This document shows, in pieces, positions 1 through 64,000 of a DNA stretch of 64,000 bases (positions within the stretch are counted from its first letter, which is position 1; each line of letters begins with the position of its first letter). The notes below the pieces were generated by a model. That model ran no database searches. It worked only from the letters and a program-made list of their open reading frames with translations, and was not told the DNA's origin. Origin of the DNA: Escherichia phage vB_EcoM-fFiEco06; the sequence record NC_054914.1; one strand, given 5' to 3'. Both the position numbers and the translations under genes were made by a program.

Positions 1-600
1 TCAAACTTAGTAGATTTAACACCAGAAGAGCACTATGTAGCTCATCAACTTTTAGTAAAAATTTATCCTTCTGAACCAAAATTAGTCTATGCTGCTAACA
101 TGATGACAGTTTCCACGAAATACGCTAAACGCAACAATAAAACTTTCGGTTGGATTCGTCGTAAACTCTGGGAAATAGAAAAGAACAAAGAATTCTCCCA
201 GGAGACACGAAAGAAAATGTCTGATGCAGTAGCTAATAAAGCAAGACTAACTTGTCCTCATTGCGGTAAGTCTGGATTAAGCGGGAATATGAATCGTTGG
301 CATTTTGATAACTGTCCAAATCACCCTAATCCTAAAGTTAGACCACCAATGTCTAAAGAACACAGAAATAATATCTCAAACGGGCTTAAAGCAATCGTTC
401 TTGAAGAAACATCCTGCGAATTCTGCGGAATGATAGGCAAGAAATGCGTTATCGCAGCGCATAGAAATTTCTGCAAGAAAAATCCAAATGGACGCAAGAA
501 AACTGAAAAGACTGGTACTTGCGTCCATTGTGGTAAAGTTACCACTTTCGGAAATTTATCAAGATGGCATAATGATAACTGTAAATATAAACCTAGCTAA
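1..600 (+). CDS. Homing-endonuclease-like protein, C-terminal DNA-binding region (5' end lies outside window)
   Basis: Frame 1 is open from position 1. Three repeats of CxxCGK...RWH(F/N)DNC zinc-finger-like motifs and two NUMOD3-like S-x-E-x-R-x-x-(M/I)S segments. Opposite strand to all neighbours and convergent with gene 46. Confidence 0.4.
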   Translation, partial: SNLVDLTPEEHYVAHQLLVKIYPSEPKLVYAANMMTVSTKYAKRNNKTFGWIRRKLWEIEKNKEFSQETRKKMSDAVANKARLTCPHCGKSGLSGNMNRWHFDNCPNHPNPKVRPPMSKEHRNNISNGLKAIVLEETSCEFCGMIGKKCVIAAHRNFCKKNPNGRKKTEKTGTCVHCGKVTTFGNLSRWHNDNCKYKPS

Positions 601-2281
601 TCTTAGCTAAACTAAATCTACCAACTTTTTCCATTTGAATATGCTGACCATATTCTTGTGGGTCATGGTCTTTATGCGAAATTATGAAGAAGTTGGTATC
701 CTTCAAACCATCTAAAATTTTAGCTACATTTTTAATACCTTCAGCATCAAATGCACCGTCATACACTTCATCAAGAAATAAACAACTTATTTTAACACCT
801 GAAACTTTTTCAGCAATATCACGCCAAGTAAATAAAAGAGCAATATCAATTCGTGCTTTTTCACCTTGACTGAATGAAGCATAACTAAAATCTTCGCGAC
901 CACGGGATTTAATTGTCTCATTAAATTCTTCATCTAATGTAAACACATAATCCGCTTCCATTATTTTAAGATAATGGTTAATCTGCTTATTAAATAATGG
1001 AATGTACTTTTTAATAATAGCACCTTTAATACCAGAATCTTTGAGCATATCAGTCAAAATTCCTCGGTGGTATTTTTCCATTACTAAATTAGTTTTTGTC
1101 TTAACAATTTTATCAAGTTCTTCTTGAAGCAGTGCTATTTCATCAGCATGGTCAATAAACTCAGAAGATGCTTTTTCTATAGCCGCTTTAACCTTTTTAG
1201 CTTTATCTACTGCTGCGATCAGAGATTGCTTTTTATTGCGAATATCATTTGCTAACGACTGTTGGGTTTTAATATTATCTCGGTATTCATCAACAAGAAC
1301 TTTTAAATTATCACGATGTGTTGAAAGCTGTTCAAACGAATGCGTACATTCAGAAACTTTATCTTTAATTTTAGAAACAACTTTATCACCGGAACTCAAT
1401 TGTGACAAACAGGTTGGACATAATCCACCTTCGTGATACATATTAATGACTTTATTATACGAGTCAATTTTTGATTTAATTAAAACTGCTTCTTGACCGA
1501 TTTTATTAAATGCATCAGTCGGGTCTTCATCTAAAACAATATTAACTAATCTTTCATTAGCTTCTTCTATTTCCGATTTTAGCGTTCTAGCTTCTTTTGC
1601 CAAATCATCATACATATTTTGCAGACGAGTAAGATTGTCACCCGTTAATTTTTTCTGGCGTTCAACGTTATCATTATATATTTTAATTTGTTGGATAATA
1701 CTATCTTTTTTAACGTCAAGCACTTGGTTTTGTGAATTTAATTCACGTATTAGTGCTTTATTAAGCTTATCCATTTCAGCTAATGTTCCTACCTCAAGCA
1801 GGTCTTCCACAAGCTTTCTTCGCGCAGGGGTCGACAAACCCATGAAAGGGGTATACCCTGCTGTACCAAGGACAACAATCTGCTTGAAACTGGCATATGA
1901 CATTCCGATAAGCTGTTCAAATTCTGCTTGGAAATCTTTACTGCTGGCAGATTCATTAAGACGTGTACCGTTAACGGTGATTTCAAAAACGTTCGGTTTT
2001 TGTCCTCTTTTGATATAGTACTTTTTCTCATCATATTCCATCCACAGTTCAACTAAAAGTTCTTTCTTATTTGTGCTGTTTATTAATTGACCTTTCTTTA
2101 CATCACGAAATGGCTTGCCAAAAAGCCCAAATGTGATGGCTTCTAGCATAGTAGACTTACCACCGCCATTTCGTCCAGTAATAAGAGTTTTTTGAACCTT
2201 ATCTAATTGAATGTCAATAGGATTTCCACCTACTGACATTATATTTTGATACCTAACTCGGTTTAGTTTAAAATTCTTCAC
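593..2281 (-). CDS. 46: Recombination endonuclease subunit gp46 (Rad50/SbcC-like ATPase)
   Basis: 562 aa; Walker A GRNGGGKST; long coiled-coil with CPTC zinc hook; synteny with gp47. Confidence 0.9.
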   Translation of the reverse strand: MKNFKLNRVRYQNIMSVGGNPIDIQLDKVQKTLITGRNGGGKSTMLEAITFGLFGKPFRDVKKGQLINSTNKKELLVELWMEYDEKKYYIKRGQKPNVFEITVNGTRLNESASSKDFQAEFEQLIGMSYASFKQIVVLGTAGYTPFMGLSTPARRKLVEDLLEVGTLAEMDKLNKALIRELNSQNQVLDVKKDSIIQQIKIYNDNVERQKKLTGDNLTRLQNMYDDLAKEARTLKSEIEEANERLVNIVLDEDPTDAFNKIGQEAVLIKSKIDSYNKVINMYHEGGLCPTCLSQLSSGDKVVSKIKDKVSECTHSFEQLSTHRDNLKVLVDEYRDNIKTQQSLANDIRNKKQSLIAAVDKAKKVKAAIEKASSEFIDHADEIALLQEELDKIVKTKTNLVMEKYHRGILTDMLKDSGIKGAIIKKYIPLFNKQINHYLKIMEADYVFTLDEEFNETIKSRGREDFSYASFSQGEKARIDIALLFTWRDIAEKVSGVKISCLFLDEVYDGAFDAEGIKNVAKILDGLKDTNFFIISHKDHDPQEYGQHIQMEKVGRFSLAKIS

Positions 2282-2541
2282 AAAAGATTCCTTTTAATGT
2301 ATCTTTTAGACCATTCTATCATATCATCATAATCTAAAAAGTATTCATCAAATTCAGCCATGCAAACAACGCCTTGTGCTGTTTTTGATGTAATATAAAT
2401 TATTCCAACATATCTAGAATCTTCTTCGGTGTAATCAATATTTGCTATGAATTCATCATTAATGTCAAATGTCGAAAACTTCACAGTATGCATCCTTAAT
2501 ACAAGATACGGCCATATCTCGTAATGATTTAGGTGTGTCAT
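2278..2541 (-). CDS. Hypothetical protein (46.1 position)
   Basis: 87 aa ORF between 46 and 47, overlapping the gene 46 start. Confidence 0.5.
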   Translation of the reverse strand: MTHLNHYEIWPYLVLRMHTVKFSTFDINDEFIANIDYTEEDSRYVGIIYITSKTAQGVVCMAEFDEYFLDYDDMIEWSKRYIKRNLL

Positions 2542-2728
2542 TATCTAAAATGTTGAAGTTAAAGGATACAGCCCAGTCAGTGCAGACCGTAACCTTTTTA
2601 ATACAATTATCTTCAACCTCTAGCGGTTCAAACCAATATTCAATAATTTCTTTATGCCCAATATCATCTTTTACTTCGCATTCAAAATGCTGACTCATCA
2701 TAACATTTTTAAATTCATCAAAAGTCAT
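2465..2728 (-). CDS. Hypothetical protein (46.2 position)
   Basis: 87 aa ORF; start overlaps the gene 47 stop. Overlaps the previous ORF, so the true start is probably internal. Confidence 0.45.
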   Translation of the reverse strand: MTFDEFKNVMMSQHFECEVKDDIGHKEIIEYWFEPLEVEDNCIKKVTVCTDWAVSFNFNILDNDTPKSLRDMAVSCIKDAYCEVFDI

Positions 2729-3744
2729 TGTGTTGCCTCTACATATAGCTGATTTGCATATTGAATAAGTGCTTCACGGTCAGAATCAGTGATGTCTGGA
2801 ATTGCATTAATATACTCTTCCATTAATGTCTGAAGCGATTGGACTTCAACTTCTTCACTGTCATCTGACTCGACAGAGTTATCAATCTTTGACACAACTC
2901 GTAATGAATGCACAACTTTCTCTAGTTCAGATTCAAACTTCGTCAGATTTTTGTCTACTTCAGTTACTATAACACGTACTGATAGATTTGTAAAATCTTT
3001 ATAGTCAATTTTTCCTTTAAATGGATAATGAATTCTACGATGCCAGGTAGTATTGTTTGGAATAAATTCCATTCGTTCTGTTTCTGTATCAAACATCCAG
3101 AACCCGCGAGGGTCATTCTCGTCACCTGCAGTTAGTGTCCATGGTGTCCCAATATATCTGACGTTAGCAGCCTCAGAGATAGTATGGAAGTGACCAGACC
3201 ACACTTCTTTATAAGTCTTAAGGAAATCAGGTTCAAGACCATGAGATTTCATTCCTTTATAAAAATAAAATCCATTCAGTTCCCAGTGACCAACACAAAA
3301 AGAAGCAGATGAAGTTTTGATGTGTTCAAGAATTTCACCAGTATTTTCTTCACACATCCAAGGAATTAAATCAATCAAACATCCGTCAAAATCTACTGTA
3401 GTAGGCTTATCATACACTTTAACATTAGGATATTTAGCCAAAAGCTCAGTAGAGGCATTTGGATGCATTACATTTTTATAGTGGAGATCGTGATTTCCTA
3501 CAATAGTGTGTAATGTAATTCCAGCATCATCAAGCGTTTGAACTATTTCACGGGCAAACTCCATAGTTTTATGTGTGATCGCTTTTCGCACATCAAAAAT
3601 ATCACCGTATTGAATCCAGGTAGTAATTCCATTTTTCTTAGAATATTCTATTGCTTGTTTAATTCCATCAATTTGAATACCGCGAATCCACTCATCATCA
3701 GCTTTAACGCCTAAATGCCAATCACCTAAATTTAAAATTTTCAT
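2725..3744 (-). CDS. 47: Recombination nuclease subunit gp47 (Mre11/SbcD-like phosphoesterase)
   Basis: 339 aa; calcineurin-like motifs GDWH, GNHD, GHxH. Confidence 0.9.
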   Translation of the reverse strand: MKILNLGDWHLGVKADDEWIRGIQIDGIKQAIEYSKKNGITTWIQYGDIFDVRKAITHKTMEFAREIVQTLDDAGITLHTIVGNHDLHYKNVMHPNASTELLAKYPNVKVYDKPTTVDFDGCLIDLIPWMCEENTGEILEHIKTSSASFCVGHWELNGFYFYKGMKSHGLEPDFLKTYKEVWSGHFHTISEAANVRYIGTPWTLTAGDENDPRGFWMFDTETERMEFIPNNTTWHRRIHYPFKGKIDYKDFTNLSVRVIVTEVDKNLTKFESELEKVVHSLRVVSKIDNSVESDDSEEVEVQSLQTLMEEYINAIPDITDSDREALIQYANQLYVEATQ

Positions 3745-3904
3745 ATATCAAGAACCGTCATTGAAATGCAAAATAAAATTATTGAAATAAACCCATCTGG
3801 TGTGCTAAAGAAACCAATCCAGCATGCTCTAGTGAATAGATAAAATGCAAGAAAAAGTATCACATATCCAAAAAATATCATTATATCAAACTCCGTATAA
3901 AGCT

Positions 3905-3922
3905 AAAGGGCCGAAGCCCTTT
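3905..3922 (-). terminator. UUCG-tetraloop hairpin downstream of a-gt (terminator or RNA stability element)
   Basis: AAAGGGC-UUCG-GCCCUUU on the minus-strand transcript, overlapping the a-gt stop; weak U-tract. Confidence 0.45.
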
Positions 3923-5123
3923 ATTTTGTAATAATGTCAAACTGTTCTTTAAAGCAGAAGCTTGAATCTTGATGCTGATACAAAAATTCATATGCTTTTT
4001 CTCGCTCACGGTCATAAAGAGCTCGGTCAGATGACAGTTCTTTAATACGTTCAAACGTTGATTCCATATCATTTTCATCAAACCAAATGATACCGCTATC
4101 ATGCGAGGTCAAAGGAGTATTATCAACACGGAATTTTAAATTTTCGCCAGTAGATTTCCAAAATACCGGAATTGTTCCACATGCACCAAGCTCGAGATGA
4201 GTATATTCTAAAGAACGTTGCAGATATTTTTTATCCAACTTACTCAACTGATAACCAAATCCGGATTTACTCATGCGTTCAAGCATTTCGCTATTTACAT
4301 AACGGTCAAGAATTTGCGTTGGCAAATTAGGAGCAATTTTAATTTGGTCTACTTGATGAAGACGATAATACTCGTATGGAATTCCTTTTTCTTTAATAGG
4401 AATGAACGCTGGAGAACGTTCCAGACCTTCCATAATAGTACTTAGTCCTGCAGGTTTAAGATGTTTTTCATGAAAATCAAACATCTGATAAAAACCTTTC
4501 CATGTAGTCGTACGACCAATCCAACGGTTGATATTCATGTTAATTTCAGAAACATCTTTCCAGTAGGTTGACCGAACCTTCGCAATATCCATAGGAGGCT
4601 GAAAGTTATATACTGTCGGTGCTTCTTCAATATCATCAAACAGAGAAACAGTTTCTGGATACCATTCTTTCATCAGAACTTTATTAAAATCACCATTATC
4701 AGAATGACTAAAAATAACATCAGCTCGACGAACAGTTTCTTCTAATCCCAAATTTCGACGCAAAGAAAGAGAAGAATGGTCATGTTGATAAACTACAACA
4801 CGAACAGAAGGTTTAATGTTATCAATAATTTTTTTATAGTTATTAATAGTGTCTTCTTCAACCGAAGTAGCAGGAACTGAATTGATAATTAGAATATCAC
4901 AATCATTTACCAGCTTAAGTGTTTTATCATATTCTTTTGCCAATAAAACCGGAATTGAAAATGATTTATAATCATGCGCGCAATTACGAGTAAATGATTT
5001 ATCTTTAGCATAAACCAAAGTTACTTCATGACCATTTTTAATAAACCAATCACGTTGCTCGAGTGAGAATTTTGTTACACCACAACCTTCAAGACCTCGA
5101 GCCATAAAAATACATACTTTCAT
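3921..5123 (-). CDS. a-gt: DNA alpha-glucosyltransferase
   Basis: 400 aa; near-identical to T4 alpha-gt as recalled (N-terminus FMARGLEGCGVTKFSLEQRDWFIKNGHEV). Confidence 0.88.
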   Translation of the reverse strand: MKVCIFMARGLEGCGVTKFSLEQRDWFIKNGHEVTLVYAKDKSFTRNCAHDYKSFSIPVLLAKEYDKTLKLVNDCDILIINSVPATSVEEDTINNYKKIIDNIKPSVRVVVYQHDHSSLSLRRNLGLEETVRRADVIFSHSDNGDFNKVLMKEWYPETVSLFDDIEEAPTVYNFQPPMDIAKVRSTYWKDVSEINMNINRWIGRTTTWKGFYQMFDFHEKHLKPAGLSTIMEGLERSPAFIPIKEKGIPYEYYRLHQVDQIKIAPNLPTQILDRYVNSEMLERMSKSGFGYQLSKLDKKYLQRSLEYTHLELGACGTIPVFWKSTGENLKFRVDNTPLTSHDSGIIWFDENDMESTFERIKELSSDRALYDREREKAYEFLYQHQDSSFCFKEQFDIITK

Positions 5124-5149
5124 TTAATATCCTCTTTGTTTTGGTTTAT

Positions 5150-5193
5150 TTTACCAAAAATTTATAAAGCAATATAGGAGCCGAAGCTCCTAT
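5150..5193 (-). terminator. Rho-independent terminator (UUCG hairpin plus U-tract)
   Basis: AUAGGAGC-UUCG-GCUCCUAU followed by UUGCUUUAUAAAUUUUUGG. Confidence 0.6.
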
Positions 5194-5381
5194 CCACATA
5201 ATACGCCATACAGAGGCTCGTTAGAACTTTTAAATTTTATGCGCTTATATTTTATAGTTCCTTCTGCTTTAGCTTTATCATGAGACTCTTTAAAGCGTCT
5301 CATCATTTCCTCTTGAGAGGAACGAATTTTATTATAATCTATTTCAGAAGTCTGGTGTTCATCTTTCATAACTGCCACCAT
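5190..5381 (-). CDS. Hypothetical small protein
   Basis: 63 aa ORF in the a-gt to 55 interval. Confidence 0.35.
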   Translation of the reverse strand: MVAVMKDEHQTSEIDYNKIRSSQEEMMRRFKESHDKAKAEGTIKYKRIKFKSSNEPLYGVLCG

Positions 5382-5572
5382 TTTTTGACTTGATAAGAAT
5401 CAACCCACACTTTCATATTGGGGTCTGCTCTTACAATAGGAGGATTAACTTCTTTAATTGAACTATCATGGTATTCTTTTTCAGAAATTTTCACACAAAG
5501 ATGACCATTCAAAGATTCAGTAAATCCTGCATTAATTTTAAGACGCTTGAATTTTACGTGTGTAAGCATCAA
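5366..5572 (-). CDS. Hypothetical small protein
   Basis: 68 aa ORF co-oriented with neighbours. Confidence 0.35.
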   Translation of the reverse strand: MMLTHVKFKRLKINAGFTESLNGHLCVKISEKEYHDSSIKEVNPPIVRADPNMKVWVDSYQVKKWWQL

Positions 5573-5855
5573 TCATATCCTCAATCTGCGATCTAGTAGT
5601 CTTCCAAAGAATACTGATGAGTTCATCGTTATATGGCTGTTTCAGAATATCCCGACTTTTCTTGATAGCATATTCGTATTGAGCAAAATTATTGTTTTCA
5701 GCTGCGATCTGAGCGTGCTTATAAAGACGATTCAGTTCGCGTTTGTTTTTAGACAATAACTTATTTGCTTTTCTTTCTGCTTCAAGACGGTTCTTTTCTT
5801 CAATAGAAGAAATAAGCTTTTCCACTTCATCATTAATTTCGGGTTTATCAGTCAT
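5538..5855 (-). CDS. Hypothetical protein, helical/coiled-coil
   Basis: 105 aa, charged helical sequence. Confidence 0.45.
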   Translation of the reverse strand: MTDKPEINDEVEKLISSIEEKNRLEAERKANKLLSKNKRELNRLYKHAQIAAENNNFAQYEYAIKKSRDILKQPYNDELISILWKTTRSQIEDMIDAYTRKIQAS

Positions 5856-5856
5856 A

Positions 5857-6075
5857 TTATTTCTCTAATATAAAATAAAAATCATCATCTGTTAAATGAT
5901 ACCTGTAATTTAATTCTACACCATTAGATTTAAAAGCGGTATCATACGGATTTTCTGGATCAATATCAATGTCAAGAGCTAAAACTTCCCTGAGATACAT
6001 TTTAAGTAAATAGGGAATAGCTTCAACTTCAGGTATTTCTTCCAAGAATCCGGAGAGGTTAATCGTTAGCCTCAT
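5857..6075 (-). CDS. Hypothetical small protein
   Basis: 72 aa ORF immediately upstream of gene 55. Confidence 0.4.
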
Positions 6076-6616
6076 ATAAAAAATCCAAACTAGGAGAATC
6101 GTCTACAACACTTTTCTTTTCAGCCCCCGGTGTTCTATAGGTCGATTCTTCGTAATGCGTCATTTTATCGTAGATGTCTTGAATAAAAGTTTCATCTACT
6201 AACGCAACCATATCGTCGTCACGGCTGTCATAGACATTGTGAACGAAGTAACTGTATTTCTTTGCAACTTCCTTACGTTCTTTTTTAATACGTTGGACGA
6301 ATGCATTAAAACAAGCTTGAGTTATATATGCATGCGGGTTTTTATATTTCGTTTCATCAAAATTGTGAAGCCCCTTAATAGAAGCTTCTATACCATCTGC
6401 AATCATTTCTTGTTTCCAAGACTGGGTGTATCCTGAAAAGTTGAAACGTTTAGATAAGCCTTCTGCAATAAGCATAATGGCTAATCCGATAGTATCATTC
6501 TGACGAACTACTTTATTTGGGTCTTTATTATTTGCTAATTCTGTTTTCCAATCAATAATAGCTTGTAAAAGCTCTTTATTGTTTACGTAATTATATTTAG
6601 GCTTAGTTTCTGACAT
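6059..6616 (-). CDS. 55: Late-transcription sigma factor gp55
   Basis: Matches T4 gp55 ([23 protein letters not shown]...); start taken at the Met giving 185 aa. Confidence 0.88.
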
Positions 6617-6694
6617 TTTCACCTCTTAGCTCAATTCATAGATCTATTATATCATAATATTTGAAGATCTATCTTAAAGCATAGAGGATATCAG

Positions 6695-6964
6695 TTATCT
6701 AAGTAAACAGTATGCTTGGAACACTTTTTCCATCATCTTTTTAAATTCATGAATATCTATGTAATGACTAGTTAAATCAGCATGATATAAAAAGTCTAAA
6801 AACTTTTCATGTGTACTAACATATTCACTTTCATTTAATTCAGAAACATGGCTTTCCCAATATCCAACACCAGTCTTATTTGGGAAAAATGAAATTTTCA
6901 TGTATTTGTCAACATAGAAAATGCCATAATTTTCAATAGTAATAGAAATATTAATAAATTTCAT
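6695..6964 (-). CDS. Hypothetical protein
   Basis: 89 aa ORF in the 55 to nrdH interval. Confidence 0.4.
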   Translation of the reverse strand: MKFINISITIENYGIFYVDKYMKISFFPNKTGVGYWESHVSELNESEYVSTHEKFLDFLYHADLTSHYIDIHEFKKMMEKVFQAYCLLR

Positions 6965-7176
6965 ACATTCATCAACTTAGCCGCTTCAAGAGCTGCATCT
7001 AGTGAATCAAATTGATCAACATATTCAATCAATTCGCCGTAATTAGCATATAACCACCATTGGCTAAATTCATACTCAAGGATGAATCCGTTTCCTTCAA
7101 TTTGAGTTAAACCAATGCCATTTGTATTTACTTCATACCCAGCAAGACGTAAATCGTTAATAAGAGCTTCGTTCAT
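6961..7176 (-). CDS. Hypothetical small acidic protein
   Basis: 71 aa; start/stop coupled to neighbours. Confidence 0.4.
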   Translation of the reverse strand: MNEALINDLRLAGYEVNTNGIGLTQIEGNGFILEYEFSQWWLYANYGELIEYVDQFDSLDAALEAAKLMNV

Positions 7177-7178
7177 AA

Positions 7179-7505
7179 TTATACCTTAGTAATTTTCAGG
7201 TCTACAAATTTTTTCTTGCGTTGATTTTTCATGCGACGAATAGTTTTATCGGAAATTTCATGCTTTTGATAAGCTTTAGATTCTACACCAAAAGCTTTAA
7301 CATCAAATTCTGACAAGATATATTGAACCAACAATTCACGGACAGTATTGCGTCCAATCTTCTGATCATTCTGTTTCATCGTCTGATGAAGCTCTTTTTC
7401 CCATTTATCCAAAATTTGAGGAGTTACAATATCGCCTTTTTCTAGCAAAGAAACTACTTTATCATATGCGTAAGAATTAATGACGTTTTTAATTTGAATA
7501 GTCAT
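7179..7505 (-). CDS. Hypothetical protein
   Basis: 108 aa, basic C-terminus; follows the terminator at 7530-7559. Confidence 0.45.
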   Translation of the reverse strand: MTIQIKNVINSYAYDKVVSLLEKGDIVTPQILDKWEKELHQTMKQNDQKIGRNTVRELLVQYILSEFDVKAFGVESKAYQKHEISDKTIRRMKNQRKKKFVDLKITKV

Positions 7506-7529
7506 ACATTATCCTCAATTACGTTAAAA

Positions 7530-7559
7530 TTTTATTATCCAAAAAGGGCCGAAGCCCTT
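7530..7559 (-). terminator. Rho-independent terminator (UUCG hairpin plus U-tract)
   Basis: AAGGGC-UUCG-GCCCUU followed by UUUUUGG. Confidence 0.65.
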
Positions 7560-7758
7560 AGCTAAACTTTTTGGCACCCTTCCAGCCTTCGTACATCATT
7601 GCGACTGACAATGACAAAGCTCCTTCACATGCTGCATACTTATTATTCCAGAACCAATTTAGAAAAACTTCATCCTCAATACCATTGTGTTTCATGTTCT
7701 GGAAAAATTTGGCGCGTTCTTCAGCAATTCGCTGCGATAATTTAGATTCAGGATTCAT
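7558..7758 (-). CDS. Hypothetical small protein
   Basis: 66 aa ORF. Confidence 0.35.
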   Translation of the reverse strand: MNPESKLSQRIAEERAKFFQNMKHNGIEDEVFLNWFWNNKYAACEGALSLSVAMMYEGWKGAKKFS

Positions 7759-7974
7759 TTAAATTTCCCAATTGCCATTTTCATCAATAAATTTAATCCA
7801 GTCATTTACTGACCACTTAGTTGTATCGCCTTTTGGAGTAACATTTAAAGTATATAACCCCTGCTTAAAAAGCATTCGTTTGATATTCATATTTTCCTCA
7901 GCTATAACGATAACACTCGTTTGATTTACGTTTAGCAACTCGTTGAGAAGTATTATAATCAAAATCATCGTCAA
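7759..7974 (-). CDS. Hypothetical small protein
   Basis: 71 aa ORF. Confidence 0.3.
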   Translation of the reverse strand: MTMILIIILLNELLNVNQTSVIVIAEENMNIKRMLFKQGLYTLNVTPKGDTTKWSVNDWIKFIDENGNWEI

Positions 7975-8230
7975 TGTAAACTGATTTTTTCAACTTTCTT
8001 ACTTCACCGCGTAATTGACGATTTAACTCATCTTTAACTTCTGAATCAATACCTTTCATTCTACGCCATTTATCTGAGCGAAAAATGTTTTCAACCATAT
8101 CTTTATGACTTACACCATCAGGAGCTTTACGCTTTCCGAAATAGTCATAATCACGAACTTTCAAGTCTTTACGACGATACGTTTTACCCATGGAGTTTAA
8201 TTTCCTTAGCAACTGAACTAAATGCAGCAC
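7898..8230 (-). CDS. Hypothetical basic protein (start probably internal)
   Basis: 110 aa ORF overlapping the downstream ORF. Confidence 0.35.
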   Translation of the reverse strand: MLHLVQLLRKLNSMGKTYRRKDLKVRDYDYFGKRKAPDGVSHKDMVENIFRSDKWRRMKGIDSEVKDELNRQLRGEVRKLKKSVYIDDDFDYNTSQRVAKRKSNECYRYS

Positions 8231-8366
8231 GATCGCAAATCATGCGTTTATGTAACTTGAGTATAATATAGCAAACTTCAAAACTATTTACATGAGTAAC
8301 ACGAACAGCATTACCATTAATGAGATAATACTGTCCCTTTTTAATTTCTTTATCAACCATAACCAT
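8184..8366 (-). CDS. Hypothetical small protein
   Basis: 60 aa; early promoter lies just upstream (8393-8426). Confidence 0.35.
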   Translation of the reverse strand: MVMVDKEIKKGQYYLINGNAVRVTHVNSFEVCYIILKLHKRMICDRAAFSSVAKEIKLHG

Positions 8367-8392
8367 ATCAATTCCTCAAAGGCAATTCATAT

Positions 8393-8426
8393 GTTAATAA
8401 TACCACAGTTTGAGCTCGTTGTAAAC
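8393..8426 (-). promoter_or_regulatory. T4-type early promoter (-35 GTTTAC, -10 TATTAT)
   Basis: Minus-strand GTTTAC, 18-nt spacer, TGGTATTAT; A/T-rich upstream region. Confidence 0.5.
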
Positions 8427-8524
8427 AACTTTGTGAAAATTATTTTAGGGAATGATAAGAAGGGAACGATAGCTTAGAATGGTAATATACAGAATGTGAG
8501 AAAGAAGGACCCAGAGGGCCCGTC

Positions 8525-8848
8525 TTAGTCTTCTATGATATCTCTATCATATCCAAGTGAAATGAGAGTTTCTTTGAAATGTTTAATGTTCTTTTGTCTA
8601 GAATCATTAATGAAAATGACTGGATAACGAATGTTAAGAGATGTGAATCCAGCGCGTTTAGCAAGAGATACAATCAGTGGACGATCATACTCAATCTTAC
8701 CGTTATTTGTAAGAACTTTATAGAAAGTAAAAGGAGCATTGAGCTCCTTTAGAAGTTTTGTAACTGATTGACATCCAGGACAACGACCTACTTCTTCGGG
8801 GATGCCATAGATTTCAATCTTATTCTTTAAGTTCGAGTTTTGTTCCAC
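8525..8848 (-). CDS. nrdH: Glutaredoxin-like protein NrdH
   Basis: Thioredoxin-fold active site CPGCQ; position between 55 and nrdG. Start placed at an in-frame GTG preceded by AGGA, because the longer ORF overlaps the upstream gene. Confidence 0.6.
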   Translation of the reverse strand: MEQNSNLKNKIEIYGIPEEVGRCPGCQSVTKLLKELNAPFTFYKVLTNNGKIEYDRPLIVSLAKRAGFTSLNIRYPVIFINDSRQKNIKHFKETLISLGYDRDIIED

Positions 8849-9131
8849 GAGAAATAATTCCTTGATAAGCCCAGTATGGCGGGTTAACAGAATCCTCACC
8901 AGAGTTTTCTTCAGGAAAATAAACCTGGATAACAAATCCAGATGCATCAAAGGTAAAATAAACCGTAGGCAGTTCACCTAACAATTCGGCACGAGCATTA
9001 ATTTCTTCGAGATCTCGTTCACGTCCAGCCCAAAAACTAGGATTTAGACTACATTCGTAAAAATAATAGTCATTACCGAACATATCAAAACCCTTCCAAC
9101 TCTCTACCACATACCGCTCAAAACTAATCAT
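8820..9131 (-). CDS. Hypothetical protein
   Basis: 103 aa ORF. Confidence 0.4.
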   Translation of the reverse strand: MISFERYVVESWKGFDMFGNDYYFYECSLNPSFWAGRERDLEEINARAELLGELPTVYFTFDASGFVIQVYFPEENSGEDSVNPPYWAYQGIISRGTKLELKE

Positions 9132-9133
9132 AA

Positions 9134-9349
9134 TTAAGCCTTTTTATCAAGAACAGAATTCAGCTTGTTAGTAATTTTATCCAGACGCTCATTGAACTCG
9201 CTAGAAGATAAACCCTTTTCTGGAGAAATCAAACTAATCACGAAAAATATAGCAATAAAAGGAATAAGGAAAATAGCTCCAACTGCCATAAACAGAAAGA
9301 ATGTTACAGTTGTAAGAAAATCAGCTAAACCTTTACGAAATTTATACAT
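9134..9349 (-). CDS. Small membrane protein
   Basis: 71 aa with a hydrophobic stretch (FFLFMAVGAIFLIPFIAIFFVISL). Confidence 0.4.
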   Translation of the reverse strand: MYKFRKGLADFLTTVTFFLFMAVGAIFLIPFIAIFFVISLISPEKGLSSSEFNERLDKITNKLNSVLDKKA

Positions 9350-9464
9350 ATTTTACCCTTAATTGATTAACCAAGCATTGATAAGCACTAAACTATACTG
9401 CGAATAAAATTCTGGACCAAAATGAAAAATCATATCATTTATAGTATCCATAATGTAATTCAAT

Positions 9465-9935
9465 TTAATCATGTGTCCACACCCCATCGGTATTTGACCA
9501 AAGCCGCTGATTATCTGATCCTCTCCACAGCTTTTTGGTCGGAAGATTTTTCTCATACTTCCCATCAATAATAACATCAACATATTTAAGCATTTCTAGT
9601 TGTTTAATATCTTCAAACTTATATCCTGTCCACAACCAAATGCTTTTATTTGGATAAAGATTTTTTACTGTTTGAACAATGCAATGAATAACATCTCGAT
9701 TATCAGGATAGAGAGGGTCTCCTCCAGTTATAGTTAATCCTTCTATATAATCATTATTCAAACATTCAATTAATTGTTCTAGTGTTTCACCAGTGAATGG
9801 AATACCATTTCTAGCATTCCATGTTGATTTATTATAACACCCTTCGCATTTATGCAAACAACCTGTAACGAAAAGAACGACCCTGCAACCAGGGCCATTC
9901 ACAAAATCGCAAGGATAAAATCTATCATAATTCAT
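9465..9935 (-). CDS. nrdG: Anaerobic ribonucleotide reductase activating protein (radical SAM)
   Basis: 156 aa; CxxxCxxC cluster (CLHKCEGC). Confidence 0.9.
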   Translation of the reverse strand: MNYDRFYPCDFVNGPGCRVVLFVTGCLHKCEGCYNKSTWNARNGIPFTGETLEQLIECLNNDYIEGLTITGGDPLYPDNRDVIHCIVQTVKNLYPNKSIWLWTGYKFEDIKQLEMLKYVDVIIDGKYEKNLPTKKLWRGSDNQRLWSNTDGVWTHD

Positions 9936-11749
9936 TGATGCTTAACCCTATGCATGATTTCTTTATTTTTGCCGAGATTAAATCCGCGTTCGTTCGGATT
10001 TCCCAAATAACCACATGTTCTTCTTATTGTATTCATCTTTTTAGGATCAGTTTCTCCACAAATAGAACAAACAAATCCGTTTTCAGTAGGAGTCATTTCA
10101 TGGGTACTTCTGCATGTAAAACATTTATCCACTGGCATATTAACACCAAAATAATCTAAATGTTGTGCAGCATAATCCCATACGGCCTCAAGACCTTTCA
10201 AGTTATTTTTCATATCAGGAAGTTCAACATAAGAAATGTGACCACCTGTCGCAATGAAATGATATGGCGCTTCACGAGAAATCTTTTCAAACGGAGTAAT
10301 ATTTTCTTCTACTGAGACATGGAAACTGTTAGTGTACCAGCCTTTATCGGTAACATCTTTTACGCTTCCATATTTTTCTGTATCGAGTTTACAGAAGCGA
10401 TAACAAAGGTTTTCAGCAGGAGTCGAATATAAACTAAAAGCAAATCCGGTTCTTTCAGTCCACTGTTTAAGATGAGCATTCATTTTAGTTAAAATTTCTC
10501 GTCCAATATCACGACCGACAAGAATATTCAATTCGTGAATACCAATGTATCCTAAAGACACTGAACTTCTACCGTTTTTAAATAACTCAATTATATCGTC
10601 ATCAGGTTTAAGACGAACCCCAAATGCACCTTCTTGGTAAAGAATAGGAGCAACAGTAGCTTTAACTCCTTTTAAGGAACTAATTCTACACATCAAAGCT
10701 TCAAAACATAAATCCATTCGTTCATTGAACAATTCAACAAATTTCTGTTCATTGAACTGTGTTCCAATATAAGAATCTAACGCGATGCGAGGAAGATTCA
10801 GTGTTACAACACCAAGATTATTACGTCCATCAAGAATTTCATTACCAGTCGAATCTTTCCATACGCCCAAGAAACTACGGCAACCCATTGGAGAAACAGG
10901 AACAGATGAACCAGTGATAGCTTTATTGTTCTTAGCTGAAATAATATCAGGATACATCCTTTTGCTTGCACACTCTAGAGCAAGCTGCTTAATATCATAG
11001 TTCGGATCGTCTTTATAAAGATTAACACCTTCTTCAACGAACATAACAAGCTTAGGGAAAATAGGAGTTATTCCATCACGACCAAGACCTTTAATACGAT
11101 TTTTCAGAATTGCTTTCTGAATCATTCGTTCAGTCCAGTCAGTTCCTGTACCAAATGTAATTGTTACAAAAGGTGTTTGTCCGTTTGAACTAAAGAGAGT
11201 ATTTACTTCATATTCATAAGCTTGGAATGCATCGTATACATCTTTTTCTGTTTTAGATTGAGCATAATTCAACGCATCAGCGATTTGCCATTTTTCTGCA
11301 TCCTCAATATGTTTTGCATAGGTGCGTTTAACATAAGGAGAAAGTACTTTATCGACATTAGCAAATGTAGTTCCGCCATATTGGTGAGAAGCAACCTGTG
11401 CAGTAATTTGTGCCATAATTGCAGTAGCAACACCGATTGATTTAGGAGTTTCAATCTGTGCATTACCAAGCTTAAATCCGTTCTCAAGCATTCCTTTTAA
11501 ATCTACTAAACAACAATTAGTAAATGGAAGAGCAGGGGAATAATCAATATCGTGGAAATGGATAATTCCGCTTTCATGCGCTTTCATAATAAAAGACGGG
11601 ACCATATTTTTGGCAATGTGTTTAGACACAATACCAGCCATAAGGTCCCGTTGAGTTGGAAAAACACGAGAATCTTTATTAGCATTCTCGTTTAAAAGGT
11701 CTTTATTAGTTTTATGAATCAATCCTTCAATTTCTTTTTCAATTGTCAT
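9932..11749 (-). CDS. nrdD: Anaerobic ribonucleoside-triphosphate reductase (glycyl radical enzyme), uninterrupted
   Basis: 605 aa continuous ORF; C-terminal zinc ribbon CFTC...CSIC and glycyl-radical region RRTCGYLG. Confidence 0.92.
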   Translation of the reverse strand: MTIEKEIEGLIHKTNKDLLNENANKDSRVFPTQRDLMAGIVSKHIAKNMVPSFIMKAHESGIIHFHDIDYSPALPFTNCCLVDLKGMLENGFKLGNAQIETPKSIGVATAIMAQITAQVASHQYGGTTFANVDKVLSPYVKRTYAKHIEDAEKWQIADALNYAQSKTEKDVYDAFQAYEYEVNTLFSSNGQTPFVTITFGTGTDWTERMIQKAILKNRIKGLGRDGITPIFPKLVMFVEEGVNLYKDDPNYDIKQLALECASKRMYPDIISAKNNKAITGSSVPVSPMGCRSFLGVWKDSTGNEILDGRNNLGVVTLNLPRIALDSYIGTQFNEQKFVELFNERMDLCFEALMCRISSLKGVKATVAPILYQEGAFGVRLKPDDDIIELFKNGRSSVSLGYIGIHELNILVGRDIGREILTKMNAHLKQWTERTGFAFSLYSTPAENLCYRFCKLDTEKYGSVKDVTDKGWYTNSFHVSVEENITPFEKISREAPYHFIATGGHISYVELPDMKNNLKGLEAVWDYAAQHLDYFGVNMPVDKCFTCRSTHEMTPTENGFVCSICGETDPKKMNTIRRTCGYLGNPNERGFNLGKNKEIMHRVKHQ

Positions 11750-12219
11750 TTTAAACTCTTTCTAAGCTGCTTCTTAAATGAAGCTATTAACTGTGTTTTG
11801 GTGTCAGATTCATTATATTCAAATCCTCTTTGAAGCATCTCGGCCATCATTTCCTCTTTTCCTAAACGAGAAAATTCCTTTGATTTATCTCCAACAAAGT
11901 TAGGGTGAATATTATTTTGGGTGTAATCGGATTTTAAATAAGTAAGTAAATTTTCTAACCATTCAAGATAATCAACACCTTGTCCCTTTAAGCCAGAACG
12001 ATTAAATTTATGCTTCATTTGACCTTCTGCAGCATTGCAGAGATTACAAAGCAATCCACGTATCTTTCCTGCTTTTGGTCCATTTAATTCATGGTCATGG
12101 TCGAGGTGATTAGCTTGAACATCAGGATTTAGTTCTCGTTGGCAAATTAAGCATTTACCGTTTTGTGCATTATAAAATTTTTGTTTTTCTTCTTTGTATA
12201 ATTTGCCAGTCAATAACAT
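11746..12219 (-). CDS. 49: Endonuclease VII (Holliday junction resolvase)
   Basis: 157 aa; CLICQ...HLDHDHELNG...CNLCN zinc/H-N-H motif. Confidence 0.9.
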   Translation of the reverse strand: MLLTGKLYKEEKQKFYNAQNGKCLICQRELNPDVQANHLDHDHELNGPKAGKIRGLLCNLCNAAEGQMKHKFNRSGLKGQGVDYLEWLENLLTYLKSDYTQNNIHPNFVGDKSKEFSRLGKEEMMAEMLQRGFEYNESDTKTQLIASFKKQLRKSLK

Positions 12220-12225
12220 AATAAA

Positions 12226-12250
12226 ACCCTTACCTTAAATAGATAAGGGT
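12226..12250 (-). promoter_or_regulatory. Hairpin sequestering the gene 49 ribosome-binding site
   Basis: Inverted repeat ACCCTTA ... TAAGGGT ends about 6 nt before the gene 49 AUG; the 3' arm contains AAGGG. Confidence 0.45.
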
Positions 12251-12260
12251 ATTTATTATT

Positions 12261-12316
12261 TTTAAGTATTGTAAAACATTCGATGCAATCGTTTATACTG
12301 TCGAATCATCTTTTTA
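12261..12316. repeat. Direct repeat copy 1 (about 55 bp)
   Basis: TTTAAGTATTGTAAAACATTCGATGCAATCGTTTATACTGTCGAATC, about 85% identical to the copy at 12474-12530. Confidence 0.6.
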
Positions 12317-12438
12317 GTAGGACGAGAATAGGTTCCTACGCAAGTGGTCATATGAGGGTCCGTAGAATGTCCTTTAATAAAAAGTTTCCAAACCTTACCG
12401 CCATTTAACTTTTCAGTATAAACCAATTCGGTTTTCAT
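12262..12438 (-). CDS. Small ORF (58 aa) sharing its C-terminus with the downstream-encoded 167 aa protein
   Basis: Hand translation MKTELVYTEKLNGG...IRQYKRLHRMFYNT; the last 14 aa and 3' flank repeat those of ORF 12475..12978. Confidence 0.3.
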   Translation of the reverse strand: MKTELVYTEKLNGGKVWKLFIKGHSTDPHMTTCVGTYSRPTKKMIRQYKRLHRMFYNT

Positions 12439-12473
12439 TAAAATGTCCTGTCAGAAAAAGAATTTTGAGTTTT

Positions 12474-12530
12474 TTCAAGTATTGTAAAACATTTGATGCA
12501 ATCGCTTATATTGCCGAATCTTTTGGTCAG
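12474..12530. repeat. Direct repeat copy 2 (about 55 bp)
   Basis: TTCAAGTATTGTAAAACATTTGATGCAATCGCTTATATTGCCGAATC; covers the 3' end of ORF 12475..12978. Confidence 0.6.
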
Positions 12531-12978
12531 AAAAAGAAATTTGAGTTTCAAGCCATTCAATGTACTCTGCGGCAGCTTGCATCAGGTTACCTTCATAGCC
12601 ATCGTTATTTTCTTGCGCAGCTAATTTAGCTAATGCGTATGAAATACGTTCACCTTGAAAAGCGGCTTTAGGCTTCTGAACATCTTGGCTAGTTCTCTCT
12701 ACAACTTCTTCAATTTCGCCATTTTCAACGGATTCAGTATTCCACAAACACCAGTATGTAATTGGCTTATCATAGATGTTAATAATCTTTCCGTCGGAAA
12801 GTTCAATTTCAATAATTCCAGTATCAGGTTCTATATCATCTTCGCATTCTTTTGCAAGTTCACGAACTTTAAAGACAGTACCTGCACTAAGTTCCGGCCA
12901 GTAATTACATAGCCCTGTATCAACACGATTAATTCTAAACCACTTATCTACTGTAATCATGTCCCATCTCCATATCAA
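12475..12978 (-). CDS. pin: Hypothetical protein, possible Lon protease inhibitor PinA homolog
   Basis: Position immediately upstream of gene 49 as in T4; the second Met would give 161 aa. Identity not verified. Confidence 0.4.
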   Translation of the reverse strand: MIWRWDMITVDKWFRINRVDTGLCNYWPELSAGTVFKVRELAKECEDDIEPDTGIIEIELSDGKIINIYDKPITYWCLWNTESVENGEIEEVVERTSQDVQKPKAAFQGERISYALAKLAAQENNDGYEGNLMQAAAEYIEWLETQISFSDQKIRQYKRLHQMFYNT

Positions 12979-13255
12979 TTAAGTCATTTATCGTTGGTTC
13001 ATTATATACTGTTTCTTCATCAGTGTAAACCGGTTCTTCCGGCTCTGGCTCTACAGTTTCCCATCTAGCCGCCCACCAAGGTTTAACCCCGAAGCTTATT
13101 AAGTTCTTCATAATCAATCCAGGATTCTAATCCTGATGGCAAATCAGATTCAATTTCCCAAAGAAGCTCTTCAATTTTCTGAAGACGATCTAGTTCTTCG
13201 GCTGGAATAGTAACCATTGACGGAGCTCGTGATACATTAATATCGTAAATCATAT

Positions 13256-13471
13256 TTACCCCAATTTAACCATACAATCGCCGTATTTCCACTTAGAAAT
13301 AGACTTTTCACCATTAGAATAATAAACTTCGAGTTTAGCACGATTATTTTTAATTTGAATAACCTTGGCTGTCATCAAAGTTCCATACCCATAATAAACT
13401 GCAACTTCATCACCTACATATACCGCGCTTCCGCGGTAATCATGAATATAGTCAGTTCCTTCAAGCATCAT
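13256..13471 (-). CDS. Hypothetical small protein
   Basis: 71 aa ORF directly downstream of nrdC. Confidence 0.45.
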   Translation of the reverse strand: MMLEGTDYIHDYRGSAVYVGDEVAVYYGYGTLMTAKVIQIKNNRAKLEVYYSNGEKSISKWKYGDCMVKLG

Positions 13472-13731
13472 TTAAAATATTCTCGCAGTTGGTCAAATCC
13501 ACCAATATGACTTCCATCAGGAGCAAATACCTGGGGCATTGTCAAGCCGATTTGAGTATCACGACCTAGTTTAGTCAGAAGCTCAGCAATTTTCTCATCA
13601 TCAAAAACACCTTTTTCCGGCATAATGTTGATAAATTCAAACGGCTGTTTCTTCACGGTCAAAAGACGTTTTGCATTATCGCAATACACACATTTATGAA
13701 TGTTGCTATCATAACCATATACTTTAAACAT
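13468..13731 (-). CDS. nrdC: Thioredoxin (glutaredoxin-like) NrdC
   Basis: 87 aa; CVYC active site; matches T4 thioredoxin as recalled. Confidence 0.9.
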   Translation of the reverse strand: MFKVYGYDSNIHKCVYCDNAKRLLTVKKQPFEFINIMPEKGVFDDEKIAELLTKLGRDTQIGLTMPQVFAPDGSHIGGFDQLREYFK

Positions 13732-13732
13732 A

Positions 13733-13975
13733 TTATTCCTTAATTCCTAGTACTTGTTTAAAAGTCTCGTCGTAATCAAGACTTTGGCCCGTTTGTTCTT
13801 TATGTTTGTATATAATATCACTTACTTCTGATAGCATATTTTTATATGAACGAGTTAAAGCAGATTTAAGCACGCTGTATCTATCAGGAAATTTACCATG
13901 TTCATTATAATAAGCTATTGCTAATTCACGGACTGCCTTTTCAGCAGCCTCCATATATTCTTTACGCTTGGTCAT
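13733..13975 (-). CDS. Hypothetical protein
   Basis: 80 aa. Confidence 0.45.
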
Positions 13976-13977
13976 TT

Positions 13978-14367
13978 TTAATCCAAAATATTATTAGGCA
14001 TTGGTTGAACACTCACAAGTTCTTTAAAGAACTCAGTAGAGTCAGGCAATTTAACCATTTCCGGAGCATGCTTACTGAATTTATGTTTACATTGACGGCA
14101 TTTATATTCAAGCTCTGGTTTACGCCAGTTAATCAATTGAACTTGTTCAGTTCCACATTCAGGGCAATTAGGAACGTTTTTAGAAGCCCTTTCACGTCGT
14201 TCAACCATAGCCATAATAGCATCCCATGCTGGAGGTTTAAAATCTAAATCGTCGCAGCCGTGAATCTTTCCACGCATTTCCATATCATCTTCCTCACCAG
14301 CCATAATAATTTTAATTAAACTGGAATTACTTGAAGCTGCAATGTCTTCTAATAGACGCTTTTTCAT
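13978..14367 (-). CDS. Zinc-ribbon protein
   Basis: 129 aa; CPECG...CRQC pair. Confidence 0.5.
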
Positions 14368-15293
14368 TTCAATACCTCAATAGCATTACGTAAACCATTT
14401 GCTTTTGCATTAAGAGCTTTTAACAATTTGGTGTGTTCTGCAATTTGGGCTTCAACTTCAATCAAACGAGCATTGAGATATTCGCGTTCTTCACTCAGAT
14501 TATCAGCCTTTTCTGCTTTAGGTTCTTTTACAACTTGCTTATATGTATTAGGGTTCTTCAGTTTAATTAGAATGCGTGAACTGTACAGCATTGAATCATT
14601 ATCTTCGGTTTCGTCATACATTTCCACTACGTCCATCATCTCCACCATCGTGCAGAGTTTATAAGACAACGAACGAATAATTTTGTTGTGCTTATTAATT
14701 TCTCTAGCTGTCATGGTGCCGAGATTACGTGAGTAATAATAAGGAACCTGGATATTAATTAATACTGATGAACCACCTGGCTTGTGTGTTACTTCATCAG
14801 CAATAACCCAATCCTTAACATGAACTGTATTTGTACGGTCATCGCCCGCGGTAAATAGTTTACGAGCATGCTTAAAAAGCATATTCACTTGGTCATTGAA
14901 TTGACAAGCGAATTTATCAGCAAATTTAGTTTCGGGAATGGTAGATAACCAATCAGCCAAATGGGTCTTTTTAACATCGTTAACAATAGTAAATTCAACC
15001 AAATCGGTTATAGATGTCGCAGTTTTAATGAATCTCGGCTTCATAAAGTTTTTAATGTTATCGCGAGCTACAGTAGAAGATAACATACGAGAACGTTTAA
15101 ACCATTCAAGTAAATTGCCTAACGAATGAGAATAAGCGTTCTGAGTATCTTTACAGATATGATTTTCCTGGCCAACATACTGAAGGAAATCACGAAGAAT
15201 ATTATTGATTACTGCTCTGTGTCCTATCTGATAATCACGATGTTTAGTAATAAGACTGTCAAAATAATCAATATAATGTTTACGAGTTTTCAT
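14364..15293 (-). CDS. Paralog family member A: globular N-domain plus C-terminal coiled coil
   Basis: 309 aa; last 45 aa heptad-like ([42 protein letters not shown]). Confidence 0.5.
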   Translation of the reverse strand: MKTRKHYIDYFDSLITKHRDYQIGHRAVINNILRDFLQYVGQENHICKDTQNAYSHSLGNLLEWFKRSRMLSSTVARDNIKNFMKPRFIKTATSITDLVEFTIVNDVKKTHLADWLSTIPETKFADKFACQFNDQVNMLFKHARKLFTAGDDRTNTVHVKDWVIADEVTHKPGGSSVLINIQVPYYYSRNLGTMTAREINKHNKIIRSLSYKLCTMVEMMDVVEMYDETEDNDSMLYSSRILIKLKNPNTYKQVVKEPKAEKADNLSEEREYLNARLIEVEAQIAEHTKLLKALNAKANGLRNAIEVLK

Positions 15294-15347
15294 GTTCTTC
15301 TCACTTGGTTAATGGTTTATACTCCGAGCCATCCTTGGCTTTAAATT

Positions 15348-16349
15348 TTACTTAATTAACTGTAAAGCTTGTTCAAGACGATCCAGGCGATTAACAGATT
15401 CTTCCCAAATCCTTTTAGCCTGCTCATATTCTTTCTGTGCTTTATTAGAAATTTCTAGAACTTCTTTATAAGCTTTTTCTAATGCAATAACTTCTGGACG
15501 AATTTCTACCGATTCAGGTGAATCATCAAGATTATCCATTAGTTCCTCAAGGGTAGTTTCTTCTTTAGGGGTATTCACAATTTCTTCACATTTTTGTTGA
15601 TAAATTTCTTTATTAGTAGGTGAGTACGCGCACTTTACTTCACGAAGACTAACTACAATTTTATATCCTTCCCAACCGCATATATTCTTAAAAGGATAAG
15701 TATGAATATTTTCTACCGTTTCCATACAAAGTAATGCAGTCTCTAACTGACGAGTTGTATCACTAGCAATTGAGAAAAATTTATTAATGTTCTTTTGATT
15801 AGCTTCTGGTGTAAAAAATTCATAATTCACAAAAATAGCTGCTTTATTTTTATCAAGTTCATATTCTTTTATGATAATCATATCAGAAGCCAAAGGATGA
15901 ATTTGACGATAATCGCCATAACATAATTTAGAAGCTGATTTTAGAATTTGCTTCTTGAAAAGTCTAAAATTACTAATCCAACGACGAGTAAAAATATTCT
16001 CAGGGTCTTCTTTATTATTAAGATGATAAGAATTAACATCACCGAACCAACTGTATCCTACTACATCTTTGGTTCGTTTAATTTCTTTCCCAAAATTACT
16101 AAGAATATCTTGATTAACTAAATATGAAAGAAGACGAGACCCTTTAAAGGTTTCCTTAATATCATCTTTATCTACACGACTAGAAATTTTATGAACTTCA
16201 TGAATAAATTTGCTGGAAGAAACAATACTTGCATCAGTATTGTTGAGCCACTGATTGATAATAGAAAGAACACTATTCTGACTAGACATAGGTTTAACTT
16301 TATCATCAATAACGCTATTGAATGATTTGATATATTCGTTACGAGTCAT
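15348..16349 (-). CDS. Paralog family member B: globular N-domain plus C-terminal coiled coil
   Basis: Start moved to Met11 (GAGGAGA RBS) because the early promoter at 16376-16407 overlaps the longer ORF start; coiled-coil tail. Confidence 0.5.
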   Translation of the reverse strand: MTRNEYIKSFNSVIDDKVKPMSSQNSVLSIINQWLNNTDASIVSSSKFIHEVHKISSRVDKDDIKETFKGSRLLSYLVNQDILSNFGKEIKRTKDVVGYSWFGDVNSYHLNNKEDPENIFTRRWISNFRLFKKQILKSASKLCYGDYRQIHPLASDMIIIKEYELDKNKAAIFVNYEFFTPEANQKNINKFFSIASDTTRQLETALLCMETVENIHTYPFKNICGWEGYKIVVSLREVKCAYSPTNKEIYQQKCEEIVNTPKEETTLEELMDNLDDSPESVEIRPEVIALEKAYKEVLEISNKAQKEYEQAKRIWEESVNRLDRLEQALQLIK

Positions 16350-16375
16350 ATTAATCTCCTCAGTAGAAAGTAAGA

Positions 16376-16407
16376 ACATTATACCACATCCTTGTGGTAA
16401 AGTAAAC
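16376..16407 (-). promoter_or_regulatory. T4-type early promoter (-35 GTTTAC, extended -10 TGGTATAAT)
   Basis: Minus strand GTTTAC...TGTGGTATAATG. Confidence 0.55.
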
Positions 16408-17426
16408 TAGTTCAGCGCATTTAGTGCATTGTTCAATTTAGAACGTTGCTTCGTGAGATTTTTGACTTTTTCTTGAGCTTTTTCTAGCATCTTTTCAGCT
16501 TCTAGCACTTCATTAGTTGCTTTAACGAGTTCATCATCTACTGCCTTGATAGACTTCTCAATCGCATCCGCGTGCCATTTTTCAACAGGTTTAAGACTCG
16601 GATTTTCAATAGGAAGAAAATTCACTTTATTGAATTTCCATGCATCTTTATTACCTGAGCTATACATCCAAAATTTAGGATCGTTTGATGAGCAATTAGA
16701 TAAATTTAAGTTATCTTGCACTTCCTGCTTTTTCTCTTGCGGGACTTCATCCTTTCTCAAAAAATCGTATTTAAATGAAACGATCATATCAAGTTCATAC
16801 GTTGTTGTATGTTCCCAATTTCGCTCAAAATGAGGTAAAATCTTAGACTGAACAGCGGCAACAACATCCATATACTTAAATGCTTCTGTCAACTGTGATT
16901 TAAGGCATTCACAAATTGAAAGAGAATTTTTTGTATTAGGTTTAAAGCTAATTCGTGCAGTTCTATTATTTTCTTTTAATGGTCTTACTTCCATCTGAAG
17001 AGTATAACCATCAAATTTCAGGTTCTTTAAGTTAATGTCAGAACCTTTTAATCGACTAGCCGTCGACAAAATTTGCTTTAATTGTTTACGGAATAGAGCA
17101 ATAAATCTCCATTCAAGACGGTAATGATTTGGATTAAAAAATCCTGTTGATAAATCAACCTTACTCTGACCAACGCCTTGAACAAATAGAGGATTTTTAT
17201 AATCAATAGTTTTACAGAAATCGGTGAGCTGTTCGCGAGCAGTCATTTGCGTAATATATCCAGCTTTATCAAAATGTCGCAGCCATTCACTGCTATTCAT
17301 ATACTTAAAGTGAATGGAACTATTAACTCTATCAGGGTCTAAATTATTTTGGCACAAAAATGTCATAACATCACGAGTATAACTGGCATTACGAACCATA
17401 TCTTCAATTTGAGAACGAGTTTTCAT
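16407..17426 (-). CDS. Paralog family member C: globular N-domain plus C-terminal coiled coil
   Basis: 339 aa; N-terminus MKTR... like member A; coiled-coil tail. Confidence 0.5.
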   Translation of the reverse strand: MKTRSQIEDMVRNASYTRDVMTFLCQNNLDPDRVNSSIHFKYMNSSEWLRHFDKAGYITQMTAREQLTDFCKTIDYKNPLFVQGVGQSKVDLSTGFFNPNHYRLEWRFIALFRKQLKQILSTASRLKGSDINLKNLKFDGYTLQMEVRPLKENNRTARISFKPNTKNSLSICECLKSQLTEAFKYMDVVAAVQSKILPHFERNWEHTTTYELDMIVSFKYDFLRKDEVPQEKKQEVQDNLNLSNCSSNDPKFWMYSSGNKDAWKFNKVNFLPIENPSLKPVEKWHADAIEKSIKAVDDELVKATNEVLEAEKMLEKAQEKVKNLTKQRSKLNNALNALN

Positions 17427-17434
17427 GGTGTTCC

Positions 17435-18337
17435 TTAAAATTTAAGTAAATCAACGATTTTAATTAATTTTTCACGCTCAGATTTAGCTTTACTACTCAA
17501 TCCAGATAGTCTGAAAATTTCATCATCATATTGCTGAATAGAAATATTTAGCTCTTCAATCTGCTTATTAAAATAAGCAATTTGTTCAGAATGTTTTTCA
17601 TTACTGCGAACTGGTACAGGTTTTGTAGGTAATTTAGATGAACTGGATTCATTCGGGCGATAAATTAAAATACAACTTGAACCAATCGGACATTTAGCAC
17701 CAGATGAATATTCTAATGTTCCAGCTTCTTTTAAAACTTCAAAAGCTAAACAGAGATGATGCCCCATATTGACATAATCTGTAGAGTGAGCTCTGATGTA
17801 ATAATCATCTCCACGAGTACTAAATTTAAAGCATTTAAGGTCTTCTGTATTATTGGTCTTAAAAATCATTTGTTTATCTAGACCTTTAGCTAATCGAGCG
17901 CCTAATGCTAATAATCGTCGTTGATTTTCCCACAAATCCACAATCATTTGGTCAAATGATAATTTCGGCATTAGTCGACCATAAAGGTCATATCCTTTAT
18001 TATAATTGCGAAGGATTTCACTCGCATTAATACGAGACAACGCTCCAATTTTATTAAGGGCTTTCATGATGCGATTAGATAAACCCATTCCAGATCCGTT
18101 TGTTCGTTGCAAATGTTTATCTAATCCAAACCCAATATCAACTTTAAATTTATCTAAAATTTCAGCATGAACATCTCTGTCAATAACATTCAAATCCAAA
18201 GTTGGGTTAAATCTATGAAAAAATTTATCTGGCTCTCCACGACGAAGTACAGTCCATTCATTTAATTTTTTATTAACTAAAGATTTAATTACTGCATTGA
18301 CATTATTAATTACTACTGACATATTTTTCTCACTCAA
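17435..18337 (-). CDS. Paralog family member D: globular N-domain plus C-terminal coiled coil
   Basis: 300 aa; coiled-coil tail. Confidence 0.5.
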   Translation of the reverse strand: MSEKNMSVVINNVNAVIKSLVNKKLNEWTVLRRGEPDKFFHRFNPTLDLNVIDRDVHAEILDKFKVDIGFGLDKHLQRTNGSGMGLSNRIMKALNKIGALSRINASEILRNYNKGYDLYGRLMPKLSFDQMIVDLWENQRRLLALGARLAKGLDKQMIFKTNNTEDLKCFKFSTRGDDYYIRAHSTDYVNMGHHLCLAFEVLKEAGTLEYSSGAKCPIGSSCILIYRPNESSSSKLPTKPVPVRSNEKHSEQIAYFNKQIEELNISIQQYDDEIFRLSGLSSKAKSEREKLIKIVDLLKF

Positions 18338-18738
18338 TTTTCAATTTTACTAAATACACAGAATATGATGGAAAAGACTATATAAGCACCGCATACAGAT
18401 TGAACTAATACCATTCCAAAGAACCAAACAATATTATCAAACAATGTCTGTTTTACGTCGAAAGGACGTAAACTTACAGTAATATTATCGCCTTTTTCTA
18501 TTGATGAATACATCTCTGGTGAAATATATTCACTAAATCTATAACCGTCTTTGAGTTCATATACGGCAATAAACGATAAACTAGACCCCTTTCCTTGAGT
18601 TCCTGTAAGGGTATTAACTACAGTAACATCATAATCTTTATAATGCATATAATCATTAATTGCATAATAACCATATGCAACTACTACACATAAACAACAT
18701 ATCAATAAATTCAATCTTTTAATTATCAACTGTTTCAT
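18334..18738 (-). CDS. Membrane protein
   Basis: 134 aa; hydrophobic segments at both N- and C-termini. Confidence 0.5.
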   Translation of the reverse strand: MKQLIIKRLNLLICCLCVVVAYGYYAINDYMHYKDYDVTVVNTLTGTQGKGSSLSFIAVYELKDGYRFSEYISPEMYSSIEKGDNITVSLRPFDVKQTLFDNIVWFFGMVLVQSVCGAYIVFSIIFCVFSKIEN

Positions 18739-18765
18739 AATAATCTCAATTAAAAGGGCTTAGAA

Positions 18766-18797
18766 CCATTATACCATCCTTGGTATAAAGCGGTTAT
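18766..18797 (-). promoter_or_regulatory. Early promoter candidate (extended -10 TGGTATAAT, weak -35)
   Basis: Minus strand GGATGGTATAATGG. Confidence 0.4.
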
Positions 18798-19321
18798 GCG
18801 AGTACCGTCTTTAACCGTTCTTCAAACTTCCGAAGAGTATTTTGGCGTTCAGCTCTTTGCTTTTTGTAAGTTTCAATACGCTCTGAAATGAGAGTGTATC
18901 GTTCATTTACTGATTCTTTCATAAAATCAGGAATTTCACGAGAAGCTTTAATCTCGTCAAATTTATCAATAACTGCTTGCTCTTCAGCAATTAAGTTATC
19001 ATACATCAAAATATCTTTCTTGATGAACTCAATATCTTCTTGAGTTACACGAGATAATTTAGATGCTTTATCCTTTTTGTACTGTTCGTTAGTATCACGA
19101 GACCAGTGTAATGTACGATTTTTATTCGTATTCTTGTAAATTTCTACAATACCAATCTCATCGATAATAACGATCCAATTCCAACGAGATTTGTAAATTT
19201 GTCCTCCGTCAACCGTGATTTCACCTCCGATTGAGATGTCATTAAAGAACTTGCTTTGTGCTTCAGATTTAAATTTACCATCGTTGTAATTTACCAGGTT
19301 GAAAATATCTTTAGCGTTCAT
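18794..19321 (-). CDS. Hypothetical protein
   Basis: 175 aa; GGAGGA RBS and early promoter upstream. Confidence 0.5.
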   Translation of the reverse strand: MNAKDIFNLVNYNDGKFKSEAQSKFFNDISIGGEITVDGGQIYKSRWNWIVIIDEIGIVEIYKNTNKNRTLHWSRDTNEQYKKDKASKLSRVTQEDIEFIKKDILMYDNLIAEEQAVIDKFDEIKASREIPDFMKESVNERYTLISERIETYKKQRAERQNTLRKFEERLKTVLA

Positions 19322-19346
19322 TTTGTGTTCCTCCGTAGTTGATAGT

Positions 19347-19379
19347 TGTATAGTACCACAGAGGAACAGTCTTGTAAAC
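19347..19379 (-). promoter_or_regulatory. T4-type early promoter
   Basis: Minus strand GTTTACAAGACTGTTCCTCTGTGGTACTATAC, followed by GGAGGA RBS. Confidence 0.55.
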
Positions 19380-19381
19380 CA

Positions 19382-19696
19382 CTAAAAGAAACTTCTTTCA
19401 CAATTTTTTCCACTGAACCATGCGCTTACCGCTTTCTTAGTCTCAGGAGCAGTGTTATCCATAAACCATTCAAAGGCAGCCTTTTTATGATTCTGGAGGG
19501 CTTCTCGGGCTTTAATCTGCTCACGGTCTATTAACACTAACATATGAGCCTTTCTTGTCACCATGGGCTTCTTATGATTTTTTGAATACTCCCAGTCATT
19601 TGTCCATCGCATTGTCGTTGCGAACTTAAATACTGCTTCTTTAATTTTAGTTTCGTAAATTTCACGAGCCTTTGAGTATAACATCATTACCTCCAT
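19382..19696 (-). CDS. Hypothetical protein
   Basis: 104 aa. Confidence 0.4.
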   Translation of the reverse strand: MEVMMLYSKAREIYETKIKEAVFKFATTMRWTNDWEYSKNHKKPMVTRKAHMLVLIDREQIKAREALQNHKKAAFEWFMDNTAPETKKAVSAWFSGKNCERSFF

Positions 19697-19786
19697 TCAC
19701 CAGTTTAATTCTAGTCATCTTTTTAATGGCAGTCCATATAATCTATTTCTGAACTGCCTTTTTGTCATAGAAGTCCTCTTATGAAT

Positions 19787-20773
19787 TTATTTCAGAAGAG
19801 TAACCTCAGCGATTTCTTCCCAACCGTTTTTGTCGGTCATAATAAAGTCAGCAAGATAAAGAGCAGTACGCAGTGAAACATTGCGTAAACGATTAACATT
19901 AACTTTCATCCATGATAATGCTTTATAAGTTTCTTCATCAGAAAGACCGCGCTTTTGCATCATGTCGGTTGAAAGAATAACATCTTCAACCCTGACCATA
20001 ATTTCTTCATTAGTGTGAACACCCAAATCTAAATAAACTGAGCGGGACACTAATGCTTGTAAATGTGGAGCAAGTTTAGTACCACGGTCTAATTCGCGGT
20101 CAATATCAACGTTTGTGATAAAAACAATCGTTCCTTTAAATTCAAACTCACGCTCAATGCCTTTTTCTTCTAAGTAAGAAGATGCAGTGCTCCAGCAGAC
20201 TTTACGGGTCTCTCCAGTGTCCAGAGCAGCTTTCAGAAGATTAAGAATGTCCATATCAGAGAAAACATCCACATCATCAATCAAAAGGACAGAATTCTCT
20301 TCACGATTATTCCAAAGTTGTTCATAAAGACCGATACCGGAGATTTTACCGTTAATGCTTTTATATTCAATGTATCCATTATCATTTGCTTTATTCAAAG
20401 CTTTATCTAAAGAATACGTTTTACCAATACCCGCCGCACCAGAGATAATTAATGAACGAATGTTTCCGTTAATAATACCATTCGTCATCATTCCCATAAC
20501 ATTAAATCTTTTATTAATGCGGGTTTTCATATCTTCATATGATTCTTTAACTTCTTCAACTTTTACACCATCATATGAAATGTCTGATTTGTAAACCCAA
20601 ACACCGCGACGCTTACCGTCAATTTCAACAAAAACTTTACCATCTCCTTGTGCATCTACCGGAGCATTATCTGGGAACCATTCACCTAAGAGCTCAAAAG
20701 TTCCAGAGATTTCTTTACCGAAGTAGATACCCTTATTGATAGTTACAGTTTTCATTTTATTCTCCAATCTCAC
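19787..20773 (-). CDS. P-loop ATPase (AAA-like) with N-terminal extra domain
   Basis: 328 aa; Walker A GAAGIGKT, Walker B VLLIDDVD. Confidence 0.6.
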   Translation of the reverse strand: MRLENKMKTVTINKGIYFGKEISGTFELLGEWFPDNAPVDAQGDGKVFVEIDGKRRGVWVYKSDISYDGVKVEEVKESYEDMKTRINKRFNVMGMMTNGIINGNIRSLIISGAAGIGKTYSLDKALNKANDNGYIEYKSINGKISGIGLYEQLWNNREENSVLLIDDVDVFSDMDILNLLKAALDTGETRKVCWSTASSYLEEKGIEREFEFKGTIVFITNVDIDRELDRGTKLAPHLQALVSRSVYLDLGVHTNEEIMVRVEDVILSTDMMQKRGLSDEETYKALSWMKVNVNRLRNVSLRTALYLADFIMTDKNGWEEIAEVTLLK

Positions 20774-20789
20774 ATTTGTTTTGATAGGG

Positions 20790-20821
20790 TAATAGTATCA
20801 CACTACTACCCTTCTGTAAAC
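20790..20821 (-). promoter_or_regulatory. T4-type early promoter
   Basis: Minus strand GTTTACAGAAGGGTAGTAGTGTGATACTATTACCCT. Confidence 0.55.
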
Positions 20822-20824
20822 AAT

Positions 20825-21088
20825 TTATTTTAACGTTCGCCAAATTTTTACTGCTTCACGGCGAGATACTTCTACAGCTCCAAGTTCTACAGCTTTTTGG
20901 CGTCGGCGAGCGTGTAAGTCATAATGTTTAATGCGTTTATCTTGAAACCAAGAACGTTTCATTCCTATTGCTTCTGCCATTTCATGAAGCTCTTCAATAT
21001 CTCCATCAGTGAACATATGACAATTTTTAGTTGGATGACCGCGAAGTTTCCATCCATGATTCATTAAAACATCTACGTAAACTGTCAT
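20825..21088 (-). CDS. Small conserved protein (resembles a bacterial DUF4031-type domain)
   Basis: 87 aa; HMFTDG...EELHEMAEAIGMKRSWFQ...HYDL motif. Family assignment from memory. Confidence 0.4.
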   Translation of the reverse strand: MTVYVDVLMNHGWKLRGHPTKNCHMFTDGDIEELHEMAEAIGMKRSWFQDKRIKHYDLHARRRQKAVELGAVEVSRREAVKIWRTLK

Positions 21089-21303
21089 TGATTCTTCTCC
21101 AAATAAGTTTCGATAATTTTCTGAGCGAGATAAACTGCATTATCTTCAGTTGCATCTTCTAAGAAACTTTCAAAACACTCTGAAATTTCTTCTGTATCAA
21201 TCAACTTTTTTACTTCAATTGGTGTAATTTTCATTTTGTTTTTCCGTTTAAGTGTTTGTTTTGATAGTTGTATAGTACCATAAAGCTTTATGCTTGTAAA
21301 CAA
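21085..21303 (-). CDS. Hypothetical small protein
   Basis: 72 aa; the 5' end overlaps a predicted promoter, so the start may be internal. Confidence 0.35.
   Translation of the reverse strand: MFTSIKLYGTIQLSKQTLKRKNKMKITPIEVKKLIDTEEISECFESFLEDATEDNAVYLAQKIIETYLEKNQ
21270..21301 (-). promoter_or_regulatory. T4-type early promoter
   Basis: Minus strand GTTTACAAGCATAAAGCTTTATGGTACTATAC; adjacent to the terminator at 21318-21349. Confidence 0.55.
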
Positions 21304-21317
21304 TTTTGTGAAAAATT

Positions 21318-21349
21318 TTTGAAATAAAAAAGGGAGCCCGAAGGCTCCC
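21318..21349 (-). terminator. Rho-independent terminator
   Basis: GGGAGCC-UUCG-GGCUCCC followed by UUUUUUAUUU on the minus strand. Confidence 0.7.
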
Positions 21350-21351
21350 TA

Positions 21352-22365
21352 TCATTTATAATAACTTCGGTGGTTTTCAAGATAAACCCTCTCAAGGAAG
21401 TCATCCCAAAAACCCATGTCTACTTTTTGCTGCATACCGTTCTTAGAAGCTTCAGTAGATGCTGCTTCTACTTGATCGACCACATCTTCCAAAAACTCTT
21501 GAACCGTTTTAAATGGATGTTTACCCAACTTCACGTCGAGAATAAATGGAGCATCTTGGAGTGGATAAACCAAGTCACCAGTTTTGTAAATTTCCAATAG
21601 TTGGAGTCCACCACGGCAAGCATGACTCAGAGCTTTCCAGTCAATACCTTCATTGGCTTCGGCCTTACGAGCACGTTCACCGTATTCAGCATCTAATTTG
21701 TTCAGTGACTGCTTAAGCTCAATAAGAGAAAGCGTTGTCTGATATTTACGACCCAACACTGTGTAGAACGTCTGTGGGCCTGTTTTCTCATGATTATGGA
21801 ACACCCATTCACAGAATTCGTTTTCTGGAAGACGATGCTTAATATCTTCAACTTTAGTACGACGCTGCTTAATAGAACCATCTTCTTGGTAATCAACCCA
21901 TTGCTCAGGGATTTGATTAACTACTTTCAATACATCACGTAATGCAGCCAAACGAGAACCCTTAACGCCGTATTTAGAAGCTTGCTTACGGACATATCCT
22001 AAATAGGATTTCATGTTAGTCGTATAAAAACGAGAACGGTTGTCTTGAATAAACTTCCACACATCAGGCAAATCAGATTTAACCACTAGTTCAGGTGGAG
22101 TGTGAAGCATATCTAACGCTACAGTTTCACCATCTGCTGCTAATTTAAAGAAATATTTAAGACTGTATAGTTCATGGTCAATATCATCTTTAGTGTTTTT
22201 AGATGATGTGTTGTTAGTGTTTTTACTCATGTGCTCTTTAACATTTCCGATAAGAATATCACGAGCAGGAGGAACAAAGATTTCTTTAAAATCTACATCA
22301 GATTCTGGGGTAGAAGTTCCATAAAGATGACTACCAAAATAGCTTTTCATTACTGTTTTCATCAT
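21352..22365 (-). CDS. Nucleotidyltransferase-fold protein (Pol-beta superfamily-like)
   Basis: 337 aa; N-terminal GSHLYGTSTPESDVD matches the hG[GS]x(9-13)DxD pattern. Confidence 0.5.
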   Translation of the reverse strand: MMKTVMKSYFGSHLYGTSTPESDVDFKEIFVPPARDILIGNVKEHMSKNTNNTSSKNTKDDIDHELYSLKYFFKLAADGETVALDMLHTPPELVVKSDLPDVWKFIQDNRSRFYTTNMKSYLGYVRKQASKYGVKGSRLAALRDVLKVVNQIPEQWVDYQEDGSIKQRRTKVEDIKHRLPENEFCEWVFHNHEKTGPQTFYTVLGRKYQTTLSLIELKQSLNKLDAEYGERARKAEANEGIDWKALSHACRGGLQLLEIYKTGDLVYPLQDAPFILDVKLGKHPFKTVQEFLEDVVDQVEAASTEASKNGMQQKVDMGFWDDFLERVYLENHRSYYK

Positions 22366-22823
22366 TCAGCCTTATATTCAATAACAGGACATACTTTAGC
22401 TTTACGAGCTTTTAAAAATTCAACGATAATCGATTTCTTGGGTTGAATAGGAGGTAAACCTTTATACGCCCTATCAATATTTTCTACGTGTAAAGCATAA
22501 TCCTTTTTCCATTTATAATCTTTATATTTTTCACGCAGTTGTGCAGGAATAACAAATGAACCGATAATAAGTAAAACAAGCAAAATGGCAAGTATAAATG
22601 CTGATGGAATAAGAGTCCATAAACTACCAAAAATAAGCCATTTCTGTATGATTTCTGCGCAGATGATAGTTAGACCTACGAGTATAGTACATCCGAAAAA
22701 AGAAACGAAAAATGTAGGGATAACAATAGACCAAAAGTATGCGCACAGCGTCTTAGGTCGTTGCCATTCATCGTTAAACAATTTGAATAATTTATAGTGC
22801 CAAGAGTTTTCATTAATAATCAT
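22362..22823 (-). CDS. Membrane protein
   Basis: 153 aa with 2-3 hydrophobic helices. Confidence 0.5.
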   Translation of the reverse strand: MIINENSWHYKLFKLFNDEWQRPKTLCAYFWSIVIPTFFVSFFGCTILVGLTIICAEIIQKWLIFGSLWTLIPSAFILAILLVLLIIGSFVIPAQLREKYKDYKWKKDYALHVENIDRAYKGLPPIQPKKSIIVEFLKARKAKVCPVIEYKAE

Positions 22824-22825
22824 AA

Positions 22826-23347
22826 TTATCCTTTCATTGAAGGTGTAACAGTTGTTAAATACTTAATCATAGCTTCAGCTTCTGATTTTGATAATGAAAT
22901 TTCTTCATTGTTTTGACGAATAGAAATAAAATCCGGATGACGGTCACCACCAGCTTTTAAAACACACATATAAGTATCAGTTTCATCTTCAATATCTGAA
23001 ATGATTGAAGCAGTTCCACATGAATGCGGTTTTTGATAAATCAATACAGCTTTTCTTCCGCCATTTGACTGTTCATAAACTTTTAATACATCAAACAAAT
23101 CACTTCTTTTATCAATAGCTAAAATGTTATTTTCATCTTCAATGTTAAATCCTTCGGATACTTCATAAAGTGTCACCCATAAATCGCCAATATCAATAAC
23201 AGCGTTCACTTTTCCATGACTTTCAAGAGCATGACAAATTTTCTTGATTTCGTCATAACTCATTTTAATAATATCATCTCCTTGAATAAGAAAGATGTCA
23301 TTTTTAAATTCAACACGAATTAAACCACTTCCACTTGAAATAAACAT
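22826..23347 (-). CDS. Hypothetical protein, paralog of 23354..23911
   Basis: 173 aa; C-terminal SKSEAEAMIKYLTTVTPSM resembles TKDEAIALKTYLDSVIPTM of the neighbour. Confidence 0.5.
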   Translation of the reverse strand: MFISSGSGLIRVEFKNDIFLIQGDDIIKMSYDEIKKICHALESHGKVNAVIDIGDLWVTLYEVSEGFNIEDENNILAIDKRSDLFDVLKVYEQSNGGRKAVLIYQKPHSCGTASIISDIEDETDTYMCVLKAGGDRHPDFISIRQNNEEISLSKSEAEAMIKYLTTVTPSMKG

Positions 23348-23353
23348 ATTTCC

Positions 23354-23911
23354 TCACTTTGAAATCATAGTTGGAATGACAGAATCGAGATAAGTCTTTA
23401 GCGCAATAGCTTCGTCTTTGGTAAATGTGACAATATACGATCGAAAATCATCAATTTGACGAATAGTTAAGACATCACCATCTTCATAGCATTTTGATAC
23501 GTTTAAAACAGTTTCATCATTCTGATTGCAAGCGTTAGTAATAATAGCATTGCAATTTTTGAGCCATTTTAAACTATGTTTTCTTTCATTAGAATAATAA
23601 AAATATTTAATCTTATCTATAAAACTATCCCAATGGATAACTGATAAACACATTGACTCACTTTTAATATTAAATCCTGGGCATGAAGAATAAAAATGAA
23701 TTTTGTGCTCATCATTGATGCTTACTATTTTATCAGTATAAGGATATTCAATTTGGGTTAAATGAATGATTTCACTAGGCGTAAAATATAGCATATCGTC
23801 TTCTTGTGTCAAACGATACATATTATTTACTTTTTCTATAGCTAATTCACCAAAAAGCGGACTAACTTCTAATACTAATCGTTTCATATTGATTCTCTTC
23901 GACTCACCCAC
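23354..23911 (-). CDS. Hypothetical protein, paralog of 22826..23347
   Basis: 185 aa; GTG start. Confidence 0.5.
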   Translation of the reverse strand: MGESKRINMKRLVLEVSPLFGELAIEKVNNMYRLTQEDDMLYFTPSEIIHLTQIEYPYTDKIVSINDEHKIHFYSSCPGFNIKSESMCLSVIHWDSFIDKIKYFYYSNERKHSLKWLKNCNAIITNACNQNDETVLNVSKCYEDGDVLTIRQIDDFRSYIVTFTKDEAIALKTYLDSVIPTMISK

Positions 23912-23913
23912 AA

Positions 23914-24018
23914 TTACATACTCCTTTGAATAATATCAATAATGTTGTTCACCAGATTATAAGTAAACATTGGATAATTATATTGAATCATCACATACAC
24001 AACAAACAAAACTTTCAT
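23914..24018 (-). CDS. Small hydrophobic peptide (about 34 aa)
   Basis: Hand-found ORF MKVLFVVYVMIQYNYPMF... preceded by AAGGAG and the promoter at 24036-24076. Confidence 0.3.
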   Translation of the reverse strand: MKVLFVVYVMIQYNYPMFTYNLVNNIIDIIQRSM

Positions 24019-24035
24019 TCTCTTCTCCTTGGCAG

Positions 24036-24076
24036 TTGACAAGATTACTATATCATAATCTTGTCAACTTGTAAAC
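24036..24076 (-). promoter_or_regulatory. Early promoter candidate within a 12-bp perfect inverted repeat
   Basis: GTTGACAAGATT...AATCTTGTCAAC palindrome; minus-strand GTTTACA upstream. Confidence 0.4.
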
Positions 24077-24241
24077 CATTAAATGACGTTTTCAATAAAA
24101 TTCTGAAGCTTTGTGTGAGCATCAACCATGATTTTCATTTCTTCTTTGGCGAAAGCTGTACCTCTTTCCCGAGAAGAACACTCATAGTCAGAAACTGCAT
24201 TAGCATATTCTTCAATTAGTTTCATTAAAAACATCTGCTTT

Positions 24242-24436
24242 TCAGTTTTCATTGTTCCACCTAATCATTTCAAGATATTGAACTAACTTAGCTTTAGATT
24301 TATCCAAATCCTTTTTAGCTGCTTCTATACCATCGTATGAATATCCTTCACAATGCTCAACTGCTAATTGATATGAATCTATTTCAATATCACGTGCTAA
24401 TTTAATGATTTTTTCAAACTGTTCGCGTGTTAGCAT
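24242..24436 (-). CDS. Hypothetical small protein
   Basis: 64 aa. Confidence 0.4.
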   Translation of the reverse strand: MLTREQFEKIIKLARDIEIDSYQLAVEHCEGYSYDGIEAAKKDLDKSKAKLVQYLEMIRWNNEN

Positions 24437-24438
24437 AC

Positions 24439-24678
24439 TTACACTCTCGTATTATGATCGATAATTTCATCAAGAAACATATCTAACGCTTCTATAGCAT
24501 TATCAACTTTAGCTTCAAGTTCTTCAGCGCCTTTATTTGCAATGCCTGCCGAAAACCAAGCAAAGTCACTAAGTTCCTCATCTGCTTTGCGAATTAAAGC
24601 TACCAATTCTTTAATTTTATCTGCTTGTTCAATGCTAGTCATTATTCCACCACATATGAAAGAGAGAATATTGCACAC
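24439..24678 (-). CDS. Hypothetical small acidic protein
   Basis: 79 aa. Confidence 0.4.
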
Positions 24679-24830
24679 GCCATATGAGTTGCAGCTTCAT
24701 CACACATATCATAACGTTTCTTAAGAAGTTCTACAAGTTCTTCACTAGTAACTTCATCCATGTCGACGAAAAAATCACCATTAATGATGACGTAGATATT
24801 TCCTTCTTGATTAAGTGCTTCAATTTTCAT
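24642..24830 (-). CDS. Hypothetical small protein
   Basis: Start moved to Met16 (RBS AAAGAGGAGAA), downstream of the promoter at 24855-24888. Confidence 0.4.
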
Positions 24831-24854
24831 GATGTTCTCCTCTTTATCCGATAG

Positions 24855-24888
24855 TTGTATAGTATCACAGCTCAAACGGAAAGTAAAC
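24855..24888 (-). promoter_or_regulatory. T4-type early promoter
   Basis: Minus strand GTTTAC...GTGATACTATAC; adjacent to the terminator at 24895-24920. Confidence 0.5.
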
Positions 24889-24894
24889 CGGTAA

Positions 24895-24920
24895 AATGAA
24901 AAAAGTCTCCCGAAGGAGAC
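24895..24920 (-). terminator. Rho-independent terminator
   Basis: GUCUCC-UUCG-GGAGAC followed by UUUUUUCAUUUU. Confidence 0.65.
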
Positions 24921-24925
24921 TAATG

Positions 24926-25312
24926 TTATTCGAGGGAAAGAAGATACTTACTCTGGTAAAACATTCCAGTAATATCATCTATCGTGCTTTGAATGGCTGG
25001 AGGCATTTCTTTATAAATGCTGTTAGATTGGTCTAGTATGCGATCAATCATTTTAATTGTGTCGGTAGGAAGTTTACTGGCATCTGGAATTGAAGGCGTG
25101 TATTTTCTACCAGAATACCCCAAATATTGCTCACCAAATTTATCAATCAAATCTGGCAATTCGGAGAAAATAAAATCGTATGCTTTGTGTCTAGCATAAC
25201 TTTTAGTTTCAAAATGCGCAGAATGAAAATAAGCTTGTGCAGCCATTAATAAACCTAAGTATTCATCTGCCTTTGAAGGTTTTCCACTTTGTGAAAAGTC
25301 GCTGAATTTCAT
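24926..25312 (-). CDS. Hypothetical protein (rI.1 position)
   Basis: 128 aa, directly downstream of rI. Confidence 0.45.
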
Positions 25313-25602
25313 TCAGTCTCCAATTTAATGTTCATAATTCTAGCGTATGATTGTGCCATCTCCGCGCCTCGTTCTATACATTCAAAATCAGAAGAGCACG
25401 GGTCATTTTTATAGGTCGTTCTCATAAAACTATAGAACTGTTCAGATGATTCTACGCTTTTATTTTCAAAAAGCATATAAACATGTCTAATACCAGATTC
25501 CATAAATTTATCAAAATGAGGATCGACATTCGCTTCAATCGATGGAGATAAAACAAATGACAATCCTAGCATGGCAAATAGTGCCGTTGCTTTTAAGGCC
25601 AT
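25309..25602 (-). CDS. rI: Lysis inhibition regulator RI (antiholin)
   Basis: 97 aa; N-terminal signal-anchor MALKATALFAMLGLSFVLSPSIEA; matches T4 RI as recalled. Confidence 0.85.
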   Translation of the reverse strand: MALKATALFAMLGLSFVLSPSIEANVDPHFDKFMESGIRHVYMLFENKSVESSEQFYSFMRTTYKNDPCSSDFECIERGAEMAQSYARIMNIKLETE

Positions 25603-25614
25603 AAAGGCCTCCTA

Positions 25615-25827
25615 TCATTTTTGTCCTGTATTTACTTTATGCCGATGCACGGCCTTAACTTTATCAAGGTATTTTTCAAAATTTCGCAATCTAGTATAGT
25701 CTGCCGGAGATTGATTGAGTGATACTTCTCGACGCAAAGCTGAAATGATATTTCCAACTTCCCTACGAATTTCATCTAATTGAAGCACAGTAAGATTGCG
25801 AAGTTGCTTTTCAGTTAATTGTAGCAT
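25615..25827 (-). CDS. Hypothetical small protein
   Basis: 70 aa between tk and rI. Confidence 0.4.
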
Positions 25828-25869
25828 ATATACCCCTTTAGTTAGATAAACCTATTTATAACTTTTGCA

Positions 25870-26451
25870 CTAACCGAGCTTTTTAGTTAATTCATTCCAA
25901 TGTTTTCTACACAAAGAAACATAAATTTCATCACCAATACAGATTTGATTACCTTCTTTAACTGGTGTTCCATCTTCCATTAATCGAGCTGTCATAATCG
26001 CTTTTTTACCACAATGACAAACTGCTTTTAATTCAATAAGTTTATCTGCAATCGCTAAAAGTTCTTTAGAACCTTCAAATAATTTTCCAGCGAAATCAGT
26101 CCTTAATCCATAAGCCATAACAGGAACATTATATGTATCAACAATTCGACTTAATTGATGCACTTGTTCAGTTTTTAAAAACTGAGCTTCATCTACAAAT
26201 ACGCAATGAATATCTTTTTGTGCTTCAGCCCATTTATAGAACTCGAAAATATCCATATCATCTGTAATAATATTCGCTTCCTGTTTAATTCCAATGCGAG
26301 AAACAACTTCACAGACAGAATCGCGAGTATCAATAGCAGGCTTAAGAACTAATACACTCATTCCACGTTCTTTATAATTATGTGCAGCAGTCAAAAGAGA
26401 AGCAGATTTTCCAGCATTCATTGCTGCATAAGTAAAAATTAAACTCGCCAT
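25870..26451 (-). CDS. tk: Thymidine kinase
   Basis: 193 aa; P-loop AMNAGKS and C-terminal CHCGKKA...C zinc motif. Confidence 0.92.
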   Translation of the reverse strand: MASLIFTYAAMNAGKSASLLTAAHNYKERGMSVLVLKPAIDTRDSVCEVVSRIGIKQEANIITDDMDIFEFYKWAEAQKDIHCVFVDEAQFLKTEQVHQLSRIVDTYNVPVMAYGLRTDFAGKLFEGSKELLAIADKLIELKAVCHCGKKAIMTARLMEDGTPVKEGNQICIGDEIYVSLCRKHWNELTKKLG

Positions 26452-26460
26452 ATCACCTTC

Positions 26461-26646
26461 TTAAAGCGTATTCACATAAGCTATTAATTCGTTTTCTTTC
26501 TTATCAAACCGATCAGCAAATTCTTCCTGCTGTTCTGGAGATAGCGGGCCGTATTCATCATAAAAGGTGTTTGCTTCTGTATGCTCATCTAGAAGTTCAT
26601 GGATAAGCTCAAACAATTTATCTTTTTGTTCTTTACTCAGACTCAT
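26461..26646 (-). CDS. Hypothetical small acidic protein (tk.1 position)
   Basis: 61 aa. Confidence 0.45.
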   Translation of the reverse strand: MSLSKEQKDKLFELIHELLDEHTEANTFYDEYGPLSPEQQEEFADRFDKKENELIAYVNTL

Positions 26647-26816
26647 ATATTAATTTCCAGGAGTTTTAAAATAATTCGCTTTTGCTTAAATATTTCCATA
26701 GTTAAATGACCAGTATCTTTTTGACCGATTCCAATGGCAAAACCTTTATTGACAGCGAGTTCAATTAAATTATCAAGCTCACGTAACACTTCATACTGTA
26801 ACTCAAAACTATTCAT
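26643..26816 (-). CDS. Small ORF (about 57 aa)
   Basis: Hand-found ORF MNSFELQYEVLRELDNLIEL...; ATGA start/stop overlaps with both neighbours. Confidence 0.3.
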   Translation of the reverse strand: MNSFELQYEVLRELDNLIELAVNKGFAIGIGQKDTGHLTMEIFKQKRIILKLLEINI

Positions 26817-27025
26817 TTCGGTTTACCTTCTTTAACGAAATCTGGATAAGGATAAAATCCCGAATAAAATCCTTCACCTTTATGATTGATGCATCCTTTA
26901 TTAGAACAATAGCACCAATAATCGAAATCACAAGCCATTTCATCGTTGCATAAAGCAAAAACAACTGGCCATTTACACTTTTCACAATGGGCATTTTTAA
27001 GAATACTAGTTTGGCTCATAACCAT
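26813..27025 (-). CDS. Cys-rich small protein (probable zinc binding)
   Basis: 70 aa with CEKCK...C...CDFDYWCYC...C. Confidence 0.45.
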   Translation of the reverse strand: MVMSQTSILKNAHCEKCKWPVVFALCNDEMACDFDYWCYCSNKGCINHKGEGFYSGFYPYPDFVKEGKPK

Positions 27026-27243
27026 GTAACCTTTAAGCAGTATTCTTCTACATGCTGTTTACGACCTTTCTTATCAATAAAGGTATATTCAACGAATGTT
27101 CCAATGTAGTCTTTATCTACATCATGCGGACTATTAATTGGACATTTAGTACGGCAAATGCGTTCCCATTGACGAATAATTACTGCCTTATTCTTTGGGT
27201 CATATGGATGTGGATAATGTATATTCATAATAACGGTTCCCAA
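27016..27243 (-). CDS. Hypothetical small protein
   Basis: 75 aa. Confidence 0.4.
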   Translation of the reverse strand: MGTVIMNIHYPHPYDPKNKAVIIRQWERICRTKCPINSPHDVDKDYIGTFVEYTFIDKKGRKQHVEEYCLKVTWL

Positions 27244-27692
27244 TCAACAATCACAATTTCTAATTTAGAGGAATATGTATCTAAAATCCCCTCAATAATA
27301 TCCCAGTTCCCTTTACCTATGCCTGCACCAATCCTAGGCATATAGATTGTAGGTTTAATCAGTTTATTTTCACCAAACTCATTTAATTCTAACATACAAT
27401 TCATTAAAGCGGAATACTCAAAATTTGGCCCTGGTTGAAATTGAGTATAAAGGTTGAAGCAATACGCTTTATGAGTCCTAAAGTATTTTTCATAGACTGA
27501 GTAAGAACCGAGTTTAGTTACATCACCCCATTCAGTCTGTAATTTATCAGCTTCCAAAATTTTAGGGAAAGCTTTGGTTAATTGACCCGCTACGCCTGAA
27601 CCCATAGTATGAAAACAATTGCATCCATGCGCAATATTTTTACCTTCAGCGAAAAGGGCGACAATATCGCCCTTGATATATTTTACAATCAT
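27225..27692 (-). CDS. Macro-domain protein (ADP-ribose binding/processing)
   Basis: 155 aa; GDIVALFAEGKNIAHGCNCFHTMGSGVAGQL matches macro-domain glycine-rich motifs. Confidence 0.65.
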   Translation of the reverse strand: MIVKYIKGDIVALFAEGKNIAHGCNCFHTMGSGVAGQLTKAFPKILEADKLQTEWGDVTKLGSYSVYEKYFRTHKAYCFNLYTQFQPGPNFEYSALMNCMLELNEFGENKLIKPTIYMPRIGAGIGKGNWDIIEGILDTYSSKLEIVIVDWEPLL

Positions 27693-28030
27693 CTAGTACT
27701 CAATCCTCGATTATAAGAATCTACCAAACGGTCAACCATTGAATGACAAGCGGCTTTATCTTTCTCCTCCGCAACTGAACATTCTAAGGTATTCCACTTT
27801 TTAGCATATCGTTTTAATAATGTATCGTTTTTGTATCTGCTTGATTTATCTCTTTCTCCGTCTTTATATGCATATATTAATTTCTGCGCAAATTCAGCTT
27901 GGCATGCTTTATTTTTCCCACAATAATCTGCCGCAGTGCGATTTACATATTCTCTAATTTCAGTATATGATGTATCTGCTAACGCAGAAAATGAAATTAA
28001 TCCTATACATAAAACCAAAATTTTAGTCAT
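27689..28030 (-). CDS. vs: Secreted/periplasmic small protein (vs position)
   Basis: 113 aa with N-terminal signal peptide; position between the macro-domain gene and vs.1 as in T4. Confidence 0.4.
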   Translation of the reverse strand: MTKILVLCIGLISFSALADTSYTEIREYVNRTAADYCGKNKACQAEFAQKLIYAYKDGERDKSSRYKNDTLLKRYAKKWNTLECSVAEEKDKAACHSMVDRLVDSYNRGLSTR

Positions 28031-28568
28031 TTACTATTTCCAAAAGTTTATTATTTTTAAGGTAATTAGCCTTTTCTAGGACTTCAGAAGCATATTTAGA
28101 ACCTGCTTTAACATTCCATCCCGAATTATAAGATGATATTGCTTTTCTTATATCGCCCTTATGTATATTTAACCAATAAGAAAGTTCAATGTACGCCCAG
28201 GAAGCTGAATTGGATCGTTTATTCAACATTCTTTTTATTTCAGCATCGGTCATATTATAACCAAGTTCCTTAACTCTTGCTCGCATAGTAGGCAAATAAT
28301 TTTGGAACATTCCATAAGCGTGATGCTTTGGTTTAGATTTTAAATTAACTCCGCCAGAGCTTTCTTGCCATAAAATGGCTGCCATTATATGGCCTAATCC
28401 GCTCTTGTGGATGTTTTTGTGTGTTTTATATTTTCCATCCTTAGAAAATTGTTCCCCGAATTGATACGCGTAACGCATGTTATCGAGTTGGACATTACTG
28501 AAAGTATGCTCGGAGCTATGTGCCATCATTGAAATGGCCAATAGACCAGCGAGTAGTGCTTTTCTCAT
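28023..28568 (-). CDS. Secreted protein, possible lytic-transglycosylase-like (vs.1 position)
   Basis: 181 aa with signal peptide MRKALLAGLLAISMMAHS. Confidence 0.45.
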   Translation of the reverse strand: MRKALLAGLLAISMMAHSSEHTFSNVQLDNMRYAYQFGEQFSKDGKYKTHKNIHKSGLGHIMAAILWQESSGGVNLKSKPKHHAYGMFQNYLPTMRARVKELGYNMTDAEIKRMLNKRSNSASWAYIELSYWLNIHKGDIRKAISSYNSGWNVKAGSKYASEVLEKANYLKNNKLLEIVND

Positions 28569-28575
28569 GCTTACC

Positions 28576-29037
28576 TCATTGAGTTTTAATTACTGCTTTA
28601 GAAGCCTTTCCTGGTAAACGACGACTGTTGATAATTGCCATCCTGCATTGAAGTGACGGGTTTTTGAACTTCTCATTAGGCTTACAAACCGTAAATCCAA
28701 GCCAAAGATTTCCATCTGTGATTTCTAAACGTCCAGGACGATATTCAACCCCATCAATAAAATCCTCGTCAATGTCAGGACGCGGAGGCATACTCAGGAA
28801 TTCATTAACTTCTAAAACATGGTCTTTTATTTTATGGAATAATTCAAAAACATATGTCTCATCAATCTCCCGTTGAATTGCACGATCAAGAAGATGTTGA
28901 GAATATTTTAGATGAAACGATGAGACTCCTGCTGCTTTTGATGCCTCACGAATCTCATTGTTAATTTGACGAAACTCCGACTCAAAATGACGACGAAGCT
29001 TATTTCGACGGATAAAAACTTCTGTATTGATAGTCAT
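28576..29037 (-). CDS. regB: Endoribonuclease RegB
   Basis: 153 aa; position and sequence match T4 RegB as recalled. Confidence 0.85.
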   Translation of the reverse strand: MTINTEVFIRRNKLRRHFESEFRQINNEIREASKAAGVSSFHLKYSQHLLDRAIQREIDETYVFELFHKIKDHVLEVNEFLSMPPRPDIDEDFIDGVEYRPGRLEITDGNLWLGFTVCKPNEKFKNPSLQCRMAIINSRRLPGKASKAVIKTQ

Positions 29038-29063
29038 GTTGTTCTCCTCTTAACTGATAGAAA

Positions 29064-29094
29064 AATTATACCACAGTCAAGAGGAAAAGTAAAC
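29064..29094 (-). promoter_or_regulatory. T4-type early promoter upstream of regB
   Basis: Minus strand GTTTAC, 18-nt spacer, TGTGGTATAATT. Confidence 0.6.
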
Positions 29095-29096
29095 AG

Positions 29097-29375
29097 TTAT
29101 TCTTTAAATCTAATCAATTTATTCATAGACTTTGAAACTTCTGCACGAACCTCATGTAGATTTTTGAGCTGTTCAAGACGCTGCGTATAGTAAGCAATTT
29201 CATCTTCTTCGAGACAGTCCTGTGAATCTTCTTTAAGATACCGTGCATAGTCCTGGAAAGCGTTACGGACTACTTCCTGGAAGTCATCAAGACTTTGAAT
29301 TTTCTTAGGAGCAGCAGACACACGACGAGGGGCAGTATAATACTCATAACCAAACCCTGCGCTTAATTGAGCCAT
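29097..29375 (-). CDS. Hypothetical protein (vs.3 position)
   Basis: Start set at the internal Met that abuts the upstream gene's stop. Confidence 0.35.
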
Positions 29376-29641
29376 TAGTATTTTTCCTCTGGTTGGAACA
29401 CAGCACGACAAGCCCACATACTGGCTTCTTTGAGTTTCGTTTTAGCAATAGCTAACTGATCGAGGCTTTCAGCATAATTCTTCGCGAGTTCAAAGTCTTC
29501 GCAATTATCTAGTGCTTCCCAGAATTCATCATATAAAGCATCAAAGATAAGTCCTAAACGAACTTCAGCGTCTTTAATAGCATTTACTTTACCGATTTTT
29601 TCGTCGGTATGTGGCTTATAACCTTTAATATCTTCAATCAT
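29375..29641 (-). CDS. vs.4: Acb2-like protein (vs.4 position); candidate cyclic-oligonucleotide sponge
   Basis: Helical, about 88 aa from [12 protein letters not shown]...; fourth gene after regB. Sequence identity not verified. Confidence 0.45.
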
Positions 29642-29855
29642 ATTTGACTTCCTCACCAGTACATAAATCGTATTCAACTAAACGAATAGGTTCATGAATG
29701 CCATATCCCTGAACAGAAATTTCTGTCGTAGGATAAATTCCACTAATATCACCCATATTCCACGCTTCATTAAATTGATGTTCGCCTGAATTACTAAACC
29801 ATTCTGCGAAAGCATTTAACACATCTTTAGAACCTTCAATAATTATCTTTGCCAT
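29634..29855 (-). CDS. Hypothetical small protein (vs.5 position)
   Basis: 73 aa. Confidence 0.4.
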   Translation of the reverse strand: MAKIIIEGSKDVLNAFAEWFSNSGEHQFNEAWNMGDISGIYPTTEISVQGYGIHEPIRLVEYDLCTGEEVKYD

Positions 29856-30217
29856 TACAAGCTCTCAGTAAAGGTACGAGCGATAACGTCGCGCTGCTGT
29901 TCCGGAGTCAGAGAGTTAAAGCGAACTGCATAACCGGATACACGGATGGTCAGCTGCGGATATTTTTCCGGATGCTTAACTGCATCTTCCAGAGTTTCAC
30001 GACGCAGAACGTTAACGTTCAGGTGTTGACCACCTTCAATTTTAACTGTAGGCTGTGTCTCAATTTCAATTTCACGGGCATGCAAACCATAGAAAATTTC
30101 TGGGTCTACAAAAGAGTCCTCTTTAAAGGTTTTAGAGACAATAATTCGTGCTTGAATACCATCTTCAAAATAAATAGTACCTTTATGTGTGCCTTCAAGA
30201 ATTTGATATGCTTTCAT
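29855..30217 (-). CDS. Autonomous glycyl radical cofactor (GrcA/YfiD-like)
   Basis: 120 aa; C-terminal glycyl-radical motif [29 protein letters not shown]; the 3' half is about 50% GC. Confidence 0.8.
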
Positions 30218-30223
30218 ATAACC

Positions 30224-30604
30224 TCAATTAGAAAATAAATTTATCCAAGATTGTTCTTTAATTAAAAATGGCTCAGAATCATATGCCATTAAACTCTGTG
30301 TGATTAGTCCTTTAAAAGGCCCATCAATAAATTCCATGGTAAAATATGGAATTTTATTCATTAGCCGTGCATTAGGAGCCGTGCACAAAACTCTGCATCC
30401 TTTGAATACGCCTTTTTGTAATTTGTATTGCTTGGGATAAAATTCGCTCAAAATGTTATTTTTTGCCAAAATTTCAAAATGATTCACCAATTTATTTTTA
30501 ATAGTTTTTGGCGAAAAATAAAGATATTCGAAAAGCTGAGTGTCTGTCATCATTGCATTCCGATTACGAAAAACTGTGGACGAGTAATACCACCAATGCA
30601 ACAT
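30224..30604 (-). CDS. Hypothetical protein (vs.7 position)
   Basis: 126 aa. Confidence 0.4.
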   Translation of the reverse strand: MLHWWYYSSTVFRNRNAMMTDTQLFEYLYFSPKTIKNKLVNHFEILAKNNILSEFYPKQYKLQKGVFKGCRVLCTAPNARLMNKIPYFTMEFIDGPFKGLITQSLMAYDSEPFLIKEQSWINLFSN

Positions 30605-31137
30605 TTAATATTACAGCAGCAGTGTACAGTGTCAATATGGACACTATAAATCTTATCCATATCAGGAGATTTGACAGGCTCATCAATTATATACAAAATT
30701 CGCGAAAGCGATAAACCTCTGAACTTGCTTCCTTTATTACCAATAAAACTGCGTACAGAATCAGTAAATAAACGAAAACGTATATCATCATTAGAATAAC
30801 GTGAAAATTCCTTTTTAATGTTATTTGCAGAAATTTTAGCGTAAGCTGAAGTATTAGAAAGAACAATAACTGTTCCGCCATCATACAACCAATTAGCAGC
30901 AAAGTTAGTCACAGCAATTGATTTACCAGATTGACGTCCACCGTCTAGTCGAAGTGTGCAATACTGTTTAAGTAAGTCTTCAAATGGCGGGATATATTCG
31001 TTTTTACAAATTTCTTCTACTCTAGCATCAGAATGGTGTGTAAAAGCATTCATCAGGGATAGATAAGGACCAGTTAAAAATGTTCTCATTTTGTTCTCTC
31101 TAGGTTTGGGCCATTCCATGGCGCATGAATTGTCCAT
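30550..31137 (-). CDS. Small P-loop NTPase (vs.8 position)
   Basis: Walker A GGRQSGKS and Walker B-like ILYIIDEP; the true start may be Met17 near 31089. Confidence 0.5.
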   Translation of the reverse strand: MDNSCAMEWPKPRENKMRTFLTGPYLSLMNAFTHHSDARVEEICKNEYIPPFEDLLKQYCTLRLDGGRQSGKSIAVTNFAANWLYDGGTVIVLSNTSAYAKISANNIKKEFSRYSNDDIRFRLFTDSVRSFIGNKGSKFRGLSLSRILYIIDEPVKSPDMDKIYSVHIDTVHCCCNIKCCIGGITRPQFFVIGMQ

Positions 31138-31234
31138 TTCTGTATTTACCCATTACCGCACTTGGGCTCGACCTTATTACAGGTTGGCGGGAATCCCTCA
31201 CAGAATCATGAGGTCCAGGTTATTCCCATGTTAT

Positions 31235-31651
31235 TTAAATGTAAATATTTTTGCCGTAATACTTATACCAGTGTGGCTTCATTAAAATTTTTTCATCGAG
31301 TCGTTGTTGACTCAACTTAATAGCTGATTTACATGGATTATAATCATTTTTCCATTCTACTGGAATATCGCTGATGTCAGGAACTTCAGTATCTTTTATA
31401 CTGAACCCGCGTTTTAAGCATTCCGTTATAATGTCCGATTGACGCTTTCGCAAAAATTCTAACTTATCGTAAAAGAAAGTAACATGACCAGAACCTAAAA
31501 TAAATTTAGAAGATATTTTAAAATCTTTAACGCGCTTACCGTTTGCCACATGCTTACGAACTATACCAAAAACACGCGGCAATTCACGGTATTCTGCGAT
31601 TAAATGTTGATCAGCAAGTTCAGATACTAAAGTCAAATTAATACGAGTCAT
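31235..31651 (-). CDS. denV: Endonuclease V (pyrimidine dimer DNA glycosylase)
   Basis: 138 aa; [17 protein letters not shown]...[10 protein letters not shown]. Confidence 0.92.
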
Positions 31652-31673
31652 TTTATCCCTCCAAGTAACTGTG

Positions 31674-31706
31674 AATATACTATCACAATTCTAGGAGAAA
31701 GTAAAC
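31674..31706 (-). promoter_or_regulatory. T4-type early promoter upstream of denV
   Basis: Minus strand GTTTACTTTCTCCTAGAATTGTGATAGTATATT. Confidence 0.55.
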
Positions 31707-31710
31707 AACT

Positions 31711-32241
<531 letters not shown>

Positions 32242-32697
32242 TTAAAAGAGGCTGTTCATTATTCGGTAAAGTGAAGGACCCATCACATATTGCCACTGAG
32301 TACGAGGAATAAGAGCAAAAGCATCCATCTCTGGAATCATAACGCCATCTTTATTTTCAAAATAAGACTCGCAATGGCAATTTCTAAACATCTCATGCTC
32401 TACTGGAATCGTATAATAAAATAACTGTAAGTCTTTATTACTAGAATATTTAAATACACCTAAGTCTTCTAGAAGGTCTGGATTATAATCGATAAAACCA
32501 GTCTCTTCTGAGCATTCTCTTTTTGCAGCTTCCAGTGCATTCAAATCAGAACTTTCTACACGCCCCTTTGGAATATCCCAGCGATGTGCAATCATTCCAG
32601 GTTTACGAGAACCGGTAACTCGTCCCATAAATAAATCTTTATCTTCTGTCATAAAGATAATACCAGCTGATAATGTTTTCATTTTAATTTCCTGCAT
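32242..32697 (-). CDS. nudE: Nudix hydrolase
   Basis: 151 aa; Nudix box GRVESSDLNALEAAKRECSEETGF. Confidence 0.8.
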   Translation of the reverse strand: MQEIKMKTLSAGIIFMTEDKDLFMGRVTGSRKPGMIAHRWDIPKGRVESSDLNALEAAKRECSEETGFIDYNPDLLEDLGVFKYSSNKDLQLFYYTIPVEHEMFRNCHCESYFENKDGVMIPEMDAFALIPRTQWQYVMGPSLYRIMNSLF

Positions 32698-33167
32698 TCA
32701 GTGATAAAGTTATTTAAATTTTGAGTATATTTCTTTTCATCAAAAATCTTTTGTTGTCTGCGTAAACGCCATGGCATTTCAATGAACATACGCCATATTC
32801 CTGATAATACTGCTGCTGTAAAAATATTAACAAGTATAGTTAAAAGAACCCAATCTCCTATTCTGTCCATTGGATTTTTTATAAAAAAGTAAAATACGAA
32901 CGATGATATAGGAAGACTAATGATATACCACAGAAGAACCTTCTTATCTGTGAACCAATCAGCATTCGTTAACTTAGCGCGACCGTTTTGAATACATACG
33001 AACTTATCATCTGTTACAGTAAATGGCTTAGCTGCTTGATATCCCATTCTAAACTCCCTAATCAACAAATTTTTCATATCTTCGGAACAACCATTCCAGT
33101 CAACTCTATCAACTGAAATGCCATCATCCCCATCATCTAAATCATACCAGCGAGTTTTTAAAATCAT
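32679..33167 (-). CDS. Membrane protein, paralog group (C-terminal CRK motif)
   Basis: 162 aa; two hydrophobic helices; ends FITECRKLK. Confidence 0.5.
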   Translation of the reverse strand: MILKTRWYDLDDGDDGISVDRVDWNGCSEDMKNLLIREFRMGYQAAKPFTVTDDKFVCIQNGRAKLTNADWFTDKKVLLWYIISLPISSFVFYFFIKNPMDRIGDWVLLTILVNIFTAAVLSGIWRMFIEMPWRLRRQQKIFDEKKYTQNLNNFITECRKLK

Positions 33168-33526
33168 TTAATTTTCCTACAATCACTCACAAACTCTTTC
33201 ATTGACTCATTTTCAATATAAGACATGTAGCTATTATATTCTTTTAATTGTATTTTGTAATCCTTTTTTCTTTGCCAATTTATTTTAAAATTATCATAAT
33301 GAAAATATAACATGGTACCAAAGAATGAAAATAATGAAATCGCTATAGTAAAACGAAGTTCACTCCAAACCTCTGTTATAATTACTGTGCCGTCGATATT
33401 TAAAATAAAACAGTCAATTAACAATCCAATAAGACTACCCGCAAGAGCTGTAAATACTGATACAGCAAGAATTAATAGTGCCTCAGGAAACGAATATTTG
33501 ACTTTATTTAGTTTTGGCTTTTGCAT
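33164..33526 (-). CDS. Membrane protein, paralog group (C-terminal CRK motif)
   Basis: 120 aa; hydrophobic helices; ends FVSDCRKIK. Confidence 0.5.
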   Translation of the reverse strand: MQKPKLNKVKYSFPEALLILAVSVFTALAGSLIGLLIDCFILNIDGTVIITEVWSELRFTIAISLFSFFGTMLYFHYDNFKINWQRKKDYKIQLKEYNSYMSYIENESMKEFVSDCRKIK

Positions 33527-33921
33527 CGTGATTCCTTAACAAATTTCATAATTTCATCAAATTCATACATATCTAGCTTAAGCTGGTGTTCCTTTTTAAT
33601 CTTTTTACACTGAGCTTTCCAATCACGTACACGTTTACGATAATGTCTTCCTTGATACCAGTATCCTACCCAATTTACGGGTACTAATAAAAGTGGAACT
33701 ATTAATGGAAGAATTAGCATTAACACAAGTATTTCGCCAGAATCAATATCAGTCATAACATCTAAAACACCTCCAATAATCAATAGAATTACAAATGATA
33801 TGAGTATAACAGGACCTATTAACACATCAGTAGAAATTATCTGACGCTTTGGTTCATACTTCACAGGTTTACTTGGAAGGTATAGTGATGGTTTTGACAT
33901 ATTCTCTACATTCCTTAACAA
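33508..33921 (-). CDS. Membrane protein, paralog group
   Basis: 137 aa; hydrophobic helices; ends KFVKESRCKSQN. Confidence 0.5.
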   Translation of the reverse strand: MLRNVENMSKPSLYLPSKPVKYEPKRQIISTDVLIGPVILISFVILLIIGGVLDVMTDIDSGEILVLMLILPLIVPLLLVPVNWVGYWYQGRHYRKRVRDWKAQCKKIKKEHQLKLDMYEFDEIMKFVKESRCKSQN

Positions 33922-34483
33922 ATTTTTCTAGTAATAAATCACTTTCAAAATTGGGATTTTCTACAAATTTATCAAAAAGATCATCAACAATAGTTAAGAT
34001 ATTCTTTTTACTAAGAATACGTTTATTTTCATGCTTCGTTTCAGAATCAACTATAAGAGTAAAGAAATATTTCTTGCCCTGAAATTTTACAGTAGTATCA
34101 ATATAAAATAAATTTGACTTTTGTAAATTACGTTTAAACCATGCGTCACTTAAACTATAAACACCGAGATAATCAAAATCGTCGTTTAAATAACAAACCG
34201 TCCATTCAGGAGAAATGAAATCAGTAAATTCAACATCAAAATCACACGTCAATGAATGAATTGATTCAATACTGTTAATGAGTATTCCAGGACGTATTAA
34301 AGACTTTTTACCTCTAGAAAATCTTCCGGAAAGGCTTTCATCAGTTTCATATGAAGACCCCCAATAGTAATTACGTCCTTCTGCCATGCGTTTAAGAGCA
34401 TTTAGTAATTGGTCTGGAACATCAACCTGTCTTTGGAACTCTTCAAACATTGAATTGAAATCACTTTGCATTTTCATTTTCAT
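33869..34483 (-). CDS. Hypothetical protein
   Basis: 204 aa; preceded by a UUCG hairpin and a GGAG RBS. Confidence 0.5.
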   Translation of the reverse strand: MKMKMQSDFNSMFEEFQRQVDVPDQLLNALKRMAEGRNYYWGSSYETDESLSGRFSRGKKSLIRPGILINSIESIHSLTCDFDVEFTDFISPEWTVCYLNDDFDYLGVYSLSDAWFKRNLQKSNLFYIDTTVKFQGKKYFFTLIVDSETKHENKRILSKKNILTIVDDLFDKFVENPNFESDLLLEKFVKECREYVKTITIPSK

Positions 34484-34502
34484 TCCTATTTACTCCAAGT
34501 AT

Positions 34503-34520
34503 AAGGGGCCGAAGCCCCTT
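34503..34520 (-). terminator. Intercistronic UUCG hairpin (no U-tract; RNA stability/processing element)
   Basis: AAGGGGC-UUCG-GCCCCUU between a stop codon and the next RBS. Confidence 0.4.
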
Positions 34521-34524
34521 ATCA

Positions 34525-35118
34525 TTATTTCAGAGAATTAATGTATTCCTGAACATCGGCAGAGGTAGTTTCAACCCCAGAAATATTACCGTTAAAGGTT
34601 TCAACTCGAGCAAGGGTATCTTCAATATCAACCTTAGTCAGTGCTGCAATTTCAACTACATCATCAGCAGTACTAATTCCAAGGGCATTCGCTGCACGAG
34701 TTTCACGGATATATTCCAATTTAACCGCAAGTTCTTGACGAGCATCATCTAACTCAACTACTTTCTTGGCGATTTCAATTCGCATTTCAGCATAACCGTC
34801 AGCCTTAGTAGTCAACTGCTCAGCTGTTCGACGATATAGTAAACCGAGTTTAGCATGCATTGTTACATCTTGGCCTTCGGAAAGAAGTTTACGAATTTCA
34901 CGCTCTTTTGATTCGGCCTGTCGATTCTTTTCGATAACAAGTTCACGAATACGTTTTTCTTCGTTAATAGATTTAACAGAAGCAGTTTTTAGATCTTTAA
35001 TTTTATCAAGTAGTTTTGCTGCTGCAGCAGTATACTGTTCTTCGACAGATAGATTTTTAGCCATAGCAGAACCAAGTTTAGTGCGAATAAACTCAACAAT
35101 TTTCTTCAGTGTGTTCAT
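34525..35118 (-). CDS. Coiled-coil protein (PspA-like heptad character)
   Basis: 197 aa, largely helical charged repeats. Confidence 0.45.
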
Positions 35119-35407
35119 AGTATTTCCTTAGGTTAATTGAGATTTAAAATCCATGAGAGTATTATACTCCGGATAGTTTGTAAACTATTTCAACATCGCC
35201 TTTTGCTGCTTTATAACCTTCAGCCCAAGATACAACCGAGTTTTTATCCGAAGATTCAAATTCTGGCATTGGGCTTTCGCCAATGTTCACGCAGTATGTT
35301 TCTTCATTTTCGTCGAACCAAATAATTAAAGTAGTCATTTATTTCTCCGTTTTCTGTATTTGTTTTGATAAGTCTATAATAACACCGTCCTTGGCGTTTG
35401 TACACAA

Positions 35408-35683
35408 TTATTTCATATTATTGAAATATTCTTCTGCGATTTCATCGTTATCATGGTAAACTTTAGAAGACAGTTTAACATAACCTTCAGCAGTGAACAT
35501 GTTAATCACAACCTTTACAGTATACCACTGACCATCTTCATTACCCATTACTGCATAGGTTTCAAACATCGGATGGTCAGGACCGATAACTTTAATATCA
35601 TTCACTGTACGACCGAAATCTTCTGAAACACATTTCATAAAGAAGTTGAACAGTTCGCCGTAATTATCCATTTCATTCTCCAA
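35408..35683 (-). CDS. Hypothetical protein
   Basis: 91 aa; early promoter at 35711-35743. Confidence 0.45.
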   Translation of the reverse strand: MENEMDNYGELFNFFMKCVSEDFGRTVNDIKVIGPDHPMFETYAVMGNEDGQWYTVKVVINMFTAEGYVKLSSKVYHDNDEIAEEYFNNMK

Positions 35684-35710
35684 GTTGTTTTTGTATCAGT
35701 AGTTGATAGT

Positions 35711-35743
35711 TGTATAGTACCATGGAAGAACAGGGATGTAAAC
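35711..35743 (-). promoter_or_regulatory. T4-type early promoter
   Basis: Minus strand GTTTACATCCCTGTTCTTCCATGGTACTATAC. Confidence 0.55.
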
Positions 35744-35870
35744 AGTTTTGTGAAAAAATTTTTTAAAAAGTTTTAGGGAATTCTAGGGCAGGGAGGGGCA
35801 ATTAAAAGATAGGATAATATATTATAAAGGGTAGAAACTAAATGATGTCTAGAGAGGCCCGGAAAGGCCT

Positions 35871-35906
35871 AGATACCAAAAAGCCCCAACCTTTTGGTCG
35901 GGGCTA
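35871..35906 (-). terminator. Rho-independent terminator (copy 1 of duplicated terminator)
   Basis: AGCCCCGACC-AAAAG-GUUGGGGCU followed by UUUUUGG; downstream of ORF 35913..36386. Confidence 0.7.
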
Positions 35907-35912
35907 AGAATG

Positions 35913-36386
35913 TTATTTGATTTGTTTAGCAGACCAAATGCGGTCTTTAATAATTTTTTGGATGTCTTCAACATACTCAAGAGAGTGAACATGTGGGTTA
36001 TCTTTGAAACTATAAGCACGAGCTAGCTTTTGGCCTTCAGTTTTGATTACTAAAAGCTCTTTAAGGATAGCTTCATATTTGGAGATAATTCCTTTAACAA
36101 TATTTTTCTCTTGTGTGACTTTAGGATCTGCTTTAGGAGCAGGTTTACCTGAAGCCTTTGCAAAAGCAGCTCCAGTAGCAACTAAACTTTTCCAAGCCAT
36201 ACTAACTGCATTCCCTGTAAATCCTTCGGCTTTCATATCACGAGCAAATTGGAATCGTGATTCATCGGAAGCATCTTTATAGGAATATTTACCCGCGGCA
36301 ATGGCAGCTTTTGCAACAGCTTGAATTTCAGTGCTAGATGCTTCATTTAACACCGCTTCATTTAAAAATTGAGTATATGATTTCAT
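35913..36386 (-). CDS. Internal-protein-like late gene (capsid-targeting N-terminus)
   Basis: 157 aa Ala/Lys-rich; N-terminus MKSYTQFLNE resembles the T4 capsid-targeting sequence MKTYQEFIAE; TATAAATA late promoter upstream. Confidence 0.5.
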   Translation of the reverse strand: MKSYTQFLNEAVLNEASSTEIQAVAKAAIAAGKYSYKDASDESRFQFARDMKAEGFTGNAVSMAWKSLVATGAAFAKASGKPAPKADPKVTQEKNIVKGIISKYEAILKELLVIKTEGQKLARAYSFKDNPHVHSLEYVEDIQKIIKDRIWSAKQIK

Positions 36387-36422
36387 CTTATTTCCTGTTT
36401 TAATTCGGGGTTTTAATATACT

Positions 36423-36430
36423 TATTTATA
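36423..36430 (-). promoter_or_regulatory. Late promoter TATAAATA upstream of the internal-protein-like gene
   Basis: Minus strand AGTATAAATAAG about 37 nt upstream of the ATG at 36386. Confidence 0.6.
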
Positions 36431-36460
36431 CTAAAAAGCCCCAACCTTTCGGTCGGGGCT
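36431..36460 (-). terminator. Rho-independent terminator (copy 2) ending the tRNA/stable-RNA transcription unit
   Basis: AGCCCCGACC-GAAAG-GUUGGGGCU followed by UUUUUAG; about 30 nt shared with copy 1. Confidence 0.7.
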
Positions 36461-36776
36461 AAGCCTTGCGGCAACCTTGTCGGGGTTCCACCTGCTAAGG
36501 CAAGTGTTTGTACGAAACGCCGGGATTCGAACCCGGTTATTAAGCAGTTGACGCTACTCAATATTTTTAAAAGGCCATATCTCGACCATATCCGAACGTT
36601 CCGTCAAAAACGCTACTCGGCTTACGGCAAAGATATTTCCTCGAATCGATAATTCGGTGCGCCGTTTCTGCTGTGATATAAGGGGACATTAACAAAACAT
36701 AAAGATTTATTAATACCAGTCCTTAAACAGGGAACATCAGTCCGACGACTTGCCGGTAGCGACCCGGCTTCTTGTC
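36461..36776 (-). ncRNA. Stable RNA region (T4 species 1/2, rnaC/rnaD-like)
   Basis: Non-coding stretch between tRNA-Arg and the terminator, containing a tRNA-like T-arm (GGGTTCGAATCCCGG); position as for the T4 stable RNAs. Confidence 0.4.
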
Positions 36777-36852
36777 TGGTCGAGGCAGTAGGGATCGAAC
36801 CTACGACCCAGGACTTAGAAGGTCCTTGCTCTTCCTTCTGAGCTATGCCTCG
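36777..36852 (-). tRNA. tRNA-Arg (anticodon UCU)
   Basis: Hand-folded cloverleaf: acceptor CGAGGCA/UGCCUCG, anticodon loop CUUCUAA, T-arm GGTTCGATCC, encoded CCA. Confidence 0.8.
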
Positions 36853-36856
36853 TATT

Positions 36857-36931
36857 TGGCGGACGTGATAGGATTCGAACCTATAACCAATCGCTTAACA
36901 GGCGATCGCTCTGCCATTGAGCTACACATCC
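36857..36931 (-). tRNA. tRNA-Asn (anticodon GUU)
   Basis: Acceptor GGATGTG/CACGTCC, anticodon stem ATCGC/GCGAT with loop CTGTTAA, T-loop TTCGAAT, CCA. Confidence 0.7.
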
Positions 36932-36935
36932 AAAT

Positions 36936-37022
36936 TGGTGGGGAGTGGTGGAGTCGAACCACCCGAGTCGCAATGACAATGAATTTACAGTCCACACCGC
37001 TACCTCTACGGGATAACTCCCC
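36936..37022 (-). tRNA. tRNA-Tyr (anticodon GUA), long variable arm
   Basis: 87 nt; acceptor GGGGAGT/ACTCCCC, anticodon loop CTGTAAA, T-arm GGTGGTTCGACTCCACC, CCA. Confidence 0.65.
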
Positions 37023-37031
37023 AAATTAATT

Positions 37032-37106
37032 TGGTGGCCCTGGGTGGAATTGAACCACCATCTGGCGATTATGAGTCGCTTGCTTGAACCTTCCAGCTAC
37101 AGGGCC
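37032..37106 (-). tRNA. tRNA-Ile/Met (anticodon CAU)
   Basis: Acceptor GGCCCTG/CAGGGCC, anticodon loop CTCATAA, CCA. Confidence 0.75.
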
Positions 37107-37107
37107 T

Positions 37108-37183
37108 TGGTGCTGATTGACGGAATCGAACCGCCGACCTTCTCATTACAAGTGAGTTGCTCTACCTACTGAGCTAAATCAGC
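37108..37183 (-). tRNA. tRNA-Thr (anticodon UGU)
   Basis: Acceptor GCTGATT/AATCAGC, anticodon loop CTTGTAA, T-arm GGTTCGATTCC, CCA. Confidence 0.8.
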
Positions 37184-37188
37184 AAAAC

Positions 37189-37278
37189 TGGCGGAGGCGA
37201 TAGGATTTGAACCTATGAGTCGCCGGAGCGACTGCCGGTTTTCAAGACCGGTGCATTAAACCACTCTGCCACGCCTCC
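37189..37278 (-). tRNA. tRNA-Ser (anticodon UGA), long variable arm
   Basis: 90 nt; acceptor GGAGGCG/CGCCTCC, anticodon loop CTTGAAA. Confidence 0.8.
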
Positions 37279-37280
37279 AG

Positions 37281-37354
37281 TCTCCGTGGCAGGATTTGAA
37301 CCTACGACATTCTGCTCCCAAAGCAGACGCTCTACCAAACTGAGCTACACGGAG
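37281..37354 (-). tRNA. tRNA-Pro (anticodon UGG), CCA not encoded
   Basis: Acceptor CTCCGTG/CACGGAG, anticodon loop TTTGGGA; separated from tRNA-Ser by 2 nt. Confidence 0.8.
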
Positions 37355-37364
37355 TAAATTAAAT

Positions 37365-37438
<74 letters not shown>

Positions 37439-37443
37439 AAATT

Positions 37444-37530
37444 TGGTGCGAGAAGTGGGACTCGAACCCACAAGGAAATCATTCCGCAGCATTTTAAGTG
37501 CTGTGCCTTTACCAATTTGGCCATTCTCGC
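37444..37530 (-). tRNA. tRNA-Leu (anticodon UAA), long variable arm
   Basis: 87 nt; matches T4 tRNA-Leu as recalled (GCGAGAATGGTCAAATTGG...). Confidence 0.85.
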
Positions 37531-37531
37531 G

Positions 37532-37604
37532 CTGGGAATAAAGGACTCGAACCTTTGCATCCTGGAATCAAAATCCAGTGCCTTACCAACTTGGCTAATT
37601 CCCA
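37532..37604 (-). tRNA. tRNA-Gln (anticodon UUG), CCA not encoded
   Basis: TGGGAATTAGCCAAGTTGGTAAGGCACTGGATTTTGATTCCAGG...; abuts tRNA-Leu with a 1-nt spacer. Confidence 0.85.
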
Positions 37605-37701
37605 ATTATTAACAAAGGCTCTTAAGCAAGAACCCTTGATGATAGAGGGTATTAATCAGTGCGATATGAGTTAATAATAACAAATAATTCTTAAAGCATA
37701 T

Positions 37702-37989
37702 TTACCATTTATAATAATACATATTTACGATGCATTCAAGACCCAAAGGATTCTTGAAAATATCATATTCAAGAGGACCTTTTTCTGTTTCAATAAAGAA
37801 ATCAAAATTTACTGTATTAAATTTACGTTCTTCCTTCACTAATTTAACTTGAGAAGATGAACGGTCAATGTAAACCTTTTCAACTTCAAAACATGTTAAA
37901 ATGCCATAATCATCAATCAAAGCTTTAGCCGCGTCTTGATCATATTTATATCCATTTTCAATGGATGATACTTTCGCATAAAGAATCAT
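37702..37989 (-). CDS. Hypothetical protein
   Basis: 95 aa. Confidence 0.4.
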   Translation of the reverse strand: MILYAKVSSIENGYKYDQDAAKALIDDYGILTCFEVEKVYIDRSSSQVKLVKEERKFNTVNFDFFIETEKGPLEYDIFKNPLGLECIVNMYYYKW

Positions 37990-37991
37990 TA

Positions 37992-38390
37992 TCAGCCTTC
38001 ATCAACAATAGTGTGAGTATTAGCATTTACGATTTGCCACCAATCAAAGCGATTAGAATCCATCGGTTTGTTTTCATTTTCTTTGATAATGTCACGGAGT
38101 TCATCTTCAGAGAATGCTTTAGCAATTAAATCGGTATACCCACCACGGGGATAATAATTATCACCTGCAAACAAAAGGAAATTTACCTTCCCGGAAGCAA
38201 CATATGCTTCCTTAGGATACTTGTTTCCTGCGTGGTCAACCACTTCAATATAACGGTAAGGAATATCGGTTCTTTCAACCCATTGCCATGCCGCCGCAGG
38301 GGAATCGAAAGCATCTACACCTAAACGATTATCTTCATCTTTAGACGGATTATTTTCGTAATCCGCATATACATAATATTCAACGTTCAT
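37992..38390 (-). CDS. Hypothetical protein
   Basis: 132 aa. Confidence 0.45.
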   Translation of the reverse strand: MNVEYYVYADYENNPSKDEDNRLGVDAFDSPAAAWQWVERTDIPYRYIEVVDHAGNKYPKEAYVASGKVNFLLFAGDNYYPRGGYTDLIAKAFSEDELRDIIKENENKPMDSNRFDWWQIVNANTHTIVDEG

Positions 38391-38575
38391 TATTCACCTT
38401 TAGAAATTTTATCCATAACAATAGCAATTAAACCAATTAAAAATGCTACTACAAGTGAAAAAACATTTTCTGCCGTAGTCAATAATCCGCATATAAATCC
38501 AACAAACATTGAAAAACTGAAAGCGGAAGCAGAAATTGCAATAGCAACATTTCGAATTAATTCACAACGTTTCAT
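38390..38575 (-). CDS. Small membrane protein
   Basis: 61 aa, two hydrophobic helices; own early promoter. Confidence 0.4.
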   Translation of the reverse strand: MKRCELIRNVAIAISASAFSFSMFVGFICGLLTTAENVFSLVVAFLIGLIAIVMDKISKGE

Positions 38576-38600
38576 TTTATTCTCCTCAGTAGTAGATAGG

Positions 38601-38633
38601 GTAATAGTATCACTACCCTATCTAAAAGTAAAC
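38601..38633 (-). promoter_or_regulatory. T4-type early promoter with 9-bp inverted repeat around the -10
   Basis: GATAGGGTA ... TACCCTATC flanks the -10 ATACTATTA. Confidence 0.55.
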
Positions 38634-38867
38634 TTATTTTTTACGAAAAATTGATTTATTTTCTGCTGCCCATTTTTCAATAACTGCAGCAGGACCAGTA
38701 ACAACAATTTTATCACCGTAATCTTCTGCGGCGAGTTGACCGAAATTATCTAATGCATCACGAAGAACTCCATGAGGCATTTCACCCATTTTATCTTTCT
38801 TGCCAGTGTAAATAAACTCAACTTTTACATCAGCAGTTTCAGCAATAAATTCTTGGTAAGTTTTCAT
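38634..38867 (-). CDS. Internal protein (ip-like) with canonical capsid-targeting sequence
   Basis: Start taken at the second Met: MKTYQEFIAE matches the T4 capsid-targeting sequence as recalled; own early promoter. Confidence 0.55.
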   Translation of the reverse strand: MKTYQEFIAETADVKVEFIYTGKKDKMGEMPHGVLRDALDNFGQLAAEDYGDKIVVTGPAAVIEKWAAENKSIFRKK

Positions 38868-38898
38868 TTTGATTTCCATTTGGTTTTGTTTTGATAGG

Positions 38899-38931
38899 GT
38901 AATAGTATCACAACTAAAACCCTATGTAAAC
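38899..38931 (-). promoter_or_regulatory. T4-type early promoter with inverted repeat around the -10
   Basis: ATAGGGT ... ACCCTAT flanks the -10; drives the ip-like gene at 38634-38867. Confidence 0.55.
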
Positions 38932-38943
38932 AACTTTGTGAAA

Positions 38944-39201
38944 TTATTTTAAATCTTCTAATCGTTTCTTCATCTTAGAGCCATTTTTAGCAATTTCTCC
39001 TGCATCGGAGCATAATGCTAAAAGTGCTTTAACTTTAGTTTGGTCTCCTTTAAAAGATGAAGGATCGACCGCAGCAGCAAGTTCTTTAATACGAGAGAAA
39101 AGACGCTCAGCTTCAGCTAAAGCCATTCCAAGCTTTACTTCCATACCGTGGGAAGATTCAGTGATAGTAGTTTTTGTAGCAAACTCTTTGAAAGTTTTCA
39201 T
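38944..39201 (-). CDS. Internal protein (ip-like) with capsid-targeting-like N-terminus
   Basis: 85 aa; MKTFKEFATKTTITE with an I-x-E cleavage-type motif; own early promoter. Confidence 0.5.
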   Translation of the reverse strand: MKTFKEFATKTTITESSHGMEVKLGMALAEAERLFSRIKELAAAVDPSSFKGDQTKVKALLALCSDAGEIAKNGSKMKKRLEDLK

Positions 39202-39229
39202 TTTTATTTTCCTAATTAATTTTGATGAG

Positions 39230-39262
39230 GTAATAGTATCACTACCTCATCAGTATGTAAAC
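39230..39262 (-). promoter_or_regulatory. T4-type early promoter with 9-bp inverted repeat around the -10
   Basis: GATGAGGTA ... TACCTCATC flanks the -10; compensatory changes relative to 38601-38633. Confidence 0.55.
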
Positions 39263-39274
39263 AACTTTGTGAAA

Positions 39275-39959
<685 letters not shown>

Positions 39960-39960
<1 letters not shown>

Positions 39961-40685
39961 TATAGTACCTTTAGTGTATTTTTAATTTTAGAAAAAAGTT
40001 CTTCAAGAGAACCATCGTTTGTAATTACTAAATCGCCATCACGAATTGGCAATCCAGCTTCTGTAATATGTGTATCATTGGATTTTTGACCAGGACGAAC
40101 TACATGAATTACTGTAGCACCCATCGCCCTAGCCGCATCCATTTCATGATCTTGACGGGTATCAGGAACGATATAATAATCATAACCTGAGTTAAATTTA
40201 TCAAGATAATCTAAAGCAAATAATTTTACCCAGTACATGCGGTCGAAGTTATTAACAATCAAATCCGTACCTAGGGCTTGCATCAGACGACGGACTGACC
40301 ATTGATCTTCAATATTATTTATAACGTCAATAATCTTGTTAAATGCTACGGAATTAACTGATTCTTGTCCTTCGTCATCAAAAACAAACACACCTTTAAT
40401 TGGGCTTTTACCATTAAGATAGCAAAATGCTTGTTCCATAATCGTGATTACTTCTAATTTAGTTAGATTTAAATTAGTCTCACGATCATAGTCAATTCCT
40501 TCAAACTCTTTACGAGTTAAGCAAGGATAGTCGGTATTTGCAGCAAATACTCCCCATGCATAAGCCAATGCATCCTTAATAGGACCAGCAAGTTGGTATT
40601 TAACTGCAGAATAATTGCTCATGATAAAATCAGCAGTAGTATCTTTTCCACTACGCTTTACACCGCTTAAAAAGATTAGTTTCAT
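39960..40685 (-). CDS. 1: Deoxynucleoside monophosphate kinase gp1
   Basis: 241 aa; P-loop GVKRSGKDT. Confidence 0.92.
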
Positions 40686-40734
40686 ATGTTTCTCCTCAAA
40701 TTTAGTTAAGATTATAACACATGAAACTGAAGCA

Positions 40735-41265
40735 TTAAACTTCCGCTATAATTTTTCCATCTTTTTCTACTTGAAAATACGTATAAGGAATCGTTGCTGT
40801 ACATACTAAAGCCGGGTCTGAATCTTCTGTGTAGCTAAATTCTACTTCAGATAGGTCAGAAACCCAAGGCTTATAAAAATTTATTGACATCACGATTTCA
40901 GTTTTGCTATTATCTAAAATGTAAAGCGTAATGTATTCAGGACCTGTTTTTTGGGCAGTATTTTCACCTGTAAGATAGTTGCTAGTTCCTAGCATCCATT
41001 CATACATTCCTATCCATGACTTAAGTTCTTCATCAACTATAAATCTCACGATGAGTGGATCGTACTCAAATGTAGCACCTGGACGTTGTGCTCGGCCCAG
41101 TCCAAACGGCCCAGTCACGGTATCAGTAACAGGTATTCTAATTCCTGGAATAGGAACTGACTGAGCATTTAAAGTAAAAGCAGATGTAGTATTACTATGT
41201 GGTATTGATACTACAAAGTTAGTTGTATTTGCTTGGTTAAAAATTTGTTGCAGTGCTTGCGACAT
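40735..41265 (-). CDS. 3: Tail completion / sheath stabiliser gp3
   Basis: Position between genes 1 and 2; an internal Met gives 176 aa (the ORF track extends to 41346). Confidence 0.65.
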   Translation of the reverse strand: MSQALQQIFNQANTTNFVVSIPHSNTTSAFTLNAQSVPIPGIRIPVTDTVTGPFGLGRAQRPGATFEYDPLIVRFIVDEELKSWIGMYEWMLGTSNYLTGENTAQKTGPEYITLYILDNSKTEIVMSINFYKPWVSDLSEVEFSYTEDSDPALVCTATIPYTYFQVEKDGKIIAEV

Positions 41266-41371
41266 ATATTCCTCATAATGCTTTATAACTGTTGGTGGTA
41301 TAATGGGTCTAAGTCCCTTCCATTCAATTCCATTTAGAACAAACAACAGAAAAGAATGGAAGATAATAGAA

Positions 41372-42196
41372 TTAGATATTTGACCAGACTTTGTTTGCAG
41401 AGAAACGTTTTCCTTTTGAAACGAACTGCTGAAGTGGCATTAACACAACGTTCGCCCAGTCTTTCGGGGCGATTTCAACAAGGCTACCCATAATATTACC
41501 AGGTATATATGCCTTAATCATTTGGTCTGCACCCCTAAATCCTTTCACTTGACTCCAATCAATTTTTAATTTCGTTTTATTAGTAATAGTAGGTGTATTT
41601 GCATATTGCTTTAAAAGCTCTTCTAGAAACTGTTGACGAGCTTTAGGTGGAATATAGTGCAAGTTCAATCCGTACATTAAATTATGCTTACCTAAACCAA
41701 GGTAAATTATCAAAGGAAATTTATCCCAGTAAGGAAGAGTTTCCTTGTGTTTAGCATCATAAGCAAAAGCATATATTCGTCCCGGCTGCGGGCGAACAAC
41801 TTTATGTCCTTTTACTTGCTTAATAGTTTCAGCAAACCACTTTCTGGTTTTATTATTAATTGCTGCGCCTTCATTACGAATTTTATCGCGCAATGTTTGT
41901 CTGAATGAATTTATCATAAGCAGTTGTCTTTCTTGCTTATTGAGTTTATTCATTGGTTTTGATTCAAGCTTTTGAATCTTTTCAGCCGTTTTAATTCCTG
42001 AAGCATATTTTGACATTGCTGAAGTAAACGTAGAGTATTTGATTCCTCTTTCTTCAGCAAATTGCTTTCCTGTCATTCCTTTTGCTTTGGCCTTTTTATA
42101 TTCAAGACCTATCTGAATCCATTTCTTTTCGTTTAATGATTGCTTAACCTTTGGAACTTGGGGAGTGCTTTCATTAATTATTTGAAAAATAGCCAT
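41372..42196 (-). CDS. 2: DNA end protector gp2
   Basis: 274 aa, basic; synteny. Confidence 0.8.
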
Positions 42197-42648
42197 TATG
42201 CCCCCTTAAAGCCAAGAGCTCGTAATCCATCTTCTGTCAGAATTCTAAATTTTATTCCACGCTTTTCAGCTAAAGCTTGCGCTGCTTTCCATTTGTCGGT
42301 ATTAACAGAATATGTATAAATTTCATTCATAAATCTTTTCTTCGCTGCGGTTGTTAGATGTGCTGGTTTAACTGGTGGTTGTGTTTCTTTTTTAGGTTTT
42401 ATTTCAATAAAAAATTCTTGTCCAGAAGAATCTTTCATCCAAATATCCATGAAGTATCTACGTTTTTTCCCTTCTGCATTACAAAAATAAGGAATTACTG
42501 CTGTTTCACTACCCCATGCAATAATTTCTGGATTTTTATCTAACCATTCAAAAAAGAATTTTTCCCAATTTGATCTATACGTAATTTTTTTAGGGTCACC
42601 TCTATACTTTGATATATTTTTAGGAACCCATTTTCCAGAATATGCCAT
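42196..42648 (-). CDS. 4: Head completion protein gp4
   Basis: 150 aa; synteny. Confidence 0.8.
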
Positions 42649-42659
42649 TGGATTCTCCT

Positions 42660-42667
42660 TATAAATA
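42660..42667 (+). promoter_or_regulatory. Late promoter TATAAATA for gene 53
   Basis: Plus strand TATAAATA about 29 nt upstream of the gene 53 ATG. Confidence 0.65.
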
Positions 42668-42674
42668 GATAATA

Positions 42675-42682
42675 TATTTATA
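42675..42682 (-). promoter_or_regulatory. Late promoter TATAAATA for gene 4 (overlapping, divergent)
   Basis: Plus-strand TATTTATA reads TATAAATA on the minus strand, upstream of the gene 4 start at 42648. Confidence 0.5.
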
Positions 42683-42695
42683 AACAGGAGGGCCC

Positions 42696-43286
42696 ATGCT
42701 CTTTACATTTTTTGATCCGATTGAATATGCGGCCAAAACGGTGAATAAAAACGCGCCGACTATTCCTATGACAGATATTTTTAGAAACTATAAAGACTAT
42801 TTTAAACGCGCTCTTGCGGGATACCGCTTACGTACTTATTATATCAAAGGTTCACCACGCCCGGAAGAATTAGCAAATACTATATATGGAAATCCACAGT
42901 TGTATTGGGTTTTATTGATGTGTAATGATAATTATGACCCGTATTATGGATGGATTACTTCACAAGAAGCAGCTTATCAAGCATCTATACAAAAATACAA
43001 AAATGTAGGTGGAGACCAAATAGTATATCATGTGAATGAGAACGGTGAAAAATTTTATAATTTAATATCATACGATGATAATCCATATGTTTGGTATGAT
43101 AAAGGTGATAAAGCTAGAAAATATCCTCAATATGAAGGAGCACTTGCTGCTGTTAATACGTATGAAGATGCTGTTCTTGAAAATGAAAAACTTCGTCAAA
43201 TAAAAATAATAGCAAAATCAGACATTAATTCATTTATGAACGACCTTATACGTATAATGGAGAAATCTTATGGAAATGATAAGTAA
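42696..43286 (+). CDS. 53: Baseplate wedge protein gp53
   Basis: 196 aa; first plus-strand late gene; TATAAATA late promoter upstream. Confidence 0.85.
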   Translation: MLFTFFDPIEYAAKTVNKNAPTIPMTDIFRNYKDYFKRALAGYRLRTYYIKGSPRPEELANTIYGNPQLYWVLLMCNDNYDPYYGWITSQEAAYQASIQKYKNVGGDQIVYHVNENGEKFYNLISYDDNPYVWYDKGDKARKYPQYEGALAAVNTYEDAVLENEKLRQIKIIAKSDINSFMNDLIRIMEKSYGNDK

Positions 43287-44997
43287 TAACCTTAATTGGT
43301 TTGTTGGTGTTGTTGAAGATAGAATGGACCCATTAAAATTAGGTCGTGTTCGTGTTCGTGTGGTTGGTCTGCATCCACCTCAAAGAGCACAAGGCGATGT
43401 AATGGGTATTCCAACTGAAAAATTACCATGGATGTCAGTTATTCAACCTATAACTTCTGCAGCAATGTCTGGAATTGGAGGTTCTGTTACTGGACCGGTA
43501 GAAGGAACTAGAGTTTATGGTCATTTTTTAGACAAATGGAAAACTAACGGAATTGTCCTTGGCACGTATGGTGGAATAGTTCGCGAAAAACCGAATAGAC
43601 TTGAAGGATTTTCTGACCCAACTGGGCAATATCCTAGACGTTTAGGAAATGATACTAATGTATTAAACCAAGGCGGAGAAGTAGGATATGATTCGTCTTC
43701 TAACATTATCCAAGATAGTAACTTAGACACTGCAATAAATCCCGATGATAGACCACTATCAGAGATTCCAACCGATGATAATCCAAATATGTCAATGGCT
43801 GACATGCTTCGCCGTGATGAAGGATTAAGACTAAAAGTTTATTGGGATACTGAAGGATATCCGACAATTGGTATTGGTCATCTTATCATGAAGCAGCCAG
43901 TTCGTGATATGGCTCAAATTAATAAAGTTTTATCAAAACAAGTTGGTCGTGAAATTACTGGAAACCCAGGTTCTATTACGATGGAAGAGGCGACGACTTT
44001 ATTTGAACGTGATTTGGCTGATATGCAACGGGACATTAAATCACATTCTAAAGTAGGACCAGTCTGGCAAGCTGTCAACCGTTCTCGTCAAATGGCGTTA
44101 GAAAATATGGCATTTCAAATGGGTGTTGGCGGTGTAGCTAAATTTAACACAATGTTAACTGCTATGTTAGCCGGAGATTGGGAAAAAGCATATAAAGCCG
44201 GTCGTGATTCATTGTGGTATCAACAAACAAAAGGCCGTGCATCCCGTGTTACCATGATTATTCTTACGGGGAATTTGGAATCATATGGTGTTGAAGTGAA
44301 AACCCCAGCTAGGTCTCTATCAGCAATGGCTGCTACTGTAGCTAAATCTTCTGACCCGGCTGACCCTCCTATTCCAAATGACTCGAGAATTTTATTCAAA
44401 GAACCAGTTTCTTCATATAAAGGTGAATATCCTTATGTGCATACAATGGAAACTGAAAGCGGACATATTCAGGAATTTGATGATACTCCTGGGCAAGAAC
44501 GATACAGATTAGTTCATCCGACTGGAACTTATGAAGAAGTATCACCGTCAGGAAGAAGAACAAGAAAAACTGTCGATAATTTGTATGATATAACCAACGC
44601 TGATGGTAATTTTTTGGTAGCCGGTGATAAAAAGACTAACGTCGGTGGATCAGAAATTTATTACAACATGGATAATCGTCTTCACCAAATAGATGGAAGC
44701 AATACAATATTTGTACGTGGCGATGAAACTAAGACAGTTGAAGGCAATGGAACTATCCTAGTTAAAGGTAATGTTACTATTGTAGTTGAAGGTAATGCTG
44801 ACATTACAGTTAAAGGAGATGCTACCACTTTAGTTGAAGGAAATCAAACTAACACAGTAAATGGAAATCTTTCTTGGAAAGTTGCTGGGACAGTTGATTG
44901 GGACGTTGGTGGTGATTGGACAGAAAAAATGGCATCTATGAGTTCTATTTCATCTGGTCAATACACAATTGATGGATCGAGGATTGACATTGGCTAA
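43270..44997 (+). CDS. 5: Baseplate hub and tail lysozyme gp5
   Basis: 575 aa; lysozyme domain (DMLRRDEGLRLKVYWDTEGYPTIGIGHLI) and C-terminal VxG beta-helix repeats. Confidence 0.92.
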   Translation: MEMISNNLNWFVGVVEDRMDPLKLGRVRVRVVGLHPPQRAQGDVMGIPTEKLPWMSVIQPITSAAMSGIGGSVTGPVEGTRVYGHFLDKWKTNGIVLGTYGGIVREKPNRLEGFSDPTGQYPRRLGNDTNVLNQGGEVGYDSSSNIIQDSNLDTAINPDDRPLSEIPTDDNPNMSMADMLRRDEGLRLKVYWDTEGYPTIGIGHLIMKQPVRDMAQINKVLSKQVGREITGNPGSITMEEATTLFERDLADMQRDIKSHSKVGPVWQAVNRSRQMALENMAFQMGVGGVAKFNTMLTAMLAGDWEKAYKAGRDSLWYQQTKGRASRVTMIILTGNLESYGVEVKTPARSLSAMAATVAKSSDPADPPIPNDSRILFKEPVSSYKGEYPYVHTMETESGHIQEFDDTPGQERYRLVHPTGTYEEVSPSGRRTRKTVDNLYDITNADGNFLVAGDKKTNVGGSEIYYNMDNRLHQIDGSNTIFVRGDETKTVEGNGTILVKGNVTIVVEGNADITVKGDATTLVEGNQTNTVNGNLSWKVAGTVDWDVGGDWTEKMASMSSISSGQYTIDGSRIDIG

Positions 44998-45526
44998 TAT
45001 ACTTCCAATGAGCGCTGATTTAGGAGAATCCATGGAAGGTTCTTCTATCGACGTCACCTTTACCGCTCAATTAGAAACAGGTGAAACGTTAGTATCTATA
45101 AATATAACTAGTTACGAAGAAACTCCTGGGGTTTTAGTAGAAGAAAATCGCTTATACGGAACATATGAATCTGTGTTTGGATTTGGAAATGACGCGTTGA
45201 AATATCGTTTAGGCGATGAATTTAAAACTGCTGCTTCATGGGAAGAACTTCCTACTGATTCTGATACTCAGTTGTATTTATGGAAAGCTCCTCAAAACCT
45301 CCAGAAGACATTCACTTACGAAGTAACATTAATATATGACTACCAAGAACAAAGTGAATCTGGAGGTTCTGGCAGTAATTCTAGGTCATCTTCTGATACT
45401 ACTGAACCGACAGATCCTCCTGCTCCAGTAAGAAAAACTCTCGTTAAAAATTATACTAAAACTATAGTTGGAAATTGGAGTCGTTGGGCTAATAAATTAA
45501 GAAGCTATGTGTATGAGAGGTCATAG
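44969..45526 (+). CDS. 5.1: Hypothetical late protein (5.1 position)
   Basis: 185 aa between genes 5 and 5.4. Confidence 0.5.
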
Positions 45527-45820
45527 ATGTCAGGATTAAGTTATGATAAATGTGTTACTGCTGGTCATGAAGCATGGCCTCCAACAGTTGTGAATGCTAC
45601 ACAAAGTAAAGTATTCACTGGAGGAATTGCTGTTCTCGTAGCAGGTGATCCAATTACAGAACATACAGAAATTAAAAAGCCATATGAAACACATGGCGGA
45701 GTGACACAACCCAGAACTTCTAAGGTATATGTCACTGGAAAGAAAGCTGTTCAAATGGCTGATCCAATATCATGCGGTGATACTGTGGCTCAGGCATCAT
45801 CTAAAGTATTCATTAAATAG
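45527..45820 (+). CDS. 5.4: PAAR-repeat spike tip protein gp5.4
   Basis: 97 aa; position after gene 5. Confidence 0.8.
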
Positions 45821-45828
45821 GATTTAAA

Positions 45829-47811
45829 ATGGCAAATACCCCTGTAAATTATCAATTAACAAGAACAGCAAATGCTATTCCCGAGATATTCGTCGGGGGT
45901 ACGTTTGCTGAAATAAAACAAAACCTCATTGAATGGCTTAATGGCCAAAATGAATTTTTGGATTATGATTTTGAAGGCTCAAGATTAAACGTTCTGTGTG
46001 ACCTTTTAGCTTATAATACATTGTACATTCAACAGTTTGGTAATGCTGCTGTGTATGAAAGCTTTATGCGTACTGCTAACTTACGAAGTTCAGTTGTTCA
46101 AGCTGCACAAGATAACGGATATTTACCTACTTCAAAATCCGCTGCGCAGACCGAAATTATGTTAACATGCACCGACGCATTGAATAGGAATTACATTACT
46201 ATTCCTCGCGGAACTCGCTTTTTAGCATATGCAAAAGATACTTCTGTTAATCCATATAACTTCGTTTCTACCGAAGACGTTATTGCTATTCGTGATAAAA
46301 ATAACCAATATTTTCCGCGTTTAAAATTGGCCCAGGGACGTATAGTAAGAACTGAAATCATTTATGATAAATTAACACCTATTATCATTTATGATAAAAA
46401 TATTGATAGAAACCAGGTTAAATTATACGTTGATGGAGCAGAATGGATTAACTGGACAAGAAAGTCAATGGTTCATGCTGGTTCTACATCGACAATTTAC
46501 TACATGCGTGAAACTATTGATGGAAATACTGAATTCTATTTTGGTGAAGGTGAAATTTCTGTTAATGCTTCTGAAGGAGCTTTGACCGCTAATTATATCG
46601 GAGGTCTTAAACCTACTCAGAACTCTACGATTGTTATTGAGTACATCAGTACTAATGGTGCTGACGCGAACGGAGCAGTCGGATTTTCATACGCAGATAC
46701 ATTAACAAATATAACTGTCATCAATATTAATGAAAATCCAAACGATGACCCAGATTTTGTTGGGGCAGATGGCGGCGGTGATCCAGAAGATATTGAGCGT
46801 ATCCGCGAATTGGGTACTATTAAACGCGAAACCCAGCAACGCTGCGTAACTGCGACTGACTATGATACATTCGTTTCAGAGAGATTTGGTTCTATTATTC
46901 AAGCAGTTCAGACTTTCACTGATTCTACTAAACCTGGTTATGCATTTATTGCTGCTAAACCTAAATCAGGTCTGTATTTAACTACTGTACAGCGTGAAGA
47001 TATTAAAAATTATCTCAAAGACTATAATTTAGCTCCTATTACGCCATCAATTATTTCTCCTAATTATCTTTTTATTAAGACTAATTTAAAAGTCACATAT
47101 GCTTTAAATAAGCTGCAAGAATCCGAACAGTGGCTCGAAGGTCAAATAATTGATAAAATTGATCGTTATTATACCGAAGACGTAGAAATTTTTAATTCAT
47201 CTTTCGCTAAATCTAAGATGTTGACATATGTAGATGATGCAGATCATTCTATCATTGGCTCATCAGCGACAATTCAAATTGTTCGTGAAGTACAAAACTT
47301 CTATAAAACGCCTGAAGCAGGTATTAAATACAATAATCAAATAAAAGATCGTTCTATGGAATCTAATACGTTTTCATTTAATTCTGGACGAAAGGTTGTA
47401 AATCCTGATACTGGTTTAGAAGAAGATGTATTATATGACGTTCGCATAGTATCAACAGACCGAGATTCTAAAGGAATTGGTAAAGTTATTATTGGTCCAT
47501 TTGCTTCTGGCGATGTTACAGAAAATGAAAACATTCAGCCATATACAGGCAACGATTTTAACAAATTAGCAAATTCTGATGGACGCGACAAATACTATGT
47601 TATCGGTGAAATAAATTATCCAGCTGATGTGATTTATTGGAATATCGCTAAAATTAATTTAACATCTGAAAAATTTGAAGTTCAGACCATCGAATTATAT
47701 TCTGACCCAACCGATGATGTTATCTTTACTCGCGACGGTTCACTGATTGTATTTGAAAATGACTTACGTCCACAATACTTAACTATCGATTTGGAGCCTA
47801 TATCACAATGA
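45829..47811 (+). CDS. 6: Baseplate wedge protein gp6
   Basis: 660 aa; synteny. Confidence 0.88.
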   Translation: MANTPVNYQLTRTANAIPEIFVGGTFAEIKQNLIEWLNGQNEFLDYDFEGSRLNVLCDLLAYNTLYIQQFGNAAVYESFMRTANLRSSVVQAAQDNGYLPTSKSAAQTEIMLTCTDALNRNYITIPRGTRFLAYAKDTSVNPYNFVSTEDVIAIRDKNNQYFPRLKLAQGRIVRTEIIYDKLTPIIIYDKNIDRNQVKLYVDGAEWINWTRKSMVHAGSTSTIYYMRETIDGNTEFYFGEGEISVNASEGALTANYIGGLKPTQNSTIVIEYISTNGADANGAVGFSYADTLTNITVININENPNDDPDFVGADGGGDPEDIERIRELGTIKRETQQRCVTATDYDTFVSERFGSIIQAVQTFTDSTKPGYAFIAAKPKSGLYLTTVQREDIKNYLKDYNLAPITPSIISPNYLFIKTNLKVTYALNKLQESEQWLEGQIIDKIDRYYTEDVEIFNSSFAKSKMLTYVDDADHSIIGSSATIQIVREVQNFYKTPEAGIKYNNQIKDRSMESNTFSFNSGRKVVNPDTGLEEDVLYDVRIVSTDRDSKGIGKVIIGPFASGDVTENENIQPYTGNDFNKLANSDGRDKYYVIGEINYPADVIYWNIAKINLTSEKFEVQTIELYSDPTDDVIFTRDGSLIVFENDLRPQYLTIDLEPISQ

Positions 47812-50800
47812 CAGTAAAAGCACCTTCAGTCACTAGTCTCAGAATTTCCAAGTTATCCGCAAATCAGGTGCAAGTACGCTGGGATGACGTTGGTGCTAAT
47901 TTCTACTATTTTGTAGAAATCGCTGAGACAAAAACGAACTCGGGGGAAAATCTCCCGAGTAATCAATACAGATGGATTAACTTAGGATATACTGCAAATA
48001 ACAGCTTCTTTTTTGATGATGCTGACCCATTGACATCATACATTATCAGAGTAGCTACAGCTGCGCAAGATTTTGAGCAGTCTGATTGGATTTATACCGA
48101 AGAGTTTGAAACTTTTGCTACAAATGCTTATACATTTCAAAACATGATTGAAATGCAATTAGCCAATAAATTCATTCAGGAAAAATTTACTCTTAATAAT
48201 TCTGATTATGTTAATTTTAACAATGACACTATAATGGCTGCATTGATGAATGAATCATTTCAATTCAGCCCATCGTATGTTGATGTTTCATCAATAAGTA
48301 ATTTTATTATTGGTGAAAATGAGTATCATGAAATACAAGGTTCTATTCAGCAAGTATGTAAGGATATTAACCGAGTTTATTTGATGGAATCAGAAGGAAT
48401 TCTATATCTTTTTGAGCGCTATCAACCTGTAGTTAAAGTATCCAATGATAAAGGACAAACCTGGAAAGCCGTAAAGCTCTTCAATGACCGTGTAGGATAT
48501 CCTTTATCTAAGACAGTATATTACCAATCTGCGAACACAACATACGTTCTAGGATACGACAAGATTTTCTATGGCCGTAAATCGACTGACGTTAGATGGT
48601 CAGCAGATGATGTCAGATTCAGTTCGCAGGATATAACATTTGCTAAACTTGGCGACCAGTTACATTTAGGATTTGATGTAGAAATCTTTGGTACTTATGC
48701 GACTTTACCAGCGAATGTATATCGTATAGCTGAAGCCATTACTTGTACGGATGATTATATCTATGTTGTTGCCAGAGATAAAGTTAGATATATAAAAACG
48801 AGCAATGCACCTATAGATTCTGATCCATTATCTCCAACATATTCGGAAAGGCTATTTGAACCTGATACAATGACTATAACTGGAAATCCTAAAGCAGTAT
48901 GCTATAAAATGGATTCTATTGGTGATAAAGTTTTTGCTCTTATTATCGGTGAAGTTGAAACATTAAATGCTAATCCTAGAACGTCAAAAATAATTGATTC
49001 TACTGATAAAGGAATATATGTTTTAAATCATGACACAAAAACGTGGAAAAGAGTTTTTGGCAACACTGAAGAAGAAAGAAGACGTATTCAACCTGGGTAT
49101 GCGAATATGTCAACTGATGGTAAATTAGTTTCTCTATCTTCGAGTAATTTTAAATTTTTAAATGATAACGTTGTTAATGACCCTGAAACTGTAGCAAAAT
49201 ATCAGTTAATCGGTGCCGTTAAATATGAATTTCCTCGTGAATGGTTAGCTGATAAGCATTATCATATGATGGCATTTATAGCAGATGAAAAGTCTGATTG
49301 GGAAACTTTTACGCCTCAGCCAATGAAATACTATGCAGAACCATTCTTTAACTGGTCTAAAAAGTCTAATACACGGTGCTGGATAAACAACTCTAATAGA
49401 GCTGTAGTAGTTTATGCTGATTTAAAATACACTAAAGTTATAGAAAATATTCCGGAAACATCACCAGATAGATTAGTTCATGAATACTGGGATGATGGTG
49501 ATTGTACGATAGTAATGCCAAATGTTAAATTCACGGGATTTAAAAAATATGCGTCTGGGATGCTTTTTTATAAATCTTCTGGTGAAATAATTTCTTATTA
49601 TGATTTTAACTATCGTGTGAGAGATACAGTAGAAATTATTTGGAAGCCGACTGGAGTATTTTTAAAAGCATTTTTACAAAACCAAGAGCATGAGACTCCT
49701 TGGTCGCCAGAAGAAGAGCATGGATTAGCTGACCCTGATTTAAGACCATTAATTGGCACAATGATGCCTGATTCTTATTTGTTGCAGGATTCGAATTTTG
49801 AGGCATTTTGTGAAGCATATATTCAATATCTTTCTGACGGATACGGAACTCAGTATAATAATTTACGAAATTTAATTCGTAATCAGTATCCACGAGAAGA
49901 GCATGCGTGGGAATATTTGTGGTCAGAGATATATAAAAGAAACATTTATTTAAATGCTGACAAACGTGATGCTGTTGCAAGATTTTTTGAATCACGTAGT
50001 TATGATTTTTATTCTACTAAAGGAATTGAAGCATCATACAAATTTCTTTTTAAAGTTCTTTATAATGAAGAAGTTGAAATTGAAATTGAATCTGGAGCTG
50101 GTACTGAATATGATATAATCGTTCAATCTGATTCTTTGACTGAGGATTTAGTAGGACAAACGATTTATACAGCTACAGGAAGATGTAATGTTACTTATAT
50201 AGAAAGAAGTTATTCTAATGGTAAATTGCAATGGACCGTGACTATACATAATCTTTTGGGGCGTTTAATAGCAGGGCAAGAAGTTAAAGCAGAAAGACTC
50301 CCTAGTTTTGAAGGCGAAATTATTCGTGGAGTTAAAGGAAAGGATTTGCTTCAAAACAATATAGACTATATTAATAGAAGTAGATCATACTATGTAATGA
50401 AAATTAAATCCAATTTACCTTCTTCCCGCTGGAAATCTGACGTTATTCGTTTTGTTCATCCAGTAGGATTTGGATTTATAGCAATTACCCTTTTAACGAT
50501 GTTTATTAATGTTGGTTTAACTCTTAAACATACAGAGACTATAATTAATAAATACAAAAACTATAAATGGGATTCTGGATTGCCTACTGAATATGCTGAT
50601 AGAGTAGCTAAATTAACTCCAACCGGTGAAATTGAGTATGATTCAGTAACAGGCGAAGCAATTTATGAGCCTGGCCCAATGGCTGGTGTAGAATATCCTC
50701 TTCCTGATGACTATAATGCTGAAAATAATAATTCAATATTTCAAGGTCAATTGCCGTCTGAACGACGTAAATTAATGAGTCCCCTATTTGATGCTTCTGG

Positions 50801-50906
50801 AACAACATTTGCGCAATTTAGGGATTTAGTTAATAAACGTCTAAAAGATAATATAGGAAATCCAAGAGACCCTGAAAATCCAACACAGGTTAAAATAGAT
50901 GAATGA
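47808..50906 (+). CDS. 7: Baseplate wedge initiator gp7
   Basis: 1032 aa; synteny. Confidence 0.88.
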   Translation: MTVKAPSVTSLRISKLSANQVQVRWDDVGANFYYFVEIAETKTNSGENLPSNQYRWINLGYTANNSFFFDDADPLTSYIIRVATAAQDFEQSDWIYTEEFETFATNAYTFQNMIEMQLANKFIQEKFTLNNSDYVNFNNDTIMAALMNESFQFSPSYVDVSSISNFIIGENEYHEIQGSIQQVCKDINRVYLMESEGILYLFERYQPVVKVSNDKGQTWKAVKLFNDRVGYPLSKTVYYQSANTTYVLGYDKIFYGRKSTDVRWSADDVRFSSQDITFAKLGDQLHLGFDVEIFGTYATLPANVYRIAEAITCTDDYIYVVARDKVRYIKTSNAPIDSDPLSPTYSERLFEPDTMTITGNPKAVCYKMDSIGDKVFALIIGEVETLNANPRTSKIIDSTDKGIYVLNHDTKTWKRVFGNTEEERRRIQPGYANMSTDGKLVSLSSSNFKFLNDNVVNDPETVAKYQLIGAVKYEFPREWLADKHYHMMAFIADEKSDWETFTPQPMKYYAEPFFNWSKKSNTRCWINNSNRAVVVYADLKYTKVIENIPETSPDRLVHEYWDDGDCTIVMPNVKFTGFKKYASGMLFYKSSGEIISYYDFNYRVRDTVEIIWKPTGVFLKAFLQNQEHETPWSPEEEHGLADPDLRPLIGTMMPDSYLLQDSNFEAFCEAYIQYLSDGYGTQYNNLRNLIRNQYPREEHAWEYLWSEIYKRNIYLNADKRDAVARFFESRSYDFYSTKGIEASYKFLFKVLYNEEVEIEIESGAGTEYDIIVQSDSLTEDLVGQTIYTATGRCNVTYIERSYSNGKLQWTVTIHNLLGRLIAGQEVKAERLPSFEGEIIRGVKGKDLLQNNIDYINRSRSYYVMKIKSNLPSSRWKSDVIRFVHPVGFGFIAITLLTMFINVGLTLKHTETIINKYKNYKWDSGLPTEYADRVAKLTPTGEIEYDSVTGEAIYEPGPMAGVEYPLPDDYNAENNNSIFQGQLPSERRKLMSPLFDASGTTFAQFRDLVNKRLKDNIGNPRDPENPTQVKIDE

Positions 50907-51903
50907 TTCAAGTGTTATCTATCGTGCGATAGTTACTTCAAAATTTAGAACAGAAAAAATGCTGAATTTTTATAATTCAATTGGAAGTGGTCCGGATAAA
51001 AACACTATCTTTATCACATTTGGAAGATCAGAACCGTGGTCATCAAATGAAAATGAGGTGGGCTTTGCCCCACCTTATCCAACCGATTCTGTATTAGGCG
51101 TAACTGACATGTGGACGCATATGATGGGAACAGTAAAAGTTCTTCCATCAATGCTTGATGCTGTTATTCCTCGCAGAGATTGGGGAGATACTAGATATCC
51201 GGATCCATACACATTTAGAATTAACGATATTGTAGTGTGTAACTCAGCTCCTTACAACGCTACTGAATCAGGCGCAGGCTGGTTAGTATATCGTTGTTTA
51301 GATGTTCCTGATACTGGAATGTGTTCAATCGCATCTTTAACTGATAAGGATGAATGCCTTAAATTAGGCGGAAAATGGACACCTTCTGTTAGGTCAATGA
51401 CTCCTCCTGAAGGTCGAGGAGATGCTGAAGGAACAATTGAACCTGGGGACGGGTATGTATGGGAATATCTTTTTGAGATTCCACCCGATGTATCTATAAA
51501 TAGATGCACGAATGAATATATCGTAGTTCCTTGGCCTGAGGAATTAAAAGAAGACCCGACTAGATGGGGATATGAAGATAATCTCACTTGGCAGCAAGAT
51601 GATTTTGGATTAATTTACCGGGTTAAGGCAAATACTATCCGTTTTAAAGCATATTTAGATTCAGTTTATTTTCCTGATGCTGCATTGCCAGGAAATAAAG
51701 GATTTAGACAAATATCAATAATCACGAATCCTCTTGAAGCTAAAGCTCATCCAAATGACCCAAACGTTAAAGCTGAAAAGGATTATTATGACCCAGAAGA
51801 TTTAATGAGGCATTCGGGCGAAATGATTTATATGGAAAATAGGCCACCTATTATTATGGCAATGGATCAAACAGAAGAAATCAATATTCTGTTTACATTT
51901 TAA
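50899..51903 (+). CDS. 8: Baseplate wedge protein gp8
   Basis: 334 aa; synteny. Confidence 0.88.
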   Translation: MNDSSVIYRAIVTSKFRTEKMLNFYNSIGSGPDKNTIFITFGRSEPWSSNENEVGFAPPYPTDSVLGVTDMWTHMMGTVKVLPSMLDAVIPRRDWGDTRYPDPYTFRINDIVVCNSAPYNATESGAGWLVYRCLDVPDTGMCSIASLTDKDECLKLGGKWTPSVRSMTPPEGRGDAEGTIEPGDGYVWEYLFEIPPDVSINRCTNEYIVVPWPEELKEDPTRWGYEDNLTWQQDDFGLIYRVKANTIRFKAYLDSVYFPDAALPGNKGFRQISIITNPLEAKAHPNDPNVKAEKDYYDPEDLMRHSGEMIYMENRPPIIMAMDQTEEINILFTF

Positions 51904-51908
51904 ATTAA

Positions 51909-51933
51909 GGGAGCCCATGGGCTCCCTTTTTTC
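51909..51933 (+). terminator. Rho-independent terminator after gene 8
   Basis: GGGAGCCCAUGGGCUCCC followed by UUUUUUC on the plus strand. Confidence 0.7.
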
Positions 51934-51935
51934 TT

Positions 51936-51943
51936 TATAAATA
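51936..51943 (+). promoter_or_regulatory. Late promoter TATAAATA for gene 9
   Basis: TTTATAAATATT immediately after the gene 8 terminator. Confidence 0.65.
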
Positions 51944-51967
51944 TTATAAACTCATAAGGAAACCGCT

Positions 51968-52834
51968 ATGTTCATTCAAGAACCAAAGAAATTGATTGAT
52001 ACCGGCGAAATTGGTAACGCTTCTACTGGTGATATCTTATTCGACGGTGGTAATAAAATTAATAGTGATTTTAACGCAATTTATAATGCGTTTGGCGATC
52101 AGCGTAAAATGGCAGTAGCAAATGGCACTGGAGCAGATGGTCAAATTATCCATGCTACTGGGTATTATCAAAAACACTCTATTACAGAGTACGCAACTCC
52201 AGTGAAAGTTGGCACTAGACATGATATTGATACCTCTACTGTAGGTGTTAAAGTTATTATTGAAAGAGGCGAACTCGGCGATTGTGTTGAATTCATTAAC
52301 TCTAATGGATCAATATCAGTTACTAATCCTTTAACAATTCAAGCTATTGATTCAATTAAAGGTGTTTCAGGTAATTTAGTAGTAACTAGCCCATATAGTA
52401 AAGTAACTTTACGCTGTATTTCATCTGATAATTCTACATCGGTTTGGAATTATTCTATTGAAAGTATGTTTGGACAAAAGGAATCACCAGCTGAAGGTAC
52501 ATGGAATATTTCTACATCCGGATCAGTTGATATTCCACTATTTCATCGCACTGAATACAATATGGCTAAATTGCTAGTTACGTGCCAATCAGTAGATGGA
52601 AGAAAAATTAAAACAGCAGAAATAAATATTCTTGTGGATACTGTTAATTCAGAAGTTATTTCTTCTGAGTATGCTGTCATGAGAGTTGGAAATGAAACAG
52701 AAGAAGACGAGATTGCTAATATTGCATTTAGTATTAAAACCAACTATGTAACGGCGACTATAAGTTCTTCTACCGTTGGCATGAGAGCAGCAGTTAAAGT
52801 TATCGCTACGCAGAAAATCGGGGTGGCTCAATAA
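51968..52834 (+). CDS. 9: Baseplate wedge / long-tail-fibre socket protein gp9
   Basis: 288 aa; terminator plus late promoter upstream. Confidence 0.88.
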   Translation: MFIQEPKKLIDTGEIGNASTGDILFDGGNKINSDFNAIYNAFGDQRKMAVANGTGADGQIIHATGYYQKHSITEYATPVKVGTRHDIDTSTVGVKVIIERGELGDCVEFINSNGSISVTNPLTIQAIDSIKGVSGNLVVTSPYSKVTLRCISSDNSTSVWNYSIESMFGQKESPAEGTWNISTSGSVDIPLFHRTEYNMAKLLVTCQSVDGRKIKTAEINILVDTVNSEVISSEYAVMRVGNETEEDEIANIAFSIKTNYVTATISSSTVGMRAAVKVIATQKIGVAQ

Positions 52835-54639
52835 TGAAACAAAATATTAATATCGGTAATGTTGTTGATGATGGTACCGGTGACTACCTGCGTAAAGGTG
52901 GTATAAAAATAAATGAAAACTTTGATGAACTTTATTATGAACTTGGCGATGGAGATGTTCCATATTCAGCCGGTGCCTGGAAAACTTATAATGCTTCATC
53001 TGGTCAAACATTAAAAGCTAAGTGGGGAAAATCATACGCTATTAATACCTCTTCTGGAAGAGTAACTTTACAACTTCCTAAAGGAACTGTTAATGATTAT
53101 AATAAAGTAATTAGAGCTAGGGATGTATTTGCAACATGGAACATTAATCCAGTTACTTTAGTAGCTGCTTCTGGAGATACAATTAAAGGGTCGTCATCAT
53201 CGGTTGAAATTAATACTCAATTTAGTGATTTAGAGCTCGTTTATTGCGCTCCAGGACGTTGGGAGTATGTCAAAAACAAACAAATTGACAAAATTATTAG
53301 TTCAGATATTAGTAATGTAGCACGTAAAGAATTTTTAGTCGAAGTTCAAGGACAAACGGACTTTTTAGATGTTTTCCGCGGAACTAGCTATAATGTTAAT
53401 AACATCCGAGTAAAACACCGTGGTAATGAATTATATTACGGCGATGTATTTAGTGAAAACAGTGACTTTGGCTCTCCTGGGGAAAATGAAGGAGAATTGA
53501 TTCCTCTTGATGGATTTAATATTAGGTTAAGACAGCCTTGTAATATTGGTGACACTGTTCAAATTGAAACATTTATGGATGGTATATCACAATGGAGAAG
53601 TTCATATACAAGACGCCAAATAAAAGTATTAGATTCAAAATTAACGTCAAAAACTTCTTTAGAAGGAAGTATTTACGTTACTGATTTATCAACAATGAAA
53701 TCAATTCCATTCTCTGCATTTGGATTAATTCCTGGAGAACCTATTAATCCTAATTCTCTTGAAGTTCGTTTTAATGGAATTTTACAACAACAAGCTGGAA
53801 CAGCAGGATATCCTCTGTTTTTGTGTGAAGGTGCTAACTCAGATACGCAAGCAGGATGTATATCTCTTGGTGGTGAATGGAAAGAATCGAACACAGATTA
53901 TTCTATAGAATATGAAGATGGAAAACCTGTCAGTCTTTTATTTGATAGAAAATTTGAATCAGGTGATATAATCGTTATAACATGGTTTAATAATGATTTA
54001 GGAACTCTTTTAGAAAAAGATGACATTATTGAATTAACTGATGACCGTTATGTTAGTAAAGGATCATCTACCGAAGTTACTGGTGATGTAGCCTTAACAG
54101 ATTTTGATAAAATCGGTTGGCCAAATGTTGAAAAAGTTGATTCTTATACTAGAACGTATAATTCAATATCATCTATTTTCGATAGCATTTATCCTGTAGG
54201 TTCAATTTATGAAAATGCTATAAATCCAAATAATCCGGTGACTTATATGGGATTTGGTTCATGGAAATTATTTGGTAAAGGACAAGTTTTAGTAGGATGG
54301 AATGATGATGTTACGGATCCAAACTTTGCTTTAAACAATAATGATTTAGATTCTAGCGGAAATCCTTCACATACTGCCGGTGGAACAGTTGGAACAACAT
54401 CGGTGACACTTGAGAACGCAAATCTTCCTGCGACTAAAACTGATGAAAAAGTTTTAATTGAAGATGAAAACGGATCAGTTATTATTGGAGGTTGTCAATA
54501 TGACCCAGACGAAACTGGTCCTATATATACAAAATATCGTGAAGACTACGCAACAACAAACTCTTCACATACTCCTCCTACTAATATTAGTAATATTCAA
54601 CCGTCTATTACTGTATACCGTTGGATAAGGATTGCATAA
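52834..54639 (+). CDS. 10: Baseplate wedge protein gp10
   Basis: 601 aa; synteny. Confidence 0.88.
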
Positions 54640-55298
54640 TGAGTTTACTTAATAATAAAGCGGGAGTTATTTCCCGCTTAGCAGATTTTCTTGGTTTTAG
54701 AACTAAGAAAAATGATATTTCGGTTATGAATAATCAGCCAGTAGGCGCTGTAACAATTTCACAAATAGCAAAAGGTTTTTATGACCCGAATGTAGAATCT
54801 GCTATCAATGATGTTAGAAATATGGCAGAGCAACCGGTTGGAGCTGTATTAGTTAATATAAGCGGCGTATCTCCTACTGGCGTGCAACAAACCGACTATT
54901 GGTCATTTGAAGGAACTGTTACTGATACTTCAGTCAAATCAGGTGACCCAGTTATTGTTAACATGTTTGGTATTCCAGTTAAAGCTACTAATGGAATGAC
55001 TTCAATTGAATTTACTAGTGCCGTTAGAATAGCTCTACAGGAAATGGTTGTAAAATTTATTGCAATTGATTCATTTGAAGACCATCCTACCATAGGAAAT
55101 AAAATACAAGTTAAGTATTTAGATAACCAAGAACATATCTTAGAACAATACTCTGATAAAGGAATTACTTTCAAACAGGAAATAATTTCTCCTTCTAAAC
55201 CTGGGTATGGAACTTGGCAATTATTAGGTGCGCAAACTGTTACGCTAGATAGTCACACACAACCTACAGTATTTTATTATTTTGAGAGAGTAGCATGA
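54639..55298 (+). CDS. 11: Baseplate wedge protein gp11 (short-tail-fibre interface)
   Basis: Start taken at the Met overlapping the gene 10 stop (TAATG), giving 219 aa. Confidence 0.85.
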
Positions 55299-56845
55299 GT
55301 AACAATACATATCAGCACGTATCAAATGAATCAAAATATGTTAAATTCGATCCTACTGGATCGAATTTTCCTGGCACTGTTACGACAGTACAGTCTGCAT
55401 TATCAAAAATAAGTAATATCGGCGTAAATGGTATTCCTGATGCAACTATGGAAGTTAAAGGAATAGCAATGATTGCGTCAGAGCAAGAGGTTTTAGATGG
55501 AACTAATAATTCTAAAATCGTTACACCAGCTACATTAGCAACAAGATTATTGTATCCAAATGCTACTGAAACTAAATATGGTTTAACGCGTTATTCAACA
55601 AATGAAGAAACATTAAAAGGCTCAGATAATAATTCATCAATAACACCACAAAAACTGAAATACCACACTGACGATGTGTTCAAAAATAGATATTCGTCTG
55701 AGTCATCAAACGGGGTTATTAAAATATCATCTACACCTGCAGCTTTGGCTGGAGTTGATGATACTACTGCGATGACTCCGCTAAAAACCCAAAAACTTGC
55801 AATAAAATTAATTTCGCAAATAGCTCCTTCAGAAGACACTGCAACAGAATCGGTGAGAGGAGTAGTTCAATTATCTACTGTTGCACAAATTCGTCAAGGA
55901 ACTCTCCGCGAAGGATATGCAATTTCCCCGTATACCTTTATGAATTCTGTTGCAACACATGAATATAAGGGTGTTATACGCCTAGGAACGCAGACTGAAA
56001 TTAATAATAATTTGGGTGGTGTTGCAGTAACAGGTGAAACACTAAATGGTCGAGGAGCTACCGGTTCTATGCGTGGAGTAGTTAAATTAACGACGCAAGC
56101 CGGTATTGCCCCTGAAGGTGATAGCTCTGGAGCATTAGCATGGAACGCAGATGTAATTAATACTCGTGGTGGACAAACTATTAATGGTTCTTTAAATTTA
56201 GACCATCTTACAGCAAATGGAATTTGGTCACGCGGTGGAATGTGGAAAAATGGCGATCAACCTGTTGCCACTGAAAGATATGCGTCCGAACGAGTTCCGG
56301 TTGGAACTATTATGATGTTTGCGGGTGATTCAGCACCTCCAGGTTGGATTATGTGTCATGGTGGAACCGTGTCAGGTGACCAATTTCCTGATTATAGAAA
56401 CGTAGTTGGAACAAGATTTGGTGGCGATTGGAATAATCCTGGCGTTCCTGATATGCGGGGTCTTTTCGTCAGAGGAGCCGGCACAGGCGGTCATATTTTA
56501 AATCAACGTGGACAAGATGGCTATGGAAAGGATAGACTGGGCGTAGGATGTGACGGAATGCATGTTGGTGGTGTTCAGGCACAACAAATGTCATACCATA
56601 AACATGCTGGTGGTTGGGGTGAATATAACAGAAGTGAAGGCCCATTTGGCGCGTCAGTTTATCAAGGATATCTTGGAACTAGAAAATATTCCGACTGGGA
56701 TAATGCTTCATACTTCACTAATGATGGATTTGAATTAGGTGGACCGAGAGATGCTCATGGTACACTTAATCGTGAAGGATTAATTGGTTATGAAACTAGA
56801 CCATGGAATATATCATTAAACTATATTATTAAAGTTCATTACTAA
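55295..56845 (+). CDS. 12: Short tail fibre gp12
   Basis: 516 aa; synteny. Confidence 0.88.
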
Positions 56846-56854
56846 GGATTACAA

Positions 56855-58312
56855 ATGATTGAATTAAAAGAGTTACCTTTTGTTGATAGCGTTCCTGACG
56901 AAGGTCAGGAACGTATTTCATGGATTAAAAATGGTGAAGAAATATTAGGAGCTAGTACTAAGTATGGAAATGATGGATCAATGAATAGACCAATTGTTTC
57001 CGTGTTTAAAAACGTCGAAGTTCTTGATGAAAATGTGGGAATTCTTAAAACTGCCATTGAAACATCACAGAAAGATATTAAAACAATTCAAGGAGTTTTA
57101 GATGTATCAGGAGATATAGAAGCACTATCGCAGATCAGTGTTAATAAAAATGACATATCGAATTTAAAGACACTTACCAGTGAACACACTGATATATTAA
57201 CTGGAACTAATAATACAGTTGACAAAATTATTGCTGATATAGGTCCATTTAATGATGAAGAAAACTCTGTTTATAGAACAATTAGAAATGATTTATTGTG
57301 GATTAAACAGGAATTAGGACAATATTCTGGCCAAGACATTAACGGTCTTCCTGTTGTTGGTAATGCTAGCACAGGAATGAAACACAGAATAATAACAAAT
57401 AGTACATTATTATCTTCACAGGGCATTCGTTTAAGCGAATTAGAAAATAAATTTACTGAATCTGACGTAGGATCATTAACTGTTGAAGTTGGTAAATTAC
57501 GTGATGAACTTGGTAATAAACCAGTAGATTTTGGGCCAAATATTTATAATAGATTAAACACCATAGATGATAAACAAACTTTAATAATTTCTGATATAGC
57601 AGAAATTAAATCTTCTATTGGATACCCAGAAAATGTTTCTATAATAACAGAAATTAATAATAACAAAAGTAGCATTGAAGCTATTAATAATGAATTAAAT
57701 CAGAGTGAAGGTGTTAAACAGCGCTTAACGGCTATTGAAACTTCTATAGGTTCAGATGATATTCCTTCTAGTATTAAAGGAAAAATTAAAAATCACACAA
57801 CTTCTATTGAGTCTTTAAACGGAATTGTTGGTGAAAACACTTCGTCTGGTTTAAGAGCGAATGTTTCGTGGTTAAATCAAATTGTTGGAACTGACTCCAG
57901 CGGAGGACAACCGTCTCCTTCTGGATCTCTATTAAATAAAGTTTCAGTGCTTGAAGGAGAAGTTTCAGTTTTAAACAATAATGTTCAAAATATACAAGTT
58001 GAAATAGGAAATAATAGAACAGGAATTAAAGGTCAAGTTATTGAACTTACTTCACTTATAAATGGAAATAATCCTGACGGATCAACTGTTGAAGAACGAG
58101 GATTAACTAATTCTATAAAAACGAATGAAACCAACATTGCGGCAGTCACACATGAAGTAAATACAGCTAAAGACAATATATCCTCTTTACAGAGCAGCGT
58201 TCAAGCTCTACAAGAAGCAGGTTATATTCCTGAAGCTCCAAAAGATGGCCAAGCTTACGTTCGTAAAGACGGCGAATGGGTACTACTTTCTACCTTTTTA
58301 TCACCAGCATAA
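56855..58312 (+). CDS. wac: Fibritin (whisker antigen control)
   Basis: 485 aa coiled coil ending in foldon [27 protein letters not shown]. Confidence 0.9.
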
Positions 58313-58315
58313 CAT

Positions 58316-58331
58316 GGGGCCGCAAGGCCCC
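58316..58331 (+). terminator. Hairpin after wac (weak terminator or RNA stability element)
   Basis: GGGGCC-GCAA-GGCCCC immediately after the wac stop; no strong U-tract. Confidence 0.4.
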
Positions 58332-58343
58332 AAAGGATTTTAA

Positions 58344-60045
<1,702 letters not shown>

Positions 60046-60086
60046 TAAATATTATAAACTAATTAAAGCCCAGATTAGGAGAAATC

Positions 60087-63227
<3,141 letters not shown>

Positions 63228-63255
63228 TATTAAAGCATATTAAAGAGGATTAAAA

Positions 63256-64000
63256 ATGACTTTATTATCTCCGGGCATTGAGCTCAAAGAAACTACGGTT
63301 CAAAGCACCGTGGTTAATAACTCTACTGGTACAGCAGCTTTGGCCGGTAAATTCCAGTGGGGTCCTGCTTTTCAGATTAAACAGGTTACAAACGAAGTAG
63401 ATTTAGTTAATACTTTTGGTCAACCTACAGCTGAAACTGCTGACTATTTTATGTCTGCGATGAATTTCTTGCAGTACGGAAATGACTTACGAGTAGTTCG
63501 TGCTGTTGATAGAGATACCGCTAAAAACTCATCGCCAATTGCTGGTAATATTGAATACACAATTTCTACCCCAGGTAGTAACTATGCGGTTGGAGATAAA
63601 ATCACGGTCAAATATGTTTCAGATGATATTGAAACTGAAGGTAAAATTACTGAAGTAGACGCAGATGGAAAAATTAAGAAAATTAATATTCCTACTGCAA
63701 AAATTATCGCTAAAGCGAAAGAAGTCGGTGAATATCCGGAATTAGGTTCTAACTGGACTGCGGAAATTTCTTCGTCTTCCTCTGGTTTAGCTGCAGTAAT
63801 AACTCTTGGAAAAATTATTACTGATTCTGGTATTTTATTAGCTGAAATTGAAAATGCTGAAGCTGCTATGACAGCAGTTGATTTTCAGGCAAATCTTGAA
63901 AAATATGGAATTCCAGGAGTAGTAGCTCTCTATCCAGGCGAATTAGGCGATAAAATTGAAATTGAAATCGTATCTAAAGCTGACTATGCGAAAGGCGCTT
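63256..64000 (+). CDS. 18: Tail sheath protein gp18 (N-terminal part; continues beyond window)
   Basis: ORF opens with MTLLSPGIELKETTVQSTVVNNSTG; TATAAATA late promoter at 63220-63227. Confidence 0.88.
   Translation, partial: MTLLSPGIELKETTVQSTVVNNSTGTAALAGKFQWGPAFQIKQVTNEVDLVNTFGQPTAETADYFMSAMNFLQYGNDLRVVRAVDRDTAKNSSPIAGNIEYTISTPGSNYAVGDKITVKYVSDDIETEGKITEVDADGKIKKINIPTAKIIAKAKEVGEYPELGSNWTAEISSSSSGLAAVITLGKIITDSGILLAEIENAEAAMTAVDFQANLEKYGIPGVVALYPGELGDKIEIEIVSKADYAKGA

Follow-up and report, generated by a model that had tools for sequence, protein, structure and literature searches.

The anaerobic ribonucleotide-reductase genes of Escherichia phage vB_EcoM-fFiEco06 lie, together with the positions that correspond to mobile elements in T4, within the stretch of 64,000 nucleotides analyzed here (sequence record NC_054914.1), which whole stretch we refer to as the window. 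The features on which the analysis is based are the following:

9932–11749, minus strand: nrdD, for the large subunit of the class III (anaerobic) ribonucleotide reductase (RNR), a single uninterrupted ORF of 605 aa (1818 nt)
9465–9935, minus strand: nrdG, for the radical-SAM activase of NrdD (Pfam Fer4_12, E 2e-48, plus Radical_SAM; annotated nrdG in MG781191)
11192–11221, minus strand: empty intron insertion site, with the 30 bp that correspond to the I-TevII site (junctions mapped against T4 and JB75)
9915–9935, minus strand: empty mobC slot; a 20-bp stretch here flanks mobC on both sides in T4
5115–5138, minus strand: empty mobB slot, the a-gt.2/a-gt intergenic region, 24 bp versus the 861-bp mobB block of T4
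22362–23347, minus strand: the mobD position, with two ORFs, one for a membrane protein (153 aa) and one for a y05I-like protein (173 aa) (blastn break against T4)
36857–37022, minus strand: tRNA-Asn (36857–36931) and tRNA-Tyr (36936–37022) at the segB position of T4 (ARAGORN and Rfam; blastn break against T4)
45523–45528, plus strand: empty segC/5.3 slot, where genes 5.1 and 5.4 adjoin and T4 has about 557 bp extra (segC plus 5.3)
1–600, plus strand: the 3′ 199 codons of a Mob-family HNH homing-endonuclease gene that is truncated where the window begins (HNH endonuclease in MG781191)

That nrdD is a single 605-aa ORF, as a preliminary description of this DNA had stated, is borne out by the ORF list, by the full-length match of the product to the NRDD domain (PF13597, residues 21–604, E 2e-170), and by the colinearity with the spliced T4 NrdD, the two genes being of equal length and 97.1% identical in nucleotides, with differences at 53 nt and in 3 of the 605 amino acids. 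The Gly_radical domain (PF01228) matches at residues 481–586, and an RTCGY motif stands near the C-terminus. The stop of nrdD and the start of nrdG share four nucleotides (ATGA at 9932–9935), the ATG of nrdG lying inside the ATGA that ends nrdD, through which overlap the translation of nrdG might be coupled to that of nrdD. With the domain, the glycyl-radical motif, and the adjacent activase all present, NrdD and NrdG constitute an intact class III anaerobic RNR pair.

In T4, nrdD is annotated as a two-piece join, interrupted after CDS nt 538 by an intron of 1033 nt that holds I-TevII, which arrangement the preliminary description had given correctly. The equivalent insertion point in the window lies between 11212 and 11211, likewise after CDS nt 538, within a 30-bp sequence that reads GCTTATGAAT up to that point and ATGAAGTAAATACTCTCTTT beyond it. 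In blastn the window was contiguous across the insertion point (11211/11214) against the T4 exons and also against those of JB75. A search for group I introns (Rfam RF00028) recovered none in the whole window at the gathering score, and none at E ≤ 1 between 9000 and 12600, which second and permissive search was carried out because the JB75 intron had fallen below the gathering-score search when the T4 and JB75 loci were scanned. As positive controls, the T4 intron scored 105 bits and the JB75 intron, recovered by a focused search, 72 bits. I-TevII, used as a tblastn query, found no match in the window.

The six T4 slots that fall within the window span—mobB, mobC, the nrdD intron with I-TevII, mobD, segB, and segC—were found to be either empty or filled by other genes, and the six corresponding T4 endonuclease proteins produced no tblastn match in the window except at 1–285. 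Between nrdG and nrdD, T4 holds a mobC block of 602 bp according to blastn; here, as the preliminary description had noted, the two genes overlap directly. Its observation that no mobB-sized ORF lies between a-gt (3921–5123) and gene 55 (6059–6616) also holds, the largest ORF in that interval being of 105 aa and T2 being contiguous with the window across the mobB point. The absence of mobD and segC goes beyond the elements considered there. At the mobD position, where MobD gave no tblastn match (22362–23347), the two ORFs matched Pfam T4_y05I_N and T4_y05I_C along with phrog_944 and phrog_1502, and T2 has the same two-ORF arrangement; the idea of unrecognized endonucleases was rejected, since these ORFs belong to the membrane-protein and y05I families and none of the ORFs in the replaced blocks matched a family of endonucleases. 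The alignment that had been proposed with T4, T2, and T6 resulted in precise junctions against T4, contiguity with T2 at all six slots, and, for T6, a comparison over the 13 kb around nrdD. At the sensitivity of blastn, tblastn, and Rfam, which searches define the depth of this survey, we saw no intron or endonuclease remnants at the junctions.

The place of segB is taken by tRNA-Asn and tRNA-Tyr, in keeping with the earlier statement that the tRNA cluster lacks that gene; the cluster (36777–37604) consists of ten tRNAs with spacers of 0–9 nt, and the Arg-Asn-Tyr-Met arrangement was found in 374 phage records. The phages T2L, RB1, and RB3, which do not have segB, are cut by SegB in tRNA-Asn, and the preferred SegB site of 27 bp has been mapped in the tRNA-Asn of T2L (PMC2330249). 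The 3′ part of the window tRNA-Asn is GGTTCGAATCCTATCACGTCCGCCAA, within which the SegB-site motif GGTTCRANTCC, then CCAR, occurs as GGTTCGAATCC and CCAA; moreover, this tRNA-Asn is identical to that of T2 at 80 of the 80 positions compared (the T2 sequence being that of record PV648364). Among the slots, the SegB target in tRNA-Asn is accordingly the only one that we would call a likely live homing site, and a co-infecting phage carrying SegB would probably cost the window phage its tRNA region. Beside the cluster, a 157-aa ORF (35913–36386) was considered as an unrecognized endonuclease and rejected, since it belongs instead to a family of unknown function.

The preliminary description had further claimed that T4-type mobile elements are absent across the early region, which statement does not hold for the whole of it. 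The gene at 1–600 is free-standing, located between genes 45.2 and 46, and antisense to its neighbors. Its full protein, as in MG781191, matched phrog_655 (E 9e-69) and only weakly the Pfam HNH domain (E 0.007). The catalytic N-terminus is encoded outside the window; in the N-terminal domain the identity was 44% with MobB, 53% with MobD, and 37% with MobC. The gene was found full-length in 58 phage records and is absent at this position from T4 and T2. By both this homology and this patchy presence, the product is a free-standing homing endonuclease of the Mob family with an HNH domain.

The window shares 99.98% identity over 64 kb, and 100% over 4 kb, with a Tequatrovirus, Escherichia phage vB_EcoM-fHoEco02 (MG781191); relative to that record it carries a 10-bp insertion, past which (from window position 25832 on) the coordinates shift. 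The phages fHoEco02, JB75, and PM136 are all filed under one species, Tequatrovirus ecombl75. The td intron with I-TevI is present in MG781191, outside the span of the window.

We took the distribution of the nrdD alleles from a phage collection, an IMG/VR scan with NrdD having returned 21 loci, too few for frequencies. A contiguous intronless nrdD junction was found in 570–601 phage records, and the 120-nt sequence at the insertion site was at least 95% identical in 584. Full-length T4 elements occurred in 25 records for the intron, 32 for mobC, 26 for mobB, 47 for mobD, and 126 for segB; all these record counts include GenBank and RefSeq duplicates and many T4 laboratory stocks, so that the proportions are rough. 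Four states exist at the one nrdD position: empty, occupied by the T4-type intron, occupied by a JB75-type intron, or—as in 215Ecol030PP—occupied by a JB75-type intron whose endonuclease ORF has been deleted, with 479 nt left. The JB75-type nrdD intron is commoner in isolates than the T4 type.

We next considered the exons around the insertion site. The fused exon junction of T4 equals the string GCTTATGAGTATGAAGTGAACACGTTATTC, which we take to be the defined 30-bp I-TevII site, with the cut presumably at +13/+15. The window site, of the same type as in T2 (GCTTATGAATATGAAGTAAATACTCTCTTTAGTTCAAACG) and with the same sequence as T2 over 40 nt, is identical to the T4 junction at 23 of the 30 positions; the remaining seven differences are all synonymous and lie between −2 and +20, six of them at +8 to +20, and these mismatches form the densest cluster between the window nrdD and that of T4 (permutation p ~0.0009). 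The codons of the window site (GAA…GTA AAT ACT CTC TTT) are those common to intronless phages: GAA at −2 occurred in 21 of the 21 intronless loci examined, including phages only 77–79% identical in NrdD, and the window bases at +11, +14, and +15 were common to nearly all of those loci. Compared with the spliced T4 junction over 120 nt, no intronless record exceeded 95.0% identity.

The seven T4-type bases were never present unless the intron was. G8, a non-T4 phage with the T4-type intron, has bases of the T4 type at −2 through +20 and of the window type farther out. Both intron types, that of T4 and that of JB75, are accompanied by GAG at −2, which codon, as read from the sequence, completes the pairing of the exon AUGAGU with the intron guide GCUCAU. 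In every carrier examined, each intron type was associated with an exon patch of its own; beyond the record counts, the survey covered a sample of 24 loci. Such an intron-linked patch, consisting of GAG at −2 and donor-type bases at +8 to +20, is found in T4, G8, and JB75 and is absent from the window, whose site differs from the JB75-type flank at 4 of 30 positions as against the 7 of 30 for the T4 type. Since the window site bears neither the T4-type nor the JB75-type patch, we see no sign there of an intron once present and then lost.

Homing-endonuclease cassettes cut the empty allele during co-infection and are copied in by double-strand-break repair; spreading in this manner, they are patchy in presence, and, as we read these data, the lineage of the window phage has not been invaded at the six slots. 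That the lineage was never invaded is a proposition which assumes that precise intron loss leaves the co-converted exon patch behind, and that patch would disappear if an intronless phage later served as donor in a conversion. The opposite history—an intron or free-standing endonuclease genes once carried and subsequently removed by precise deletion, in a cycle of invasion, degeneration, and loss—draws on the occurrence of a degenerating state in nature, namely the 215Ecol030PP intron with its ORF deleted, and on the relatives of the same species in which these slots are filled, by an intron or by endonuclease genes. We nevertheless consider such a loss very improbable: the searches by blastn, tblastn, and Rfam left no junction with a remnant, each of the seven positions of the T4 patch has the base common to intronless phages, the exon flanks depart from the JB75 patch at four positions, the layout of the junctions is the same as in T2, and the allele is placed among the intronless ones in the sample examined. 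As to an artefact of assembly or annotation, by which an intron would have been collapsed or removed to leave an uninterrupted ORF, that notion can hardly be entertained, because an independently deposited genome has the same sequence at the identities given above and the same contiguous junction recurs in hundreds of independent genomes; no point in its support was found.

A more serious competitor to the reading of an allele simply not invaded is that the nrdD allele of the window phage, and of essentially all its intronless relatives, resists I-TevII, with the seven synonymous differences blocking the cut and thereby explaining the rarity of the T4-type intron. The concentration of six of the seven differences around the presumed cut would fit this explanation, as would the significance of that cluster, the occurrence of the T4-type site in no intronless record, and the occurrence of the full-length T4-type intron in no more than those 25 records, among which T4 stocks are numerous. 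Against it, the window-type bases are also those of the outgroup phages, which places the changes on the lineage with the intron rather than on an intronless one escaping from it; in G8, moreover, intron and patch move together, which is what obligatory co-conversion from the insertion site to the cleavage site predicts. On the outgroup bases and the G8 patch we reject the synonymous cluster as an escape change in the window lineage. Furthermore, GIY-YIG enzymes are relaxed in their cutting specificity (PMC2330249). We therefore hold resistance of the allele to be unlikely, albeit deserving of consideration. If the differences did block I-TevII, natural phages would in practice be protected against the classical T4 nrdD intron, and the JB75-type intron, with exon flanks nearer to those of the window, would then be the element in a position to invade the window allele, which pair of consequences we rate as unlikely.

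The preliminary description had also proposed that the vacant junctions define potential homing sites, and for SegB that suggestion stands on the identity of tRNA-Asn with that of T2. For I-TevII, the status of the nrdD site as a homing site is doubtful, the match being limited to the 23 of 30 positions of the presumed target. Its characterization of the phage as a mobile-element-poor relative of T4 holds in comparison with T4 itself, whose six elements are missing here; it does not hold as a distinguishing trait, the unoccupied condition being that of the majority and equal to that of T2, nor does it mean freedom from such elements, given the HNH gene in the window and the td intron in MG781191. 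With high confidence we regard this DNA as an early region of the usual Tequatrovirus kind, in its unoccupied (T2-type) allelic state.

An intron-free nrdD with empty slots is ordinary among the relatives of T4 and is already known, the patchy distribution of T4 introns and homing endonucleases and the outlier status of T4 having been on record since the late 1980s. With its 15 endonucleases, T4 stands out as the outlier, most of its relatives having few; nrdD and nrdG are recurrent targets of seg and mob genes, and the targets of MobB, MobC, and MobD are given as unknown (PMC2988022, the latter in its Table 1). The window adds one further T2-type genome, which addition matters little, with the population-scale tally of nrdD-site states as a modest by-product. 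For annotators, the T4 mob, seg, and intron features are not to be expected here; and the nrdD, nrdG/nrdD, and 45.2/46 junctions are useful as recombination-boundary markers among very close relatives.

Among the named phages, T2 (PV648364) is like the window in possessing an uninterrupted 605-aa nrdD that overlaps nrdG, in lacking mobB, mobC, mobD, segB, and segC, and in a Met-Tyr-Asn-Arg tRNA block that is 99.4% identical. Between 46.1 and 46, T2 carries a gene for a 204-aa endonuclease that is missing from the window, and it does not have the HNH gene that the window has between 45.2 and 46; its tRNA cluster contains an ORF and no tRNA-Thr. T4 has an identical gene order, but within this span it carries the nrdD intron together with five endonuclease genes that are free-standing, and its nrdG is only 85.8% identical to that of the window. 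JB75 differs in having a group I intron of 1045 nt at the identical position of nrdD, which intron is 66% identical in nucleotides to that of T4 and contains an ORF whose product is 56% identical in amino acids to I-TevII. In the mobC slot, OMNI12, a member of the same species, has a 279-aa HNH gene, PM136 a 276-aa GIY-YIG gene, and T6 a 244-aa endonuclease gene; in JB75, OMNI12, and PM136 the flanking DNA is 97.5–99.4% identical to that of the window. Sandegren, Nord, and Sjoberg reportedly described, in 2005, a replacement between SegH and MobC at nrdG–nrdD, with alternative endonuclease genes across the T4-like phages (as cited in PMC2988022); the window contains the same nrdG–nrdD slot as that replacement system, here without an occupant.

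With the Tequatrovirus Escherichia phage vB_EcoM-fHoEco02 (MG781191), identity was 100% over the 4 kb around nrdD, and the 64-kb window as a whole was 99.98% identical to that genome, with five mismatches (6143, 6637, 17940, 49389, and 63446) and an insertion of 10 bp near 25832, between rI.1 and tk; the window is therefore a near-identical yet distinct sequence or version with respect to MG781191, whose annotation served as a guide only. The comparator genomes were T4 (AF158101), T2 (PV648364), and T6 (NC_054907). The following features are considered:

1-600, plus strand: 3' part (truncated by the window edge) of a Mob-family HNH endonuclease gene that lies between 45.2 and 46 and runs antisense to the early genes around it
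9465-9935: nrdG, overlapping nrdD by ATGA; mobC occupies this spot in T4
9932-11749, minus strand: nrdD, a single 605-aa ORF that covers the NRDD domain in full and has a glycyl-radical domain as well
22362-23347: mobD position, occupied by genes for a membrane protein and a y05I-like protein
36777-37604: cluster of ten tRNA genes, spaced by 0-9 nt
36936-37022, minus strand: tRNA-Tyr, present in this phage without segB
45523-45528: place of the segC/5.3 block, missing in the window and present in T4

The preliminary description had contrasted an intact nrdD with the interrupted gene of T4, and both statements were borne out: the ORF, its domains, and its colinearity with the spliced T4 NrdD (equal length; 3 residues and 53 nucleotides differ) define one uninterrupted gene, whereas T4 nrdD is a two-piece join enclosing I-TevII, the 1033-nt intron following CDS nucleotide 538. 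In the alignment with T4 the window runs continuously over that point, at 11211/11214; and Rfam, which as positive controls found the T4 intron at 105 bits and that of phage JB75 at 72 bits, returned no group I intron in the whole window at the gathering score or in 9000-12600 at E<=1.

Regarding the free-standing endonucleases, the claimed absences of mobC between nrdG and nrdD, of a mobB-sized ORF between a-gt and gene 55, and of segB from the tRNA cluster likewise held, the largest ORF between a-gt and 55 being of 105 aa, the mobB block measuring 861 bp in T4 versus 24 bp in the window, and tRNA-Asn and tRNA-Tyr lying at the segB position of T4. The mobD and segC slots, which had gone unmentioned, were empty of those genes as well, and tblastn over the window with MobB, MobC, MobD, I-TevII, SegB, and SegC gave no match outside 1-285. 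Four blocks without T4 counterpart (6690-6949, 12310-12471, 20768-21260, and 35908-36427) contain ORFs of the DUF7200, DUF7279 (lying between gene 49 and pin), and DUF4031 families, the last accompanied by an ORF of 49 aa, together with a function-unknown 157-aa ORF (phrog_2280) that adjoins the tRNA cluster; no endonuclease likeness was found among them.

In the course of these comparisons we observed that UPWr_E4 (PP418987, locus L006, 2947-4334), otherwise 99.3% identical to the window, carries a tandem duplication of ~695 bp that takes in the DUF7279 ORF and gene 49, which encodes endonuclease VII. At 36400-36773 (minus strand), the small MG781191 CDSs HE2_134 and HE2_135 align at 89-91% with the T4/T2 region of the stable RNAs rnaC and rnaD, and probably specify RNAs, not proteins; no Rfam model matched that stretch. 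At 31655-31662 and 38614-39166, the internal-head-protein genes ipII and ipIII are missing from between denV and e, and a different pair of small internal-protein genes, with the annotations ip5 and ip6, stands in place of ipI.

The broader assertion of an early region without T4-type mobile elements did not survive, in view of the HNH gene at 1-600. Its full protein has 238 aa, matches phrog_655 (E 9e-69), and in its N-terminal domain is 44% identical to MobB, 53% to MobD, and 37% to MobC. Present at full length in 58 phage records, RB51 among them, this gene was not at the corresponding spot in T4 or T2; in T2 and T6 another endonuclease gene lies instead between 46.1 and 46. MG781191 carries, in addition, a td intron with I-TevI beyond the span of the window, so that the phage is element-poor compared with T4 but not element-free.

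The insertion site itself reads GCTTATGAAT/ATGAAGTAAATACTCTCTTT in the window (the slash marking the insertion point) and GCTTATGAGT/ATGAAGTGAACACGTTATTC in the fused exons of T4, with differences at 7 of 30 positions, all synonymous, forming the densest mismatch cluster of nrdD (permutation p about 0.0009). The T2 site equals the window's exactly over 40 nt; the window version of the 120-nt junction recurs at >=95% identity in 584 records, and no intronless match to the T4 spliced junction exceeds 95.0% over 120 nt. One reading, of some novelty, would be that natural intronless nrdD alleles resist I-TevII and that a second intron type is the spreading one. That type occurs in JB75 (MH355584, L004 2413-3459), which belongs to the same species as the window phage, with flanks 97.5-99.4% identical: a 1045-nt group I intron at a position identical to T4's, with 66% nucleotide identity to the T4 intron and a GIY-YIG ORF 56% identical in amino acids to I-TevII; full-length copies occur in 44 records, more than the 25 of the T4 type, many of which are T4 stocks.

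The outgroups, for their part, favour simple co-conversion over resistance: GAA at -2 (relative to the insertion point) was present in 21/21 intronless loci examined, including phages whose NrdD is only 77-79% identical, and the window bases at +11, +14, and +15 are common to nearly all of them, which distribution makes the T4-type bases the derived or imported state. The flanks of G8, a non-T4 phage with a T4-type intron, point the same way, being T4-type from -2 to +20 and window-type beyond. The T4-type bases travel with the intron, as obligatory co-conversion would have it from the insertion site to the cleavage site, which we take to lie at +13/+15. Moreover, GCUCAU in both intron types pairs, as read from the sequence, with exon AUGAGU, and with AUGAAU, as in the window, an A.C mismatch would adjoin the splice site, a second reason for the difference at -2. 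On sequence comparison neither the T4-type nor the JB75-type exon patch is in the window, and hence nothing suggests an intron once present and then lost.

Relatives fill these slots differently. 215Ecol030PP (L032, about 761-1239) has a 479-nt JB75-type derivative with the endonuclease ORF deleted, and the nrdG-nrdD slot holds a 279-aa HNH gene in OMNI12 and a 276-aa GIY-YIG gene, unrelated to the former, in PM136. The first 7-12 codons of nrdG are duplicated at the start of T4 mobC (L003 13500-13540) and of the OMNI12 gene (L005 1926-1965), both of which thus reuse the overlapping nrdG start; in PM136 (L007 1956-2020) nrdD is recoded over its final 20 codons, beside the GIY-YIG gene, a change that may mark the target of that enzyme. 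Between the window and T4, nrdG and downstream ORFs (9149-9935 versus L003 12129-12917) are only 85.8% identical, the adjoining nrdD 97%, a divergent patch next to T4 mobC and consistent with sequence brought in together with that endonuclease gene.

As for potential homing sites, that claim stands, with probability, for SegB only, and is doubtful for I-TevII. T2L, RB1, and RB3 lack segB, and their tRNA-Asn gene holds the preferred SegB cut; the recognition site measures 27 bp (GGTTCRANTCC plus a distal CCAR), segB inheritance in T4 x T2L crosses being nearly 100% (PMC2330249). The window tRNA-Asn contains GGTTCGAATCC...CCAA and is identical to that of the sequenced T2 record at 80/80 compared positions, and is thus probably a potential SegB homing site; the MobB, MobC, and MobD targets are entered as unknown in Table 1 of PMC2988022. 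T6 escapes Septu defence through SegB-driven tRNA-Tyr amplification, according to a 2026 paper (PMC13096335), which route would be lacking in a segB-less phage.

The empty state is not unusual at all. Counted by records in the phage collection, full-length copies number 32 for mobC, 26 for mobB, 47 for mobD, and 126 for segB; the contiguous intronless nrdD junction occurs in 570-601 records and the Arg-Asn-Tyr-Met tRNA arrangement in 374. T2 aligns contiguously with the window over 6/6 slots, while T6 lacks both the nrdD intron and mobB, possesses segB, and has nrdG and nrdD separated by a gene for a 244-aa endonuclease. The observation of the preliminary description is thus confirmed and its interpretation supported in part only; the feature is ordinary, such cases being already described in the T-even literature, where T4, with its 15 endonucleases, counts as the outlier against mostly endonuclease-poor relatives, and nrdD and nrdG are repeated targets of seg and mob genes (PMC2988022). 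The details of the slots in the relatives fit known homing-endonuclease biology, and the window is the unfilled allele at sites whose polymorphism is well known.

What the first reader, a model, noticed from the sequence alone, without database searches (positions are those of the whole stretch)
12220..12530. Duplicated gene 3' end: a 55-bp direct repeat gives two adjacent ORFs the same C-terminal 14 residues
The 167 aa ORF (12475..12978, possible pin) and a 58 aa ORF (12262..12438) both end ...IRQYKRLH(Q/R)MFYNT, and their 3' ends lie in about 85% identical direct repeats (12261-12316 and 12474-12530). This looks like a recombination scar or partial duplication.
Basis: seen in the sequence. 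Interest (0 to 1): 0.4.

Follow-up and report, generated by a model that had tools for sequence, protein, structure and literature searches.

The report
Pin gene borrowed its neighbour's tail
The repeat is real: in this T4-like phage the Lon-protease inhibitor gene pin ends with 15 codons taken from a small neighbouring gene, and the phage also keeps an intact copy of that neighbour, so the same tail occurs twice; this is an ordinary recombination product.

Summary
Window 12262-12307 and 12475-12520 are 41/46 (89%) identical, far beyond chance, and both ORFs end IRQYKRLH(R/Q)MFYNT. The window is a Tequatrovirus; the gene order on the minus strand is pin, ORF58, gene 49 (endonuclease VII), nrdD.

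ORF58 is a conserved gene under purifying selection (Pfam DUF7279, phrog_3272). It lies directly upstream of gene 49 in several Tevenvirinae genera and always carries this tail. Pin family profiles end at residue 141-146. In other genera, and in about 114 Tequatrovirus genomes, Pin ends ...SFSDRAF* and overlaps the ORF58 start (TAATG).

T4-type Pin (161 aa) equals that arrangement minus 137 nt, which joins Pin to the last 15 ORF58 codons. The window carries the fused pin, then a 36-nt relic of an unfused pin 3' end, then an intact ORF58. This is 213 nt more than T4. The most likely origin is an unequal crossover between a T4-type and a split-type phage.

In the phage collection, 114 records have this arrangement, about 275 are T4-type and about 114 are unfused. 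A Mosigvirus contig shows an independent Pin-tail fusion, and another shows a deletion between two such tails. The function of ORF58 is unknown. Interest is modest.

The parts
12475..12960 (-). pin (PinA, inhibitor of host Lon protease), 161 aa, T4-type fused allele
   Evidence: ORF (ATG at 12960). Pfam Inhibitor_I24 160.8 bits and phrog_2167. Annotated as pin in relatives and in T4.
12523..12960 (-). Pin residues 1-146, the part that belongs to the Pin family
   Evidence: Pfam I24 covers residues 4-141 and phrog_2167 covers 1-146 of 146. Unfused Pins of other phages end two residues later...SFSDRAF*.
12475..12522 (-). Pin residues 147-161 (KIRQYKRLHQMFYNT) plus the TGA stop: the tail captured from a DUF7279 gene. 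It contains repeat copy B (12475-12520).
   Evidence: These residues hit phrog_3272 positions 44-58 (E 0.0098) and my DUF7279 HMM positions 44-58 in the identical pin of L011 (Yersinia phage ZN18; E 2e-4) and in T4-type pins (E 1e-3). In-register identity to 12262-12307 is 41/46.
12526..12552 (-). Segment A: pin codons L-E-T-Q-I-S-F-S-D, the first copy of the short second repeat
   Evidence: the repeat finder family D2; alignment with T4 and the split-type phages.
12439..12474 (-). Spacer between pin and ORF58. It is a relic of the last ~12 codons of an unfused pin (segment A', which continues to 12479 and overlaps the pin stop). It includes a relic TAA stop (12438-12440) overlapping the ORF58 ATG, and AGGA (12446-12449) 7 nt upstream of the ATG.
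   Evidence: It reads (L)EKTQNSFSDRTF* (40-aa ORF 12438-12560). It matches the pin 3' end of split-type phage vB_Eco_F25 at 35/36 positions with one 3-nt indel.
12262..12438 (-). ORF58, an intact DUF7279 / phrog_3272 gene (58 aa). Codons 1-43 (12310-12438) are unique. Codons 44-58 plus the stop (12262-12309) are its native tail and contain repeat copy B' (12262-12307).
   Evidence: Pfam DUF7279 62.7 bits against a cutoff of 24.5, covering residues 7-56. phrog_3272 E 3.4e-34. dN/dS 0.1-0.3 against homologues. Annotated as a CDS in relatives. Predicted three strands plus a C-terminal helix at residues 42-56.
12220..12261 (-). Gene 49 leader: a late-promoter-like AATAAATA and a hairpin (12226-12250) just before the gene 49 ATG. 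It is conserved whatever lies upstream.
   Evidence: Hairpin found (I20). Late promoter annotated in phage ASO78A. Near-identical in T4, PEC04, F25 and in Gaprivervirus, Dhakavirus and Mosigvirus.
11746..12219 (-). Gene 49 (endonuclease VII), the downstream anchor of the locus
   Evidence: ORF; annotation; 44 related loci recovered with it.

Best explanation
The repeat marks a gene fusion followed by a recombination event.

(1) Ancestral state (shown). Pin ended ...WLExQxSFSDRAF*, and its stop overlapped (TAATG) the start of a small DUF7279 gene. That gene's own C-terminal helix is ...RPTKKMIRQYKRLHRMFYNT, and gene 49 followed it.

(2) Fusion. A 137-nt deletion removed the last two pin codons, the stop and DUF7279 codons 1-43. 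This put DUF7279 codons 44-58 in frame behind Pin ...SFSDR and created the 161-aa 'T4-type' PinA. The sequence equivalence is shown; the deletion event itself is inferred.

(3) Recombination (inferred). The window's lineage joined the end of a fused pin to a point 13 codons before the end of an unfused pin in a genome like vB_Eco_F25. The junction lies at or next to a CTTGAAA/A-run microhomology. This was most likely an unequal crossover in a mixed infection.

The product is: fused pin, a 36-nt relic of the unfused pin end that still supplies AGGA and the ATG context for ORF58, intact ORF58, then gene 49. The 46-50-nt repeat therefore has no function of its own. It consists of two diverged alleles of the same DUF7279 tail, one now part of Pin and one still in its own gene.

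Consequence (inferred). Recombination between the two tail copies would delete ORF58 and give the T4 arrangement. Recombination between the two short A copies would restore the split arrangement. The three arrangements found in nature are thus interconvertible. ORF58 is a real, expressed small basic protein of unknown function.
For: - The window has exactly 213 nt more than T4, bounded by the repeat.
- Split arrangements without any repeat exist in Tequatrovirus PEC04, F25 and Sa45lw and in Gaprivervirus, Dhakavirus, Mosigvirus and others.
- Where DUF7279 is absent, Pin ends ...FSDRAF* directly before gene 49.
- The tail is inside the DUF7279 profile and outside the Pin profiles. A distant homologue, P0048, keeps it.
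- Removing 137 nt from the PEC04 sequence reproduces the T4 pin 3' end apart from 3 substitutions.
- The junction variants DRMIQQ (T4), DQMIRQ and DQKIRQ (window) are all 161 aa and are linked by single substitutions, which fits one fusion event.
- Pin tails differ from each other at 0-2 of 45 positions, from the PEC04 ORF58 tail at 2-3, and from the window/F25 ORF58 tail at 4-6.
- The window spacer matches the F25 unfused pin end at 35/36, and the F25 ORF58 differs at 3/177 from the window's.
- ORF58 dN/dS is 0.1-0.3.
- The arrangement is not an assembly artefact: 114 independent records carry the specific junction, 391 carry a fused pin junction and about 114 have only the unfused form.
- Natural precedents occur in Mosigvirus. 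An independent Pin...LERR|FHRDFYNVY fusion lies at an ACGTTT microhomology, followed directly by gene 49. A ~600-nt deletion lies exactly between two DUF7279 tails.
Against: - The order of events is not proven. A 213-nt tandem duplication of a split arrangement followed by the 137-nt deletion in the first copy would give the same structure.
- The pin body is mosaic. No sampled genome is clearly the donor of the left arm: 16-34 differences per 424 nt to every T4-type and split-type genome tested.
- The junction has three extra A's compared with a clean CTTGAAA microhomology join.
- I found no deletion product of this particular lineage, meaning a fused pin ending in TAA. IMG/VR holds only four T4-type contigs, so that search has little power.
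- Expression of ORF58 is inferred from conservation only.
Confidence: 0.8

Rival explanations
1. In-place tandem duplication. In a split-type genome, the 213-nt unit (last 13 pin codons plus ORF58) duplicated at the CTTGA microhomology. The ORF58 body in the first copy was then deleted, fusing pin to the first tail. T4-type phages would then descend from this arrangement by loss of the second copy.
For: It gives the same A-B-A'-X-B' layout with the same number of events. The 76-nt spacing of A/A' and the CTTGA overlap at the pin stop fit a tandem junction. Tandem duplication does occur in this region, if the UPWr_E4 record is correct.
Against: The two tail copies differ at 5/45 positions, whereas the pin copy is 0-1/45 from T4-type pin tails found in genomes without ORF58. 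No intermediate with two full ORF58 copies flanking a relic was seen among the records inspected. All T4-type tails end in TGA and carry the Q-for-R change. The local ORF58 tail ends in TAA with R, so T4-type genomes are not simple deletion products of this lineage.
Confidence: 0.12
2. The tail is pin's own 3' end, and a small foreign ORF inserted into or next to it, copying the pin end as a kind of target-site duplication or 3'-end duplication.
For: T4 itself, the reference genome, has the tail on pin and no ORF58, so from T4 alone this looks like an insertion. The 213 extra nt are flanked by direct repeats.
Against: DUF7279 homologues carry the tail in genera where Pin lacks it. The Pfam DUF7279 model spans the tail. 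A paralogue elsewhere (upstream of pin in Mosigvirus) has the same type of tail. Pin profiles end before the tail. No homing endonuclease, transposase or inverted repeats are present.
Confidence: 0.03
3. The shared tail is maintained by selection as a functional module. The basic C-terminal helix binds a common partner (Lon, Pin itself or nucleic acid). Its presence on both proteins, and its repeated capture by Pin, would then be adaptive and not a neutral scar. This can coexist with the best explanation for the origin.
For: Pin captured a DUF7279 tail twice independently, in Tequatrovirus and in Mosigvirus. A whole DUF7279 paralogue is fused to Pin in two independent samples. In 15 of the 17 IMG/VR loci that hold an intact DUF7279 gene, a Pin-domain ORF lies upstream of it, directly adjacent in 3 of them (L014, L019, L021); the other two (L015, L020) have no Pin. 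The stop/start overlap (TAATG or TGATG) was read in five split-type loci: PEC04, AnYang, F25, L014 and L019. Three of the four sense-codon differences between the window's two tails are synonymous, and the fifth difference is stop-to-stop. The fused allele is the majority form.
Against: Within Pin tails, the changes seen are mostly amino-acid changing (R>Q, H>N, RM>QM>QK), which suggests relaxed constraint. Most Pin homologues across genera work without any tail. In-frame fusions may be favoured simply because they keep termination at the normal stop ahead of the gene 49 promoter and hairpin. The out-of-frame recombinant YwIITB1 reads through into gene 49. The Pin model is of low confidence (pLDDT 65), with the tail merely extending the last helix.
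Confidence: 0.2
4. Chance similarity or an assembly artefact.
For: None beyond the short length of the repeat.
Against: The score is 34 against a null maximum of 17. The same junction is present in 114 independently sequenced genomes.
Confidence: 0

Closest known systems
T4 PinA (gene pin, UniProt P07068), the Lon protease inhibitor; Pfam Inhibitor_I24
   Same: The window's pin is the same 161-aa fused form, and its Pin domain is a clear family member. T4 pin ends ...SFSDRMIQQYKRLHQMFYNT, the same captured tail.
   Different: T4 has no ORF58 after pin, and the window has 213 extra nt. The point that the last 15 residues of the biochemically studied PinA lie outside the family and come from a neighbouring gene did not turn up in the papers I could search. 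Those searches did not target it directly, and the original 1988 and 1998 papers were not readable here.
Split pin + DUF7279 arrangement of Tequatrovirus PEC04 / HY01 / vB_Eco_F25 and of Gaprivervirus, Dhakavirus and Mosigvirus
   Same: The same two genes in the same order directly upstream of gene 49. The F25 ORF58 is 174/177 identical to the window's, and the F25 pin end matches the window's spacer relic.
   Different: There, Pin is 148 aa (or shorter, or fragmented) and lacks the tail, so there is no repeat.
Fusion of adjacent cistrons by deletion in T4 (classical example: the rII deletion r1589 joining rIIA to rIIB; from my own knowledge)
   Same: A deletion removes the end of the upstream gene and the start of the downstream gene, giving one hybrid reading frame.
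   Different: The fusion here is natural, in frame by a 137-nt deletion across a frame shift between the two genes. It is fixed in most Tequatrovirus genomes, and in the window it was later re-combined with an intact copy of the donor gene.
Modular shuffling in the plastic regions of T4-type genomes (Comeau et al. 2007; Arbiol et al. 2010, promoter-stem-loop cassettes; from my own knowledge)
   Same: Small accessory ORFs between conserved genes come and go by recombination at short repeated sequences. ES12 and ES21 differ at 3 sites from gene 49 rightward (about 1.07 kb) and at 54 sites leftward (about 0.93 kb) of this junction.
   Different: The repeats here are coding sequence (a gene tail and a pin fragment), not early-promoter/stem-loop cassettes. 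No sigma-70-like promoter match lies in 12220-12560.

Membership tests
Pfam DUF7279 (PF23945) / phrog_3272, for ORF58 | Score above the curated Pfam gathering threshold over the full model | tested here: met
   62.7 bits against a cutoff of 24.5; residues 7-56 match model positions 1-53 of 53. phrog_3272 E 3.4e-34 over 1-58.
Pfam DUF7279 (PF23945) / phrog_3272, for ORF58 | Conserved C-terminal motif (R/K)PTK.(M/Q)IR..K+..R.F shared by family members | tested here: met
   R39 P40 T41 K42 I45 R46 K49 R50 H52 R53 F55 are invariant in alignment A1. The motif is also present in the distant members P0048 and L018/L019 and in the Mosigvirus paralogue.
Pfam DUF7279 (PF23945) / phrog_3272, for ORF58 | Evolves as a protein-coding gene | tested here: met
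   dN/dS 0.09-0.30 in 27 of 28 pairwise comparisons (one saturated pair gave no estimate), with pS up to 0.77.
PinA peptidase inhibitor I24 (PF10465), for the 161-aa ORF | Score above the gathering threshold | tested here: met
   160.8 bits against a cutoff of 27.
PinA peptidase inhibitor I24 (PF10465), for the 161-aa ORF | The whole protein belongs to the family, including the C-terminal 15 residues | tested here: not met
   The family models end at residue 141 (Pfam) or 146 (PHROG). Residues 147-161 match the DUF7279 family instead. 14 of 18 aligned Pins lack the tail.
PinA peptidase inhibitor I24 (PF10465), for the 161-aa ORF | Inhibits E. coli Lon | not testable with these tools
   Known for T4 PinA only (papers cited).
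Recent in-place segmental duplication | The two copies are each other's closest relatives | tested here: not met
   The pin copy is 0-1/45 from T4-type pin tails and 2/45 from the PEC04 ORF58 tail, but 5/45 from the adjacent ORF58 tail.
Mobile-element insertion with target-site duplication (homing endonuclease gene, IS, MITE) | Encodes or is bounded by mobility functions: an endonuclease or transposase, terminal inverted repeats, and short exact target duplications | tested here: not met
   The 213 nt contain only ORF58 (DUF7279) and a pin relic. The repeat finder reported no inverted-repeat pair positioned at the ends of the 213-nt insert. The repeats are 46-50 nt and diverged. ORF58 is syntenic across genera.
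Promoter-stem-loop (PeSL) shuffling cassettes of T4-type phages | Flanking repeats consist of an early sigma-70 promoter plus a stem-loop | tested here: not met
   No promoter-like match lies within 12220-12560. The only hairpin is the gene 49 leader hairpin at 12226-12250, outside the repeat.

The most novel reading that the evidence does not exclude
Pin and the DUF7279 protein are functional partners, and the DUF7279 C-terminal basic helix is a portable module that improves or redirects Lon inhibition, for example by tethering Pin to Lon or to nucleic acid. That would explain why Pin captured this helix independently in Tequatrovirus and Mosigvirus, why a whole DUF7279 paralogue is fused to Pin in some phages, and why the fused allele dominates. 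It would also mean that the T4 PinA used in all Lon biochemistry is a two-gene chimera whose tail matters for its mechanism.
Probability: 0.15. Interest if true: 0.55.

Novelty: new member of a known kind. Interest (0 to 1): 0.3.

Why it matters
The finding explains a puzzling repeat with a complete and testable history. It gives a clean natural example of a hybrid gene created by deletion between neighbouring phage genes and then re-assorted by recombination. All three allelic states co-circulate in about 500 sequenced T-even phages (roughly 23% window-type, 54% T4-type, 23% unfused).

Three practical consequences follow:
- The small ORF should be annotated as a real gene (DUF7279), not dismissed as a duplication artefact.
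- The last 15 residues of T4 PinA, the standard Lon inhibitor, are not part of the Pin family. Structure-function work on PinA should therefore compare the 148-aa and 161-aa forms.
- The recurrent Pin-DUF7279 fusions give a weak 'Rosetta stone' hint about the function of an uncharacterised protein family.

Tried and rejected
- **Chance or artefact.** Rejected by simulation and by the 114 independent genomes that carry the junction.
- **Mobile-element insertion.** No mobility gene or terminal inverted repeats were found.
- **DNA- or RNA-level reason for conservation of the tail.** Between genera the tail changes mainly at synonymous sites (CGA/CGT/CGG, CAG/CAA), so conservation is at the protein level. 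No promoter-like match lies in the repeat.
- **Function of ORF58 from structure.** The AlphaFold model has three strands plus a helix, with pLDDT 81.7 for the best model and 52-63 for the other four. Foldseek against the PDB gave nothing significant (best E 0.27). Several weak hits were dsRNA-binding-domain-like folds, which is a lead only. Neither protein has a sequence relative in the PDB.
- **Wider family search.** The exhaustive HMMER search found only 5 credible representatives (P0044, P0045, P0046, P0048 and the 29-aa fragment P0049), which resemble the T4-like-phage homologues seen here (that library gives no source information). The long repetitive hits are spurious.
- **Pin structure.** The model is of low confidence (pLDDT 65). 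The tail is modelled as a continuation of the last helix and was not used for inference.
- **Donor of the left arm.** The pin body is mosaic and no clear parent was found.
- **ES12 versus ES21.** This pair shows a sharp change in similarity at the junction, but the ES21 tail and leader are pure T4-type, so it is not a tail-by-tail recombinant.
- **Deletion products.** The search for fused pins ending in TAA in IMG/VR found none, but only four T4-type contigs are present, so it has little power.
- **Literature.** Nothing was found on DUF7279, and none of the PinA papers retrieved (searches not aimed specifically at its C-terminus) mentions a chimeric C-terminus. Skorupski et al. 1988 was not available.

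Full report
**What is there.** The window is a Tequatrovirus (T4-like phage). Positions 11740-13260 are 100% identical to Escherichia phages vB_EcoM-fHoEco02 and UPWr_E2, and 730 phage records match. On the minus strand the genes run pin (12960-12475, 161 aa from the ATG), a 58-aa ORF (12438-12262), gene 49/endonuclease VII (12219-11746) and nrdD.

The reported repeat is real. The best self-match score in a 2-kb region is 34, against 11.7 ± 1.1 (maximum 17) in 200 Markov resamples. The two ORFs end IRQYKRLHRMFYNT and IRQYKRLHQMFYNT.

CTTGAAACTCAAATTTCTTTTTCTGAC inside pin (12526-12552) recurs, with three extra A's and one substitution, in the spacer between pin and ORF58 (12450-12479), overlapping the pin stop. 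The layout on the coding strand is therefore A-B-A'-X-B'. B and B' are the tails and X is the unique part of ORF58.

**Comparison with T4.** T4 has pin followed after 41 nt by gene 49 and has no ORF58. Aligned to T4, the window has exactly 213 extra nucleotides, bounded by the repeat.

**The small ORF is a real, older gene, and the tail is its own.**
- ORF58 matches Pfam DUF7279 at 62.7 bits (cutoff 24.5) over the whole model, including the tail. It matches phrog_3272 at E 3.4e-34.
- Homologues sit directly upstream of gene 49 in Gaprivervirus (P896), Dhakavirus (AnYang), Mosigvirus (moha) and further T4-like lineages from IMG/VR. All carry the ...RPTKKMIRQ(Y/F)KR(L/F)HR.FY... ending.
- The most distant member found, P0048, keeps LIRRYKRINRLFNF.
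- Pairwise dN/dS is 0.09-0.30, with synonymous divergence up to 0.77.
- A model of moderate confidence shows three strands followed by a helix at residues 42-56, so the shared tail is that helix.

The Pin family models, by contrast, stop before the tail: Pfam I24 at residue 141 and phrog_2167 at 146 of 146. Pin residues 147-161 hit phrog_3272 positions 44-58. Across genera, Pin homologues end ...(W/Y)LE.Q..FSD(R/K)AF*.

**The split arrangement exists in close relatives.** In Tequatrovirus PEC04, Sa45lw and vB_Eco_F25, Pin is 148 aa and ends ...WLETQ(I/N/K)SFSDRAF. Its TAA overlaps the ATG of ORF58 (TAATG), and there is no repeat.

Deleting 137 nt from the PEC04 sequence means removing GCATTTTA plus ORF58 codons 1-43. 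This gives TCTGACCGA|ATGATTCGACAA..., which is the T4 pin end apart from three substitutions. T4-type Pin is therefore Pin(1-146) fused in frame to the last 15 codons of the neighbouring DUF7279 gene.

The junction variants seen in databases are DRMIQQ (T4), DQMIRQ and DQKIRQ (window). All give 161 aa and are connected by single substitutions. Together with the shared R-to-Q change six residues from the end, this points to one fusion event.

**How the window's arrangement arose.** The spacer after the pin stop reads (L)EKTQNSFSDRTF* followed by the ORF58 ATG. It matches the unfused pin end of F25 at 35/36 positions, with one 3-nt indel. The F25 ORF58 differs from the window's at only 3 of 177 positions. 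The pin tail in the window is 0-1/45 from the tails of T4-type pins and 2/45 from the PEC04 ORF58 tail, but 5/45 from its own neighbour.

The simplest reading is an unequal crossover between a T4-type genome and an F25-like split-type genome. It joined ...ACTTGAAAA just after the fused pin stop to AACTCAAAATTC..., 13 codons before the end of the unfused pin. I rate this step as inferred, at about 0.6. The alternative, a 213-nt tandem duplication followed by the 137-nt deletion in copy 1, needs the same number of events and is disfavoured mainly by the divergence pattern of the tails. The pin body itself is mosaic and gave no clear parent.

**Population picture.** All counts are from the 50,697-record phage collection.

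| Arrangement | Records | Source |
|---|---|---|
| Window-specific junction (B-A'-X) at ≥80% coverage | 114 | |
| Fused A-B junction (window-type plus T4-type) | 391 | |
| T4-type, by subtraction (includes T2 and T6) | about 275 | |
| Only the unfused A part matches | about 114 | |
| X present, in any arrangement or genus | 264 | |

The three states co-circulate.

**Further rearrangements at the same short homologies.**
- Ec_YwIITB1 joins the ORF58 body out of frame to a piece of fused pin.
- UPWr_E4 has a 695-nt tandem repeat of ORF58 plus gene 49.
- ES12 and ES21 differ at 3 sites from gene 49 rightward (about 1.07 kb) and at 54 sites leftward (about 0.93 kb) of the junction.

**Independent parallels in Mosigvirus.**
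- One contig has Pin...EYLERR|FHRDFYNVY followed directly by gene 49. This is a separate deletion at an ACGTTT microhomology that again captures a DUF7279 tail.
- Another contig has lost about 600 nt, including pin, exactly between the tails of two DUF7279 paralogues. This is the kind of repeat-mediated deletion predicted for the window's B/B' pair.
- In two independent samples a whole DUF7279 paralogue is fused to the N-terminus of Pin.

**Function.** The repeat itself needs no function. ORF58 keeps a Shine-Dalgarno-like AGGA 7 nt before its ATG inside the relic. It is highly basic, with 12 K/R against 3 D/E.

No significant structural or PDB relative was found. The weak top Foldseek hits include several dsRNA-binding-domain-like folds, which I treat as a lead only. 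Whether the tail matters for Pin is open. Most Pins lack it, and the substitutions seen in Pin tails are mostly non-synonymous, which suggests relaxed constraint. On the other hand, it was captured twice and the fused allele is the commonest. A neutral reason for in-frame capture is that it preserves termination ahead of the gene 49 late promoter and leader hairpin (12226-12250).

**Literature.** The PinA papers I could read treat the 161-aa T4 protein as a unit and do not mention a chimeric C-terminus. No paper mentions DUF7279.

**Verdict.** This is an ordinary kind of event in the plastic regions of T-even genomes, worked out here in unusual detail, with a modest biochemical implication for PinA.

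Noticed in passing
L052 (Escherichia phage UPWr_E4, PP418987.1 6500-10500), locus 1822-3209: Tandem 695-nt duplication of ORF58 + leader + gene 49. The first gene 49 copy is truncated near codon 137 and runs out of frame into pin-tail/spacer sequence. It could be a real duplication or an assembly artefact.
   Followed up: partly
L053 (Escherichia phage Ec_YwIITB1, PQ356294.1), locus 1137-1397: The ORF58 N-terminal part is joined out of frame to a fragment of a fused pin (ATTCTTTTTCTGACCAAACGATTCGG...). The result is an 86-aa ORF that reads through the leader into gene 49, another rearrangement at the same short homologies.
   Followed up: partly
L013, L016, L017 (IMG/VR loci with gp49 86-87% identical to the window's; by ORF similarity like Gaprivervirus/Dhakavirus), about 1300-1800: The Pin domain is split into two ORFs in permuted order. 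A 57-aa ORF matching the C-terminal helices (HMM 98-147) comes first, then a 100-aa ORF matching the N-terminal beta part (HMM 1-79), then DUF7279.
   Followed up: no
L007 (phage moha), L020, L021, L056-L058 (Mosigvirus-like): A second DUF7279 paralogue lies upstream of pin. L020 has lost pin through a deletion between the two paralogue tails. L021's downstream copy is frameshifted. P0037 is a paralogue-Pin fusion seen in two samples.
   Followed up: partly
window 13083-13253 (-), 56-aa ORF: It matches phrog_3402 ('antitoxin from a toxin-antitoxin system', E 2.6e-40). It has a weak, sub-threshold Pfam hit to the T7 gp5.9 RecBCD inhibitor (E 5.6e-4, 20.2 bits against a cutoff of 24.5) and to phrog_6234 'host RecBCD nuclease inhibitor'.
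   Followed up: no
window 9932-11749 (-), nrdD: nrdD is a single uninterrupted 605-aa ORF, whereas T4 nrdD is split by the group I intron that carries I-TevII. This phage has the intron-less allele.
   Followed up: no
window 12226-12250 (-): A 10-bp-stem hairpin immediately before the gene 49 start codon, preceded by a late-promoter-like AATAAATA. It is almost invariant across genera whatever gene lies upstream, and is presumably the known translational control element of gene 49.
   Followed up: partly
L063/L064 (phages ES12 and ES21, same study): The two genomes are nearly identical from gene 49 rightward (3 differences in about 1.07 kb) but about 6% divergent in pin and upstream. They also differ in the presence of the ORF58 cassette, so a recombination breakpoint coincides with this junction.
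   Followed up: partly

Follow-up and report, generated by a model that had tools for sequence, protein, structure and literature searches.

Two predicted promoter and stem-loop cassettes around nrdC.11 to mobD.5 in a T4-like coliphage: a putative exchange junction and a stable boundary

Promoter-early stem-loops (PeSLs) have been described in T4-like phages (Arbiol et al. 2010, PMC2839356; Comeau, Arbiol & Krisch 2014, PMC4122927). In the PST/T4-type consensus, a stem-loop lies just upstream of a TTTACW-N17-TAYWAT promoter (PMC4122927), and PeSL × PeSL circles were demonstrated experimentally in RB49 and phi1 (PMC2839356). One of the T4 homing-endonuclease cassettes is mobD, a free-standing HNH gene that lacks a promoter and sits as an insertion separating nrdC.11 from mobD.1 (Edgell et al. 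2010, PMC2988022), with its activity and target listed as 'ND' in Table 1 of that paper. Neither nrdC nor mobD is mentioned in the text of PMC4122927 (figures aside).

The window analysed here is a 64,000-nt stretch of the genome of a T4-like coliphage of the genus Tequatrovirus. An earlier note on this DNA reported two promoter-plus-hairpin cassettes, at 21270-21349 and 24855-24920. We found both, with coordinates that are right to within 1-5 nt, and refer to them as cassettes A and B. All of their features lie on the minus strand, which is the coding strand here. About 17 loci were aligned at the nucleotide level, and the other counts given below are BLAST coverage summaries. Sequence anatomy, conservation, breakpoints, flanking repeats and population frequencies were read directly from these data, and promoter and terminator activity in the window phage is predicted from them. 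The two cassettes comprise the following features.

21272-21350, minus strand: cassette A as a whole (hairpin, T6, AT tract, -35, -10)
21331..21350, minus strand: cassette A hairpin, a predicted intrinsic terminator 3' of nrdC.11, AGGGAGCC-UUCG-GGCUCCCU followed by T6
21295..21330, minus strand: T-run, AT-rich tract and -35 hexamer of cassette A, 36 nt, present in two copies flanking the ModB-like module of ACG-C40
21272..21300, minus strand: predicted early promoter of cassette A, TTTACA-N17(TG)-TACTAT, heading the 49-aa ORF and the DUF4031 gene
21295-21300, minus strand: -35 of cassette A, TTTACA; a 17-nt spacer with TG precedes the -10
21272-21277, minus strand: -10 of cassette A, TACTAT, from the sequence scan
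24859-24921, minus strand: cassette B as a whole (hairpin, T6, -35, -10)
24904..24921, minus strand: cassette B hairpin, a predicted intrinsic terminator 3' of rI.-1, AGUCUCC-UUCG-GGAGACU followed by T6
24859..24887, minus strand: predicted early promoter of cassette B, TTTACT-N17(TG)-TACTAT, heading mobD.5 to mobD.2a
24882-24887, minus strand: -35 of cassette B, TTTACT, from the sequence scan
24859-24864, minus strand: -10 of cassette B, TACTAT, from the sequence scan

The stem of hairpin A has 8 bp, 6 of them GC pairs (dG -17.7 kcal/mol; z-score -4.1 against shuffles), and that of hairpin B has 7 bp (dG -10.8 kcal/mol; z-score -5.1). Hairpin A is kept in all seven loci scanned (T4, T2, ACG-C40, GEP001, NBEco003, Bas43 and 303Ecol101PP), and the same hairpin B occurs in 7 out of 7 Tequatrovirus loci scanned. 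Other annotators marked both as terminators in the D5505 record. Comparison of the hairpins with Rfam gave no match near the gathering score (the best was L20_leader, at 27.1 bits against 58.7). Hairpin and -35 are separated in cassette A by a 30-nt AT-rich tract, TTTTTTATTTCAAAAATTTTTCACAAAATT, whereas the 16-nt gap in cassette B, TTTTTTCATTTTACCG, is shorter and less AT-rich.

A strict promoter scan (TTTACW-N16-18-TAYWAT) of all 64 kb on both strands returned 14 matches, one on the plus strand and 13 on the minus strand. A strong hairpin and T-run lie directly upstream of just two of these, A and B. T4 has both cassettes, as do nine other close relatives (all those examined). As in PeSLs, each joins a stem-loop to a TTTACW-N17-TAYWAT promoter, here with TG preceding the -10; the stems start with AG and finish with CT, and the loose AGNA-loop-TCNT description of PeSL stems fits both hairpins. 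Each also ends 3' in a Shine-Dalgarno and a start codon: ACGGAAAAACAAAATG in A, with a weak Shine-Dalgarno and the start of the 49-aa ORF, and GAGGAGAACATCATG in B, which belongs to mobD.5. PeSLs are further characterized by insertion, deletion or replacement of adjoining genes in close relatives, which we found for A but not for B within Tequatrovirus, and by chimeric or duplicated cassettes flanking cargo. The latter were seen for A (in ACG-C40, and as a module boundary at the -35 in three genera); none were seen for B or for A × B. On sequence grounds, A and B fit the published PST/T4-type PeSL class.

The genes that the earlier note placed between the cassettes, namely a nucleotidyltransferase-like gene, a membrane protein, a paralog pair and small ORFs (mobD.2,.2a,.3,.4 and.5), are all there. 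The interval and its surroundings are laid out as follows.

20768..21260, minus strand: variable module 3' of cassette A (leader, 49-aa ORF, DUF4031 gene and its own downstream promoter)
20792-20820, minus strand: downstream promoter of the DUF4031 module, without a hairpin
20825-21088, minus strand: DUF4031 gene, in the 20768..21260 module
21085-21234, minus strand: 49-aa ORF, in the 20768..21260 module
21352..22365, minus strand: nrdC.11, RlaP-family nucleotidyltransferase-like, 337 aa (PF10127, E = 2.4e-11)
22362-22823, minus strand: membrane protein, 153 aa (phrog_944), within the 22367..23328 segment
22826-23347, minus strand: y05I-family paralog, 173 aa, within the 22367..23328 segment
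22367..23328, minus strand: segment replaced by mobD in T4-type genomes, with the 153-aa and 173-aa ORFs here
23354..23887, minus strand: mobD.1, y05I family, 177 aa, paralog of the 173-aa protein
23899..23913, minus strand: interior indel site without a cassette, from the alignment of relatives
24047..24075, minus strand: early promoter without a hairpin, TTTACA-N17-TATAGT, upstream of mobD.2
24079..24830, minus strand: mobD.2a, mobD.3, mobD.4 and mobD.5, the first genes read from cassette B
24926..25312, minus strand: rI.-1 (DUF5856), ending at the cassette B hairpin

The y05I/MobD.1-family pair is 27% identical (E = 1e-9), and nrdC.11 is conserved across genera as an anchor gene. At its left end, the DUF4031 module has a promoter without a hairpin rather than a full PeSL.

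Comparison with relatives clearly points to cassette A as a recombination junction common to several phage genera. The junction (20980-21640) is intact in just 135 out of ~498 records with ≥90% identity, and the rest break at 21231 or 21261. The nrdC.11|nrdC.10 slot beside the cassette was seen in at least five states. The 20768..21260 module is absent from T4, ES12, NBEco003, GEP001 and Pu-Krd-SF1, and is swapped for a 66-aa ORF in 303Ecol101PP and Bas43. Over ~20950-21235 the DUF4031 module and Karamvirus share 92-95% identity, with flanks at ~70%, and the 66-aa ORF is 96.9% identical in mar005P1, where nrdC.11 is at 81.5%. Another cargo, within cassette A itself, encodes a ModB-like, ADP-ribosylase-like protein of 161 aa; this module was found in 44 phages of at least three genera. 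In Moon (Moonvirus) and STML-198 (Gelderlandvirus) its identity is 93.7-94.9%, against only 76% and 67% for nrdC.10 and nrdC.11 there. ACG-C40, VEc20 and G4500 carry both the ModB-like insert and the DUF4031 module, and T2 and UFV-AREG1 have the insert but no DUF4031 module, so the two modules assort independently. The variable modules associated with A thus lie inside the cassette and downstream of it (20768-21260), outside the A-B bracket. A module bounded by A and B as a PeSL pair was considered as a candidate and discarded, because no variable segment with its ends at the two cassettes was found in the relatives sampled.

Traces of the exchange are preserved in ACG-C40, where a perfect repeat of 36-37 nt, CTTTTTTATTTCAAAAATTTTTCACAAAATTGTTTAC (T-run, AT tract and -35), flanks the ModB-like gene. 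The upstream copy combines hairpin A with a new spacer and -10, and the downstream copy combines a different hairpin with the spacer and -10 of cassette A. The corresponding 21295..21330 block, whose core TTTCACAAANTTGTTTAC has 5 copies in the window versus 0.44 expected, is probably the crossover zone. The exact repeat flanking the insert is 19 nt in T2 and 8 nt in Moon, so a long flanking repeat is not universal; in these two phages it may have decayed or may never have existed. Homology of the ModB-like module begins exactly at the -35, GTTTAC, at the same nucleotide in Tequatrovirus, Moonvirus and Gelderlandvirus. This exactness, despite differing flanking AT tracts, is what a site-specific process would predict, e.g. 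cutting by a nuclease, or breakage associated with a transcription complex, at the hairpin or -35, and the PeSL authors left 'homologous or site-specific' undecided (PMC4122927). BLAST homology must, however, stop at the -35 under either model, because conserved sequence ends there. The other module ends vary (hairpin/T-run, -10/leader or Shine-Dalgarno region), and the cargo (the 161-aa ADP-ribosylase-like protein, the DUF4031 protein and small ORFs) includes no recombinase or nuclease gene. We regard site-specific exchange as extremely improbable, and homologous recombination as the probable mechanism. The clustering of breakpoints at A could also partly reflect selection, because insertions would be tolerated only in intergenic DNA.

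Cassette B is a stable boundary within Tequatrovirus. Its junction is unbroken in 498 out of ~500 records (≥90% identity), and the cassette is 97.9-98.9% identical in ten relatives. The proposal in the earlier note that the cassettes are recombination-prone boundaries thus holds for A, with its slot states and chimeric repeats, but not for B. That note had also treated A and B as matched recombination-prone repeats, with the ~3.6-kb interval from nrdC.11 to mobD.5 exchangeable and T4 holding the mobD version. The cassettes are indeed alike in architecture and orientation, but when they were aligned the matched pair dissolved: the longest exact block is 15 nt, TACTATACAACTATC, and two promoters without hairpins, at 19350-19378 and 35714-35742, contain it as well; A matches these better (20-21 nt) than it matches B (15 nt). 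Some observations at B would agree with an exchangeable interval. Identity falls 3' of B in 10 out of 10 comparisons (92.6-97.2% versus 98.2-99.2% upstream), and the genes 3' of the B-equivalent are wholly different between genera, though only there (p101-p108 in CC31 versus mobD.2 to mobD.5 here). A T4 deletion from nrdC.11 to mobD.3 is viable (PMC9825161), and content inside the interval does vary among relatives. On the other side stands the unbroken junction at B, and nrdC.11, the membrane protein and mobD.1 keep their linkage from genus to genus, unlike the other genes. None of the sampled relatives lacks the whole interval or has it exchanged or deleted as a unit. The interval is variable in gene content, with breakpoints that avoid the cassettes, and we consider its exchange between matched repeats very improbable.

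The T4 difference itself weighs against that exchange. T4 does carry mobD inside the A-B interval, as a 259-aa ORF (positions 3586-4365 of the T4 locus) annotated as mobD homing endonuclease. No HNH endonuclease ORF was found between nrdC.11 and mobD.1 in the window, which has the 153-aa and 173-aa ORFs instead. T4 shares the rest of the interval with the window at 89-96% identity, the exception being 22367-23328. The replacement has its breakpoints at ORF borders and away from the cassettes: one is at the start codon of nrdC.11, the other 18 nt into the 173-aa ORF. The mobD-less state with the membrane protein and y05I paralog, as in the window, is the majority allele (421 records), and mobD is the minority allele (47 records, all ≥99% identical). 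The T4-versus-window difference is an event separate from the cassettes. Elsewhere in the interval, ACG-C40 has a 441-nt insertion with two ORFs at 23899..23913, NBEco003 has 23489-23912 replaced, and a deletion in Bas43 sits at ~10-nt microhomology. None of the interior breakpoints (22366/23329 for mobD, 23488/23913, 23899/23913 and 22987/24681) is at A or B.

The reading we find probable is that A and B are ordinary T4-type transcription punctuation whose conserved blocks serve homologous module exchange, as seen at A and not at B, with the A-B interval forming no unit. The CUUCGG hairpin and T-run would act as an intrinsic terminator that ends the upstream early transcript, and a strong sigma-70 early promoter would restart transcription straight after it. 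The T-run, AT tract, -35, -10 and +1 blocks are near-identical at many genome sites and between T4-like genera and would thus be portable homology patches, which phage homologous recombination could use to insert, delete or swap short modules headed by each cassette. Cassette A is a direct example: cargo has been exchanged there repeatedly, also between genera (the ModB-like ADP-ribosylase, the 49-aa and DUF4031 pair and the 66-aa ORF), with the crossovers located in the AT tract/-35 block and in the -10/leader. The interior differences would have arisen by short-homology deletions, by indels at ORF borders and, in the T4 state, by invasion of mobD, a promoterless HNH gene.

The same cassettes could instead be transcription signals only, with random illegitimate indels and selection for intergenic positions that retain promoter and terminator, so that breakpoints would appear clustered at cassettes. 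The interior events that took other routes (the Bas43 microhomology, the 23899/23913 indels and mobD), the short flanking repeats in T2 and Moon, and cassette B, with its full PeSL anatomy and no rearrangement in ~500 genomes, agree with this. Nevertheless, we consider it unlikely: the 37-nt perfect direct repeat of ACG-C40 with its reciprocal chimeric halves is what homologous crossover, rather than random end-joining, should produce, module homology starts at the identical -35 nucleotide in three genera, at least three unrelated cargoes independently entered the same slot, and the circles of RB49 and phi1 provide experimental precedent (PMC2839356).

Returning to punctuation that also serves homologous exchange, A is a junction, B is not and the interval does not move as a whole, which makes this a largely ordinary finding: the cassettes are a well-documented example of an already known phenomenon, PeSLs. 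Integron gene cassettes offer an analogy only, in that one conserved slot, common to several lineages, receives unrelated small cargo bounded by repeats. Unlike integrons, the cassette A slot has no integrase and no attC/attI, each cargo has its own promoter, and general homologous recombination is the presumed route.

Within T4 biology the likenesses are closer. The cassettes share with T4 early promoters the GTTTAC, the TG-extended -10, the downstream ACAACTATC and the upstream AT tract, and with T4 CUUCGG-hairpin terminators the GC-rich stems of 7-8 bp, the UUCG loop and the U-run. T4 itself has both cassettes, with identical hairpins at equivalent positions. There is no structural difference from these signals; the same element is viewed as a transcription signal and not as a recombination substrate. 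As for the T4 homing-endonuclease cassettes (PMC2988022), mobD accounts for the T4-versus-window difference within the interval, but it displaces two genes and is not a bare intergenic insertion. Compared with published PeSLs (PMC2839356, PMC4122927), cassette B differs in having no associated rearrangement within its genus, and the A-B pair gives no sign of recombining; for the PeSLs of RB49 and phi1, promoter and terminator activity and mini-circles are documented, whereas the window cassettes are known from their sequence. The likenesses comprise the order of the elements (a stem-loop upstream of an AT-rich tract, TTTACW-N17-TAYWAT, Shine-Dalgarno and start codon), the position in the hyperplastic nrdC-tk region, ORFan-type cargo that varies beside cassette A among close relatives, and a degraded 'half' form in GEP001. 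They extend to the insert between duplicated chimeric cassettes, which resembles the published RB49 ORF192 and PST ndd.4/.5.

Cassettes A and B, each a hairpin, a T-run and an early promoter, are real and lie where the earlier note had placed them:

21331-21350, minus strand: cassette A hairpin, 8 bp with a UUCG loop (dG -17.7 kcal/mol, z -4.1), then T6 and an AT tract of 30 nt
21300-21272, minus strand: cassette A promoter, TTTACA-N17-TACTAT
24904-24921, minus strand: cassette B hairpin, 7 bp with a UUCG loop (dG -10.8 kcal/mol, z -5.1), then T6
24887-24859, minus strand: cassette B promoter, TTTACT-N17-TACTAT

The strict promoter pattern has 14 matches in the 64 kb, and a strong hairpin with a T-run stands directly upstream at A and B only. 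Both hairpins occur at the same places in T4 and in every other Tequatrovirus locus scanned. The architecture is that of the PST/T4-type promoter-early stem-loop (PeSL), whose stem-loop immediately precedes an AT-rich tract and TTTACW-N17-TAYWAT, with a Shine-Dalgarno sequence and start codon after the promoter (PMC4122927); the cassettes are thus PeSL-type terminator-promoter elements. As transcription signals, each would comprise a T4-type intrinsic terminator and then an early promoter, both activities being predicted. A known structured RNA at the hairpins was rejected, as Rfam matches there were all far below threshold.

The window is 100% identical to Escherichia phage vB_EcoM-fHoEco02 (MG781191.1, Tequatrovirus; record position = window position + 32000). 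Every gene between 19 and 27 kb is on the minus strand, in this transcription order:

Part 1, minus strand: tk, rI.1, rI, rI.-1, cassette B, mobD.5, mobD.4, mobD.3, mobD.2a
Part 2, minus strand: hairpin-less promoter (24047-24075), mobD.2, mobD.1, 173-aa protein, 153-aa protein, nrdC.11
Part 3, minus strand: cassette A, 49-aa ORF, DUF4031 gene, promoter (20792-20820), nrdC.10

The earlier description of the genes between the cassettes holds. nrdC.11 carries a nucleotidyltransferase domain of the RlaP family, PHROGs places the 153-aa protein in phrog_944 (membrane protein), and the 173-aa and 177-aa proteins, 27% identical to each other, both contain the N- and C-terminal domains of y05I. The small ORFs following cassette B (24079-24642) look like tandem paralogs, since mobD.3 and mobD.4 share phrog_653, and mobD.4 and mobD.2a weakly match phrog_4859, a tk.1-like family labelled 'helicase loader'. 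Wrong product names have spread through the databases for 19787-25312 and its GenBank counterparts: 'thioredoxin' for NrdC.x ORFs, 'molybdopterin-guanine dinucleotide biosynthesis protein MobD' for mobD.x ORFs, and 'starvation-inducible transcriptional regulator' for rI.-1 (DUF5856).

We compared the two cassettes with each other and with the rest of the window. The alignment of A with B matches in the T-run, in the CCTTCGGG loop and, at the -10, in a block of 15 nt (TACTATACAACTATC). Two promoters that lack a hairpin, at 19350-19378 and 35714-35742, contain this block too, and their match to cassette A (20-21 nt) is longer than that of B. An unbiased repeat search grouped 19339-19398, 21261-21320 and 24848-24907 into one family, in which B diverges most. 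The window has five occurrences of TTTCACAAANTTGTTTAC, the AT-tract/-35 core of A (0.44 expected), and B is not among the five. Pairwise and multiple alignments, the longest-common-substring comparison and the repeat search all led us to reject a specific, matched pair in favour of a dispersed early-promoter family. Elsewhere in the window, three minus-strand early promoters lie within ~700 nt (38604-39274) with mutual exact blocks of 18-33 nt; the one whose -35 is at 38930 has 28 nt in common with the promoter preceding nrdC.10. This stretch, too, is probably hyperplastic and rich in PeSLs.

The earlier note proposed that A and B bracket an exchangeable gene module where T4 carries mobD. Gene content does differ there, but the T4 difference is a homing-endonuclease replacement, separate from the cassettes. 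T4 matches the window at 21261-22366 and 23329-26451 and has mobD (a 259-aa ORF, 3586-4365 of its own locus, L003) in place of 22367-23328. One breakpoint falls on the start codon of nrdC.11 and the other 18 nt into the 173-aa ORF, with a promoter or hairpin at neither. mobD has been described as a free-standing, promoterless HNH endonuclease gene of predicted activity, inserted between nrdC.11 and mobD.1 (PMC2988022). It is the minority state (47 records, all ≥99% identical; the mobD-less state of the window has 421), and RB69 likewise has a membrane-protein gene at this position. The identity among all 47 carriers, set against T4 flanks with 89-96% identity to the window, is consistent with a selfish gene that has spread recently. 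This replacement confounds the comparison with T4.

Other changes inside the interval also have breakpoints away from the cassettes: ACG-C40 has a 441-nt two-ORF insertion at 23899/23913, and 23489-23912 is replaced in NBEco003. Bas43 (TadeuszReichstein) carries a 1.7-kb deletion (22988-24680) at a ~10-nt microhomology, CAGTTTCATC/CAGCTTCATC, which joins the 173-aa ORF to mobD.5 in a 96-aa fusion ORF (L011, the Bas43 locus, 5098-5388); this is illegitimate recombination and not cassette-mediated. Deletion of nrdC.11 to mobD.3 from T4 is viable (PMC9825161). Among the best-ranked and evenly sampled BLAST matches of 682 records, none swapped or lost the whole A-B interval, and the low-coverage Tequatrovirus cases were the Bas43 deletion and a record-end artefact in teqdroes. 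We conclude that A and B do not delimit an exchangeable unit.

Cassette B is stable within the genus. Its junction (24560-25220) is unbroken in 498 of the ~500 records with ≥90% identity, with no exchange seen among them, and the cassette is 97.9-98.9% identical across ten relatives. Identity is 92.6-97.2% downstream of B versus 98.2-99.2% upstream in all ten comparisons, a step that we did not count as evidence of exchange because weaker constraint on the small ORFs is equally possible. Across the junction, rI.-1 alone aligns in other genera, and in CC31 the rI.-1 homologue leads directly into a different hairpin and promoter, beyond which the genes are unrelated; the position of B is thus a conserved boundary between genera. 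PeSL anatomy by itself does not predict plasticity, given that cassette B is fixed in ~500 genomes.

Cassette A behaves as a recombination junction. A BLAST query with 20980-21640 returned ~498 records at ≥90% identity, of which 135 span the junction; most others begin at window position 21231 or 21261. Nucleotide alignments of the gap between nrdC.11 and nrdC.10, which cassette A heads, distinguish at least five states.

States of the nrdC.11|nrdC.10 slot
Empty, one cassette: T4, ES12, NBEco003, Pu-Krd-SF1
Empty, AT tract and -35 lost by a 38-nt deletion: GEP001
66-aa ORF: 303Ecol101PP, Bas43 (120 records in total)
49-aa ORF and DUF4031: window phage
49-aa ORF, DUF4031 and ModB-like ADP-ribosylase gene: ACG-C40, VEc20

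The ModB-like cargo is assigned to phrog_832 (RNA polymerase ADP-ribosylase) in PHROGs; Pfam returned no match for it or for the 153-aa protein. In ACG-C40 this gene lies between two exact direct copies of a 37-nt segment that spans the T-run, AT tract and -35. The upstream copy joins hairpin A to a new spacer and -10, and the downstream copy joins a different hairpin (GGGGGCCCTAGAGGTCCCC) to the cassette A spacer and -10. The copies are reciprocal chimeras, as expected of a crossover inside the cassette.

The cargo is common to several genera. We found the ModB-like module in 44 records, both with and without the DUF4031 module, and its homology begins at the -35 GTTTAC in four of four genomes. 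Its copies in Citrobacter phage Moon and Salmonella phage STML-198 have 93.7-94.9% identity to ACG-C40, with neighbouring nrdC.10 and nrdC.11 at 76% and 67%. Over ~20950-21235, identity of the DUF4031 module to Karamvirus (CC31, AS6) is 92-95%, against ~70% for the flanks, and the 66-aa ORF is 96.9% identical in mar005P1, where nrdC.11 is 81.5% identical. Past the ModB-like module, STML-198 (Gelderlandvirus) keeps an nrdC.10 leader of T4 type, suggestive of a donor resembling Tequatrovirus. At this site (L016, the STML-198 locus, ~1725-1790), 3' of the ModB-like gene, a shortened module hairpin is fused to the leader, TATGATACTATACAACTATCAACTGATACGGATTCGGAGAATAAAAT, which now lies 5' of an unrelated 59-aa ORF. 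An identical hairpin, AACCTCC-TTCG-GGAGGTT, occupies the equivalent slot, after nrdC.11, in Karamvirus (AS6, CC31), Moonvirus (Moon) and Gelderlandvirus (STML-198) (L013 3536-3553, L014 2385-2402, L016 2385-2402, L017 2245-2262), where the surrounding genes are only ~67-77% identical to Tequatrovirus.

On these alignments, a recombination junction used across genera is a well-supported reading of cassette A, with homologous recombination as the presumed mechanism. We think it improbable that the slot is, more specifically, a cross-genus Tevenvirinae landing pad trading host-takeover and counter-defence cargo (ModB-like ADP-ribosyltransferase, DUF4031 protein, small ORFans) as self-contained promoter-gene-terminator cassettes, with crossovers focused at the -35/AT-tract block sharply enough for a targeted mechanism (a transcription- or hairpin-associated break) and not purely homology-driven. 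The slot is apparently a naturally permissive insertion site, of use in phage engineering. Of the earlier interpretation, the type of element and the junction at A stand; the A-B unit, recombination at B within the genus and the link to mobD do not.

Terminator-promoter cassettes are already known as recombination patches in T4-like phages; the PeSL concept and experiments (PMC2839356) and the T4-type description were published in 2010 and 2014. Element kind and mechanism are therefore of low novelty, and the cassettes carry little weight as a discovery, also because T4 itself has both. The text of PMC4122927 mentions none of nrdC, mobD and modB. In GEP001 (L008, its locus, 2468-2531) cassette A keeps its hairpin and -10 without AT tract and -35, a degraded form similar to the 'half PeSLs' of PST. 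The nrdC.11|nrdC.10 slot offers a nucleotide-level example of PeSL-type exchange, its cargo ~94-97% identical between genera and its flanking genes 67-81%.

Follow-up and report, generated by a model that had tools for sequence, protein, structure and literature searches.

NrdC.11 of a T4-like phage: a long-form RlaP-family nucleotidyltransferase and candidate tRNA-repair enzyme

The T4-like Escherichia phage vB_EcoM-fFiEco06 encodes NrdC.11, which is probably a template-independent nucleotidyltransferase acting on RNA 3' ends, where it would put back nucleotides lost from nuclease-damaged tRNA before ligation. The evidence comprises the fold of the protein, the conservation of its catalytic residues, its family membership and the RNA-repair context of the bacterial members of its clade. 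The gene, the fold, the family and the RNA-repair hypothesis are already in the literature or in database annotation: the nucleotidyltransferase (NTase) assignment has been known since 2006, the protein is often annotated as RlaP, and T4 NrdC.11 is named as a PF10127 member in the December 2025 preprint of Carruthers, Fatma and Huang (PMC12776372). Our analysis adds that the T4 protein belongs to a separate long form, which at the sequence level appears to have only the catalytic core in common with the characterized enzymes, and that in RNA-repair operons of bacteria the gene for this form stands in tandem with one for canonical RlaP.

Results

The window, i.e., the whole 64,000-nucleotide stretch that was analysed, carries nrdC.11 within the nrdC-rI block, where the preliminary description had placed it, and the genome is T4-like. 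The features of the locus are as follows.

about 21325..21350, minus strand: intrinsic terminator (terminator scan and RNA fold)
21352..22365, minus strand: nrdC.11 CDS, long-form RlaP-family Pol-beta nucleotidyltransferase (ORF list, DNA and protein identity, Pfam, PHROG)
21355..21726, minus strand: C-terminal helical bundle, residues 214-337 (helices modelled at 214-336)
21739..21903, minus strand: variable beta subdomain, residues ~155-209 (AlphaFold2 secondary structure, alignment)
22081..22359, minus strand: N-terminal NTase catalytic core, residues ~3-95 (conservation, hhalign, model strands)
22362..22823, minus strand: upstream 153-aa ORF with two hydrophobic segments (ORF list, hydropathy)

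The 337-aa ORF at 21352-22365 had been correctly recognized before, without mention of its strand, which is minus; the second ATG, at 22362, is the start used in databases and gives a protein of 336 aa. DNA identity to Tequatrovirus genomes is 100% over nrdC.11, and the phage T4 NrdC.11 protein is 99.1% identical to the query. The gene is T4 nrdC.11 in a T4-like phage and is well conserved. Directly 3' of its stop codon on the minus strand, the terminator hairpin (GGGAGCC-UUCG-GGCUCCC) has a G+C-rich stem of ~8 bp, a UUCG loop and a U6 tail, with a predicted dG of -17.7 kcal/mol and a z-score of -3.87; the strong terminator described earlier at 21318-21349 is real. The upstream ORF, whose two segments are strongly hydrophobic by hydropathy analysis, is consistent with the membrane-protein neighbour of the preliminary description; it has no Pfam match, is a "hypothetical protein" in MG781191 and occupies the position of mobD in T4. 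The overlap of its stop codon with the start codon of nrdC.11 (ATGA) makes co-transcription of the two genes probable. Neither an RNA ligase or kinase gene nor a toxin-like partner gene adjoins nrdC.11 within the window, and an HMM built from 12 canonical paralogs detected no canonical RlaP there, barring a weak match to nrdC.11 itself. The window also carries 10 phage tRNA genes, of which those for Pro and Gln do not encode CCA. In T4, the block containing nrdC.11 can be deleted with viability kept on laboratory hosts (PMC9825161).

The catalytic core carries G11-S12, D23-x-D25, a K56-N57-T58 loop, D61/D63 and D85. The Pol-beta signature hG[GS]-x(9-13)-DxD proposed previously is present, and the expression h-G-[GS]-x(9-13)-[DE]-x-[DE]-h has a single match in NrdC.11, FGSHLYGTSTPESDVDF, at residues 10-26. 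This motif had been taken for the start of the protein; the N-terminus instead reads MMKTVMKSYF, and the motif begins only at residue 10. Conservation was assessed in alignments of 52 and of 150 representatives, the 150 being top matches 36-58% identical to the query. G11 and S12 are kept in 147/147 aligned representatives and D23 and D25 in 146/146, while position 63 carries D in 143 of 147 and E in the other 4 and is thus always acidic. The acidic residues, whose conservation among homologs had been chosen beforehand as a point on which the assignment could fail, are accordingly conserved. The third carboxylate, D63, sits on strand 62-68 of the model and was assigned by position and alignment rather than by geometry.

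An AlphaFold2 model of NrdC.11 (pLDDT 93.4) adopts an NTase fold, with core strands at 3-10, 24-31, 45-49 and 62-68 and the alpha-beta-alpha-beta-alpha-beta minimal fold. The motif lies within this fold, and the top structural matches are Pol-beta NTases. Foldseek returned only weak NTase matches in the PDB (E >= 4e-3, TM <= 0.39); in a viral library, phage NTases of 230-285 aa align over their full length with a target TM of 0.5-0.7. Searched by sequence, with either NrdC.11 itself or a profile of 52 sequences as query, the copy of the PDB used, which lacks PfRlaP, yielded a best E of 0.75, and all matches were spurious. The "large helical C-terminal region" reported earlier holds for the bundle, but five strands (155-159, 165-169, 185-192, 196-203 and 206-209) form a beta subdomain that intervenes. 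This subdomain corresponds to a gap-rich, poorly conserved alignment block with many indels among homologs and is specific to the long form. The most conserved motif of the family lies in the bundle and reads Y-G-x-R231 ... D-W-K244-A-x-S-H248-A-x-R251, together with P268 and K279. The bundle is likely a wall of the NTP/RNA-binding cleft, and this HEPN-like bundle, a type common to KNTase-type enzymes, is probably a substrate-binding domain.

Sequence comparison places NrdC.11 in the RlaP family. The Pfam RlaP profile (PF10127) scores 44.3 bits (E = 2.4e-11), above its gathering cut-off of 23, with a match that spans only profile positions 23-142 of 249, and 52/52 aligned diverse homologs also match it. 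NrdC.11 further matches PHROG 388, "nucleotidyltransferase" (E = 8e-137), and 3,421 cluster representatives at E <= 1e-3, which together indicate that the motif is not a chance occurrence. With its motif, third carboxylate and minimal fold, the protein has the features of the Pol-beta NTase superfamily (Pfam clan CL0260), and the earlier view of a phage accessory gene for such an enzyme is supported by fold, conservation and family match.

NrdC.11 is nevertheless, at the sequence level, a distinct long form with which canonical RlaP appears to share only the ~95-residue catalytic core. In both forms the NTase domain precedes a helical domain, and the G-S, D-x-D and third Asp are in register; hhalign aligns residues 3-94 with canonical RlaP at 94% probability (E = 1.2e-7), with D63 falling on an invariant canonical Asp and D85 on an invariant canonical Glu. 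Past residue ~95, in contrast, neither the sequences nor the profiles are significantly similar: a trimmed C-terminal profile-profile comparison gave E = 0.24 (runs 0.13-0.51), although the alignment is co-linear through a K-x3-[HY]-A-x-R motif that occurs with identical spacing in both helical domains. NrdC.11, at 337 aa, is ~70-80 residues longer than canonical RlaP (254-277 aa), which has no counterpart of the beta subdomain. The phage hosts of the genes differ as well: canonical RlaP occurs in jumbo phages (86 records), whereas the long form occurs mainly in T4-like Straboviridae (1,516 records overall). In the published similarity network of the family, the characterized RlaPs and NrdC.11 fall into separate clusters, 1a and 5, respectively (PMC12776372).

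The gene neighbourhoods of the clade point to RNA repair. In a sample of 80 bacterial and archaeal loci, at least 14 have RNA-repair neighbours, a frequency for which the background rate was judged informally; RtcB occurs in 9, Pnkp in 5, Hen1 in 3 and Ro60/TROVE in 3, and RtcA (2 loci) and a T4-type Rnl1 (1 locus) directly adjoin NrdC.11-type genes. About 80% of the bacterial loci have no RNA-repair neighbour within the stretch examined. The signal is visible only after Pfam annotation; when neighbours are clustered at the BLAST level, RlaP itself is the sole dominant partner family. The RNA-ligase and end-healing neighbourhood is a property of the bacterial and archaeal clade members, not of the phage copy, and bacterial genomes associate canonical RlaP, too, with RtcB, Pnkp/Hen1 and Rnl-type ligases. 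Canonical RlaP lies immediately downstream of the long form in ~15 of 73 bacterial loci (~20%), as in the co-directional operons Hen1-Pnkp-NrdC.11type-RlaP (locus L084) and Ro60-RtcB-x-NrdC.11type-RlaP-Hen1...Pnkp (locus L039); tandem operons of this kind occur in Nitrosospira and in Chlamydiales. Since the two forms co-occur as tandem genes, they are paralogs and presumably have different roles; the pairing suggests that they are not interchangeable, so that their activity need not be identical. The homolog in Rheinheimera phage Barba31A has a gene for a CCA-adding tRNA nucleotidyltransferase two genes away; no tRNA genes were found in the CDS-free gap beside the homolog, and the annotation of the first 50 kb of that phage contains no RNA ligase. 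No informative literature was found on a DUF4031 neighbour.

Other branches of the superfamily were compared as the preliminary description had proposed, and while the Pol-beta relationship held, the CD-NTase, MNT/HEPN and CCA-adding families found no support. Membership of the CD-NTase/CBASS/cGAS-like enzymes was rejected on the lack of a CD-NTase/SMODS Pfam match and of a PADLOC match. MntA (NCBIfam NF047752) scores 13.2 bits against a cut-off of 60, no HEPN toxin gene adjoins nrdC.11, and the sole Rx4-6H match in the protein falls in its non-conserved C-terminal tail; the MntA/HepT system (MNT-HEPN, type VII toxin-antitoxin), in contrast, has a separate toxin gene. PF01743 (PolyA_pol) has no match at E <= 1. 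The class II CCA-adding enzymes of that family are template-independent Pol-beta-superfamily enzymes that act on tRNA 3' ends, as proposed for NrdC.11, but they have a head-neck-body-tail architecture unlike that of NrdC.11 and are absent from the top fold matches. Kanamycin NTase/ANT(4') and lincosamide NTase LinB combine an NTase domain with a KNTase_C/HEPN-like helical domain; they have no sequence similarity to NrdC.11, and their substrates are small-molecule antibiotics, whereas gene context and family biochemistry point to RNA for NrdC.11. Hailong HalB (PDB 9dbh/9dbj), an oligodeoxyadenylate-synthesizing NTase of an anti-phage system, is 14% identical to NrdC.11 (TM <= 0.39) with no sequence-level relationship; it has 217 aa, lacks the beta subdomain and long bundle of NrdC.11, and is partnered by a channel effector, in contrast to the RNA ligases beside genes of the NrdC.11 clade.

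Discussion

Published biochemistry of the family suggests what NrdC.11 may do. PfRlaP and PaRlaP from Pseudomonas add 1-2 NMP to an RNA 3'-OH, prefer the 5' half of cleaved tRNA, are stimulated by Mn2+ and have no activity on DNA or protein, E. coli proteins included; after treatment with them, a tRNA lacking one anticodon-loop nucleotide regained aminoacylation (PMC12776372). They show little NTP specificity, extend the anticodon-side 3' end of an annealed cleaved-tRNA mimic in preference to its acceptor end, and in total E. coli RNA label both cleaved and full-length tRNA, with in vitro labelling that extends to ribosomal-RNA-sized species and single-stranded RNA (PMC12776372). In the PfRlaP crystal structure, the last helix of the C-terminal domain packs back onto the NTase domain (PMC12776372). 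RlaP has been predicted to replace nucleotides lost through RloC-type excision (PMC7824862), and two reports on RloC describe excision of the wobble nucleotide, damage that should hinder repair by the phage (PMC2610378, PMC3458546). The substrate, which the preliminary description called unknown, is known at the family level, where RlaPs act on an RNA 3'-OH (PMC12776372), and an RNA end is the predicted substrate of NrdC.11 itself.

By analogy with Pseudomonas RlaP, from which we infer its chemistry, NrdC.11 would add one or a few nucleotides to a 3'-OH. The Pol-beta core would bind two divalent metal ions via D23, D25 and D63, plus an NTP, and the conserved basic or aromatic C-terminal residues R231, K244, H248, R251, K279 and Y132 would supply the opposite wall of the cleft in which the RNA 3' end sits. 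We likewise infer the natural substrate and the role in T4: during infection, NrdC.11 would most likely rebuild tRNA nucleotides trimmed by host anticodon nucleases or other ribotoxins, for example a wobble-excising nuclease of the RloC type. With these nucleotides back in place, PseT, the kinase-phosphatase of the phage, and the phage RNA ligases could join the ends into a functional tRNA.

Other functions have been weighed against tRNA repair. NrdC.11 might be a 3'-end maturation or repair enzyme for phage tRNAs that acts like or alongside a CCA-adding enzyme and completes unencoded or nibbled ends, which we consider unlikely. The phage tRNA genes in the window, two of them without CCA, the location of the Barba31A homolog and the labelling of full-length tRNA by RlaPs favour it; however, T4 tRNAs without CCA depend on the host cca enzyme, and NrdC.11 has neither a PF01743 match nor a CCA enzyme among its top fold matches. 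RlaPs, given their low NTP specificity, are ill-suited to CCA synthesis and have the opposite end preference, and the bacterial neighbours of the clade are ligase and end-healing systems, not tRNA genes. Regulatory RNA 3'-tailing, e.g., marking host or phage mRNA or sRNA for decay or stabilization in the early-to-late switch, would use the same predicted chemistry as tRNA repair and would suit both the broad in vitro labelling by RlaPs and a gene that lies among early accessory genes without an adjacent repair partner. We regard such a role as quite improbable, as in bacteria the genes sit specifically in operons for end healing and sealing, RlaPs add 1-2 nucleotides rather than tails, and no recurrent RNase or helicase partner lies beside the phage gene.

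The remaining readings would take NrdC.11 away from RNA ends. Nucleotidylation of a protein or small molecule, whether of a HEPN toxin or other protein of the host by MntA-like AMPylation or of a metabolite by an aminoglycoside-NTase-like reaction, is very unlikely: the subthreshold MntA score extends over 18 residues, the Rx4-6H motif is not conserved, and E. coli proteins are not RlaP substrates, while the gene context is one of RNA repair and the phage gene has no toxin-like partner beside it. The host-protein option of the preliminary description hence gains no support, nor does its option of nucleotide-signal synthesis or mimicry. That NrdC.11 is an oligonucleotide or nucleotide-signal synthase, making a free (d)NTP polymer as a signal, decoy or sponge against host defence much as Hailong HalB makes oligodeoxyadenylate, is highly improbable, since HalB matches only at the level of the shared minimal fold, no PDB chain has a sequence-profile match, and neither a PADLOC defence model nor a CD-NTase/SMODS family is matched. 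Moreover, bacterial members of the clade neighbour genes for RNA repair rather than for effectors or channels, and characterized RlaPs need an RNA 3'-OH and stop after 1-2 additions.

Within the tRNA-repair explanation, the conserved long-then-canonical tandem pair suggests a functionally distinct long form. We tentatively suggest, as a possibility with the odds against it, that the long form is a second RNA-repair nucleotidyltransferase that partners canonical RlaP in bacteria, and that T4-like phages kept only the long form, as a hitherto unrecognized third component of the classic T4 tRNA repair pathway, with which the phage could defeat RloC-type nucleases. The point of nucleotide removal by such nucleases would be a tRNA that kinase plus ligase can no longer restore. 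The two forms might prefer different nucleotides or act on different RNA ends, or might form a heterodimer; separate CC-adding and A-adding enzymes in CCA synthesis would offer a comparison for such shared work.

As the long form is separate and tandem-paired, results obtained with Pseudomonas RlaP are not simply transferable to NrdC.11. Kinase-plus-ligase tRNA repair in T4 is the founding example of RNA repair, and RloC-type nucleotide-removing nucleases are thought to be the host answer to it. If NrdC.11 does rebuild the lost nucleotide, a three-step arms race would be completed in the best-studied phage.

Results

NrdC.11, the 337-aa product of the gene at 21352-22365, is predicted by profiles, conservation and structural modelling alike to be a nucleotidyltransferase of the Pol-beta type, which supports the preliminary description. 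The protein contains a single match to the classical h-G-[GS]-x(9-13)-[DE]-h-[DE]-h signature, FGSHLYGTSTPESDVDF; the fit proposed earlier holds, but the motif sits at residues 10-26 and not at the protein start. The Pfam family RlaP (PF10127) matches with 44.3 bits (E = 2.4e-11; gathering threshold 23), and PHROG 388, 'nucleotidyltransferase', with E = 8e-137. When 1.84 billion cluster representatives were searched exhaustively, 3,421 relatives were returned, including 827 at E <= 1e-30, and nearly all of the best 150 of the 3,421 are full length. Invariant in a first alignment of 52 sequences (34-55% identity to NrdC.11) are G11, S12, D23, D25, N57, D63, Y132, R231, H248, R251, P268 and K279. 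A wider count among the best 150 of the 3,421 representatives found G11/S12 in 147/147, D23 and D25 in 146/146, H248 and R251 in 149/149, and an acidic residue throughout at the position of D63 (143 D, 4 E). The AlphaFold2 model built from the 52-sequence alignment is confident (pLDDT 93.4, pTM 0.84): the G-S turn follows strand 1, strand 2 bears the D-x-D, and D63 lies on the 62-68 strand. Conservation and model together thus bear out neither objection that the preliminary description had raised against itself, namely a missing nucleotidyltransferase fold or unconserved acidic residues.

NrdC.11 represents a distinct long form of the RlaP family, whose shorter, canonical members include PfRlaP and PaRlaP of Pseudomonas. 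The Pfam match covers profile positions 23-142 of 249 only. In a profile-profile comparison with 12 canonical RlaPs, only residues 3-94 align (94% probability, E = 1.2e-7), D63 pairing with an invariant Asp and D85 with an invariant Glu. Beyond the core, the model has a helical linker (~100-151), a beta subdomain of five strands (~155-209) and a helical bundle (214-336); the family alignment varies most, and has most indels, in the beta subdomain. Profile comparison of the C-terminal parts of the two forms was not significant (E = 0.24); its best path, a co-linear one, passes through a K-x3-[H/Y]-A-x-R motif with identical spacing in both. Phage nucleotidyltransferases of 230-285 aa can be aligned from end to end with the NrdC.11 model (target-normalised TM 0.5-0.7). 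A common two-domain plan, with the beta subdomain inserted in the long form, is plausible, though not proven.

The window comes from a T4-like (Tequatrovirus) genome, in which the placement of the gene in the nrdC-rI block proved correct. Over the 1,014 bp, phages such as vB_EcoM-fHoEco02 show 100% nucleotide identity; at the protein level, identity is 100% with ECML-134 and 99.1% with phage T4. The reading frame is present at the span first described, and the ORF list assigns it to the minus strand.

Features of the window around nrdC.11
19787-20773, minus strand: NrdC.10, 328 aa, matched by AAA/STAND-type NTPase profiles sub-threshold only (residues ~102-209)
20825-21088, minus strand: DUF4031 protein, 87 aa (E = 8e-22), two genes downstream of nrdC.11, past the terminator
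22826-23347 and 23354-23911, minus strand: two tandem y05I-like paralogs (PF24449 + PF24448), within the region 22362-23911
25309-25602: rI, recognisable
25870-26451: tk, recognisable
36777-37604, minus strand: ten phage tRNA genes (Arg, Asn, Tyr, Met with anticodon CAU, Thr, Ser, Pro, Gly, Leu, Gln)

From its sub-threshold matches, NrdC.10 may be a P-loop protein in the same block. The terminator noted beside nrdC.11 is real: directly after the stop codon stands the hairpin GGGAGCC-UUCG-GGCUCCC plus U6 (21331-21350, minus strand; dG -17.7 kcal/mol, z -3.9). A second hairpin terminator at 24904-24921 (AGUCUCC-UUCG-GGAGACU plus a U run, minus strand) shares its UUCG-tetraloop design. A putative membrane-protein neighbour was likewise found, as a 153-aa ORF upstream with two strongly hydrophobic segments, for which no family match was found; in T4 the place taken here by this ORF and the two y05I-like paralogs is occupied by mobD, an HNH homing endonuclease gene. 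The stop codon of this ORF overlaps the nrdC.11 start, where two in-frame ATGs stand (22360-22365, minus strand). If translation begins at the first (22365), start and stop codons overlap as ATGA; the second (22362) is the start in database entries, giving 336 aa; either would imply translational coupling to the putative membrane-protein gene.

Annotation of the gene is uneven. Many GenBank records name the product 'nucleotidyltransferase' or 'RNA repair pathway DNA polymerase beta family protein'. The closest record calls it NrdC.11, 'Member of Nuc-transf superfamily', and also gives the spurious product name 'thioredoxin', carried over from nrdC. The same name is attached to NrdC.4 through NrdC.11 in many T4-like records (e.g. 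MG781191 HE2_087-HE2_096), an error that arose because the gene-name prefix nrdC was propagated. One record (P0006) labels the NrdC.11 homolog 'HNH homing endonuclease'.

The two RlaP forms occupy different phage lineages. Of the records that carry the long form, 1,516 in all, most are T4-like Straboviridae. Canonical RlaP was found in 86 phage records; none is T4-like, and most come from jumbo phages with large genomes, the phiKZ-like group among them. No second, canonical copy was found within the window. The long-form clade extends beyond phages to 141 chromosomal or MAG loci (one genome per prokaryotic species scanned) in Desulfobacterales, Nitrospirota, Alphaproteobacteria, Chlamydiales, archaea and others. 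Neighbours were annotated by Pfam in 80 kept loci, many of them short contigs. RtcB lies near the long-form gene in nine of these, Pnkp in five, Hen1 in three and Ro60/TROVE in three, and RtcA (two loci) or a T4-type Rnl1 (one locus) adjoins it; RNA-repair neighbours thus occur in at least 14 of the 80. Because RNA-repair genes are rare in genomes, we judge this, by informal estimate, a strong enrichment. Two loci form tight co-directional operons: Hen1-Pnkp-long form-canonical RlaP in a Chlamydiales locus (L084), and Ro60, RtcB, a 338-aa gene, long form, canonical RlaP, Hen1, two genes and Pnkp in Nitrosospira (L039).

A different context recurs in three bacterial loci, its link to RNA repair not obvious: a 507-516-aa protein with a uracil-DNA-glycosylase-superfamily domain (L010:1614-3161, L012:7846-9393, L019:9561-11084) lies 2-5 genes after the long-form gene and is adjoined by a ResIII/DEAD helicase.

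In 15 of about 73 loci, the long form is followed directly by a co-directional RlaP-like gene; the spacing is -19 to +250 bp, mostly <50 bp. The order is constant, long form first and canonical RlaP second.

Loci with the tandem, and example downstream genes
L009, L022, L028, L034, L039, L047, L054, L057, L062, L072, L073, L077, L078, L083, L084
L039:8979-9746; L084:8987-9799

Twelve of the 15 downstream genes are complete ORFs (252-277 aa) and three are truncated, two of them at contig ends; all ten scanned with Pfam are canonical full-length RlaPs (E 1e-51 to 1e-81). The two forms are thus paralogs maintained together, which argues for non-redundant roles. We did not find the tandem described in the accessible literature.

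Discussion

The feature is already known as T4 nrdC.11, is assigned to RlaP, and its repair hypothesis is published. A COG3541 nucleotidyltransferase domain in nrdC.11 orthologs was reported in 2006 (PMC1524935). As later papers recount, Burroughs and Aravind (2016) named RlaP for its RNA ligase linkage and predicted that, ahead of ligation, it replaces nucleotides missing from cleaved RNA, for example the wobble base that RloC removes (PMC7824862; PMC6514570). According to a December 2025 preprint, the Pseudomonas enzymes extend RNA 3'-OH ends by one or two NMPs (or dNMPs), prefer Mn2+, do not use DNA or protein, act preferentially on the 5' half of a mimic of cleaved tRNA, and partly restore aminoacylation of a tRNA lacking one anticodon-loop nucleotide (PMC12776372). 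The characterised enzymes belong to cluster 1a of the PF10127 similarity network, and T4 NrdC.11, 'RlaP of unknown function', to cluster 5 (PMC12776372). The fragment nrdC.11-mobD.3 is among those absent from viable genome-reduced T4 mutants (PMC9825161).

The best-supported reading, and in our estimate a fairly probable one, is that NrdC.11 is a template-independent RNA 3'-end nucleotidyltransferase in tRNA repair. Fold, residue conservation and family membership are documented above for the protein itself, and repair-gene context for bacterial and archaeal members of its clade; the chemistry would carry over by analogy from a different RlaP subfamily, and we infer the natural substrate and infection role. 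D23, D25 and D63 would hold two metal ions and an NTP, basic and aromatic residues conserved in the helical bundle would position the RNA 3'-OH, and one or a few nucleotides would be added. During T4 infection the extended product would pass to the phage polynucleotide kinase-phosphatase and RNA ligases, so that a tRNA missing a nucleotide removed by a host nuclease would become repairable. The genes for these T4 partners presumably lie outside the window, going by the T4 map.

NrdC.11 might instead complete the 3' ends of the phage's own tRNAs, which has some support. A 3' CCA is encoded in eight of the ten tRNA genes and absent from tRNA-Pro and tRNA-Gln, which therefore need post-transcriptional nucleotide addition, and in Rheinheimera phage Barba31A a CCA-adding tRNA nucleotidyltransferase gene lies two genes from the long-form homolog. 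However, NrdC.11 has no similarity to CCA enzymes in Pfam, and the NTP specificity of RlaPs is low (PMC12776372). MntA- or ANT-like nucleotidylation of a protein or small molecule is very unlikely, being below profile thresholds and in conflict with the reported exclusion of proteins as RlaP substrates (PMC12776372). Regulatory RNA tailing has a small probability and is not favoured by the gene context.

For the family, NrdC.11 is of interest as a separate long form that is found paired with canonical RlaP where bacteria group their repair genes in operons. For the phage, the interest lies in a possible role in the classic arms race over tRNA repair in T4, which is directly testable.
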